DNA of 63,867 nt, counting the filler, from Collodictyon triciliatum (Eukaryota), in NCBI GenBank assembly GCA_043381765.1. It is 9 parts of 9 records of this genome, joined end to end, with 100 filler letters (N's around TTAATTAATTAA, not from the genome) between each part and the next. Parts side by side here need not be neighbours in the genome. Positions count along the whole stretch, not along the records: positions 8,298 to 16,492 come from JBHJMP010003537.1; 8 more parts are not named here. One strand, given 5' to 3'. The number at the start of each line of letters is the position of its first letter. Within the stretch, counting starts at the first letter, position 1. The notes under the pieces are model-generated. The model made no database searches and was not told where the DNA came from. It saw only the letters and a program-made list of their open reading frames with translations. A program made the position numbers and the translations under genes. Shown here in pieces: positions 1 through 63,867 of the stretch.

Positions 1-92
<92 letters not shown>

Positions 93-180
93 TTGGTTGG
101 CAATGTTGAATAGCCTTGTAATAGAGAACCATGCATGCAGTCATGTCCTTAATTATATTTACTCCACTACTTATTTGTAG

Positions 181-4538
<4,358 letters not shown>

Positions 4539-5540
4539 AACGAGCTTCTAATTATTCTCTTTCCCTTTCTCATGATGTTCTTCAAAGAAGAGGTTTTGCT
4601 TTTCTTTTTTCCCCTCCGTTTAAATACCACCCTGTTTTCCGATTTTCCCCTTTTGCTTCCTTCTTAGATTCCTTTCTCCTCCTCTTTTTTTTTTTTTCAT
4701 TATTATTTTTATGGAATTAAAAAAAATAAAAGTGAGCCAGAATACTTTATCACACACGCAACAACAGCGAACTTAGAATCCGTTCGATGCTATCATACCA
4801 TATGTGGATTCAAACGGTGTCCACAAATGGGAAAATCCGTTTGATGTGTTCTGCTGATCTCTTCCAAAGTCATCACGAAACTAAAAAACAAACAAACAAA
4901 CAAACAAACAAACAAACAAACAAAAAAAAAAGAAGAAAAAACAAACAAACGAACAAACAAAGCAAACAAAGCAAACAAACAAACAAACATTTGCGCGGAG
5001 CGAAAGTCCAATGATCAACCAAAGGAACCGGGTGCATTGGAGGAACTTAAGGCCGCGAAAATCCAACAACCTTGACTTGTAGCTGGTGCGACTATTGAAG
5101 AGCGAGTAGCTTTGTGTGCTCCAGGAAGAAGCCTCGAACACATAACTCATAAACACAACACGAAAAATATAATAACAGTAAAGTAGAAGCTGGTTTTTTG
5201 CAGACGCAAGAGAGGATGAGCACACGGGACTCGAGCTCGGCGTAAGGATAACTCATTCTTCTGTCTGTGTTTCCAAAGAAACCTTTTTCCCTCTTTATTT
5301 TGTGTCGAAACATGGCCTATTTTCTATGATAAAACTCACCGGGTTGAATCAATCAGCCGGAGAAGTTCGTCCCGCGGAAAGCGACCAGAAGAACCGCAAA
5401 AAGGAAAGGTTGTATATTTTTATTATTGAAGGGGGTTTGTCGTTTCTAGTTTTAATTTATTTTTTCTTGCTTACTCATTTTTTTTTTGTTATTCTGTTCT
5501 CTGATCTTTGGTTTTTTGTTTTTATATTCTTCATTTTTAT

Positions 5541-5550
<10 letters not shown>

Positions 5551-5577
<27 letters not shown>

Positions 5578-5810
5578 TGTATGTATGTATGTATGTATGT
5601 ATGTATGTATGTATGTATGTATGTATGTATGTATGTATGTNNNNNNNNNNNNNNNNNNNNNNNNNNNNNNNNNNNNNNNNNNNNNNNNNNNTGTATGTAT
5701 GTATGTATGTATGTATGTATGTATGTATGTATGTATGTATGTATGTATGTATGTATGTATGTATGTATGTATGTATGTATGTATGTATGTATGTATGTAT
5801 GTATGTATGT
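5551..5810. repeat. (GTAT)n microsatellite with internal gap
   Basis: Direct reading. It explains the spurious MYVC/HTYI ORFs. Confidence 0.95.
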
Positions 5811-5926
5811 ACGATGTATGTATGCATCGCACTCAGCAAACCTAAAAGCCTATACCATGCATCTTTTTATTTTCCATATGATATTTTTCGCAACCGTGGA
5901 TGTGCAATTGTTAATGAACAAATAAT

Positions 5927-8050
5927 ATGAAGACCTTCAAACCAAGCCCGAGCATATCGGCAATGTCGGAAGAAATTCCCGGAACAAATGCAGAATCAAT
6001 CCCAAAGTCACCTTCGGACATATTCAAAGAAGGTTAATTTATATGCTTTCCATTTTTCCTTTATCCGATTCAAAGCACATGCTTTCCATTTTAAAAAGTG
6101 ATGAAGATATATTGCGTAACAAAGATATTAACAGGTTCTAATTCTGAGAGAGGGACTTTCAAAGCGGATGACTATTGGGATAAAGTGGCGATAAGATATG
6201 CATCCACTTTCGAAGGAAAAGTCACAGAATGCGTCTCTCCCTTGGTGAGATAGCCCTTTTCTCCCCTTTTCTCCATTTGTTTCTTAATTTTACTTTTTCA
6301 CTTTCTACTCGAGGTTACTATTTTTTGAAGCGACATATACTTGATTCATTTTGTTTTTTTCTCATCATTTCCTTACCTATTCAAATGAACGTGCATTCAT
6401 AGCTGGTAGCGTATTCTCAAATCCAATGGAGATGGCTCCCACAAATACTTGACCTTGGATGCGGTTCAGGTGCCTAAAATTTTAATTGTTTTAAATTATC
6501 ATTATTCAACTTTGGCAATCCAATGTGGATTTAGTATTAGCTTAAATAACATCAGTTTTGATTATAGAGGGGAAACATGAAAAGATTATATGAGGAAAAA
6601 ACATATCCAATAACATTTCTCTTAACCTATGAATAAAAATTATTTCATTCTATTAGACCCTCGAATAGAAGTGGTCTAATATCAACTTATGTTTCCTTCG
6701 AATGCCAAAAATATAACGTTTATTCTATTCCATTCCAAAAAGGTTCTTTGACCCATCCGTTGTTGAAGATTCCTTATTCCAGAGTTATATCAAGCGATCT
6801 GGCAAATGAATTCAATAACACTGCACCAACGGAGGGAGAATCTATCGCCTTCCGCAACCATTCTTTTACCAAGATGGAAACCAATGTAATAAATGTGGGA
6901 ACTATATGGTTTTTCTTTAAAAAGAAGATATTATCACGTCCCATCTTTTAACCCTTTCAATGATTTTTTTTCTTGCAACGTAGAAGCTCACTTTTGCGGT
7001 TACGCATACATACGACGCGATTTTTTGCAACATGAGACTTCACTGGTTTGAGAAACCGCAGAAAATCATGCGTGAGATAATGCGCGTGGCGAAACCTGGC
7101 GCAGAGTATTTCTTGAAATATTATTCATATGAAACATCATATCTTTTTGAGAAATCCGAATATTTTCTAAACGCGTTGCAGGGTCTTGATATCGGCTTGG
7201 GATCACCGTGCATATAACTGGTTTCTGGAGACAATATCAGAGGGTGCCTTTCATAACTTTTGCATAAAATAATTCGAATTCAACTATTTCATCAATATAT
7301 GTCCATTAACGACGATTAGATAAGGATGAAATGAGATTAGGTCATTTACGTGTACTTTTATGGCTTAGTCATAGGAGATTATGCAAAGTCTTCCTTCTTT
7401 CCATATCAAGGTGGCATCCTTTCTACGGTTTGTTCGCTGACGGCTTGACAAACAAAAAAAAGAACAAAAAAGAACAAAAAAGAACAAAAAAGAACAAAAA
7501 AAGAACAAAAAAGAACAAAAAAGAACAAAAAAGATCAAACAAAAACAAACGAACAAACAAACAAACAAACGAACAAACAAACGAACAAACAAACAAACAA
7601 ACAAGCAAACAAAAAAAGAACAAACAAGAAACAAATGCAATTATCAAAATATAAAATATGTCTAGAAAGAGTCTATTCGCACGTTCCTGCAGGACTGCGG
7701 ATTTGTAGAGACGCGAATAGCGACAAGAGAAGTCACCCTCACGATGACAACAGAAGAATTTGCTGAATGTGTTTGTAGCTTATACTTTCTTGAATCCCTT
7801 TCAATTATGAATCAGCCTTCCAAATGTTTTGTAACATAATAACATATGGTATTATCTGAACCAGGTATTTATCCAAATATCCCCTATTATCGCTCATCGT
7901 GAAGCTGATATTGACCAGAGAACAAAGTCTGATATTTGCAGTCGCATCATCCAAACGGTAAAGCAGCAGATTAGATTTAGCATATTTAAGATCAATAATC
8001 ATGAAACATCGGTTTAGTTTCATCGCTTTAGTCCTCCAAGACTTTTCTTT
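5927..8050 (+). CDS. Class I SAM-dependent methyltransferase (Methyltransf_11/25-like), multi-exon; ends approximate
   Basis: Exons: DDYWDKVAIRYASTFE..., QILDLGCGSG (SAM motif I), YDAIFCNMRLHWFEKPQKIMREIMRVAKPGAE|VLISAW. Confidence 0.8.
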
Positions 8051-8075
8051 AAGAACGCATCAATACAACCATACG

Positions 8076-8196
<121 letters not shown>

Positions 8197-8197
8197 T

Positions 8198-8297
8198 NNN
8201 NNNNNNNNNNNNNNNNNNNNNNNNNNNNNNNNNNNNNNNNNTTAATTAATTAANNNNNNNNNNNNNNNNNNNNNNNNNNNNNNNNNNNNNNNNNNNN
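8198..8297. other. Artificial contig spacer N44-TTAATTAATTAA-N44 (the 12-mer recurs starting at 16537, 24832, 33124, 41415, 49704, 57991, 61268)
   Basis: An identical six-frame-stop 12-mer flanked by 44 N on each side occurs eight times. The pieces between are about 8.19 kb and decrease in length. Confidence 0.97.
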
Positions 8298-8977
8298 TTG
8301 TTTTTTGTTTTTTGTTTTTTGTTTTTTGTTTTTTGTTTTTTGTTTTTTGTTTTTTGTTTTTTGTTTTTTGTTCTGTAAAAAAAATCCATTCAAGTTGTTA
8401 TGTTGAGATGCAACACTATCATATATATCGCGATGGATCGTTTTGAACACGATTTGCCGCATTCTCTGGCCTTTCGCTGCTTTGGACTTTGTGCTTATCT
8501 TTAATGGTGGCTACAAAGTGAGGGGATCAAAGGATGCGTGTCGCTGTAACTTTCTCGTGCGGTCCGTTCCTTTCTCATCCCACACAACCAGTACTTTTGG
8601 ATGGTGCTGCTCCTTTGCCTTTGTAGTCATTTTTATTTCTTTCGAAAGTGGCAGGTGAAGGGTGGCAGGTGGCGTGTGACAACCACCATAAAATATTTCT
8701 GTCGCTTCATATTGAAATGACTTGCCTTAGCTGGAATTTACATTATGGACTGTATGCCGGAGGATGAAATAAATATTCATCGTTGAATGATATAAATATA
8801 TTTCAGGAAGATGTTTTCCCGGTTTACTTTACCAGTCTCTTCATCAAAAAGAATAGGGATTGGCGGTTTGGTGTGGTGGTTAATAGCCTAGATTTATTTT
8901 ATCGTCTGGATTTCGATACTATAGAGAGGAACAAAGGCAGAAACGCAACGATGATTCAGTAGAACAAAGACAAGGAC

Positions 8978-11900
8978 TCATTCTAATATATGGTCATACA
9001 GCTCAAGTCCACGAATCAGGTCATAGTCTGGATTAGTCGACTCATTCCATAATGGCAGCCTCGTGATTCCACGCGGAGCTCTTTGGATTGTTGAGAATCC
9101 TGCTTTATCTCGGATGCGCAGGCAACTGAGTCCGGTTAATGCAGTAATCTCTGTAGGAAGCTCCCTTATCTAAGGATTTGAAAGGAAAAAAACATCAATT
9201 AATACAATTTTATAAGTTATAAATGCAAATGGCACCAGACTACCAGACCATATTCTCTCGTATATCCAAATGTAAAAGTCCGGTTAAAGATGATATTTCA
9301 GGAGAAAGGAGTGATAACTATGTATGCAATAAAATAATTTATTTCCGCATCGATGTCTGCGTCATTAAAATTTGTAAGTGCAATAATTGCTAAGGTAATG
9401 AATTATTTGGGAAACCATAGAAGGCTCCTTAACTACCACAAACTTTTATTATAAGGGAACATGTATGATAATGATGTTCCAAAAATGAATTCACCTGATC
9501 CAAATGTAGATGTAGTTTCTTCAACCTAGTCAACTGGCTCACTGAATTCGGGATTCTGGATAACCTCATTTCACCGATCCACAATGAGGTTGCGTGCTGA
9601 ATTCCGTGATTGCAAGGTGCGTATCGGATATTATTTTCTTCAATACCGTCTAATGTTTGTAATGCGTCAAATTCCCATAATGCACTACATACTTGCACTT
9701 CGTTGGATGTCAAGTGCTCTTGTATTAGTTGGCAGGCATATGAAATTTCATTCTTTGAAAGTGAGTAATATTCATAAACTTCAGACTGGTCAAGCTTTGA
9801 TATAATATTTCCGTCAAGTTTCAAGCCTTTGACTTTTGGAAGTAATGTATCTGGTATCTTGCCTCGATTTTTTTGCAAATATGTCACTAATTGAAAATGA
9901 CTCATTTCCTTCAAATATCTTTTCGAAGTTTTAGGACTGCTCTCATCAATATCCTTTTTTGATAGCTCTACAAATGTAGAAATTTCGGTAGGTGCTATAT
10001 GATACATCGCAATCAAGGTTTCATCATTCATTCTACTTTTTATATCATCAAATTTAATCCAATCGTGCTGATTAGAAATCTTTTCACTTAATTTTGTAAA
10101 ATTATGGTCACCAAGCCATTCTACAAACTCTCCGAGATGCATGTCAATCAAAGGAGAGTACTTTATTGGTAGTAATTCATTCATTTTTCCAAGAGAGAGG
10201 TAAATTCCAGACATCAAAAGCTCCTCAAGATATTGTAGGACCTGCAACAAACTTGGCCGAAGTTTATAATTTTGCTTCCAGCAAGTTCTGATTAAATGCT
10301 TTAGTTCTTTAGTGACTATGCGAGGTACGAAAGGCCGTAGACCCCTAATAACAAAACTCTGTGTTTGCGTTTCATTTTGAAATGGTTCGATGCCAGAGAA
10401 CATATACCAAAGCAGCATTCCCAAGGCATACACATTACTCGGTTCTCCTCGATGCCCCAAATTAATTTCGTCATCTCCATACATGGTCAATTCATCACAA
10501 TAATGAGGTTTACAAGCAACTTCATTTACCTCTGGTGCTTGCCAATTATTTGTGCCACCTTGCTTCCATTCACCATACCTTGTAGGTAAATTCGAGCTAA
10601 CTTTCTCTACTGCACGCAGGCTCACAATACCAAAATCTACAATTTTTACAATGTCATCGATAACCATGACATTGTCTGCTTTCAAATCTTCATGATAAAG
10701 ATTCCTTGAATGCATGAAAAAAAGCCCCGAGCAAAGTTGTTTTGTGTATGAGATTATCTGCATCAAATTTGGTTTGATGGCTCTTTTCTCTATCATAGTC
10801 TTCATCGATATTCCGGCATTCTCCATGATCATATAAAAATCGTCCTCTTTGCGATATACACCTAGTAATTTGACTATATTTACACACTCGCGGCACTCAT
10901 ATAAATATTTGCTCTCAAGAACAAGAGACCGAATTGTATCAGTTATAGTCTGCTCCATAGTCTTTTGAATGGTTTGTATTTTAACGACGGCATTCATTTT
11001 TTTATGGGTTTGTGTTAAATATACTCGACCATATGCCCCTTTTGCGAGATACTCTACAAGCTCTATCTTTTCATTAGTCCATAAATCGGCATATTGGCCC
11101 AAATTTTGATCAATAGAAGCTAACTCAAGAACATCTTCTGTATTTTGAGGTTTTTTGTTCTTTTTCACTCTCATTACTGAATGAAATCTCTGTGACATAC
11201 CTAAGAGTATATTTAAATATTATTACTTTGTGTGTGTTGTAAAATCTTGATAGTAAGAGGGGAAATATGATTTTATAGTAACTCTGTAAAAAAAATAAAA
11301 AAAAAGAAGAAAAGGACCTTGTTCCAGGTAGATACGTCCTTGTTTAACGGCACTAATCTTAAGCAAGTGGTCTTTTGTACACATTTTCAATTCTGAGTCT
11401 TCCATTTTTACCGAAGCTTTAATGTGGCCCTCCAAATCACTTTGTTGGCAAACGGGGCATTCAAAATGAATTTCTTGAACAAAATTTTGCCGAACGGACG
11501 AGATTTGCTCAAGTAAGGAGGAGAGGACGTCAAACATTCGAATAATTCCTGCGCCTTCATCAAAACCGTTATCGTATCTTCGAATTTTAATGGAAATTGT
11601 AGTTTGGTTAATTTTATAGAAAATTATGAATTCATTTCCGGGATAAAGGTGAATTTGGTTCCTTTCCAGTTCATATTTTGCATTTATGTGTATAAAGGCT
11701 ACATCCCTGAAAAATTGGTCGTCATATTGTACTCCAACCGGTGCTCCTTTTGTTAAACGAAGCGCCTGTATTATTAGTTTACTTTTATCGGAAAGTTGTA
11801 TTTCACCCCCAGCAATCATCTCCGCTGATATTTCTGCGATGCAATTAGACTCTGATTTTTCATTCCACAACGCCTTCAAATTGGCACAGTCCTCCATTAA

Positions 11901-13335
11901 GGAGGGAAATGCGATGCATTCTCTGTTGAATTGAATACCAAGGCCGAAGTGATCAAATATGTGGAATACTGTGCTCAAGACATCTTGATCCAATTGTATA
12001 CTTAATTCCTGTATAATATGGTCTCTTAGTTTGCTCAACAAAATGATCCCGTTTGTACCCTTACCAATTCCCCTGAAACTAAAGACGCAGCGAAATATAT
12101 TTATGAGAAAAAGTGGATCTAAGAATATTATATTCTTTGCACCCTCAAATGTTGAGTACCAAACAATCGAACCAAGATCATGGAGGAATTGTAGAGCACT
12201 TTCACACTCATTTTTGTCCATCTCCAAATGTTTATGAGCAAACATAAATGTTTCTTCAATTTTTTCATACTTGAATACATGCCCCTTAGAATCTAGGTAC
12301 TCCTTCAATCTAATATACACTTTTGGAACATCTCTATTCATATGGTCGAGCTTTATCATCCCTTCGTAAATCACTTTTTTTAGGGCAGACATCTTTGCTC
12401 CACTTTTGTTACTTACTTTTAACTCAGTGCTTATAAAATTGTGGCGAGATTTTTCATCACTTTTTTGATCATTTGCCTTACGAATCTTCTCTATCTCTTG
12501 ATACATCTCTTGGCTACTTAATGGATTTTCACAATCTTCATGAGTCCCAGCAATGATAATCTTTGAGCCAGGTGCAAAGTCATCAAGCATTTTAATCCAG
12601 CGGCCAAGGTTATTCTTTTCTTTATTTTGGTCAAGCCTATAAAGGATTAATACCAAAGCACCCGAGGATAAAAAGAACGGATGTGTTACTTGGAATTCAT
12701 CTTGTCCTCCAAAATCCCATATTTGCATGGATATCTTGGTTTTGAAAAATCCACCCATCATGGATTCGTCAATATCAACATGAGCAATACCATCTGTTTG
12801 CTTCCTCTCTCGGTCGGTTGTATCGTAAAAGAACCAATAATTCTGTTTAATAGATTTAGTAAGAGTTGTTTTTCCAGCTTCCCCTTCTCCAAGTAATAGA
12901 AGTCTCCCCTGAGTCCACTTCACAAGGCCACTCATAGAATTAACCAAAAAATCAAATATGGCCCCGGAACCGTTTGTTATAACATTTTCTGGTATATTCT
13001 TGACAGGATTTCCTAGAATAGTGAGTCCACCTCGCAAGCCTTTAATTTTTGCAAGAAATGGTGGTATGTGGACAATCTATACAATTAAATTGATTTAATT
13101 GACTATTTGGTTTGGTCATCAGGATTTTACAAAAAACATATTTTATTCGTCAACGTCTGTCTTTGAATCAAATAAAGGGAAAAATTCGTGAATATTTGAA
13201 TTTAAAACAAACGTTGTTGTTTGATATATCAAGCTTTTGCAAATTTGCTAGATTTACGATGGACTCGGGAATATGCGAAATCTAGATGCGCATAAATTAA
13301 ACAAAATAATGTATTGTCGTCGTTGTTGTTGTTGC

Positions 13336-13433
<98 letters not shown>

Positions 13434-15025
13434 TTACGACCTTATTCACATTAAATAGTATAGAAACAAGAAATTGATGATTGGTATGATTGGTTGAGAA
13501 TTCTTGTTTATATTCATCAAATTAATTGTCAAGAAACGTATCAATTTAGTTCCATGAAAGAAAAAAGGATGTTTTTTCATTCTAAAATATCTTTCTTTTT
13601 TTTACAAACCTTATTCTGACTGATGTTGAGGTATGTGATCTTTGTTAGCATTGACATATTTGCCGGAAGAACAGATATTTTCATGCTGTAAAAATTAAGC
13701 GATTGAAAATTTATTTGCCTCAAGCTTGGAATCCATTCAGCTGTCATCATCTCAAAATCCTGTTTTCGAGTAGATGTAAAAAAAAATGCGATGGGTAAAT
13801 GAAACTAGAATGGCTTTGGAATAAATGGAAGCTAACCGGAACTTCGTATAGTTGCAGCGCGCGTATGTATTTGTAGTCTCCACTTGAATTTTTCCAGCAT
13901 GGAAGGTTTGAAATACCACGTGGTGCCCTTTTAATGCTGACCTTTTCTCCATTTTCAATGTATAGCTCCTTTAGATTAGTGAGCGCTGTGATTTGTGGTG
14001 GAAGCTCCTCGATCTCAACAAATAGAAAATCAATGTTTGATATTGCATATCATTGTAAATATTAACAAATGCTTGTGTTCAATATACTCATCATCTCATT
14101 TATTCAGATAATCTTACTTTACATCATAATATCAAAGAGTATTAAATAATCCAACAAATACAGTTAAATCACTCAAAATTATTGTATGTGTGATTGTAAA
14201 AAAAAATTGTTTTCACAATGAAATAATTCTTATATGAATTTTCTTTCTTCATTTCTATAAATCATAAGTACACTGCGGAGGCTTAATACTATACCTTGTT
14301 CTGACTGACATCCAAAAAGCTCAGCTTTTCTAGACGGGAAATATTCACCGGCAATGAGGATAAGCTTTTTCCGGTGAAATCAAGGGACTCAAGTTGGATG
14401 TATGCTTCGTTTGGTATCCATCCCGGTTTCATTATTTCATCCTCCTATGTGGAGTTTTTCATTTTATTTTGATTTTTTTGATTTTTTTGATTTTTTTGAT
14501 TTTTTTGATTTTTTTGATTTTTTTGATTTTTTTTTGATTTTTTTTGATTTTTTTGATTTTTTTATTTCAGTCAACATACTGGTTGGTACAGCTGCAGCCT
14601 TCTGATATGCATGTTATCATCATATTCCGTGTTAGTCCAGCATGGAAGACATGTGATACCTTGTGGTGCCCTTTTAATGCTGGTATTACCACCATTTTCG
14701 ATATAGAGCTTCTTTAGGCTCTCTAGGGCTGTGATTTGTGGCGGTAGCTCTTCGATCTGCGCCATCTATTATTAGGATCTATAATTTATCTTGGTTATGA
14801 AATAGTACATACCGGATTTGTATAGATGTATAGTTCGATGAGGCCCGTCAATCTCGATATTTCTGGTGGGACGGCTATCAGATGGTTGCTGCTAATACTG
14901 AGGTACCTGAGACGATTCAAGCGTGATATTTCCGATGGCAACGATGTTAGTTGGTTGTAAGAAAGGCCAAGATATACAAGACTGTTTAAGCTTAATATTT
15001 CTAGCGATAGTATTGATAGTTTGTT
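8978..15025 (-). CDS. Roco protein: LRR - Roc GTPase - COR - protein kinase - two SAM-like domains - C-terminal LRR (multi-exon, 5' end lost in gap)
   Basis: 23-aa LRRs (NQLTSLPSEISRLNRLRYLSISSN). Roc motifs: LLGEGEAGKTTL, QTDGI, IWDFGGQDEFQVTHPFFLS, GTHED, KVSNKSG. COR motif: ALQFLHDLGSIVWY...IFLDPLFLI. Kinase motifs: LAKGAYGRVY, AVVK, HEDLKADN, DFG, WQAPE. Terminal LRR exons end ...LYDHILE* (stop 8978-8980). Confidence 0.92.
13319..13431. repeat. (GTT)n microsatellite in Roco intron
   Basis: Direct reading. It explains the poly-Cys ORF. Confidence 0.95.
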
Positions 15026-15754
15026 NNNNNNNNNNNNNNNNNNNNNNNNNNNNNNNNNNNNNNNNNNNNNNNNNNNNNNNNNNNNNNNNNNNNNNNNNNN
15101 NNNNNNNNNNNNNNNNNNNNNNNNNNNNNNNNNNNNNNNNNNNNNNNNNNNNNNNNNNNNNNNNNNNNNNNNNNNNNNNNNNNNNNNNNNNNNNNNNNNN
15201 NNNNNNNNNNNNNNNNNNNNNNNNNNNNNNNNNNNNNNNNNNNNNNNNNNNNNNNNNNNNNNNNNNNNNNNNNNNNNNNNNNNNNNNNNNNNNNNNNNNN
15301 NNNNNNNNNNNNNNNNNNNNNNNNNNNNNNNNNNNNNNNNNNNNNNNNNNNNNNNNNNNNNNNNNNNNNNNNNNNNNNNNNNNNNNNNNNNNNNNNNNNN
15401 NNNNNNNNNNNNNNNNNNNNNNNNNNNNNNNNNNNNNNNNNNNNNNNNNNNNNNNNNNNNNNNNNNNNNNNNNNNNNNNNNNNNNNNNNNNNNNNNNNNN
15501 NNNNNNNNNNNNNNNNNNNNNNNNNNNNNNNNNNNNNNNNNNNNNNNNNNNNNNNNNNNNNNNNNNNNNNNNNNNNNNNNNNNNNNNNNNNNNNNNNNNN
15601 NNNNNNNNNNNNNNNNNNNNNNNNNNNNNNNNNNNNNNNNNNNNNNNNNNNNNNNNNNNNNNNGTGTGGTCCCATTCAAAAGTGGAAAATATATTAAATT
15701 TCGACCATTTGCATCCCCGATGCCCAATCTGGTAGTGTGGGTCGTTAATTCTAT

Positions 15755-15930
15755 CGTCACCGCACTCAGTATGCGCTTGATGAGATTCATAACCTATTCA
15801 CTTTATGTGATTCAGCTAAAAGGAGCATACAGTATTTCGAATAGAAAACGCGGTGCGCCAGAATCCAGGGTCTCAACACTTTTTTCATAAAGGTTGTGCG
15901 GTGGCGAAGACTGCCAGGTGAGACCCAACA
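15755..15930 (-). ncRNA. Candidate Fanzor omega-RNA scaffold overlapping the nuclease 3' end
   Basis: Perfect 8-bp inverted repeat GGGTCTCA (15868-15875)/TGAGACCC (15919-15926). Inner TGGC/GCCA hairpin (15902-15916). A second 8-bp inverted repeat CACCGCAC (15758-15765)/GTGCGGTG (15896-15903) crosses the first. The position matches where TnpB/Fanzor omega-RNAs are encoded. Confidence 0.45.
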
Positions 15931-16492
15931 GCCTATTTTTTTTTAGAGCGAGGTGTATGCATATTTTGAGGATTAAAGGAACTTTCTTGAGTATATTATT
16001 AGCGCTGTTAAAGTCCCTTGTCAAGAATACACTTTGTTTGCTTTCTGACCAATTGCATTCTTTGCATATGAGACATATATACACCTTTGAATTTCTTTCA
16101 GTGTCATATATTCCAGTTCTTTTTTCGCAATTACAGCACATCTTGAAGGTTCTAAATTCATTTACATTAACTGGTTCAAAACTTTTGGATAATATTTTTC
16201 GTAATCCTCTTCCAATTATTGGCGTAAAATGTTTCATCTGACATTTCCTGCTCCAGTCTCCATACGACAGTACAACATCCTTGCCAAATGTCTTTTCGAT
16301 TCGGTCCATAAACAATCCTTCACTTCTTTTTGTATTGACATACTTTCTCCATACCATCTTTCGAAAAGTTACTTGTTCTTAAAATCTGAAAAGTTCTATC
16401 TGGAATCTTGATTTCATAGATACATATTTCCGAAATTATTCATAATCGACCGTGCATGAATTATGTTTACTCAGTTCTGTCTCTAAATCGAT
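15812..16492 (-). pseudogene. Fanzor (Fanzor1-like, TnpB-derived RuvC nuclease) C-terminal half; 5'-truncated by contig end, with in-frame stops
   Basis: One intronless frame reads IDLETELSKHNSCTVDYE*FRKYVSMK...LFRF*EQVTFRKMVWRKYVNTKRSE...FGKDVVLSYGDWS...MKHFTPIIGRGLRKIL...VNEFRTFKMCCNC...CLICKEC...TRDFNSANNIL. This contains the RuvC-II Glu, a CxxC...CxxC zinc finger and RuvC-III RDxNxAxNI. TAA stops are at 16436-16438 and 16379-16381. Confidence 0.88.
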
Positions 16493-29697: not shown

Positions 29698-32600
29698 ATG
29701 AGCCAGCTAGTCCAACCCGTGCGTGGAGATCGCAGTCTTACTCTCTGGGAGGAGATCCTGGAGAAGGCAAGCTCTGTTCCGACTACTCAGGAAGCCTACA
29801 ATCTTCTTTTCCTTGGTTTGAGTTCCCTTTGGTTATATACCGTCCTTTATATTTTTTTTGTGGGGGCCTCTTTGTTTTTTTATTTTATTTACTTCTCCAT
29901 CCTGAGTGATATATCCCACTCTTTCAAGATATCATGATGTATCCCTCTCTGAAATCCAGAAAAAAAAGTGGGAATAGTCCGTTTGTTTATGAAGTAACCT
30001 TACCGAGATGAAGTCCAAATATGCAAACTAAAGCTGGCAGAACATACGGGATTTTTTGATTATGTATTTCATCGCACACAAAGGGGATGATTCATGTGGG
30101 AAAAGTAGCATCATCGAAGGATTTGGAAAAAATCAGAGTCGCCTGCCTAGTGAATTAAGTGACTCTCTCGGAGATGGGTTGAACTACACTTATGTTGACG
30201 TAAAATCTTCGCAGAGTTATGGCTCAGGTATCCCTTAAGGGTTTTTTGAGGAGCTAGAATACACAGTTCATATGTACAAAAAATACTTTTCTGCCTCTCT
30301 TTCATTCTAATTTTTTTAATTTTGATAAATGGATTACAAAGGTCATCAACGATTATACTTTACTATTATTCCATCACTATTAGTCTCTGCTGTGAATATT
30401 TTCAAAAATGAGACTTTAAAATTCATGACATTTCTTTATCAAAGACCTATCCGTCAGGTTGAATATATGGGAGCTTGGTGGGAAAAAGGATTTCTCAAAT
30501 TTGCTAAAGTATGGTCTGAACGAAAAAACTATATACTCTTCAATCGTGGTGATTGTTCTGGATCTTTCGAAACCCTGGACTTTACTAGAATCTCTTGTAT
30601 GCACGCCTATTTTTCTTTTTCTTTTTGGTCTAACAATTAGTTTATCTCTGATACCCAATCATACACCGTCATAGCATATGCTTATCATATACGCTGTATA
30701 TAAAACATTGTAAATGAATTATTTTGAGTGCTTAAACAAAGGTGACCTATTTTACGTCTCTTTAGAACCGATGGGTGAGAGTGGTGCAGCAACGGGTAAA
30801 GCATCTAACCGAAAAAACATCTTCTGTATCATTTGAGAGGCTCAAGGCATTTAGTAAGTCAACATCCATATATCCTATACTAAATTCCATAATGTTACAT
30901 GCTTGAATATCATTCTCATTTAAAATTCTTTATGCAATTTTTTTTATACGCGAAACCAGCATCAATCATCATCGAAAAGTCAAAAATACACTTCAATACA
31001 CAAGCTGATTCTAATCCAGAGCTCTCAACCGCTATTCCGGTTCGGATGAAGCCTAATTTTTACTTTACTTTTTTTCTTTTTCTTTTTTGAGAAATGTCTC
31101 TTTCCATAATTTTTTTTAATAGTGTTTAAGGAAATCTTTTAACATTGCAGGCAGCTCCGATCGACGTCGGTATTGGTGTTCCGATTATTATAGTGGGAAA
31201 CAAGGTTTTTAAATCGATATTTTTATATTATTTTTTAATATATATGTCATTAAATAACATTTGAAGGTGAAAGATGATTAATTTTCCTGAATGTATTCAA
31301 CCCTTAAACTATACAAATAGATGGTTTAAAGCTTAATTGAAATCTTTAGGCTGATGTAATTCCAAAACTTGAAGTCCGAGGGACTAACCATCACCTTTAT
31401 TGGGGTTTTATTCAAAAGCACCTTCGGCTTGCCTGCATTAAACGTATAATATGATCTTATTTGAAGCATTCATCTGTTAGTGTGAATCTGCCGACGTCCT
31501 TTCAGCTTATTCTTATTCTTTCTCTCTTCCTGTGGTACATGTCTTCTATCTGAGTAAATTGAAGTGTACTGATTATAATGAGCTTTTTTTCTTTTTGCCT
31601 CATAAATAATCATATGTATTGACGATTATTTTATAGTCAGCGGAGCTATGTTTTTTGTATCTGGCTCGAAAAAGCAGAATACTGATAAGCTTCGTCAGTA
31701 CATCGAGTTCCTCCTATATGGGTCACCATTCTCTGTTCCTGTAGATGCATCCGAACTGGATACATTCTTTGGTAATCTTCGAATAAGCCTTGTATGATTG
31801 TAATCACACTTTTAAGTGCCCATCATTTTTCTCTGAATCTTTTCTATGTTTACCACAGTTCCATTCGGCTGGGATGATGAACAGCTTGTCAACGTAGACA
31901 GTACAGGAGAGTCCATCGACCATCAGCAACCATTTGATAGTGTCGTTCAAAGACCATTACCATCACGCCCAGAGGTTAGTAACTCGAGGTTAAGTAGATA
32001 ATTGCCATTTTGAATTGATGTTTATGTATATAAAAAAAACTCTTTATGCTTATATTACATTTTTATTCTGCTGAGCTTCATTCATCTACTATATACTTAT
32101 TAAACAACAAGAAGTGAATTCTCCCTCGAACTTCTCTGCACTTTTCACTAAAAATGTTCTTATTAGTTTAATAAAGTGAAATGCTTTGCCTTTGTGTAGG
32201 CATATCGCACGCGGATTCAGGCAGAGGACGACCAAGAGTTTATGAAGAGGCTCAATGAGGTATTCAATCCGATTACGTTCATATTTGCACATATACATTG
32301 GATGGTCGTGTATATAGAAATTTCTCGGGTATGAGAGGAAGTCACAAAAGGCTCACCAGAATCACATTCGACCATGACTTATTTAAGGAGCTAAATCGAA
32401 GAACTGAACAAGACCCAGAGTCAGCCAACAGACTGAAGGGGCTTGAATCGAGTGTAAGTGCATTGCAGAGTTCGCAATCATAAGACTGCATAAGAAAATA
32501 GATAACAGATAACAAAAATGAAACACAAATATATAATTGCTACATGAAGGAGCTACCCAAAGCCACACATTTCTCATCTCTTCTCTGCGATACTACCTCA

Positions 32601-32934
32601 ACCCCTGTCCGCCTCACATCCAAAAGCAACAGTTTATGAAATACGGATTCCATCACCACAGGGGCCGCTTTCTGCCCGGTCCCACACAGGCGCCACAGCA
32701 GGGCCGCACCCGCACGGAGAAAAGCAGGAGGAGATTCTACTCACGGCATTCTTCAATACCCTCCTCAACCAAGACCCAGGAAAGAAATCCGCAGACCAGC
32801 GCTCCATGAACCAGAGTGTGGAGATGCATCTGAACGTAATGAAGCAGGAGGTTGGCGTTCCGGTCATCACTCCGCACTCCTCCGCCCGCCGTGATGGCCA
32901 GGACCGCCCAGCCACGTCCGGGGCGTCCTCATAA
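29698..32934 (+). CDS. DYNC1LI: Cytoplasmic dynein light intermediate chain, multi-exon
   Basis: LWEEILEKAS...LLFLG|DDSCGKSSII; GLNYTYVDVK; LNIWELGG; IVLDLSKPWTLLESL; GVPIIIVGNK; FIQKHLRLAC; FFVPFGWDD; AEDDQEFMKRL; C-terminal LTAFFNTLL helix; stop at 32932-32934. Confidence 0.88.
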
Positions 32935-34389
32935 ATGCGGCACCTATAGAGCATTCTCTTCAACTTCTGCCGAACTCTTTTAAGAGAAGAAAGGAAAGGA
33001 AAGGAAAGGAAAGGAAAGGAAAGGAAAGGAAAGGAAAGGAAAGGAAAGGAAAGGAAAGGAAAGAAAAGAAAAGAAAAGANNNNNNNNNNNNNNNNNNNNN
33101 NNNNNNNNNNNNNNNNNNNNNNNTTAATTAATTAANNNNNNNNNNNNNNNNNNNNNNNNNNNNNNNNNNNNNNNNNNNNAAAAAAACAAAAAAAAAAAAA
33201 AAAAAAACAAAAAAAACAAAAAAAACAAAAAAAAAAACAAAAAAACAACAAAAAAAACAACAAAAAAAACTGTCACAAGCTTTTCTATTTAACACTTCAA
33301 CACACCTGAAAAAGCTGATATTCCACATAGAAGTCTGAGGCGCCGCCTTTCAAAGATGCACTGCTGTCAATAACGCGTCTCTTCCGTGCGTGGCAGTCTC
33401 CGCGAGAATATCTTTGTGAGTCTCTGTTCAACGCTGCTCTGTTTTGCGCTGCGCAGGCGATCACGAAAGCACGCAAGTGCAGAAGGAAAGAGAATAATAA
33501 AAAAAGAAGCTTTGTACTCCACATTTAGCCTCGCCAATGGTGCCCATATTTTCACAGTGTAGTAGACAATTTGTCACGCCTACTCGCGCACAACACTGGT
33601 TCGAGCCGATTCTGATACACAGCCACAAACATAGCCGAAAACATAGGCAAAGCGGAACAGAAAAGTGAGTTCAATCGTGGGGTGCGGTGCTCCGGTAGGC
33701 CAGTCCTATTCCCGCTGCAAAAAAAAAAAGACCAATTTTTTTTATATAATATGTGCTACATACATTTTTTGACTTTTGCGCTGTGAACCAGTACTACCCG
33801 CGACTTGCAATTGCGTGTTTCTGTTTGGTTAATGGTGTGGTGTGCAATCACTCTACCTAAAAAGGTGGTAATACAAGTCTATGACAGGATACCTGTATTT
33901 CCCTTCGTTTGTGTACCGAAATAATTTGTTTGCCAATCCGAAACTGGGTTGCTTAACCACATAAAATTTTGTTTGGTGATTACGCCTGGATATACCTATA
34001 TCTTGCTTTGACATGACATACAACTTCTGATGCACCAGCTTTAGTAAAGGGAAAGCAAACATTGTGATATGTTAGCCAATAGATACGTGTTTGCAGGCAA
34101 TATAAAACGCATTAAACTTTTGCCGATTCGCTCCCGTTCTTCTAAAAAAAAATCAATACATGGAATGAATAAACGAGCTATTTAAGTAATTGGTTCTTTT
34201 AAAAAAAATGAAATGGAATGTGTACAAAACCAACAATTCAGCGCATAACATTTCGAAAAATGATCATCGACACGATAACAACACAATTTCTTTAATTTAA
34301 CTCATGCAATAGACATGAAGCGAAATTATCTGGAATAATTTTAATTTAAGTTTTTTTTTTTTTTATTGATTCTTTTGCAGCCTTTTTGA

Positions 34390-37300
34390 ATGAAAGAACT
34401 TCATATTGGACTGCCTGTGATTATTCGAACTCCAGAGGGGTTGTGGATGGATGGAGTAATTGAAAAAATCGGACCTGATGAAATTCATTTATTGTGCCCA
34501 AACGGAGAGCGTAAGGTATACATTTTTCTTTAGCGAAACATATCTATTTTTGTATAATACGTTTTAGAAAACCAAAGTTAAATCAAATCTACTGAACAGT
34601 TTTTCTTATCATTTTGAAGGCAATACCTCCTATGGATTTGGATATATGGCCATATAATCCATTCTCAAATCGCTATGTGCATAACCTAAATGACCTTATA
34701 TTCCTCAATCTACCAGAAGTATGAAACAATTAGCAAAATAATTATGGAAAAAGTCTAGCTCAATCCATATAATCTTCAAATTAACTTTATTATACCCAAA
34801 GATATCAACGAACCTCATGCGACTGATTACAAAATCTCAAGACCTTCAACCAGTACCATTTTATATGCATTAATTATCTTAACTTGAATAAAAATTAATT
34901 ATTTCAACTGTTATTTATTATTTTATTCAATATTTAAATAAAAAAGATGAGGCTCGGTTCCCATAGTTATTGGTTACCGCACACCAAAGAGTCATCATTT
35001 TCAAATTTAAATCCTAATTTTATGCGCGAGTCAATATTGAAAGGTTTATCTAAAGGCTCACATATATGACGAATTGCCTATATTAGGGCTTAAAATTTAC
35101 TTTTAATAAAATAAAAATATTAAAACTAGGAATCAGCAAAACTATAGTGTTGGAAGGAATAAACTTCAACTTCATTTTCCAGATGGCATTCCAATTAATT
35201 GAATATACACACTCTATTGCTAGTATTGTAAGGTTTATTTTGCTAGTGAAAATCAAAGATATTCCTTAACCATGTTTTAAAAAGTTTGAAGGTTCAATTT
35301 TGAAAGATGTAAGCATGAAAGGTCTATGTTTACTTCAAAAGTTACTATCGACAAAAAACAAGGATAGAACTGTGTTTGAAGGAGTGAGTATGAAATACAA
35401 TTCAATAATTTATTTAAAAAAATCATATTGATTAAAATTTGCCATCGATATATACATATAGGCAGTAAAGATTCAAAACTTCATAGATTTGAGTGGAACC
35501 TTGTATTCCGCAAAATTTCATATTATTTGGATGAACAAGGTAATTTTTTAATTGGTATTATATTATGTATGCAAAATAATAACTTTATATCCAAAAGATT
35601 TCTATTTGGTGTCCTCTCGGGAAGAAATCATTTCCAGATATACTTTTGGAATTATCAGATGCTATCGAAAAAGATGAAAGGAAGTTTTCATCATGTAACA
35701 TTGATGACTGGATTCTTGGATTGAAAGTAATTACATTAATAAATAAATCATACTAATTTTTGAATTACTTTTCATTTAAAATAAAATATATTTCTTTATT
35801 AAATAAAAGTATGAGTCTAACTGATGATCGTGATAAAATTTTAATGTGGGTGGCCAGAACACGTTCACGGATTTTGAATTTCAAGAAAGCGATACTTTAT
35901 CAATAATTGATACAATGAAAGCAGTTTCCATATCAATATACTTGCATTTGAAAGGGTACAATCAAGATTGCATACTCATTTTATCGAACTTGATCCAAGT
36001 CAGTGCAGAGGTTGTAATGAATTGATAATCATCGATTGATAATATTGTATTTTTACTTCAATATCTTTTTAAAATTACTTTCATATAAAAATAGATAGTT
36101 GAGGCATTTTTTAAAAAAATATATGAAAGCCAAGATGAGTCCTCTTTGAGTTGGTTTATATCAAGTGAGATTAAAATAATTTTCAATCATATTTTTTTTA
36201 TCGAGCCACAAAAAAATCTGAATTATTCTGGAGAGAAAAATTTCATTATTTGATTCTAATGCTGGCATCCAGGAATGTATTCAAAATCCATTGAGCTTTA
36301 CGTTTTAGCCTTGAACCAAAAATTAGAGAGAAAACGCGTCGCTTCTATAGAGATAAATTTGATCCTTCGGAGTGAAGGGGTTAATTTTGGTAATTTTTTT
36401 TTCAAATATTCTGGCAATAACCTAAACTCAAATAGGTGAAAGAATACTCCCGTAAAGATATAGAGTACGGAATAGATGATTTTATACGGATGTATATTGA
36501 AGAAAATCTCCTGAAAATTCAATTGCTTACCTTGAAAAATGAGTTTATTGAGGACATGAAGCAGGTGAAAAGATTTCAATACATTTTTCGTATTCATCTG
36601 GTCTAAAGTTAAACTATAGGATGGAATAAGTGATATTTGCATGAAAAAATTCAAAGAAACCGTAAAGAAAAATGAGGAATCAATCAGATCTATGGAAGAT
36701 AATATGAAAAGGTAAGTTATTTTCAGTTACATTCCATTTACAGCTTTGAAGAATCCTTTTTTAGATATAATTAATTGTATAAACCAGGAAATTCGACTCG
36801 ACAACGTTTCAAATTACTCACTACTATGGAGATATCAAATATAAACTTGAATACCCAAAAGAAATGAGTCTACTTTCAAAGCTCCTTTGGAAGGAAAATA
36901 CATTAAACAATTCCATATCACAAGTTACTAGTGATGTAAATGTTTTATATTTAATGAATTAAACGATATATTGTTAAATATTGTTTATTTAGGTTTTACT
37001 TGATATTTTGGAATGTATGAACGGAACTTTTGTATACTTTATACATGAGATAGATGTTACTGCAGCATTTCAGGAAAGCTCCAGAAATTTTGAGTAAATA
37101 CGCAATTTTATGAAAACCAAATTCATCAATGAACAAGATTTTATTTAAACAATCAAAATAGAGTATTATTCAATCTACTAAAGAGAAGCAAGTTGGAGTT
37201 ATTTTTGGAAGCCAGAAATGGAATTTATTCGACCAGAATAAAATCAGATTTAATTGAAGAAATACCTTTGTTTCAGAGGATAAAAGACATAATTGTAATG

Positions 37301-38986
37301 AATTTCTTAAATAACAAAATAATATGAATTTTCAATAATCTTTGTACATGATTTTGAATTTTAAACTCTTATTTTTTTAATTTCAAGGAACCTAAAGATG
37401 GATCATTTATATCGTTTTTGAGTGGAAGGATTTATAAATACTTCACGGAAGATCAATTTGTGTCAATATGGGCAGATGTTTGCGTTTCAGATGAAATATT
37501 TTTACAGAATATTTTTTAAAAAAATTGAAATTTTACCTCACACTATCAAATTTTCAATATTTCTTCTAGGTGAATTGTAAAAACCATGGAGAATGTTTAG
37601 GTATTGCATATTTATTTATTGAAATTCAATTGTAGATAGAAACTCATATAACCAAAAAAATATTTCAGAAAATAGTACAGAAAGTCATTCATTCATCCGA
37701 GATTCCAAAAGATATCACCCAGGGGATACCATAACAGAAATCGATGTCTTGTTGTTCAAAATTTTATCAGGAAACTCTTCGGAAGAAGAAGATATTGTAT
37801 AAATTAAGATAAACCAATATGATAAAAACATCATAAAAAATTTCTTATTCATCAAATAAACAAAGGATAACTGCAAAAAAATGATAAGAGTATTCATGTC
37901 AATGTTATACCCTGGAAATTTGAACGACATGAAGCTCAATATTGATTTTACATTCAACTGGAACCGAGTGTATAGCGCAGTTTTGGTAACAATAAACCTC
38001 ATATGTTCCCATAAGTGATAATAAAAAATTAATCAATAATAATTACTCTATTAAATATTTACAAATTACACTTTATACAGGCATTAAAGAAATACCTATT
38101 GTATTTAAAGTCGAGAGGTGTATTTGAAAAATCAAAATCGCGCAACTTTGTTACTCTATTTACACTAAAGTCGAGCCCATCAAGAATTACCGCAGAATTT
38201 AGAAAATCAAAAGTTTTTTTTTTCAAAATTTTTAATTTTATTGAATTTTTGTAATTTTGTTTTGTGCAGGTGTGGAATACTCTGAATATTATCATAATAT
38301 CCAAGAGTTGTCCTTTACATGTCTTGAGGCACTCCGTCGACATTCTGTCTATGCTATGCGAGAATGACATTTTAAAGTAATTTTAGCTATCAAGAATTTT
38401 TATGGTTACTTTCTAATATAATTAATAGGACTAGAGAATTAAATGAGGGAGCAGGATACACTCCATTGATTATTCTATCACTCAAAATGTTGGGAATATC
38501 GAATGGCGTGAGTCAAATTTCCTTATATTGTTATCCAAATGAAGTATTCTAAGTTTTTAAATAGGTGACTTCTGCAAAAGTCATAAGATTAGCGAGCAAT
38601 GTTATTTCAAAGTGATGACTTTTTTTACTTTGACAATAGAAGTTAACTTTAACAATTTACTTATTTATTCGAATTATAGGAATAAAATCATTCTTCTTAA
38701 TATATAAATGGAGTCACACAGTAAAGTAGTTTTTCCATATAGAGTTACTGAGGCAGGATGCAAAGTTTCACCTTACCATAAAGATTTAAAAGAAATTTCA
38801 ATTTCTTTTCTATCTACTGGGTCTATCGTTTCAGAGATAGAGAGGGCCTACAAAAAAATTTTTTGTGAAGAAAAGACAGAATTAATGACAGAAATTTTAA
38901 GATTTTTAGGGGTCATAAATAGTATATATCATAATGATTTGGTAGAGTCAGATCTATTGAGGATTATTTTGGTGGTATGATTTGTA

Positions 38987-39020
<34 letters not shown>

Positions 39021-40335
39021 NNNNNNNNNNNNNNNNNNNNNNNNNNNNNNNNNNNNNNNNNNNNNNNNNNNNNNNNNNNNNNNNNNNNNNNNNNNNNNNN
39101 NNNNNNNNNNNNNNNNNNNNNNNNNNNNNNNNNNNNNNNNNNNNNNNNNNNNNNNNNNNNNNNNNNNNNNNNNNNNNNNNNNNNNNNNNNNNNNNNNNNN
39201 NNNNNNNNNNNNNNNNNNNNNNNNNNNNNNNNNNNNNNNNNNNNNNNNNNNNNNNNNNNNNNNNNNNNNNNNNNNNNNNNNNNNNNNNNNNNNNNNNNNN
39301 NNNNNNNNNNNNNNNNNNNNNNNNNNNNNNNNNNNNNNNNNNNNNNNNNNNNNNNNNNNNNNNNNNNNNNNNNNNNNNNNNNNNNNNNNNNNNNNNNNNN
39401 NNNNNNNNNNNNNNNNNNNNNNNNNNNNNNNNNNNNNNNNNNNNNNNNNNNNNNNNNNNNNNNNNNNNNNNNNNNNNNNNNNNNNNNNNNNNNNNNNNNN
39501 NNNNNNNNNNNNNNNNNNNNNNNNNNNNNNNNNNNNNNNNNNNNNNNNNNNNNNNNNNNNNNNNNNNNNNNNNNNNNNNNNNTTTTTTTTTAAACAATAA
39601 ATTGACCTAAAATTAAAGAAAATCATCCACGATATAATAAAAAAAATTTTCATTCAAAGATTAAAACCTTTTAGGCAGATAACCCTTGTAAAGATGATAT
39701 GATGAGATTCATAAAATCCTACAAAGATATTAGCGAATCTACGAGGCAAAGGTGTAGAAATTTACCTTACTGAAAATGAAACTAGGAATTAATCATGGTT
39801 CAGAATCGTGAATATATACCTTCCATTAAAAATTTTATGGTAAAAAAGTAATCAAGAAATGAACTTCTAAATTTGAACTTCTCGTAAATTAGATGGCGAA
39901 CAGTACTAGCCCAAGAAATTGACAGAGTCATTCACTGATTGGAGTAATAAAAATCATACACCCAAAAATTCTCTAAACTATAATTTAGACCATCTTTAAA
40001 TTTATATACATTATCTGAAAGATGAGTAATTTTCTGGAAATGAGCGAGACACTATCAAGAGACTATACCATTTGCTGTAATTACACACATTATCTTTTCT
40101 TTTCTATTTTTAAGCCCATTCAGAAGAAGCCCCTCAAATAATGAAAAAGTTGAATGTAATACTTCAGACAGCTGCGGCTGTTGCCCCAATCCAGGCCATA
40201 TTTGGGACTCTGCAACAGCTGCGTCGATGCAAAAACATTCTGGGCAGTGAAGCGAGGTCATTTGCTATGGACTATGTGGATAGCGCGCATATACTCACGC
40301 AAAGCAAGACTCAACAACCAGCCACCCATTCCTGA
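34390..40335 (+). CDS. Highly divergent myosin-head-like protein, very intron-rich and AT-rich; 3' end uncertain
   Basis: Exon order mirrors the myosin head: SH3-like MKELHIGLPVIIRTPEGLWMDGVIEK; VHNLNDLIFLNLPE|ISTNLMR (cf. DDLxxLxxLNEPxILxNL); ISKTIVLEG...MAFQLIEY; AVKIQNFIDLSGTLYSAKFHIIWMNK (cf. GKFIxIxFDxxGxIxGAxIxxYLLEK); LLDILECMNGTFVYFIHEID (cf. LxxTxPHFIRCI). Confidence 0.45.
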
Positions 40336-40770
40336 TAACAGGCTGAATGACATCACACAAATCTCTTTCCTCAATAGCTTTCTTCGCTACCTGCACGTTC
40401 TCTACTACTCAGACTCTGTGAGAGGAGACATATGGAAAGAAGCTGAGAAAGATATTTAACCTAGCCTTGTATCCCTCATGCAAGCACAAGACCCAGGCTA
40501 CAGGCCAAACCGCTGGATGCAATTCCTGATTACCGACTGCTTCTCCGCCACCCGGCCACCAAGTAGCGTCCATGCAAACGATGGCTAGCGAACCAAAGCC
40601 GACATCTCCATCGTCCTCGGTCTTGCACAAAATTGAAAGGAAAAATAAAAAAAAAGCATGAGATGATTCATGTTGAACAATATTCAATCACAAGACTAAG
40701 CGCGTTACAATTTCGACTTTGCCAACGAGATACAAAGTTTGCGTTTGGTGATGCATCGTCGCGATGCAAC

Positions 40771-40777
40771 AAAAAAA
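40771..40777 (-). terminator. Pol III oligo-T terminator of tRNA-Gly
   Basis: T7 run immediately 3' of the discriminator base on the minus strand. Confidence 0.8.
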
Positions 40778-40848
40778 TGCATTGTCCGGGAATCGAACCC
40801 GGGTCGACAGCTTGGAAGGCTATCATGCTGCCACTACACCAACAATGC
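40778..40848 (-). tRNA. tRNA-Gly (anticodon TCC)
   Basis: GCATTGTTGGTGTAGTGGCAGCATGATAGCCTTCCAAGCTGTCGACCCGGGTTCGATTCCCGGACAATGCA. Acceptor stem GCATTGT/ACAATGC, anticodon loop CTTCCAA, T-loop GTTCGATTC, no encoded CCA. Confidence 0.97.
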
Positions 40849-41130
40849 TTCCGTGATTGTTGGGATAGATTATATAATTTCAAATATTAACTTATTTTCC
40901 TTTCCTGCTTCATACTCCCTTTCGTCCGTTATGTTCATCAGCATGGATCAAGAAATCCCCGCAGTGTACGAGTCGAGCGATGATATCAGGAAGCCCAACA
41001 GCACTACGGGTAAGCAGTCTGATAAGCTTCAGAACTCATGGTACAAAACACGAGTTTGTCTTTTTTTTCTCTGTGTTCTTTTTTCTTCTTTTCTTTTCTT
41101 TTCTTTTCTTCCTCTTTCTTTCTTTTTCTC

Positions 41131-41370
41131 TTTGTTTGTTTGTTTGTTTGTTTGTTTGTTTGTTTGTTTGTTTGTTTGTTTGTTTGTTTGTTTGTTTGTT
41201 TGTTTGTTTGTTTGTTTGTTTGTTTGTTTGTTTGTTTGTTTGTTTGTTTGTTTTTTTGTTTGTTTGTTTGTTTGTTTGTTTGTTTGTTTGTTTGTTTGTT
41301 TGTTTGTTTGTTTGTTTGTTTGTTTGTTTGTTTGTTTGTTTGTTTGTTTGTTTGTTTGTTTGTTTGTTTG
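41131..41370. repeat. (TTTG)n microsatellite at contig end
   Basis: Direct reading. Most pieces end in simple repeats (CTTT, GAAAG/AAAAG, CTCTTTCTAT, TTTGTC, polyT). Confidence 0.95.
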
Positions 41371-41601
41371 NNNNNNNNNNNNNNNNNNNNNNNNNNNNNN
41401 NNNNNNNNNNNNNNTTAATTAATTAANNNNNNNNNNNNNNNNNNNNNNNNNNNNNNNNNNNNNNNNNNNNAAAGAAAAGAAAAGAAAAGAAAAGAAAAGA
41501 AAAGAAAAGAAAAGAAAAGAAAAGAAAAGAAAAGAAAAGAAAAGAAAAGAAAAGAAAAGAAAAGAAAAGAAAAGAAAGGTAAAGAAAAAGACACCAGGCA
41601 C

Positions 41602-44600
41602 ATGGATTCGGGCGACCTCTTCCAAAGCCAGCAAAGTCGTGCAGATTCTTCGGCATCAAATGAGTCGGGTGGGAAATCCGTGACCGCCCAGCCATCCAAT
41701 CTTCCAGACTCGTTGCAAGCGGTCAAAAACATGCACTTGCGCAAAGTCGTGCGCGAGGCTCACTCGCTGGAAGTCTCGCATCTGGCTTATTACCGCAGGG
41801 TGGTTCCTGGCGACGAAAATACTAATCTAATGGCAACAGTAGTTGGAAACCAGGTCAGTGAATCAAACTGGATATGCTTCCCTCAGCCTCTGGATATACA
41901 TTCCTCATTCTCTTATTTCCCCCTTCTCTTTATTTTCGCAATTTCCTTCTATAAACTATCAACATGATTTTTGTTTCATTTATGCAACGTTATTTCCTCA
42001 TTAATTTTTCATGTATAACTTTCAATACCGCCGAGTCCCAAACACATAAACCAGATTACCAATACTTTTTTTTTTATTCTATTCTATATCTCTTCTTCTT
42101 AATGGTCACCATCTAATTGTCTTCTCCTTTCTTTTCCTTTCCTTTACATTTCATTATTTTTTTTGTTTCTCGCTTGATTGCAACAAGTGCAGGCATGTAT
42201 CTATGACAATGAGAACTGCGGAGATCACCTCGACATGACATTTGGATACCTGAACATTGGAGAGTTTAAAGGGGTCAGTTTTGCACCCGATTCTACTGCC
42301 TTACTCGCCTATTTCTCTATCCTTTTCAAGAGAAAAAAATATAACATGATGAACGACCGATCACAATCCCCAACACACACATCGTGTAGAAAAAACACCA
42401 ACCTTCGTTTTTTTTTTTGTCTGAATGCTCAGGACTTGTCATGCTGTGCTTGGATCAGAAGAGAATCTGATCCCAATCTGGCCATCGCCGGGTCGGATCC
42501 TGTGGTCCAAATCATCAGCCTCCGGGAAGGAAGGGTGACCGATATCATGGAAAGTAAGTCGGAATCGAGCTTACCTGCATGTCAGATTGCTCAAGGAGAG
42601 CTCGTTATCATCTTGTTTCTTGTGTCTTTAAAGTAGGGAAGCTACACCCTTTAGAAAGAAATAGTCTGAATGAAGACCTTCCTCAAAATCCAGACTCGGC
42701 TTTCTTTCCATTCGCCCTTCCCCCCCCCCCCCCCCCCCTAAACAAAAATAATAATGAACAATTTCCTTAGTCGAAGAGAACGATTTCCGAGTCGTCGCCC
42801 AGCTTTCCTCTACTACACACGATAATGGGTACATAGCCGCACTAGTTCAGACAAAGTCTTGTTCTGTCATTTATGTCTGGGCTAGCTCAAACTTACAGCT
42901 TCTGAACAAGTTTCATTACAGAGGCTGGATCAGTTCAATCGTGAGATTCATACTGTATATTTGTATTGGGATATTACTCCATCACATTCCACCACGATAT
43001 TGTGTATCATTTGCACCACCCAATTTCTGCCAAACGGAGCCAAAACCCTAACCCTGATATCTTGATATTAATCATGTGATGTATACTGATGCTCCTCTAT
43101 TATGTGACATTCCTCCTATACATACTCCAACCCACGGACTAGTGCGTTGATTACACAAGCTCTTGTATATATTCTTCTTCATTCTCTGGTGTAATTGAAA
43201 AGGTTAGGGCGCAAATTGAATCAATTCCCTTCATTTTTTTCCCGCGCAAACGAAAACTCTTGAACAATCCCAAAAAAGTTACCACGATGAACAGACAACG
43301 ACGATCCCAATTAATAATTCCATATTACTTATCAATGTTTCCCTTTTATTACACGCCATACATAATCGGCTACTTTCTTGATAATTTGGTGGTTTCAAAT
43401 CTATATTCAGCCCAGTTTTTTGAGTAACAATTCTTTCATTTCTTTTACTTTTTTTTTCTCCTGTTAACTACTTTATGGATTGCATTAAAAAAATAAAGTG
43501 GTTTATCAACAACGAGAGTTTTAAAAGTTCTCCGAAACGAGCCAAAATGGAAGAAAGTGAAGCCTTCTATCATCATTCCTTACCCATAGGTGAGTATCTC
43601 TAAACTCTATTTAAGCTAAGATAATGCTCTAAATTCATTAATATCCTTATTGAGTAAGTATTCACAGTCGTTTAATCGGTCTTTAAGCCTTTAAATATGA
43701 ATGCCTTCAAGCAATACAAATGACAGCTCATCAAAAACATCATTCAGACTCCATTACCATATCCGGCGATGGGCGTATTTATGCAAAAGTAATAAACACG
43801 ATAAACCAGCTGTTGGTCCTCGATCTTGCCAATAAAAAGGTTTCTAGTTGATTTTCTTAAATAAATTTATACGCTGGTAATTATAATTATACTGAAATAC
43901 ATGAATATACTTATCTAATAAACTAATATGATTTACACCGATTTCTCATAAACAAGAGTGGAGAAAAAAAAGAAACAAAAACCATGAAACCATTTCATTG
44001 AAATATAGTTGCTACAAGCATTGCCGTGTCCTGAAACGGGACCGAAATATGGGATGGATATCAGGTATACTTTGAATATTGTGTATTTTACGCATTTAAT
44101 CATCCCATCTCCCTATGAGCAAAAATTACAAGTCGGAATGTGAAAATGCACATCCGAATTCCTGATGAATACATATCCGAAATGAAAACAACAAATCACC
44201 GACAACCAAGCGTTTCGTTTGGCAGCTGCTCTTTCGCTCTATCTAGATTAACAACAGACTGACATTACTACATGCAGCCCCGACAACCGGCTTCTATGCA
44301 TGGGCACCCCTGCCGGAAAAGTGTATGTCTATGACACGTCCATTGGGAAGCAGGTCCGTTCCCATCATTTCGCCCCTCCTCGTTCACCCCCTTTCCTTCG
44401 GCAGCGTCTGCACAGACACATTTTGGTGGAAGTGATATGCCACCGCACTAACAAAAGAAAACAAAAAGAAAACAAAAAGAAAACAAAAAGAAAACAAAAA
44501 GAAAACAAAAAGAAAACAAAAAGAAAACAAAAAGAAAACAAAAAGAAAACAAAAAGAAAAGAAAACGAAAAGAAAACGAAAAGAAAACGAAAAGAAAACG

Positions 44601-45015
44601 AAAAGAAAACGAAAAGAAAACGAAAAGAAAAAGAAAAGAAAACAGAATGAAAGCAAAAAGAAAACAAAAAGAAAACAAAAGATTCAAACAGAACAAACCA
44701 TATGAGCGGAAGAGCTGGGTGTTACCTTATCTTTTCTTCCGCCAGGTCAAGGTTCTCGAATGCTCCCGCAACGGACGCCGCCTGAAGCACTGCAACATCC
44801 GGTCAGTCATGTTCTCGTCAGACAGCCTGTAAGTCACCACCACCAACAAATGCCAAGCCCGAGTGACAAGTCCGTCTCACAAAAAAAATACAACAAAAAC
44901 ACGAACCATGCAACCCAGGCGCATCGCGCACACAGGATCGGAAGGGATGCTCTTTCGCTGGGATTATGTCGATCCGGAGTATCTGCGCCTTTTTGATGCG
45001 GCACCCAAAAAATAA
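41602..45015 (+). CDS. WD40-repeat protein, LRWD1/EED-like, multi-exon
   Basis: LRKVVREAHS...NLMATVVGNQ|ACIYDNENCGDHLD|LSCCAWI...LAIAGSDPVVQIISL; PDNRLLCMGTPAGKVYVYD; IRSVMFSSD; GMLFRWDYVD...KK*. Confidence 0.7.
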
Positions 45016-45019
45016 AAAC

Positions 45020-45084
<65 letters not shown>

Positions 45085-45112
45085 AAGAAAGAAAGCGCAA
45101 AGTAGCTCATCA

Positions 45113-47628
45113 ATGCCACAGCAGAAGGCAATGTCGCAAACTCAGCGCATGAAGAGCCCTCTGGACTGGTCGCTGGAGGCGTTGTGTGCGCTTCAGGCCC
45201 AAGAGCAAATCATCTACGGTCTGCTATTTTACTTTTAGTTCTCATTCTTATGCGTATGTGTGTGTTTTGTGTGTGTTTTGTCTCTCTGATGTCCCATGCT
45301 CTCCTTCGAAACTGCAGCACTTACCAACCACATCACTTGGGATCTTGGAGAAAGCACGAACCGCAGACTCGATCTCTACCGCATCGTCCATAACGCAGAG
45401 TCTGGTCGTTGGAAGGTCTGTGGCTGTGTTGAAGCTGGGTGGCCTTTGCCGCGTGCATGTTTTCGTTTTGATCTTTCTTCTTTTCCCCCAGCTTTGAATC
45501 GATAAAGTACTAAAACTAGCGAGATGCGTTTGTCTATAGGACTGCCTCCAACTGTTTACCCGCACGATCTCCAAAGGTGCTCAGGATGCGAGCGTCATTC
45601 TAGCTCTTTGCAAACAGGTCGCACTGTAAACAACCTCTGTTTTTTTCTTTCTTTCTTTCTCTTGAACATGACAGCCTCCATCTCTTCGTTTTAAATATAC
45701 CGCCCATTGGTCGAGGGAATCGAATGTAATTCCCCCCTCACAGGATTGGATGTGTTAATGGGGTTCGTAATTTAATTACTTTAAAACAATCATTAGTGCG
45801 TCGATACATCGTTTGTGCAAGAGTCATGTGACAGATTTTTTGTAAAAGACATTGCCTCTCTGCTTCCTTCCAGGGAATTGTCAAAAGTATGCTTCATTAT
45901 GTGATTTGCATTCATCGAACAGTTTCCTTACGCATACATTTGAACAATAGATGCATTTTTTCTTTTCTACTCAATCGCTTGCTAATCTTTTTTTTTTATA
46001 TTCTTTCTAATCACTTGCTTACTCTTATTTTTAACACACACATATATATATATATGAGCTTTAATTTTTTTTTTTGTGTGTGTGGAAGGAACTGGTTGAG
46101 TTTTATGAGTTACTGCGCAAAAATGGGAGCTTGAAGAGTGTGATTACGGCTGCTCAGACTTCCAAGCTCTTAGCTGACATCAAACGAATTGTCCGTGATG
46201 AACAAACCAAGATGGGACAAACAAAACTTGAAAAGGTTCCATTCTTCTCAGCTTGCTTAGTAACCTCCCATTTGCACATTCTTGGGGTACACATCGCCCT
46301 CATTCACCTCAATTTCTGTCCATGGATTTTTTTCAATTTAGATTGCATCTGATGCACTGAGGGGGATATATGTGATTGACGACAAGGATATGATTGCAAG
46401 GAAGACACTCTCTTTCATGGGAGAAGACTGCATGCAAGGGTAAATCCATTCACTCCTACTCTCTTCTCTTCTTTTTTTCTTCTATCTCAATATGATTATT
46501 ACCCCAATGACACTAACACTCGCAAAACAACAGAACAATAGCATCGCCTGCCCGGGAGGGAGATACATTCGGACACGTAATTGACAATCTCGTACGATCG
46601 TACTCACACACATACGCACGCAGAAGCATCCCTTTATGTATATGCTCATCATTCTCCAAGGCTGGATATCTGCCCGTCTTCCTGATGGCCAAAATACCCT
46701 CTTCCCGAACCACTTTTCTCACAAACTACTATCACACAGAATCCACCGAAGCGTGGACGCCTTGGGCACGCCCAGGGAGAAGAAGCGCATGTGTCTACAC
46801 CACACAAATCCCCGGCCCGCGCCTTTGACGGACGCAAAGCGTCACCCAGGACGATGAAGACGGTCCGCGAACTGCGAGAAACATCGACCCGCCTGTAAGA
46901 TTCCATGGGCCGCCTTTGTGCTCCTTCCTCTTACGCAGCCGAGATACTCGACTCGACTCACCGAAGAGCACGCAGGTCCAAGCGCATCGACGACCCGCTC
47001 GAGAGTGTAGTGGAGCAGCTGGCCGGTGTGGCGCCATCTGCAGAGAGCGAGCCCGCCGCAAGCGCACCGCACGCAGCCGAGGCGGAGAGTCCGGCACTGG
47101 AGGACGCGGCCGAGGTTGTCGACACGGCCCAGCAGGGCGGCCCGCCAGACAACGACCGAGTTGAGGAAATCGAAGACCCAGACTCCGGGAGCGGCTCCGC
47201 CCCTCATCGCCCACGACTGCGTCCGCGTATGTCTCCGCACACCCACCCGAGTGTGAGTGCGAGTCTGAGTTTGAGTTTGTGTCTTTTCATGCAGGAATGT
47301 CGTTCGCGCCCGTCGCCCCGCAGCACAGGCCGCTTGTGCCCGTCACATGTAAGACGCAGCTGCGTGACGAAACACCGCGCACTTTCCCTCTGCAATCTGC
47401 CCTTTCCTACTCACTTACTCACTCATCCATCTCGCAGCACCCTCCCGTCTGAACAGCTCCGCTTCTTCGCGTCGCAAGTTCTCGAGCCGCGAGGTGGCCA
47501 ATCTCGTGGAAGGCGTGCGCAACTTCGGCGAGGGACGGTGGGCTCTGATTCTCGAGGCGTACGAGTTCGACAACCGCTCGTCTGTAGACCTCAAGGACAA
47601 GTGGCGCAACATCGTCAAGAAGCTGTGA
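45113..47628 (+). CDS. TRF-like telomere repeat-binding protein with C-terminal telobox Myb domain, multi-exon; start approximate
   Basis: The last exon RRKFSSREVANLVEGVRNFGEGRWALILEAYEFDNRSSVDLKDKWRNIVKKL* contains the telobox VDLKDKWRN. Upstream exons are helical-looking, followed by an acidic/basic linker. Confidence 0.8.
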
Positions 47629-47822
47629 GAACCGATGAGTCCGGCGCCGCGCGCCCTGTAGAAATAAAGACTCTGCTGCACACTCGGGCGTTTGTGTGGT
47701 TGAATGAAAAAGGCTTTAGCGGGCTGCGCAGTCTCGTTAGTGCGTCCAGGGCGACAGAAGGGGAGTCCGGGGATGAATGCAAAGGCAGAAGCAGAAGGGA
47801 GATTGGAGAGAGGCTGGGACGC

Positions 47823-49510
47823 TCAGGAGATAATCTGCAGGATGTCCGAGACGACAATGTCTGTGGCGCCCTTCTCTTTGATGGACGGCACAACCTTGAG
47901 AATCTGGTCCTTGCCGATGGCTGCCTGCACACGTCGAGTTGTGGGGTTAGCGAGTGACCGGCACTTAGTTACATGGGGCAGGCAGACTCATGCCCAAAAG
48001 GCGCGTGTTATTGAGTGGCGGCTTACGCGGACGGCGAATCCTGCATCTCCATGGAGCGTCGAGACGGTTGGCTGACGCATGCAGGGAAGGCCGGTGAGGG
48101 CGCTCTCGAGATTCTCCTTGCTGATGTTGAACTCGAGCATCACGCGCTGTGCATGGCGGAACAAAGTTGGGGGCGAGTTTAGCAAAGGAGCAGATTCGCA
48201 GGAAAAAGAGAAATGGGTAAAGTGACAGATGGGGCCAATAGAAAAGAAAAAAAGAAGAAAAAGGGAACCAACCTTGCGTCCGCTCAGGACTGATTGGATG
48301 AGCAGGCTGAACTTCTCAAAGGACTTCCGCTTGGCTTCATCTGTCCGCAGTGATAACCAGATATATTAGGTGATATTCAAATGTCGTCTCGGTTCTCAAA
48401 CGCATTGTTGGCTCAATGGTGAGTATGCTTACCCTGGAGCGAATCCTTGTTCACAAAGAGGCGGGTCGAGGATTTCATGAGTTCATCGAAGATAACAAGG
48501 TTGTTGGCTGCATCCATAGAGTGCATGAAGAATGGTGCGAACGAATCAGACATTGAGTTAAAGAGACCAAATAATAAAATTATGATGAAAGGTAGGGCGA
48601 TAGCGCAGATAGTTGAGATACGTCTTTGCATCTCGCAATATCCCTGTATAAGTAAGGGGCGAACCTTTGAGCGTGGAGCCTGTGGCAGTGTTGTCCACAA
48701 TAAAGTCGGCATCCTCGGGCGGGAAAACCTAGGACAAGGGTGGCCTTTTAGGGAGACACTCCATATAGCCAACAGGGCGAGTGAAATGACTCCAGGCGAA
48801 GAGAAAGATAAATGGAAAAGCTTGAAAGACGCACAAGAACAGAGAAATAAAAAGAAAAAAAGAAGGCAGGATGGGAACGCTTGCCTCAGTCGCGCCAGTG
48901 GTTTTGATGATGGTTGCCTCGAGGCCCTGGGCAGCGAGCCACTTTTCGGTCAGGTGGACATACTCTGTGGCCACACGCAGCTTTCGCTTGGGCAGCTTTC
49001 CAGCTCCCTCCTCCAGAATGTTTGGGGGCGCAGCGGCGACGATCCGGACGGGGTCGAACTAGACATGTTCACCGCGTTGAGGCGAGTCTTGAGCAGAAGG
49101 ACAGGGAAGGACAGAGACAGCAACACATATAATACAGTTACAAAAAAAGAAGAAAAAAAGAAAATTGAAAAAAAAAGAAAAAAAAAAAGAGAAAGCGCAG
49201 GTCACTGACATTGAGGTCCAGGAGCTCGACCAGATTCTCGGCACCCTTCTCGGCAACCCAGTCGGCACCAGCAAAGCCGATGTCGCGCGAGCCGTTGTTG
49301 ATCATCTCCACCACGTTCTGGGGCTTCAGCAGCTTGACCTGTGCGTGGGAGCAGGTGTGTGGGGTTGTTCGAGGGTCAGTGGGGCGGTTGTTGCTCTCAG
49401 AGTCAGAATGGCGGGCCGAACGGGACGGTACCTCAAAGCCCTCCAGGGGGATGGTTGGACGATACTCGCGGGCTCCAGTCTTGATTTCCATGCCAGCGTC
49501 GGCCAGCAGC
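47823..49510 (-). CDS. hisG: ATP phosphoribosyltransferase (long-form HisG), multi-exon, 5' partial
   Basis: LLADAGMEI...REYRP|KLLKPQNVVEMINNGSRDIGFAGADWVAE|FDPVRIVAA...RVATEY...TTGATE|VFPPEDADFIVDNTATGSTLK|ANNL...SSTRL|RVMLEFN...LPCMRQPTVSTL...|GATDIVV. The C-terminal regulatory domain is present. Confidence 0.93.
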
Positions 49511-49924
49511 TGAGAGAGGGAAAAGAGTGGGATTAGAAAGGGGAGAAAGAAGAGAAGAGAAGAGAAGAGAAGAGAAGAGAAGAGAAGAGAAAGAGAAGAG
49601 AAGAGAAGAGAAAGAGAAGAGAAAGAGAAGAGAAAGAGAAGAGAAAGAGAAGAGAAAGANNNNNNNNNNNNNNNNNNNNNNNNNNNNNNNNNNNNNNNNN
49701 NNNTTAATTAATTAANNNNNNNNNNNNNNNNNNNNNNNNNNNNNNNNNNNNNNNNNNNNATCTCTTTCTATCTCTTTCTATCTCTTTCTATCTCTTTCTA
49801 TCTCTTTCTATCTCTTTCTATCTCTTTCTATCTCTTTCTATCTCTTTCTATCTCTTTCCTTCTTTCCATCTCTTGCTACTTTTCTTTATTTTCGATCGCT
49901 AGACCTGAACGTTGACTATTCTAG

Positions 49925-52900
49925 ATGATTGCAAACCTTTTTGCTGCTTTAGCACTGTTTTGCTGTATGAGACTAGCACTTGGGCAATGCACTGTGCCCA
50001 GCGAACAACCATTTGGCCTTGTGCTCAATCCTGACTTATCGATCGCAATTTGTCTTGGATCCACCATCATTCCACAACCTCCAAGCATGGTGGCCTCTGT
50101 GAATCAATGGCTCCCGGAGTACATTAATCCGGATCCAGCCTTCACTAGTGCAAGCAACAACCCAAATCTCGTCTTTACGTCTAAAAGCACTATTCACATG
50201 ACATTCATCACAGAAGGTGCCGGATATCGCAACACTCTCGGCTACTTTGTGTTTGATGCTAATCAAAACATCATTTCCAAGAATATTGTATTTCCGGATG
50301 CATCAGACTCTCCTCCAACCCTGCATACAGGCCAAACGGTGCAAATAGGACCTTTTGCATCTGGACGTCGGGTTGGTTTCTTCTTAATTGGAAACGGATA
50401 CAGCAATTGGTTTTGGGTTACCGATCTTACTAGTATGACGTTCTACTCTATTTGGACGATGAATCCAGACGGCAAGCAACATATCGCTATGTTCACCGAA
50501 AGTACGACCGGAAAAGTGCTAATCGGTTTTGAAGACTTGTACGACCTTGGAGACGGTGATTACAATGATGCTGTTTTTTTGTTACAGTGGACGGTTCCAT
50601 CGACAACAACGAATTTCCGACAACACAACTAGTCACCACCCCCATGAACACAGAAGTTCGGTTTACCCTCCAACTGACTGCTGGCAATGCTAAGACGATT
50701 AATTTTAACTCTTTGCCTTCTCTAGGAGTTCTATACCAAGTCAACACAGATGGCACAAAAGGATCCGCTATCACCTCGACTTCTTCAATAGTAACAAACC
50801 CGAATTCTTACTTAATATTTGCACCAGCAACCAACACTAATGGGCAGCCGTATACAAGTTTCTCAGTCACCGAGACACTTGTTAACGAACAAGTTATTCA
50901 TGTTATTGTGCGTGTAGACGTCCTGCCTAATGAGATATATGCTCCAACACCATTACCTACTTTTGTTACTACAACCGCAGCCAAGCTAACGCTCATTCAG
51001 TTATCTGGGATAGATAAGAAAAATCTTAACCTGTTTGCTACGATTACTACTTTGCCCAGTCAAGGAGTTCTCTTTCAGTACAATTCTGGTTCGGCTGGAG
51101 ACCAAATTACCATAAAGGATACCCCCATTAGTGATCCTATCAATAGGGTATTTTACCAAAGTAATGACCAGTACATCATATCTCCAGTCACAGACTTTTT
51201 TGATTTTAAAATGACCAACAACCTTATGATTTCTGAAAACGCCCGAGTTGCTATCAGTGTAAATTTGAGACCCAACAGTCCTCCGACATCCCTCAATATC
51301 ACTGTTTTCACTGAGCCAAATTCTTACTGCAATGTTGACATCGCGGTAACAGATTCTGAGAGAGATATTGTGACATTGAGCATTATAACAATCCCAGGTA
51401 ATGGAAAAATATTTTCAACGTATGATGGCACCTCTCGTGGGACCCAGATTACTGTACCAGGCTCCATAATCCCTCCTTTAAATCCGTCATTGTGGAGAAT
51501 CATCGCTGCCCCGAATAAAGATTCTAGCGGAGAAGCCATAATGATATTCCAATTTGGCGTGAAGGATTATATTTCATCCAGTACATACACTGCCACCATC
51601 AACGTAAATTTTGTCAACCACCCACCCGTTTCGTCGCCCGTGTCACTTACAATTGAAGAGAGCAGTTCATCAAACTCGATTGCCGAAGCCTTGTGGAGTG
51701 TCCATGCCAACTGCGACACCGATAACGATATGTCTACTTTGTCATTGACCATTCTTACTGTCCCTGTTTTGGGAAATCTTGTAGATAGTATCAGAACTAT
51801 TATCACTTCATCCTCACTCCCTAGGACCTTTGCATACGGTTCTCAAGTATCATATACTCCTCCTCATATCGGATACGGGACTGGATTTGCAAGTTTCAAT
51901 TTTCATATTATCGACAATAGAAACGGTATTTCTGCTGTTAACACGTTTACCATTAACGTCAACCATGTCAACCATGCACCCACCGTCAATATTTTGTCAT
52001 CATATAGCACATATATGAATACAATTAAATCAATCATCCTCATCGCCGATGACTTGGATGTGGGAGACTCGCTATTCTTTTCAGTTACATCACTTCCAAC
52101 CAAAACCGGATCCTTTCTTACTATGGGAAATGTAACGATTTCAAACAGTGATAAATTCTCACTTCCATCCAGCGGTGTTGTTTTGAACTATACACCAGCT
52201 CCGAATCAGTTCTATACCGATCAAATAACAATTCAAGTTGCGGACAGTCACGGTCAATCCGAAATTAAACAGGTGCCTATAATTTTTAGTTATGTTAACA
52301 TCGCACCAGTGGCCCTCTCTCAAATAGTAACTATCGAATCAAATGATCAAGCTCACATATCCCTCCTTGGTGCTGATGCCAATATACCAGCCGAGCCTTT
52401 GACGTATACCATCCAATCTCTTCCCTCCAATGGCTCCCTCTTTTTTTCTGGAGAGAAAATTCTTAGTGTTCCATTTCATCTGGGACTTTCTTCTCTGGTA
52501 ACTTTTTTCAACAACCTTAACCAGTATGAAGACCTTGATACGTCATTTACGTTCACAGTCAGTGATGGGATGGTAGACTCATTAGAGGCAAAAGTCTCTG
52601 TGAAAGGAATCCGTGCTAATCAAAGACCCATAGTTGAAGCTCCGTCAACAGTCATTATTCATATGAACGAGACAGTGCATATTACCGTTTACGCGCATGA
52701 TGTTGACAAGGAAGACGTTCTCACTTATGAAATCACAACCCTTCCTATGCACTCCTCACAGCCATTTAGGACTATTGACACCACCATCATTGCCAACACA
52801 AAGTATCCTCTGACTTCCAATGATATCACGTTAATATACACCCCAACACCAAACAAGCTGTATGAGGACCACTTTACGGTTCAGATAAGCGATGGAAAAG

Positions 52901-54191
52901 CCTTTGAGGCAAGGAATATCTCAATCACGGTTACCCAAACTCATAAATCTGTCAGTCTATTCAAACTAAAACAAGTATCTAAATCGGAATACATGGGACA
53001 TCAAGTTTCAATCAAGAATGGAACAGCGATTATTTCTGTTCCTTTTTGTGTGAATCCTTCAGTTTCGTGTGACGGCGGTTACCTATTGGTGTACAAACTT
53101 GTCAATGGTTTTTGGAGTTTTTTCAAGAAAATCACAAATCCTTACTACAAAAGAGATATCAAATTCGGCTTCCAGATTCACCTCAATGATGAATATCTTA
53201 TGACCTCTGCACCAGATTCTATCTATGTCGACGGGTCTGCGGGTATAGTTACAATCTATAAGTGGGACTCTGTTGGGAACAAATTCTCAAAGTTTGTGTC
53301 TTTGAGACCCAAGGGATTGACCAGCCGTTTTGGGTTTGGAAAGTGCATATCAAGCTTTAATAATGTCATAGCAGTTGGTTCTCCAAAACATGACACGCAA
53401 AAAGTACCAAAATCTGGGAGAGTATACATTTTCAAGAGAGATACAGTTGGAAACTGGGAGGCCCTCCCCAAATTTATAAACTCACCGCTTCAAATCGAAA
53501 ACGAGTTTTTCGGGTCGTCAGTATCACTCCAAAGTGAATCCTTGTTTGCAGCCTCCAACAACCCTGTCAATCCTGCCCACCGAGCTATCTACATCATTCG
53601 ATTAGTGGGAAAGAGATGGCGCTTGTCTCAGCGAATCGCTGATCAATCAAAGCTTGGCTTTGGGTGGAAAGTCAAGTTTTTCAATCAGATACTGTTTGTA
53701 TCTGCCATCAATGACGGCACCATAGAACCCAACGCTGGCTCAATCACCACGCTCAATGTTAATGAAAATGGTCAGTATGTTGAAACGGCAACCATCCGGC
53801 CGAGTCTAGGCACTGTGGATGAATACTTTGGCTTTAGCTTTGATGTCCATGACGCGACGCTCGTTGTTGGTTCACAGCCGTGCTATAGAAGCTCGAAATG
53901 CAACTTGAAAGGTTCTCTAAAGAAAAAAGTTATCTTTTCAAATTTCAAAAAAATATAATGATGCGTAATTATAATGTAAACCACAAAATAACTCATGTAG
54001 GGTCTGCTTACGAGTTTACCATGCTCGGTGGGGAATGGATACAAACAAACCGTCACACTTTGGGAGTTGCCGATGGCTCAGACGGCTTTGGTTATGACGT
54101 GGCTGTGGAGGCAAACACGCTCATCGTCTCAGCTCCGTTTGACTCTACAAAGGGGCCCCTGAAAGGTGCAGTCTACTTCATCCAAAAGTGA
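49925..54191 (+). CDS. Large secreted protein: signal peptide - DUF4114-like domain - tandem cadherin/Ig-like repeats - FG-GAP-type beta-propeller; one frameshift and one intron
   Basis: Signal peptide MIANLFAALALFCCMRLALG. Motifs TFITEGAGYRNTLGYF and IGFEDL...DGDYNDAVF. About 100-aa repeats start NHPP/NHAP/NIAP/NQRP with DxDxD and FxFxVxD. Blades FGFQI/FGKCI/FGSSV/FGFSF/FGYDV. ORFs 49925-50632 and 50587-53958 join at a T7 run. Intron at about 53911-54000. Confidence 0.8.
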
Positions 54192-55592
54192 AAGACTCTT
54201 ATATCTTGAAAGATTTTTCTTTCTTTAAAAAAGAAAAAGAAAAATGAAGTTCAGATAAACAAAAATACACCAACAACTTTGGGTACAACTTTTGCTGAAT
54301 TAAAAAAAAAAACTAGTTGAAATATGCTATTTTTATTGATATGTTTAATTTAAGTAAGGTTTGAGTGTTGTACGCGAACATCGTTTTACATCAGTCTTGT
54401 AATTACGTCCAACATAATGTTTCAAAATCCTCAACGTACTGAGCGAACTAACAAAAGAGTTTGCATGTGACTTTAGCTGATATCCTTGCCATCGAGCATC
54501 AAAAACATCTTTTGTTAAAGCGCATGATATAAAATCATATTCCAAAAGAAAAAAAAGGAAGCCATTCGCTGGGGAAATACAATTGCGTCTAGGACGAAAA
54601 TGAGCTGCGGGTGAGATGGAAGAAAACACCCAGATTGTGTGGCTAGTTTTTTTTGTGTTTATGGGAGTAGTAAAAGAAGAATAAACCAAGATAGAAAGGA
54701 GAAAAAGAGAATCGATTGGTGAAAAAGAAAGGAGAGAAAGTGCTCAGACACGCAGAGTATTCTACCCCGTGGTTGTGTTAGAGACTGAAACAAGAGCGAG
54801 TAAAGTTGTCGGGTCTATGAAAGTACGCACATGGTTGCTTCTTCTCAAATCGGCTCCGACAAGTCCTTTCAATCATCTATCCCAGACAAGTTGTACATCC
54901 TATTTCATTCTACAGGGTGAGTCTTTTGAGGAGGACAACGAGTCATTCTCTTTAGGTTTCTTGCTGGGTGACCGAGACATGAAACCAGATAACGCGGCAG
55001 TTGTCTTTTTCTTTGTCCGTGTCATAGATGACTCGCATGAATCAACGCAAAAACACTATCCGCTCAGACAAGCTTGCGTGTGACTTCCTTGTACAGGTTT
55101 TTCCGAAGCTACGTGCAATCTGGACTTTCTCTGCCAGTGTTGGAACCAGAAGAGGGACTGACTAAAATGTGTTATAGAACCCTGGGGTCATTTGCACGAG
55201 TGGATAACCTAGTAAATACCTGCATCTCGATCTCTGTCTCGGTTCCCTCGTCAAGCTCTGAGTCATCGCCTTTCTGGTAATCAAACTCCACTGCTGGCCG
55301 CGAAAACGCATGACCACAGCAAAAGTCCTGATGAACATAACCCGGCGTTGCTTCTGCTTTGCTTCACTTTATGATTCTTGTTTCCTGTGCAGACGTCGGG
55401 TGCTGCAGATACGATTGTGTGTGGGTCTGAAATCGATGTTCTTGCGTCTACCAACAACAAAAAGTAAAATAAAATCCAAGGACTCTTGTTTATTTGTTGC
55501 ATCGTTGGGTTAGTCTTTGTGTTCAAGTAATAAATTTATAGAGAAAAAGAGGCAAAAAGACGGATGGGAGAAAAAAAGTTGTCGGGACAGGC

Positions 55593-57710
55593 CTAGACAA
55601 TCCGCCTTCTATACGCCTCTGTCATGCGCTGTGCCTCTTCTTCCGACAGTTTTTTTGCGTATGAAACGGCGTCATAGTCGAATTTCAATAATCCACCGTA
55701 TTCTTCTTCGTAAAGCTCGGGTGCAAAGTATTCGGCAAAGGCCTGATTTTCAAAAGTCATGGTTACTTTGGCTGTAGGTTGAATAAGTCAGCCAATTAAA
55801 ATATAAAATATGTGATGTTCGGTCTGCTCTGCTATTCTCATACTCTCATCTATGTACGTCTTTTTCTCTCATTTTATTGATTTTTTTTTTAGAATAAAAA
55901 AGAGTTTGATACATATGTATATATGCAAATGTATTATTTACAATTTGTTTGGCTGAGCCGGCTGTTGTGGCACCTGAGTGGAAGTTGATTTTTTTGCGGG
56001 TGACTTCATCCAGCAGCGGGTTAATCATCTGGTTTACATCAAGATATGACATGAAATAGAGGGAAGCATATACATCGCATGACTAAAGTTGACTTATTTG
56101 CCTAAATTAAAATAAGCAACAGACCCTGAAGAAAGCATATAGAAGGAAAGGCGGGTCCAAGTGAAATGAAGTTGCCAGTCTCTACAAAAGTATATAGATG
56201 GATGATATGTAATTGTTCAATAATTGGACAGCACGAAGGGGTTAATCCACCTTCATCTCTTAGTTATGAAACAGTTGCATTTGACAACTTAATACTTCCT
56301 ACCATTCTTGCTATTGTTATTATTTCAAGGGGCTGTGGGTATTTTGCCATAAAATCAATAATGTGGTAGTATTTCGATTTATCTTCACCTCTGGGTAGTG
56401 GTTTTGCACGATGTGGATGATGTCGTACACAATGGACATTCTCGCTGGGCCAGCCATGACAGGGGCATCTTTGTGATCGATTATCCATACTACTTTCTCG
56501 ACACCTATCGATGCGGATTATAGTCTCTAGTTAAGAAATTTAAACTAAAGTAGTAATTGCGTTTTATTCCTCCTAATTTTATAGTTATGTCGCTTCTCAT
56601 TTATCTCAAATATTAAGATATATTCATGCGCAGTGTAAAATTAGCTATGTATTCAGCAATAAATTCCCTTCAGATGGGTGTAAGTGGTAAGGCTTCGAGT
56701 ACATAAAACGTTTATATCGACCTTTTGTTGCGTCCATCATGCGACTACACTGTTCCATAATGTAGACCATGTATTTGACTTTGGGCACTTTTTCCTCCGT
56801 GTTGTCGAATCTCGGCTTCATGTAAACAACTGGTCTGCCTGAAGAGTCCTTTCCATTCACATACATTTTTCCTACAAGCAGAGGCGGATCGATGAGCAAG
56901 AAGTCAGTGTACATATTCACATGAGTGTATTATGGCAACCAAGGTCTCTATGTATGTATATGCCTCAGTACGCAGTCACCCTTTGTCCTTGGTTATTTAT
57001 AATACCTTTATTGTTCAGCTCAACAAAGATATCATCCACGGTAATCAGATGTGGCTTGTATTCTTCTCTCCATTTCAGGGTGCCACGAATCATATCCTCA
57101 GCCTTGAAAGTAATATCAGTTTGTTAGTTGCAATTTTTTTCCTTTATTCGAAGTTTCTTAGCTGTGATACTCTATTTGGCTTTGAAAGCTCGTATGTGTG
57201 TGTGTCATACAGCGATAGGGTAGAAATAGGATCATTCCGTCGAAGGAGAAAAGAGACCCAAACGCAAATTACTTTGTCGACATTATACTGGCGAGCTCTC
57301 AAATATCTCAGCTTGCACATGTCGTCGCACCAGTCCATTTGCTCTTGTAGAATACAACCAGCGGCTCTATGAATAACATATGTGATTATAAATATATGAC
57401 GAGAATAACGAACATATGTATCATAGAAAAAATGCAGGGAGGGGGTTGCAACCCGTTTTTTTTTTTCTTCCTCTTTGTTTCTTTATTTTCTTCTATTTAC
57501 CTTTGGTCAGGGCTTCGTACAGATTCCTTCAGTCTTCGGTGGAGTTCATCCAAGGCTGCCAACTATGATTGGGGAAAATGGTGTGACTTGGACGCCGAGG
57601 GTGTCTTCTCTATGAGAACTTTAGTGTTGTCTCTAGGTTTTAGCGAGGTTAAGAATTACCTGCTCTGTTGACAAACCCTCCCGGGGATTGAAAGCGGAGG
57701 TTCGGCTCAT
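55593..57710 (-). CDS. CRAL-TRIO/Sec14-family lipid-transfer protein (PDR16-like), multi-exon
   Basis: WCDDMCKLRYLRARQYNVDK|AEDMIRGTLKWREEYKP|GKMYVNGKDSSGRPVVYMKP|GVEKVVWIID...QNHYPE|RL...PP|INPLLDEVTRKKINF|...EEEYGGLLKFDYD. Confidence 0.92.
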
Positions 57711-57855
57711 GTCTCTTGAATGGGATCGGAAGTTGCTACTCGTTGACTTGTCTCGGCGTAGAAAACTATATGTCGTATAGTATGTGTTTTTTTTTGGTTT
57801 TTTGTATTTTGTTTTTGTCTTTTTTTTGTCTTTTTTTGTCTTTTTTGTCTTTTTT

Positions 57856-57946
<91 letters not shown>

Positions 57947-58353
57947 NNNNNNNNNNNNNNNNNNNNNNNNNNNNNNNNNNNNNNNNNNNNTTAATTAATT
58001 AANNNNNNNNNNNNNNNNNNNNNNNNNNNNNNNNNNNNNNNNNNNNTTGTTTTTTTGTTTTTTGTTTTTTGTTTTTTTGTTTTTTGTTTTTTTGTTTTTT
58101 GTTTAGTTTCGGTTGGAAAGTATTGCCATATATAAAGTACCGTATATAATCTAGAATTTTATTTGTGCGTTTTGTAACAAAGAAATGCGTTATCTCACTG
58201 TTTGCGTGTGATTACACTTCGGAGAACAAATTGGCTTTGGAACTGGCGCAGTAAGTAATGACGTGAGAAGTCAGTCCTGCCCTTTCCTGACGGCGCTAAT
58301 AAAACATAAGTAAGAACCCTTAAAACACAGGAAGAATCGGAACTAACGAAACG

Positions 58354-60222
58354 ATGAAAGTGGAAGTTGTGGAGGACATCGAACATCATCAAGTCGAGGA
58401 AACAGCCCGATCGGCGTGGGACAGGCCGGTGGAGCGACACGACCAAAGCACGGGTGTAGGAACTGTTGGTAAAGTATCGGAGGAGATACGAGGCGGCTCC
58501 TTGCCCCAGAAATTAATCACAAGTGATCGTGAGGAAGGGGAGAGGGGTTTTCCTGGATTGCCACAAGGAATGGACTCATATGCGCACTGCAAAAATAAGG
58601 ATTCATACAAAAGCTTCCTTCATCTTCAGCATGAAATTTTTGTTGTCAAAAAGGAAGACACAATCATTCGCCTATTTACAAAGAACAAGAGGATTGTTGA
58701 TTGTATTCTTTGTTTTTTCGAACCTAAAATAGTGAGATGGCTGATAGTTCTTGTGTGGGTTTTACTTTCGGCGATGGGGACTCTAGTTTTGATTGATATT
58801 GAATTAATGCATCGCTACGTATATCTGCTATTGCAAATATCATTTTGTGTCTTTTTCTTGGTATTTCAGTCTGGGGATACAGTTTTTGAAATCTCAATCA
58901 TGATTGCTCAGAGTTTCAATTTCTTGTATATCACGTTTCTTGGAATTGCAGAGATCGCTTGTGGCATGATGCTTTTTGGTCCCAGTGTTCAAGTCATGTG
59001 CCTCCATTTGCACTTTGCCATCAGCTTAATAATTTTGCTGTCTTCGGATGCAAACAAAAGAAAAGGAACTTTTGAAATGAGGTTGCTTTTCTTCTTCGGA
59101 ATTTTCTGGACTATTTCGTATGTATCTGTGCTCATTTTAGATTTGGCGCAATTTAAACAAGAGTCTGTATATTTTAGCTCCAGCAATGTTGAAATAATTA
59201 ATATTAAGCAACAGTCCATTGATATAATTACTTCCATGTCATTTTACATAATGAGAATATTTTACAACTACATGTCGAAAGACAAGCTTACTGTGGTCGC
59301 ATACCTGACAAAATTCTATCATTTGAAATCAGAAAGAAACAGCGACACAGCTCAAGTTGAACTACATGTCATTATCCCTCAATCTCCAATTCCAAATACT
59401 AGGACTGAAAAAAAGACCCAAAATGAATGGTTGAGAAGTGAACTTCAATCCAGAGTGGATGATTGGAGTAAGATTGCAGACTATTGCGTTGTCGGTGTTT
59501 TATTTGCCAAAGAATATTGCTTTGAATACAACCAAACTATATTTCATGTATTCCTCAATAAGTATGCAAGAATCTTAGGGGCAATTATCTCGTCGAAATA
59601 TTACTATCTCATCGGGACAGTAGTCCATGTCTTGTCATTTGCAGCCACTTTTGATGCTTTTTATGGAAATCAACTTTTTCAACGTACTAATGTCTCTGTC
59701 TTGCTAACAATCGTCGGCATAATTTTCCATTTAATTCAAATACTTACAACAAGCAATTTTTTCTTGTTACAGATGACCCTGAGGTCATTTGATTTCTGGT
59801 ACTTGGTTTATCAAAATGTCAGATTGTTTTTGGCGGCGGGTTTGATGTGTGAATGGGATTTTATGTTAGTTTATTGGACTTATATCGTATTTTCCGTATT
59901 TTGGTTGATAATGATTGATACTTTTCATGTTAGATACAGAAAATTGACCTTTGTTTCGTTGCTAGTGTCATTTTTTGGAGCAAGTCTAGCTATTGCATGC
60001 AAATTTAATCTTTCGGAGCCGCTTTCTCGAGAAAAAAATATTTACTTATTCGGAATCCAACTTATGTCATCAAAAGTTAGTTTGTCGTCCTCACTTTGTA
60101 ATATCAGCCTGTTTCTGATACGATTTTATTGGACTTATCGCCAGAACAACTCGAGGATGTTTTTCATTACAGAGCATATAAGGGTTGAGCAGGTGCCAGA
60201 GTCATGTACGTCACCCAATTAG
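58354..60222 (+). CDS. Intronless 622-aa polytopic membrane protein with two internally repeated TM bundles
   Basis: Long uninterrupted ORF with two hydrophobic clusters sharing a motif (IAQSFNFLYI / TLRSFDFWYL), separated by a hydrophilic linker. Confidence 0.8.
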   Translation: MKVEVVEDIEHHQVEETARSAWDRPVERHDQSTGVGTVGKVSEEIRGGSLPQKLITSDREEGERGFPGLPQGMDSYAHCKNKDSYKSFLHLQHEIFVVKKEDTIIRLFTKNKRIVDCILCFFEPKIVRWLIVLVWVLLSAMGTLVLIDIELMHRYVYLLLQISFCVFFLVFQSGDTVFEISIMIAQSFNFLYITFLGIAEIACGMMLFGPSVQVMCLHLHFAISLIILLSSDANKRKGTFEMRLLFFFGIFWTISYVSVLILDLAQFKQESVYFSSSNVEIINIKQQSIDIITSMSFYIMRIFYNYMSKDKLTVVAYLTKFYHLKSERNSDTAQVELHVIIPQSPIPNTRTEKKTQNEWLRSELQSRVDDWSKIADYCVVGVLFAKEYCFEYNQTIFHVFLNKYARILGAIISSKYYYLIGTVVHVLSFAATFDAFYGNQLFQRTNVSVLLTIVGIIFHLIQILTTSNFFLLQMTLRSFDFWYLVYQNVRLFLAAGLMCEWDFMLVYWTYIVFSVFWLIMIDTFHVRYRKLTFVSLLVSFFGASLAIACKFNLSEPLSREKNIYLFGIQLMSSKVSLSSSLCNISLFLIRFYWTYRQNNSRMFFITEHIRVEQVPESCTSPN

Positions 60223-61488
60223 ACTGGTTATAACAGTTATTCTACTCCCTCTATCACATTGTAAATAGTGCCCGTAATTTTTATTTCTGTGCTTTCAGAT
60301 TTCGGGATTATCATTTGCGATGCATGCAAGCAAAACAATTATAAAGGAAGGTGTAAATAACCAGTAAAAAACACAAAAGTCAATAGATACAATCCTTTGC
60401 GGTCTGTGTATCGTGGTATTGTTAATTATTTATTTATTTTATTTTATTTAATCTCCTATTGCCCATTTTTACGGCTTTCAGGAATTAGTCACAGGAAGCA
60501 AATGGAAAGTAGAACTTTATCACCATTGTTTTCCGCAAGTGGTATGTATACGCGGGGACTTGGGAACAGCAAATCTGTCTTCATCGGCGATATTCAGTGA
60601 ATGTGCAAATTTGTGGAATTATTTACATTTATAGGCAATGGACAGATACTAGTTTGCGACAGTAGGCAATATCCATATCAACACTGATTATGTTTTCCTA
60701 AATCAGCCTTGGATCCTAAGTGCGTTTCGTTTGCCTTTGATTTGCTCCGTCTTTTTTCCTCTCGCAAAGGCCAAACACGTCACGTCAAAACCGTACGCCC
60801 GAAGGCGAATCCATCCAAATATCCACATGGCTTCTCTGCAAGCAACACCCTTCTTTTCTTTTCTTTTTTCTTTTTTTTTTCTTGATCGTTCAAAATGATT
60901 CATTTCAACGGCCTTGTTGGTTTTGTCTCGTTTAAAGTCGTGCCCTCGGTTGTTGTCGATTCCTTCATGACTTTTGCTCTCAGGCTAAACTTTTTTTTTG
61001 TTTTATGTTTTTTGTTTTTTGTTTTATGTTTTATGTTTTTTGTTTTTTGTTTTTTGTTTTATGTTTTTTGTTTTATGTTTTTTGTTTTATGTTTTTTGTT
61101 TTATGTTTTATGTTTTATGTTTTATGTTTTATGTTTTATGTTTTTTGTTTTTTGTTTTTTGTTTTTTGTTTTATGTTTTTTGTTTTATGTTTTTTGTTTT
61201 ATGTTTTTTGTTTTATGTTTTATNNNNNNNNNNNNNNNNNNNNNNNNNNNNNNNNNNNNNNNNNNNNTTAATTAATTAANNNNNNNNNNNNNNNNNNNNN
61301 NNNNNNNNNNNNNNNNNNNNNNNTATATACTCTTTTTTTATAAAAAAAAAAAAAAAAATTGTAAAAAAATTAAAAAAAATACATTTTATTAAAAAAAAAA
61401 AAATAATTTTGTTGTTTTTTTTTTTTTTTTTTTACAATATATTGGATAAATGATATGGAATTCACTTATCCTTCTTGAATAATTGCAG

Positions 61489-63618
61489 TCGCCATTCCTG
61501 AATGTTTACAAGTCATATTGTTCCTATCACGAATCTGCAGTCAAGCGCGCTCAAGACCTCTTGCAATCAAGTCCTGAATTTCATGAATTAAATGAAGTAA
61601 GTAGTAGATTTTGTTTCTTACATCTTGAAACTGTTGTGATACCCAATCCTTGGAAACTTCTTTATGAAAAATAGACTATTCCCCGTTCCCGGTATACCTT
61701 TTATTTGATAATTAGTGCACTACTTCATATTGTGTTCAATTTGAAATGAAAACAATATTTTTCGAGCAATAAATTAAATACCAGACATGTTTGAAATTTG
61801 AACTAGGTTAATCGAAAAAATCCTGATTCGGGTGGCCTAGATATATTTTCGTTTCTTATTATGCCTGTCCAGAGAGTACCTCGTTACACTTTGCTTGTCC
61901 AGGTTGTTTATCTATACACCATATTATATCATAATTCATTCTTGAAAATTTAAGTTATGCTAATTTGAATCAATATGTTTTTAATTATCATACAAAGGTG
62001 ATGGATTTGTGATTGTAAACATTTTTTAAGCGGTATGATTAGCTTGGATTAATGGGGTCATCTTTTGCTTTTTCTTTTGATAAAAAAAAATACTCCATTT
62101 TTGTGTAAAGAAAGTCTGTAACAAGATATTAAATTACCAGGAACTAGTGAAACACACGGATACGACCCACCCTGATTACAAAGCATTGAAAACGGTCTGT
62201 AATATATTCATTCATATTTGATTATTTTTGTGAGATATTACTCTGAAATTTACTTTACGTTTTGTTAGGCTATGGATTGTTTCTCAAAACTAGCAACCGA
62301 AATCAATGAAGGCATAAGAGAAAGCGAAAATCGGTCAATCATTTTTGATATTCAAAATAGGTTCTCTCCTCCTCTCACGGTTTGTATGAAGAATGTTATT
62401 ATTTTTGAAGAATAGCCTAAATTAGATTACCTTTCAACTGACGTACAAAAAAAAAATAAAAAATAACACGGATATGCGATCATTTTGAATGTAGCCTTAC
62501 TGTATCAAATTTATCAGTTGGTGGAGCCTCATCGCCGGTTGGTTTACAAAGGAGGTATTTGGGCGGTTGAGAAGAGTACCAAAATTCGTCGCTACATATT
62601 TCTTCTTTCAGATTTATTTTTGGAATGCAGCCGTATCTCAGAGAAGGATCTCTCTCTTGTTCGTGCATTCAATTTTCAAGATACTAGCATAATTCGAGAA
62701 CTTCCGTATGGTAGGTCACATGTTTCATTTCGTGCAATTTTAACAAAACGTCACACTTGGCTTAGCCCTATTGAACTTGAAGTCGAATAAGGGGCAAGAA
62801 ATTCGCACTACCTACTCACCGAATCCTTTAAATATTTCCCTTTTTTTTTTCTTTTCTATTTTTTTCTTATAGCAACGTCATGATAGTAATATGAAACTTT
62901 TATTATTTACCCAAAACCTGAATTAATCATAAAAAAAATTCCTCAATCACAGAAAGATATTCTTTTGGATTATGCTCTGAAAATTTCTCCTGCATGTATG
63001 TCTGCGACGACTTTGAGAGCTATGAAAAGTGGACCGCTGCGATAGAAAAAGTGAAAGAGAAAACTTTGCGCCCAACATCTAAAGGTTTGATTTAGGCTTT
63101 ACTCCACGATGTGAAGTCGATCTTGCCGCACTTTGGCATTAATATTGTCATTCTTATCATCATTATAATTATCATTCCTTTCAGTTTGTGTATGATAGTG
63201 GATGTTTTGGCTTTGGCCTGCTAGCCATCAACTTGTGTATATATCTTAATTCAGTCGCTCCACAAATTTACTCAGGAGCCTACATCGATGGTCTATTGAC
63301 TGATTTTGCATTTATCTATTAAACTCAGCAAATAACCATGTCATTCCAATTTGGCAGCCTGATTACAGCTCCAATCGTTGTATGATTTGCAAATCTGAAT
63401 TTTGGATGCTTCTCCGCAGGGTTGTTGTTTTTTTCCATCCCTTTGTACGCTTATGCACTCAAAATATTATCACTCCATTGGCTAAATCCTCAACCCATCG
63501 ATAGCACCACTGTCGTATGTGTGGTAGACTGATCTGCGACCCCTGTTCTTCGAGCGTTTCAAATAACCAACAAATCGGGCGCGTCTGCATGGAATGTAAC
63601 AAAAGCAAGCGATTATGA
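61489..63618 (+). CDS. FGD-like RhoGEF (DH-PH-FYVE), 3' part, multi-exon
   Basis: DH: PFLNVYKSYC, FSFLIMPVQRVPRYTLLVQ|ELVKHTDTTHPDY, EINEGIRE. PH: LVEPHRRLVYKG...RYIFLLSDL. FYVE: PIWQPD...CMIC...LLRR|HHCRMCGRLICDPCS...RVCMEC. Confidence 0.92.
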
Positions 63619-63867
63619 GGACGATGACATTCGAATATAAAAGTGCCTCTTCAATTCATTATTATTATGATTGTTGTAATTGTTTTGTTCAATTTATTTG
63701 TCTTTTGTCTTTTGTCTTTTGTCTTTTGTCTTTTGTCTTTTGTCTTTTGTCTTTAGTCTTTAGTCTTTTGTCTTTTGTCTTTTGTCTTTTGTCTTTTGTC
63801 TTTTGTCTTTTGTCTTTTGTCTTTTGTCTTTTGTCTTTTGTCTTTTGTCTTTTGTCTTTTGTCTTTT

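Follow-up and report, generated by a model that had tools for sequence, protein, structure and literature searches.

Fanzor1 nucleases of the same family as the one analysed here have been described from Guillardia theta, Spizellomyces punctatus and Parasitella parasitica (Saito 2023, PMC10432273; Xu 2024, PMC11423790; PDB 9cer, 8gkh, 9cf0), and their omega-RNAs are encoded at or over the 3' end of the open reading frame (ORF), on the strand of the gene, as nested stem-loops followed by a guide from the DNA beyond the right end of the element (PMC10432273; PMC11423790). The published accounts put the length of Fanzor1 omega-RNAs at 75-150 nt, in which SL1 measures 7 bp and the rest is variable, and describe the SpuFz1 omega-RNA as lacking the TnpB pseudoknot, which was apparently lost in Fanzor1. 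Tertiary contacts between SL2 and SL4 are reported for the GtFz1 omega-RNA, so higher-order contacts would be possible in a long Fanzor1 omega-RNA. In TnpB (ISDra2, ISXfa1) and Fanzor2, the pseudoknot is described as a long-range pairing beside the guide, formed between about 5 nt adjacent to the guide and the apical loop of a 5' stem-loop.

In this study, we analysed a stretch of 63,867 nucleotides from Collodictyon triciliatum (assembly GCA_043381765.1), referred to as the window, which contains the 3' end of a Fanzor1 gene. A previous sequence-only reading had taken the TnpB pseudoknot as its template and proposed an omega-RNA of pseudoknot-like topology at 15700-15930. Our comparison with related elements, variant copies and chance expectation leads us, with moderate confidence, to regard the locus as an ordinary decayed Fanzor1 end with a plausible omega-RNA relic, in which the pseudoknot is unsupported.

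A decayed Fanzor1 gene and its copies

The C-terminal part of a Fanzor1 pseudogene occupies positions 15885..16492 on the minus strand (tblastn, BLASTP and frame analysis) and includes the RuvC-II glutamate (NEFRT), the zinc finger (CxxC...CxxC) and RuvC-III (RDFNSAN). Residues 444-635 of the protein P0001 align to 16492-15917 with 63% identity (tblastn), and the C-terminus of this P0001-type 648-aa protein is 62% identical to the fragment by BLASTP, which bears out the earlier placement of a Fanzor 3' end on this strand. All significant solved matches of P0001 are Fanzor1 chains, the best being those of Guillardia (GtFz1, E 2e-28), Parasitella (PpFz1, 3e-24) and Spizellomyces (SpuFz1, 4e-23), and no TnpB or Fanzor2 chain was found among its PDB matches up to E 1. 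Judged from these protein comparisons, the nuclease belongs to Fanzor1 and not to TnpB or Fanzor2. In a tblastn search with P0001, the window lacks the N-terminal two thirds of the gene; the pseudogene stops at 16492 because the contig ends there, followed by the linker N44-TTAATTAATTAA-N44 (16493..16592) that joins two contigs of the window. The assembly is fragmentary, and this contig break falls within a multi-copy Fanzor1 gene.

Frame analysis of the minus strand revealed four lesions instead of an intact ORF: a TAA at the Tyr of relatives (16379..16381), a second TAA where P0001 has Lys (16436-16438), a run of nine A (15936-15944) that shifts the frame relative to relatives (15933..15944), and a TAG at the relatives' Gln (15935-15933). 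The use of TAA as a sense codon was considered and ruled out, given the frameshift and TAG of the fragment itself and the codon found elsewhere at 16379-16381: position 16379 is A on the plus strand in other copies, namely X1 (one contig), X3 (one contig) and X4 (11 contigs, 208.1/208.1 of the depth), so that the minus strand reads TAT, or Tyr. Translation of 15885-15944 on the minus strand gives KKK*AVGSHLAVFATAQPL*, the counterparts of which are KKQAVGFHSAACMVTHRNM in P0005 and KKQAVGYSSTALTVTHKRMRM in P0001. The ancestral stop is the TGA at 15887-15885 (minus strand), where the homologous reading ends, and the continuation of a mechanical ORF of 181 aa through 15812..15884 on the same strand is a read-through tail in the shifted frame, that is, non-homologous coding sequence. 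The Fanzor1 copy is a dead gene fragment, as had been anticipated. Directly downstream, sequence inspection showed a run of 638 N (15026..15663) that hides what follows; an LRR-Roc-COR gene comes next along this strand.

The element belongs to a multi-copy family, since 107 X4 contigs align to 15664-16492 and are 80 to more than 99% alike. None of the X4 contigs covers 15804-15887, but a hole of this kind carries no evidential weight and was left out of account. A protein search for copy tails returned three short relatives, every one in the ancestral frame; no further tails were found among the members of the protein cluster, and the plus-strand ORF translation of 15666-15887 had no match in a protein search. 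Among relatives for which DNA was available, none exceeded 52-53% identity in metagenome contigs (best segment, best 80 of 311) or 52% in viral contigs (27 loci), and a search of genome contigs with P0001 yielded no locus. The boundary comparison at the window consisted of 30-letter glimpses of three variant copies, with the 638-N gap beginning at 15663, and revealed no boundary; each listed difference rested on at least one contig at a distance of 33 letters or more from its end. Two candidate boundary signals in the X4 data were rejected. An apparent breakpoint of one contig at 15786/7 was discarded, as its 30 loose letters align to 15787-15816 without gaps (18/30 matches) and, with 17/22 matches in 15792-15813, form only a more diverged patch; an apparent conserved island at 15751-15786 was also dismissed, because that contig is equally blank over its first 32 letters, probably owing to a listing rule.

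Guide-RNA scaffolds of related Fanzor1 elements

In Fanzor1 elements from giant viruses and from lake and marine metagenomes (L001-L107), whose proteins are 41-52% identical to the fragment over the C-terminus, a nested guide-RNA scaffold that is conserved and covaries overlaps the 3' end of the ORF. Their conserved nucleotide block is kept whether the stop codon precedes it or falls inside it, and it is this overlap of the scaffold with the ORF end that accounts for the conserved C-terminal peptide GQSVDFT. Among 33 sequences, four pairs of hairpin B are changed on both sides yet still paired, in 1, 11, 14 and 15 of them. The terminal stem covaries as well (CTTGAAC/GTTCAAG, AAGGAA/TTCCTT, TTTGCATATTTA/TAAATGTGCAAA and TTTTCTCAT/ATGAGAAAA) and ends 0-2 nt ahead of GGTGTAA, past which the divergence is complete even between near-identical elements. 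Measured from the RD codon, the scaffold reaches 203-264 nt (L018, L001, L084, L009). This right-end design also occurs in the Fanzor1 reRNA of the Spodoptera frugiperda ascovirus (Yoon 2023, PMC10711439).

The window shares with these elements the general order of an A-rich linker, a hairpin and a terminal stem before the end, together with the short words GTTGG.TC and GCCAC(CG), whereas their invariant blocks CAGTTGATTTTAC, GGCGTTTTAAAT (one clade) and GGTGTAA are missing from it. Searches of 15664-16492 with nhmmer, using three profiles on both strands with filters off, gave nothing in 15664-15940 and hits only in the coding part (E 0.23-3.8). On this analysis, the likeness of the window to the relatives' scaffold is one of design, not of alignment. 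The window has no sequence similarity to the omega-RNAs of the three solved Fanzor1 systems, neither a 7-bp SL1 nor a scaffold-guide junction can be recognised in it, and the copy that it contains is a pseudogene fragment; the space at this locus fits the reported range of 75-150 nt.

As the module of the relatives overlaps the ORF end and is followed by copy-specific sequence, an omega-RNA relic is a reasonable expectation here, and by this analogy we consider one in or just below 15700-15930 plausible. The premise that the omega-RNA overlaps the 3' end of the ORF agrees with the structured module that the relatives carry there; the accompanying premise that it ends in a pseudoknot does not carry over, since Fanzor1 omega-RNAs are reported to lack one, and it would hold for TnpB and Fanzor2 only.

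Pairings and predicted folds at and below the gene end

Every motif of the sequence-only reading was recovered in the window. The enclosing stem consists of the perfect 8-mers GGGTCTCA and TGAGACCC at 15868-15875 and 15919-15926 and, with the inner TGGC/GCCA hairpin at 15902-15905/15913-15916, whose pairs were checked as valid, spans 15868..15926 on the minus strand. The second pair of perfect 8-mers, CACCGCAC/GTGCGGTG, lies at 15758-15765/15896-15903; read on the minus strand, GUGCGGUG at 15758..15765 is a perfect 8-bp partner of CACCGCAC at 15903-15896, which may be due to chance or may mark the 3' side of a nested terminal stem. The 6-nt alternative partner GCGGTG is present at 15850-15855, and a GCATC-CCC-GATGC hairpin was read from the sequence at 15711..15723 (minus strand).

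The two 8-bp pairs are the sole perfect inverted pairs of that length in 15664-15960, and they cross. However, at least two such pairs occurred in 285 of 2000 dinucleotide shuffles, with a crossing in 49, and in 121 of the 380 N-free tiles of 297 nt taken from the window, with a crossing in 37. The crossing pattern is no more than chance. The folding energy of 15664-15960 was not unusual compared with shuffles (z -1.56 on the minus and -1.03 on the plus strand), nor was that of six sub-stretches (z -1.51 to +0.12), and the four Rfam matches (E 0.31-8.3) were all far under their gathering scores.

The enclosing-stem set, at -15.3 kcal/mol on the minus and -17.4 kcal/mol on the plus strand, is the minimum-energy fold for the plus strand alone. 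For the minus strand, which is that of the gene, the minimum-energy folds use a different 12-bp hairpin, AGGCUGUUGGGU CUC ACCUGGCAGUCU, which includes four G-U pairs, closes a loop of 3 nt and lies at 15908..15934 (arms 15908-15919/15923-15934), over the final codons of the ancestral ORF. This hairpin (-14.7 kcal/mol) would be specific to the minus strand, as four of its pairs become A-C on the plus strand; with simple repeats left aside, six hairpins in 2 x 61 kb reach 12 bp or more, and it is one of them. The hairpin and the enclosing stem are equal in energy and mutually exclusive. Formation of the 12-bp hairpin would leave the long-range pairing simply nested. The minus-strand minimum-energy fold of 15664-15960 includes the CACCGCAC/GUGCGGUG pairing. 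The loop of the hairpin is the site of variation in the X1 copy and in the P0001/P0005 codons; changes within its stem are uninformative, since transitions in G-U pairs always restore a pair. The 24-letter pattern of this hairpin had no match in viral contigs, and a single match in a Kocuria genome was taken as chance.

Variant copies bear on individual arms. In the X1 copy, 3/8 letters differ in the arm 15919-15926, and in the X2 copy, 15899 and 15900 are altered (2/8) in the arm 15896-15903, the partner arm lying outside the visible part in both cases. Within the inner hairpin of X2, one pair is altered on both sides with pairing kept and one pair is broken. One X4 contig carries 15714 T>C, 15719 G>A and 15721 T>C in the hairpin at 15711-15723, which turn 3/5 of its pairs into G-U on the minus and A-C on the plus strand, along with a change at 15716 in the loop.

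Competing readings of the downstream region

In the reading that we prefer, the stretch is the 3' end of a dead minus-strand Fanzor1 copy with the DNA downstream of it. The related elements encode their omega-RNA scaffold in the final codons of the gene and the adjoining downstream DNA, as nested hairpins of which the last stem stands directly before the transposon end (GGTG|TA), and their omega-RNA runs on into flanking DNA as its guide; this stretch would presumably contain a decayed counterpart. The stems of the earlier proposal exist as sequence but, as a set, correspond to chance expectation, and CACCGCAC/GUGCGGUG, if real, would, with the 12-bp hairpin, be an ordinary nested terminal stem. 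Against this account stand the negative nhmmer search with the scaffold profiles of the relatives and the SL2-SL4 contacts of GtFz1. In addition, the inner TGGC/GCCA hairpin has its double change in X2 and lines up by eye with the covarying hairpin B of the relatives, and both observations favour that part of the earlier fold over the 12-bp hairpin. The double change can equally be cited, with the perfect pairings, the stability of stem and inner hairpin on the minus strand and the SL2-SL4 contacts reported for GtFz1, in favour of a functional omega-RNA in which the stem 15868-15875/15919-15926 encloses CACCGCAC for pairing with 15758-15765, the element ends near 15755 and the next 15-20 nt act as guide. 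We consider this pseudoknot very improbable. Its crossing was matched in 37/380 tiles; the enclosing stem is unused in the minus-strand minimum-energy fold and excluded by a hairpin of equal energy, and the X1 changes in one of its arms fall exactly at the loop of that hairpin. Moreover, the gene is dead, and Fanzor1 omega-RNAs are reported to lack the pseudoknot. The proposed pairing also departs from its TnpB and Fanzor2 template, in that 8 bp would join a stem-enclosed segment to a site about 130 nt downstream. Retaining the same long-range pairing without the crossing gives a nested relic, which we regard as doubtful but tenable: the 12-bp or the TGGC/GCCA hairpin would be followed by a terminal stem CACCGCAC/GUGCGGUG closing about 130 nt, with the end after GGUG at about 15756 and the guide below. 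It would agree with the relatives, in which the terminal stem opens with a 5' arm immediately following hairpin B and closes with a 3' arm that ends at the element end, and in particular with the viral clade, which has the arms GCCACCGA and TCGGTG then TAAT where the window has GCCACCGCAC and GTGCGGTG then ACGAT; the distance from the RD codon to its end would be 263 nt, within the 203-264 nt of L018, L001, L084 and L009, and its long-range pairing appears in the minus-strand minimum-energy fold of 15664-15960. The likeness, however, consists of a few short words picked post hoc, the viral-clade profile reports nothing in nhmmer, the closed interior is 3-4 times longer than that of most relatives, and two letters of the 5' arm are changed in X2. 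An X4 contig is also at least 80% alike over 15664-15786, across the proposed end, which fits an ortholog or a longer element and not a paralogous copy ending there. A candidate right end near 15755 would recall how the terminal stem is arranged in one clade of the relatives.

Tc1/mariner elements usually have a right end of the form ACTG followed by TA, and such a sequence occurs at 15828..15833 on the minus strand (ACUGUA), with a local hairpin directly ahead of it. A short scaffold could accordingly end at about 15830 (ACTG|TA) after a last stem GUUUUC-UAUUC-GAAAUAC, in which case all that lies below, 15758-15765 and the hairpin at 15711-15723 included, would be host flank; GCGTTTT...TGTA resembles the relatives' end block GGCGTTTTAAAT...GGTGTAA, and 16/29 letters of the run that ends there match GGCGTTTT...GGTGTAA by eye. 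We hold this end to be distinctly unlikely, as nhmmer did not report it, it lies 188 nt from the RD codon, under all four measured relatives, and the X2 copy, which differs at 8/31 places above 15887, is identical to the window over 15782-15887, spanning the proposed end. The X2 copy speaks also against an element truncated or rearranged just after the ancestral stop, with no relic in 15700-15885 and host DNA downstream, such as the upstream region of the LRR-Roc-COR gene: this diverged copy is identical over 106 nt below the stop, up to the limit of its coverage, so that the unit which the copies share extends past the stop. The scaffolds of all relative clades reach 203-264 nt past the RD codon, which here corresponds to about 15755-15815. 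In favour of such a truncation are the end of homologous coding at 15885-15887, the lack of similarity to known scaffolds in the Rfam and nhmmer searches, folds that are not unusual and the LRR-Roc-COR gene as the next gene on the same strand; we judge it unlikely. The candidates for the right end are about 15756 (from the earlier reading and by analogy), about 15830, or a point inside the gap. Taken together, chance-level pairings, a hairpin that excludes the enclosing stem and the reported lack of a pseudoknot in Fanzor1 omega-RNAs argue against the pseudoknot.

If the pseudoknot were real, the TnpB-type pseudoknot would not have been uniformly lost in Fanzor1, and a compact eukaryotic genome editor would gain a scaffold of new design. 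That the P0001-type clade uses an omega-RNA of about 180 nt, whose guide-adjacent 3' arm pairs into a stem-enclosed segment as a true Fanzor1 pseudoknot, seems to us extremely improbable; if true, it would run contrary to the reported loss and would resemble or elaborate on the SL2-SL4 contacts described for GtFz1. On present evidence, the contribution is limited to one decayed Fanzor1 copy of a clade that has been poorly sampled. A useful by-product is the clean covarying nested scaffold of the relatives with its sharp right-end boundary, which provides an annotation template for such elements. The P0001-type clade of 648-aa proteins has been little sampled and is encountered here in a freshwater eukaryote.

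Decay of the Fanzor1 gene end

A decayed Fanzor1 copy has its end in the omega-RNA candidate region (15700-15930), which belongs to the second contig (8298-16492); on one side of it lies a run of 638 N (15026-15663), and on the other the contig breaks off at 16492. A minus-strand ORF (16357-15812, 181 aa), together with the reading frame that leads into it from 16492, resembles the C-terminal part of 635-648-aa proteins. One of them, the 648-aa P0001 of the same clade, is 62-63% identical over its residues 444-635. Among solved structures, P0001 has significant matches only to the Fanzor1 proteins of Guillardia theta (E 2e-28), Parasitella parasitica, and Spizellomyces punctatus, confirming that a Fanzor gene has its 3' end here. 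The remainder of the gene was not found within the window, because the contig ends inside it.

The window copy is a dead gene, with two TAA codons in frame on the minus strand (16436-16438 and 16379-16381) and a shift of the homologous reading frame past an A9 run (15936-15944). In the homologous frame the window reads KKK-stop-AVGSHLAVFATAQPL-stop here, and the same region reads KKQAVGFHSAACMVTHRNM in the relative P0005 and KKQAVGYSSTALTVTHKRMRM in P0001; by this comparison, the ancestral ORF stopped at the TGA codon 15887-15885, and what the present ORF adds from there to 15812 is wrong-frame read-through.

Other copies were sought in public sequencing runs, which held small shares of the sampled words of the stretch (0.04-0.14); of the matched runs, five are metagenomes of lake, fresh or drinking water, one carries no label but 'metagenome', and one comes from 'organism A'. 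Contigs of four runs (X1-X4, the last being the 'organism A' run) were aligned to 15664-16492 at 80% likeness. The Fanzor coding part is multi-copy, with 107 X4 contigs (17 at 99% identity or above, 17 at 95-99%, 40 at 90-95%, and 33 below 90%). At 16379-16381, Tyr replaces TAA in one X1 contig, one X3 contig, and 11 X4 contigs, the entire depth of that run. Most copies reading Tyr there also differ in length by 1 nt at 16094, where most other family copies (five X4 contigs and one X2 contig) have one extra base, and at 16120, where some (four X4 contigs) have one base fewer. The only part of the protein that aligns poorly lies between these two positions, so a pair of mutually compensating frameshifts may be present in the window copy.

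Competing pairings around the ancestral stop codon

The sequence-only reading had proposed an omega-RNA with a pseudoknot, built from an enclosing stem (15868-15875/15919-15926), an inner TGGC/GCCA hairpin (15902-15905/15913-15916), and a long-range pairing (15758-15765/15896-15903), together with a GCATC-CCC-GATGC hairpin (15711-15723). All of these motifs are found at their positions, and the long-range pairing and the enclosing stem do cross. They are also the only two perfect 8-bp inverted pairs with arms up to 200 nt apart in 15664-15960. Among 2000 dinucleotide-preserving shuffles, 727 contained one or more such pairs, 285 two or more, and crossing pairs occurred in 49; among 380 N-free 297-nt tiles of the window, 121 had at least two pairs and 37 a crossing. 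The crossing-pair pattern is not unusual. For the fold of 15664-15960 the z-score was -1.56 (minus strand) or -1.03 (plus strand), six folded sub-stretches ranged from -1.51 to +0.12, and an Rfam search of the stretch returned no match near threshold.

Minimum-energy folds of the minus strand never use the enclosing stem. They form a 12-bp hairpin (15908-15934) in which four of the pairs are G-U; on the plus strand the same four are mismatched as A-C. The stems of the proposed pseudoknot appear in the plus-strand minimum-energy fold. The 12-bp hairpin (-14.7 kcal/mol) and the enclosing stem with its inner hairpin (-15.3 kcal/mol, both on the minus strand) are mutually exclusive, and when the former is present the CACCGCAC/GUGCGGUG pairing becomes nested and the pseudoknot disappears. 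With crossing at chance level, minus-strand folds that avoid the enclosing stem, and a hairpin that makes the long-range pairing nested, there is no support for the pseudoknot topology. Outside simple repeats, the two strands of the window together have six places with a hairpin of 12 or more consecutive pairs and a loop of 3-8 nt, which makes the 12-bp hairpin the less trivial feature, though one picked post hoc. The codons of P0001 and P0005 fit it at every fixed position except the closing pair in P0001 and differ at its loop, a comparison confounded by coding constraint. This minus-strand hairpin over the last ancestral codons is the best-founded single element of the stretch.

Variant copies near the stems are known from three 30-letter loose contig ends, each with the partner arm outside the view, so these copies neither confirm nor refute the pairings. 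The X1 copy, aligned by eye to 15906-15935, is changed at 15910, 15919-15921, 15927, and 15935; three of the eight letters of the enclosing-stem arm TGAGACCC are thereby altered, at places that the 12-bp hairpin uses for its loop and closing pair. With the changes at 15910 and 15927, two G-U pairs of that hairpin become G-C, which is consistent with the hairpin but uninformative, because transitions at G-U pairs always restore pairing. The X2 contig equals the window over 15782-15887 (106 nt below the ancestral stop) and then has 8 differences in the 31 positions of 15888-15918, a sharp switch that could mark an exchange between Fanzor copies by recombination or gene conversion. In this copy GTGCGGTG becomes GTGTAGTG, and in the TGGC/GCCA hairpin the pair 15905/15913 is changed on both sides and kept while one pair is broken (15914). 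An X4 contig that matches 15664-15786 has 13 listed differences; through those at 15714, 15719, and 15721, three pairs of the GCATC hairpin become G-U in the minus-strand RNA. Such a hairpin would be weak, and the chance of all three transitions falling as G-U is 1 in 8.

Scaffold of related elements and candidate right ends

Saito 2023 (PMC10432273) describes the SpuFz1 omega-RNA as being without the pseudoknot common to TnpB and Cas12, and an 88-90-nt RNA downstream of the Fanzor gene with 14-15 variable nt past the conserved end. Saito 2023 and Yoon 2023 (PMC10711439) are also the sources for the apparent loss of this pseudoknot in Fanzor1. Xu 2024 (PMC11423790) gives Fanzor1 omega-RNAs of 75-150 nt, with an SL1 of seven pairs and a variable remainder, and SL2-SL4 contacts in the GtFz1 omega-RNA.

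We compared the window with related Fanzor1 loci, comprising 80 listed of 311 metagenome loci and 27 viral ones (mostly from giant viruses), each of those listed being at most 53% identical over its best aligned segment. The ORFs of these loci have a common peptide in their tails, for example EKVGQSVDFT. The GQSVDFT end looks like a by-product of RNA overlap, because the underlying nucleotide block is kept with the stop codon either before it (L018 type) or within it (L001 and L084 types). The block opens with a covarying hairpin of variable sequence, which is followed in order by an A-rich linker, AGTTGG.CAATCAGTTGATTTTAC, a 4-5-bp hairpin B, a terminal stem enclosing a small hairpin, and GGTGTAA. 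The four pairs of hairpin B show both-sided changes that still pair in 1, 11, 14, and 15 of 33 sequences. The terminal stem, whose 3' arm ends 0-2 nt before GGTGTAA, covaries (CTTGAAC/GTTCAAG, AAGGAA/TTCCTT, TTTGCATATTTA/TAAATGTGCAAA, TTTTCTCAT/ATGAGAAAA; (G)CCACCGA and TCGGTG in the viral clade), and all stems identified are nested. Past GGTGTAA(A/T) divergence is complete, even between elements with near-identical scaffolds (L018-L027). Read against the literature, the block would be the scaffold of an omega-RNA that reaches as far as the transposon right end and is followed by the guide. This covarying omega-RNA-like scaffold overlies the ORF 3' end and stops at GGTGTAA in the Fanzor1 elements of giant-virus and aquatic metagenome contigs (loci L001-L107), for example in L001 (3432-3562), L018 (664-789), and L084 (3429-3557), and the first base of the RD codon lies 203 (L018), 213 (L001), 217 (L084), or 264 nt (L009) from the element end.

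An omega-RNA scaffold relic in the window copy is plausible. By eye, the window resembles the relatives' design in an A-run, GTTGG.TC, and a TGGC-AGTCTTC-GCCA hairpin where the relatives have hairpin B; immediately behind this hairpin it has GCCACCGCAC, versus GCCACCGA in the viral clade, and far downstream GTGCGGTG with ACGAT, versus TCGGTG with TAAT. On this comparison, the proposed long-range pairing may represent a terminal stem of the ordinary kind, and a possible right end near 15756, at a distance of 263 nt from the RD codon (16018), stands as a lead. A second candidate, ACTG/TA at 15833-15828, lies 188 nt from the RD codon, is preceded by a small hairpin, and resembles the GGCGTTTT...GGTGTAA end block in 16 of 29 letters. 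Searches with nhmmer using profiles of both clades and their joint alignment, filters off, found nothing in 15664-15940 and gave chance-level matches in the coding part (E 0.23-3.8); the P0001-type clade therefore differs in 3' sequence. Searches of metagenome, viral, and genome contigs yielded no DNA from this clade. A 12-nt exact match to the relatives' right-end consensus, TTCAAAGGTGTA, at 16080-16091 on the minus strand inside the Fanzor coding sequence (nhmmer E about 1), is probably due to chance.

Surroundings of the fragment

The nine contigs of the window fall in length (8197, 8195, 8195, 8192, 8191, 8189, 8187, 3177, and 2544 bases) and are joined by N44-TTAATTAATTAA-N44 linkers (8198-8297, 16493-16592, 24788-24887, 33080-33179, 41371-41470, 49660-49759, 57947-58046, and 61224-61323), across which no feature is to be read; some contigs contain further, longer N runs. 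Long microsatellites are common in them (5542-5827, 13297-13458, 16593-16688, and 17270-17380), including (TGTA)n, a long trinucleotide run, (CAAA)n, and (GAAAAA)n, and raise inverted-repeat counts. Downstream of the Fanzor fragment, also on the minus strand, lies an LRR-Roc-COR (Roco-type GTPase) gene with several exons (11223-13037 and 14571-15022), which has Pfam matches to Roc (5e-19), COR-A (2e-9), and LRR_4 (5e-10).

Follow-up and report, generated by a model that had tools for sequence, protein, structure and literature searches.

A partial, stop-interrupted Fanzor1-like gene copy at a scaffold end in the draft genome of Collodictyon triciliatum

Organization of the locus and its reading frame

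The window, i.e. the whole stretch of 63,867 nucleotides that was analysed, consists of pieces of approximately 8.2 kb from the draft genome of C. triciliatum, and each join between two pieces is made up of 44 N, TTAATTAATTAA and a further 44 N. The scaffold of interest occupies positions 8298-16492 and carries a Fanzor1 fragment on its last 829 bases (15664-16492), which form a contig that a gap of 638 N sets apart from the remaining scaffold. Position 16492 directly abuts 44 N and the TTAATTAATTAA linker and represents the scaffold end. The other gene of the scaffold encodes a leucine-rich repeat Roc-COR kinase (LRR-Roc-COR-kinase, ROCO) and has the same strand as the fragment; because of the 638-N gap, physical linkage of the 829-base contig to this gene is given by scaffolding across the N's alone. 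The GC content of the contig is 0.367, versus 0.355 for the rest of its scaffold. An Atlas search with the Roc-COR reading frame matched ROCO families of many phyla, a SibA-like protein with FG-GAP and cadherin-like features is encoded on another scaffold of the window, and an Rfam search returned one tRNA only. This gene content is compatible with an amoeba-like protist. ROCO kinases and Sib-like proteins are also encoded by dictyostelid genomes.

Translation of the minus strand from 16492 to 15812 gave one frame of 226 codons followed by a TGA stop codon at 15812-15814, which is the natural C-terminus of the encoded Fanzor1 fragment. The extent of this C-terminal third of Fanzor1 (15812-16492, minus strand) was established by translation, phmmer search and alignment A1. 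It includes an ATG-started ORF of 181 amino acids (15812-16357, minus strand), upstream of which the frame continues for 45 codons up to position 16492 across two in-frame TAA codons at 16436-16438 and 16379-16381, as the initial annotation had described. The short ORF starts just after the second of these stops. All motifs quoted in that annotation were found in this single frame, namely ELSKHNSCTVD (16445-16477), FRKMVWRKY (16340-16366), GDWS (16250-16261), VNEFRT (16148-16165), CCNC (16127-16138), CLICKEC (16055-16075) and TRDFNSANNIL (15989-16021), all on the minus strand. The fragment begins just past the RuvC-I region and the 5' part of the gene is absent. The RuvC-I region and all N-terminal parts are missing because the scaffold ends there and not because the gene does, in agreement with the earlier view that RuvC-I is cut off by the contig end.

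Downstream of the stop codon, an ATG-started frame of 42 codons runs from 15790 to 15665 on the minus strand, toward the ROCO gene and into the N gap; no significant paralogue of it was present within the window. No second Fanzor1 locus was found in the window by tBLASTn with the fragment and 158 collected relatives.

Assignment to the Fanzor1 family

Comparison of the fragment to the PDB by phmmer identified the Fanzor1 proteins of Parasitella (PpFz1, E = 4.3e-7), Guillardia (GtFz1, E = 0.002) and Spizellomyces (SpuFz1, E = 0.016), and no other PDB sequence was matched at E<=10. A search for longer proteins in a collection of 5.8 billion yielded four full-length relatives, which are 635-648 amino acids in length. 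The closest full-length relative, P0001 (648 amino acids), shows 63% identity over 85% of the fragment (E = 9.3e-69), which aligns to its residues 444-635. The matches to PpFz1 and P0001 are far beyond chance. P0001 itself matched PpFz1, GtFz1 and SpuFz1 with E-values of 2e-28, 3e-24 and 4e-23 among the three, while a profile of five full-length relatives gave E-values of 4.6e-43, 1e-42 and 8.6e-37 for the three solved Fanzor1 proteins and had no further match at E<=0.001. The assignment as a Fanzor1-type TnpB homologue, originally made from motifs, is thus borne out by the fragment, by its closest relative and by the family profile. No solved Fanzor2 or TnpB chain was matched by the fragment (E<=10) or by the five-relative profile (E<=0.001). 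The Pfam model PF07282 (OrfB_Zn_ribbon, the zinc ribbon of TnpB and Cas12f) scored 11.1 bits on the fragment (E = 0.48), below its cut-off of 26.3, and none of the NCBIfam models matched the fragment. The relatives P0001-P0004 carry the precomputed label PF26935.

The residues of the active site could be placed by alignment to the solved chains. Residues 777, 935 and 1000 of the SpuFz1 chain align with the Asp of DPGK, the Glu of NEFRTS and the Asp of TRD in the profile, and a single offset of 394 turns these chain positions into D383, E541 and D606, the active-site metal ligands of SpuFz1 according to Saito et al. (PMC10432273). According to Jiang et al. (PMC10530073), Gly or Pro stands in for the canonical RuvC-II Glu in Fanzor proteins, and a Glu located further along the chain compensates for it, and Bao & Jurka call G500 and E536 of SPu-1-1p "extremely conserved" in Fanzor1 (PMC3627910). 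In the fragment, the Gly of GDWS (16259-16261, minus strand) aligns with the Gly of the corresponding GDWS/GNWS segments of SpuFz1 and PpFz1 and takes the place of the canonical Glu, whereas the alternative catalytic Glu is found in VNEFRT (16157-16159, minus strand), 34 residues past this Gly. In the phmmer comparison with the solved chains, the NEF residues align with D-E-Y of SpuFz1. The GDWS Gly and the NEF Glu correspond to the G500/E536 pair and the NEF Glu to E541 of SpuFz1, so that the earlier description of GDWS as typical of Fanzor1 was well founded.

Four Cys residues (CCNC...CLICKEC, 16055-16138, minus strand) form a C4 zinc finger in the NUC/TNB domain, and the RuvC-III catalytic Asp of TRDFNSA (16013-16015, minus strand), invariant in the TRD column of the relatives, is kept. 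Since both the GDWS Gly and the NEF Glu are present, the fragment spans the rearranged RuvC-II, the zinc finger and the RuvC-III of Fanzor1, and the domain layout proposed initially is right in substance. The RuvC-I Asp (D383 of SpuFz1) lies in DPGK in all five relatives; its counterpart would be expected approximately 80 codons upstream of 16492, past the scaffold end.

SpuFz1, encoded by SPu-1 of Spizellomyces punctatus (PDB 8GKH), belongs to the same family and shares with the fragment the motif order, the C4 zinc finger and the RD motif; the distance from the GDWS Gly to the relocated Glu is 36 residues in SpuFz1 and 34 in the window. Direct similarity between the two is weak (E = 0.016), and the window copy differs in being truncated and stop-interrupted, with no guide-RNA scaffold found. 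Fanzor2 and TnpB proteins (e.g. ApmFz2 and TnpB of ISDra2) have in common with Fanzor1 the core of RuvC and zinc finger and a guide RNA at the right end, but among solved structures it was Fanzor1 chains alone that the fragment matched, with PF07282 below cut-off.

The initial annotation also raised the possibility of an undescribed Fanzor family. This suggestion was not upheld: in a library of 1.84 billion proteins, 5574 representative clusters matched the five-relative profile with E<=1e-3, and 1155 did so with E<=1e-30; the three solved Fanzor1 proteins matched it as well, and amoebozoan, protist and viral Fanzor1 have already been published. Judged by its sequence, the fragment represents the last third of a Fanzor1 nuclease gene, a decayed copy of the ordinary kind from a family that is well known.

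Lesions of the window copy and its counterparts in public sequencing runs

Alignment with five full-length relatives confirmed that the two in-frame TAA codons stand where Lys and Tyr are expected. The first (16436-16438, minus strand) replaces a Lys present in 5/5 relatives (K462 of P0001) and is one base from AAA; the second (16379-16381, minus strand) replaces a Tyr present in 5/5 relatives (Y481 of P0001) and is one base from a Tyr codon. An altered genetic code in which TAA encodes a residue was considered and rejected: one codon reassignment cannot explain both stops, because two different residues are required, and no stops interrupt host ORFs that are 596, 617 and 1129 codons long. A third lesion affects the pair of [TS]-[TS] residues before the C4 zinc finger, which is strictly conserved in Fanzor1 as described by Bao & Jurka (PMC3627910). 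In the motif [TS]-[TS]-x-x-C4 the window reads T-F versus T-S in all five relatives, the second position being a Phe codon (TTC, 16145-16147, minus strand) in place of Ser, with the four Cys kept. This T-F pair was taken as a lesion of the window copy and not as an argument against membership in the Fanzor1 family.

Other signs of decay are few. The 226 codons contain no frameshift, and the catalytic Glu, the catalytic Asp and the four Cys are intact. Of 86 columns invariant in the five relatives, 73 are kept in the window, including these residues and GDWS, and the 13 changed columns include both stops and the Ser to Phe change. Lineage-specific changes at conserved columns number 13 in the window versus 9 in P0001 (the latter counted where the window and the other four relatives agree), which is no clear excess, and with no frameshift present, relaxed selection beyond the stops is not demonstrated by these counts. 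The end branch in the phylogenetic tree described below is 0.5 for the window fragment versus 0.17 for P0001.

Further copies were sought in public sequencing runs. Seven runs, none of them listed as RNA, contain 4-14% of the sampled words each, with none above 14%, and contigs of four runs (X1-X4) were aligned to the 829-base contig at 80% likeness. Three water metagenomes had 4, 3 and 1 contigs matching this contig. X4, a run that comes from one named organism, is only guessed to be RNA and has no cover at 15804-15887, had 107 contigs with 80-100% likeness: 17 at >=99%, 17 at 95-99%, 40 at 90-95% and 33 at <90%. One X4 contig skips 138 bases (16088 to 16227), an internal deletion, while in another the RuvC-I region is joined straight to 16484. 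Based on these 107 contigs, the Fanzor1 of the window belongs to a multi-copy family, and the spread in X4 is what would be seen for an old repeat family in which copying went on until recently and deletion derivatives arose. A protein search at similar length yielded three more fragments. Among them, P0161 (from an NCBI record on a 582-base contig) is a fragment of 136 amino acids that aligns to 35% of the query at 68% identity. Near the zinc finger it has the same variants as the window copy, and its start is scrambled.

The contigs also bear on the stops. At base 16379, all other covering contigs read A on the plus strand (TAT, Tyr), i.e. one contig of X1, one of X3 and 11 of X4; the T>A change carries 208.1 of 208.1 depth in X4 and all of the depth in X1. 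Since every covering contig reads Tyr here, the second TAA is either private to the window copy or an error. A contig of X3 with 98% likeness (16364-16492, two other letters) shows a single T>A change among the changes listed and, on this ground, probably keeps the first TAA. Beyond the scaffold end, a related contig of X2 extends past 16485, and 30 letters of it, translated by hand, keep the frame with P0001-like residues.

The description of the copy as decayed therefore holds in part: two nonsense codons and a hit at a conserved Ser speak for it, while the frame is free of frameshifts and one of the stops is absent from all other covering contigs. On the sequence, the damage to the window copy is light, and "decayed" is only mildly true. 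These observations raise the alternative of an essentially intact, possibly active Fanzor1 gene, in which the TAAs are errors of a low-coverage draft or strain-specific, and the 5' loss is an assembly break. Such a gene would account for the Tyr codon at 16379 in three runs, for an unshifted frame with its catalytic residues and zinc finger, for a number of conserved-column changes about equal to that of the intact P0001, and for the in-frame continuation of the X2 contig. It fits less well with two independent nonsense codons and a Ser to Phe change at a strictly conserved site within 100 codons, with the probable retention of the first TAA in the X3 contig, and with the downstream flank, where neither guide-RNA scaffold nor terminal repeat is recognisable; we consider it unlikely.

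The 181-amino-acid ORF could in principle be a domesticated short protein that combines the zinc finger with half of the RuvC domain in a new, non-nuclease role. It is open and its start directly follows the second TAA, but it is without the RuvC-I Asp and all N-terminal RNA- and DNA-binding domains, and its exact sequence is absent from a collection of 15 billion proteins. Moreover, clear homology continues upstream through the stops, which is the signature of a pseudogene and not of a new start, so that domestication is highly improbable. We favour the reading in which a multi-copy Fanzor1 element is present in this eukaryotic, amoeba-like draft genome and the stretch is the 3' third of one of its copies, and we regard this as likely.

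Element context, possible viral association and significance

DNA of the relatives was collected as 71 loci from a metagenome scan and 5 from IMG/VR, and most of these loci encode intact ORFs of 608-676 amino acids. Among 54 loci in which the ORF is complete, 52 have a right-end motif of 22 bases that ends 1-168 bases past the stop codon (63-89 in most), and the sequences diverge directly past it. An inverted copy of the motif was found upstream in 34 of the 50 loci with >=300 bases of upstream sequence, delimiting elements of approximately 2.4 kb. Longer elements of 2.8-3.3 kb (L001, L002) encode inside the same ends, on the other strand, a DDE_3 (IS630/Tc1-mariner-type) transposase or its remnant. 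Another 10 relatives have homologues of the L001 transposase in their loci (12 locus ids, of which L002 and L003 are one sequence). TA target duplications were not evident at the relative-element ends that were read. All relatives that showed this mariner-type context are at most about 50% identical to the window copy.

The relatives' elements share a conserved fold, which takes up their last 125-165 bases or so and reaches back into the final part of the ORF. In 33 sequences and 41 pairs, 90.7% of the cells are paired and 20 pairs are changed on both sides, the structure having been derived from the same 33 sequences on which covariation was scored; no shuffle out of 500 reached this score, and pairing in the slid controls was 38-50%. 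Guide RNAs of TnpB and Fanzor end at the right end of the transposon and read into the flank (PMC10432273, PMC10530073). By analogy with that arrangement, the covarying 3' structure of the relatives may be regarded as guide-RNA-like.

None of these features could be recognised in the window copy, the left end of which would lie past the scaffold end. The 148 bases between the stop codon and the 638-N gap (15664-15811) have no recognisable right end or guide-RNA scaffold, and the right-end motif of the relatives is absent downstream of the stop. With up to 3 mismatches the motif had one match in the window, with 3 mismatches and inside the coding part, where 0.46 matches were expected by chance. 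The six closest right ends, searched as an nhmmer profile, gave no match at 15664-16492, nor did the covariance model R1 of the relatives' 3' structure, the best window matches of which lie elsewhere (E = 0.1-0.25). For the 134 bases preceding the stop, predicted folding was as stable as in shuffled sequence (z = -0.01), and no similarity to DDE_3 was found anywhere in the window. A MAFFT line-up of the 3' tail with the six closest right ends, which contained a 46-column gap, was not relied on given the negative nhmmer, R1 and folding results. Beyond the protein-coding part, element features are undetectable in the window copy.

The elements of the relatives resemble known Fanzor1 carriers. 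Bounded by terminal inverted repeats (TIRs) and encoding a single ORF, they measure approximately 2.4 kb, compared to 2.1 kb with 33-bp TIRs for SPu-1 (PMC3627910). Fanzor1 borne by mariner/Tc1 elements, viral ones included, has been described by Bao & Jurka (2013) as PGv-1 of Phaeocystis globosa virus and PUl-1/PUl-4 of Pythium (PMC3627910). L001 and L002 can be likened to this type by description, as they likewise pair a DDE_3 transposase or its remnant with Fanzor1; the shorter relatives keep the ends only, and many copies lie on giant-virus-like contigs. No mariner context of this kind can be seen in the window copy. Fanzor1 families in amoeboid protist genomes, to which the window copy can likewise be likened by description, include four of D. 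fasciculatum (DFa) and seven of P. pallidum (PPa), as given in Table 1 of Bao & Jurka (2013, PMC3627910).

A phylogenetic tree was constructed from 83 C-terminal parts, comprising 58 of 161 proteins, 24 of 76 loci and the window fragment. The proteins were those numbered up to P0070 and of >=560 amino acids, with three near-duplicates left out, and the tree was made by a quick method with SH-aLRT support only. The window fragment grouped as sister to P0001 (support 100), and both joined, with support 84, a clade from short contigs of 2.6-10 kb (L001, L002, L004, L005, L007, L008, P0002, P0004, P0008 and P0009). The metagenome loci on large contigs (L019-L063) grouped together with support 98, within a different clade that has support 96; the sampled IMG/VR contigs L072 and L074 were placed in a third clade.

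Many relatives, at 36-43% identity, are located on AT-rich contigs of 40-227 kb with 79-89% coding density. Ten scanned neighbour ORFs of relatives include MutS, photolyase, asparagine synthase, SNF2 helicase and proteins with FNIP and LRR repeats. Judged by neighbour genes and composition, these large contigs were taken as giant-virus-like. One of the five IMG/VR matches is a record named as a giant-virus MAG. Viral spread of Fanzor was proposed, and virus-integrated copies were described, by Bao & Jurka (PMC3627910). In keeping with these data, the 829-base contig might be of giant-virus origin, either as a mis-scaffolded contaminant or as an integrated viral segment, and not a resident transposon of the host, the more so as its linkage to the host gene crosses an N gap only. 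Against this origin, the window copy groups with P0001 and next with the short-contig clade, the contigs of which are too short to tell whether they are viral or not, while the large-contig clade stands apart. In addition, the 107 contigs of graded likeness in the run of one named organism fit an old genomic repeat family and not a single virus, and the GC content of the contig matches that of the host scaffold. A viral source appears distinctly improbable, and the window copy is better explained as one member of a Fanzor1 element family resident in the eukaryotic genome.

For such an element, the known systems suggest a mode of action in which the RuvC active site (Asp, relocated Glu, Asp) together with the C4 zinc finger would cut DNA, and the target would be picked by a guide RNA whose transcription covers the element's 3' end. 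The Fanzor1 gene would be the cargo of a short DNA transposon with TIRs at its ends; an IS630/Tc1-mariner-type transposase, for which the gene may lie within the element or outside it, would move this transposon. As assembled, the window copy is unable to work in this way: the part before residue ~444, with REC/WED and the RuvC-I Asp, is absent owing to the scaffold end, two TAA codons break the frame, Phe stands at a strictly conserved Ser position, and neither a guide-RNA scaffold nor a terminal repeat is recognisable downstream. We infer that this copy was formerly part of a mariner-type element and does not function in the living organism.

A more far-reaching proposal is that the source protist hosts a young, still-active, high-copy family of compact Fanzor1 proteins (~640 amino acids) in a clade shared with freshwater giant viruses, with exchange of a mariner-borne nuclease between virus and host, the window copy being recently inactivated or mis-sequenced. 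The fact that 17 of 107 contigs are >=99% alike, together with intact catalytic residues and one stop missing elsewhere, favours a young active family; on the whole the proposal is tentative and rather doubtful.

Most of what surrounds this copy is already known: the family is very large, with thousands of eukaryotic and viral sequences on record, and structurally solved, the mariner-borne type of element also occurs in giant viruses, and the family is present in amoebae. Publications on Fanzor1 from amoebae and giant viruses date back to 2013, and Fanzor1 of other protists has been published as well (PMC3627910, PMC10432273, PMC10530073). What is added here is one more decayed, partial Fanzor1 copy, which on its own matters little. 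Given the many copies in a public run, intact nucleases of ~640 amino acids may be recoverable for this clade, and the terminal repeat and covarying 3' RNA of the relatives would define a guide scaffold for tests of its members.

Make-up of the window and its host genes

The window is a series of separate scaffolds of about 8.2 kb each, sorted by descending length and joined by linkers of the form N44 + TTAATTAATTAA + N44 (8198-8297, 16493-16592, 24788-24887, 33080-33179, 41371-41470, 49660-49759, 57947-58046 and 61224-61323). Features on opposite sides of any linker are not genomic neighbours. The sole host gene on the scaffold bearing the Fanzor fragment (15812-16492, minus strand) is a ROCO/LRRK-like (LRR-Roc-COR-kinase) gene with several long exons at 9429-15025 on the minus strand, in which Pkinase, Roc, COR-A and LRR repeat domains were found. 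Elsewhere in the window, an open frame of 1129 codons (50569-53958, plus strand) carries SibA-like Ig, Big_9, cadherin-like and FG-GAP domains, and encodes an integrin- or Sib-like surface protein; proteins of this kind are known from dictyostelid amoebae. Only one Rfam match at the gathering threshold was obtained over the whole window, a tRNA gene at 40778-40848 on the minus strand. Long (CAAA)n and (GAAAAA)n microsatellites, together with a stretch whose translation would give about 35 consecutive Asn or Thr residues, were located at 16594-16688, 17280-17380 and 13229-13521.

Flank and variant copies of the Fanzor fragment

Downstream of the Fanzor fragment, an ATG-started frame of 42 codons (15665-15790, minus strand) enters the 638-N gap in the direction of the ROCO gene. 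One contig of the public sequencing run X4 is about 89% alike over 15664-15786 and unlike beyond, which indicates that this flank is also present elsewhere without the adjoining Fanzor fragment. The X4 copies include a form in which 138 bases are skipped in frame (16088-16227), and a second form in which the RuvC-I region is joined straight to position 16484. Both are read as deletion derivatives; if X4 is RNA they could be spliced transcripts, which is the less likely explanation. Among the collected protein relatives, P0161, an NCBI-sourced predicted protein of 136 aa on a 582-base contig, has, near the zinc finger, variants that are particular to the window copy, but its N-terminal half is scrambled and unrelated. 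It probably represents a further decayed copy, lying in a public genome that is fragmentary.

Intact elements of the relatives

Dozens of giant-virus-like freshwater contigs from the metagenome scan and IMG/VR (L009-L063, L072-L074) each carry an intact TIR-bounded Fanzor1 element of about 2.4 kb, with about 450 conserved non-coding bases 5' of the ORF and a covarying RNA structure of about 125-165 bases terminating exactly at the right end. The 10-kb metagenome contig L001 harbours two transposase-plus-nuclease pairs. In the first (1019-3838), a DDE_3 transposase (1019-2035, minus strand) adjoins a TnpB-like gene of 573 aa with a Cas12f-type TNB domain (2117-3838, plus strand); in the second (6590-9910), a DDE_3 transposase (6607-7638, minus strand) adjoins a Fanzor1 gene (7960-9864, plus strand). 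At another locus, L004 (230-2170), the Fanzor1 ORF spans the entire 3' RNA region and terminates on the final base of the right-end motif. The window copy, with its long C-terminal tail, seems to do likewise.
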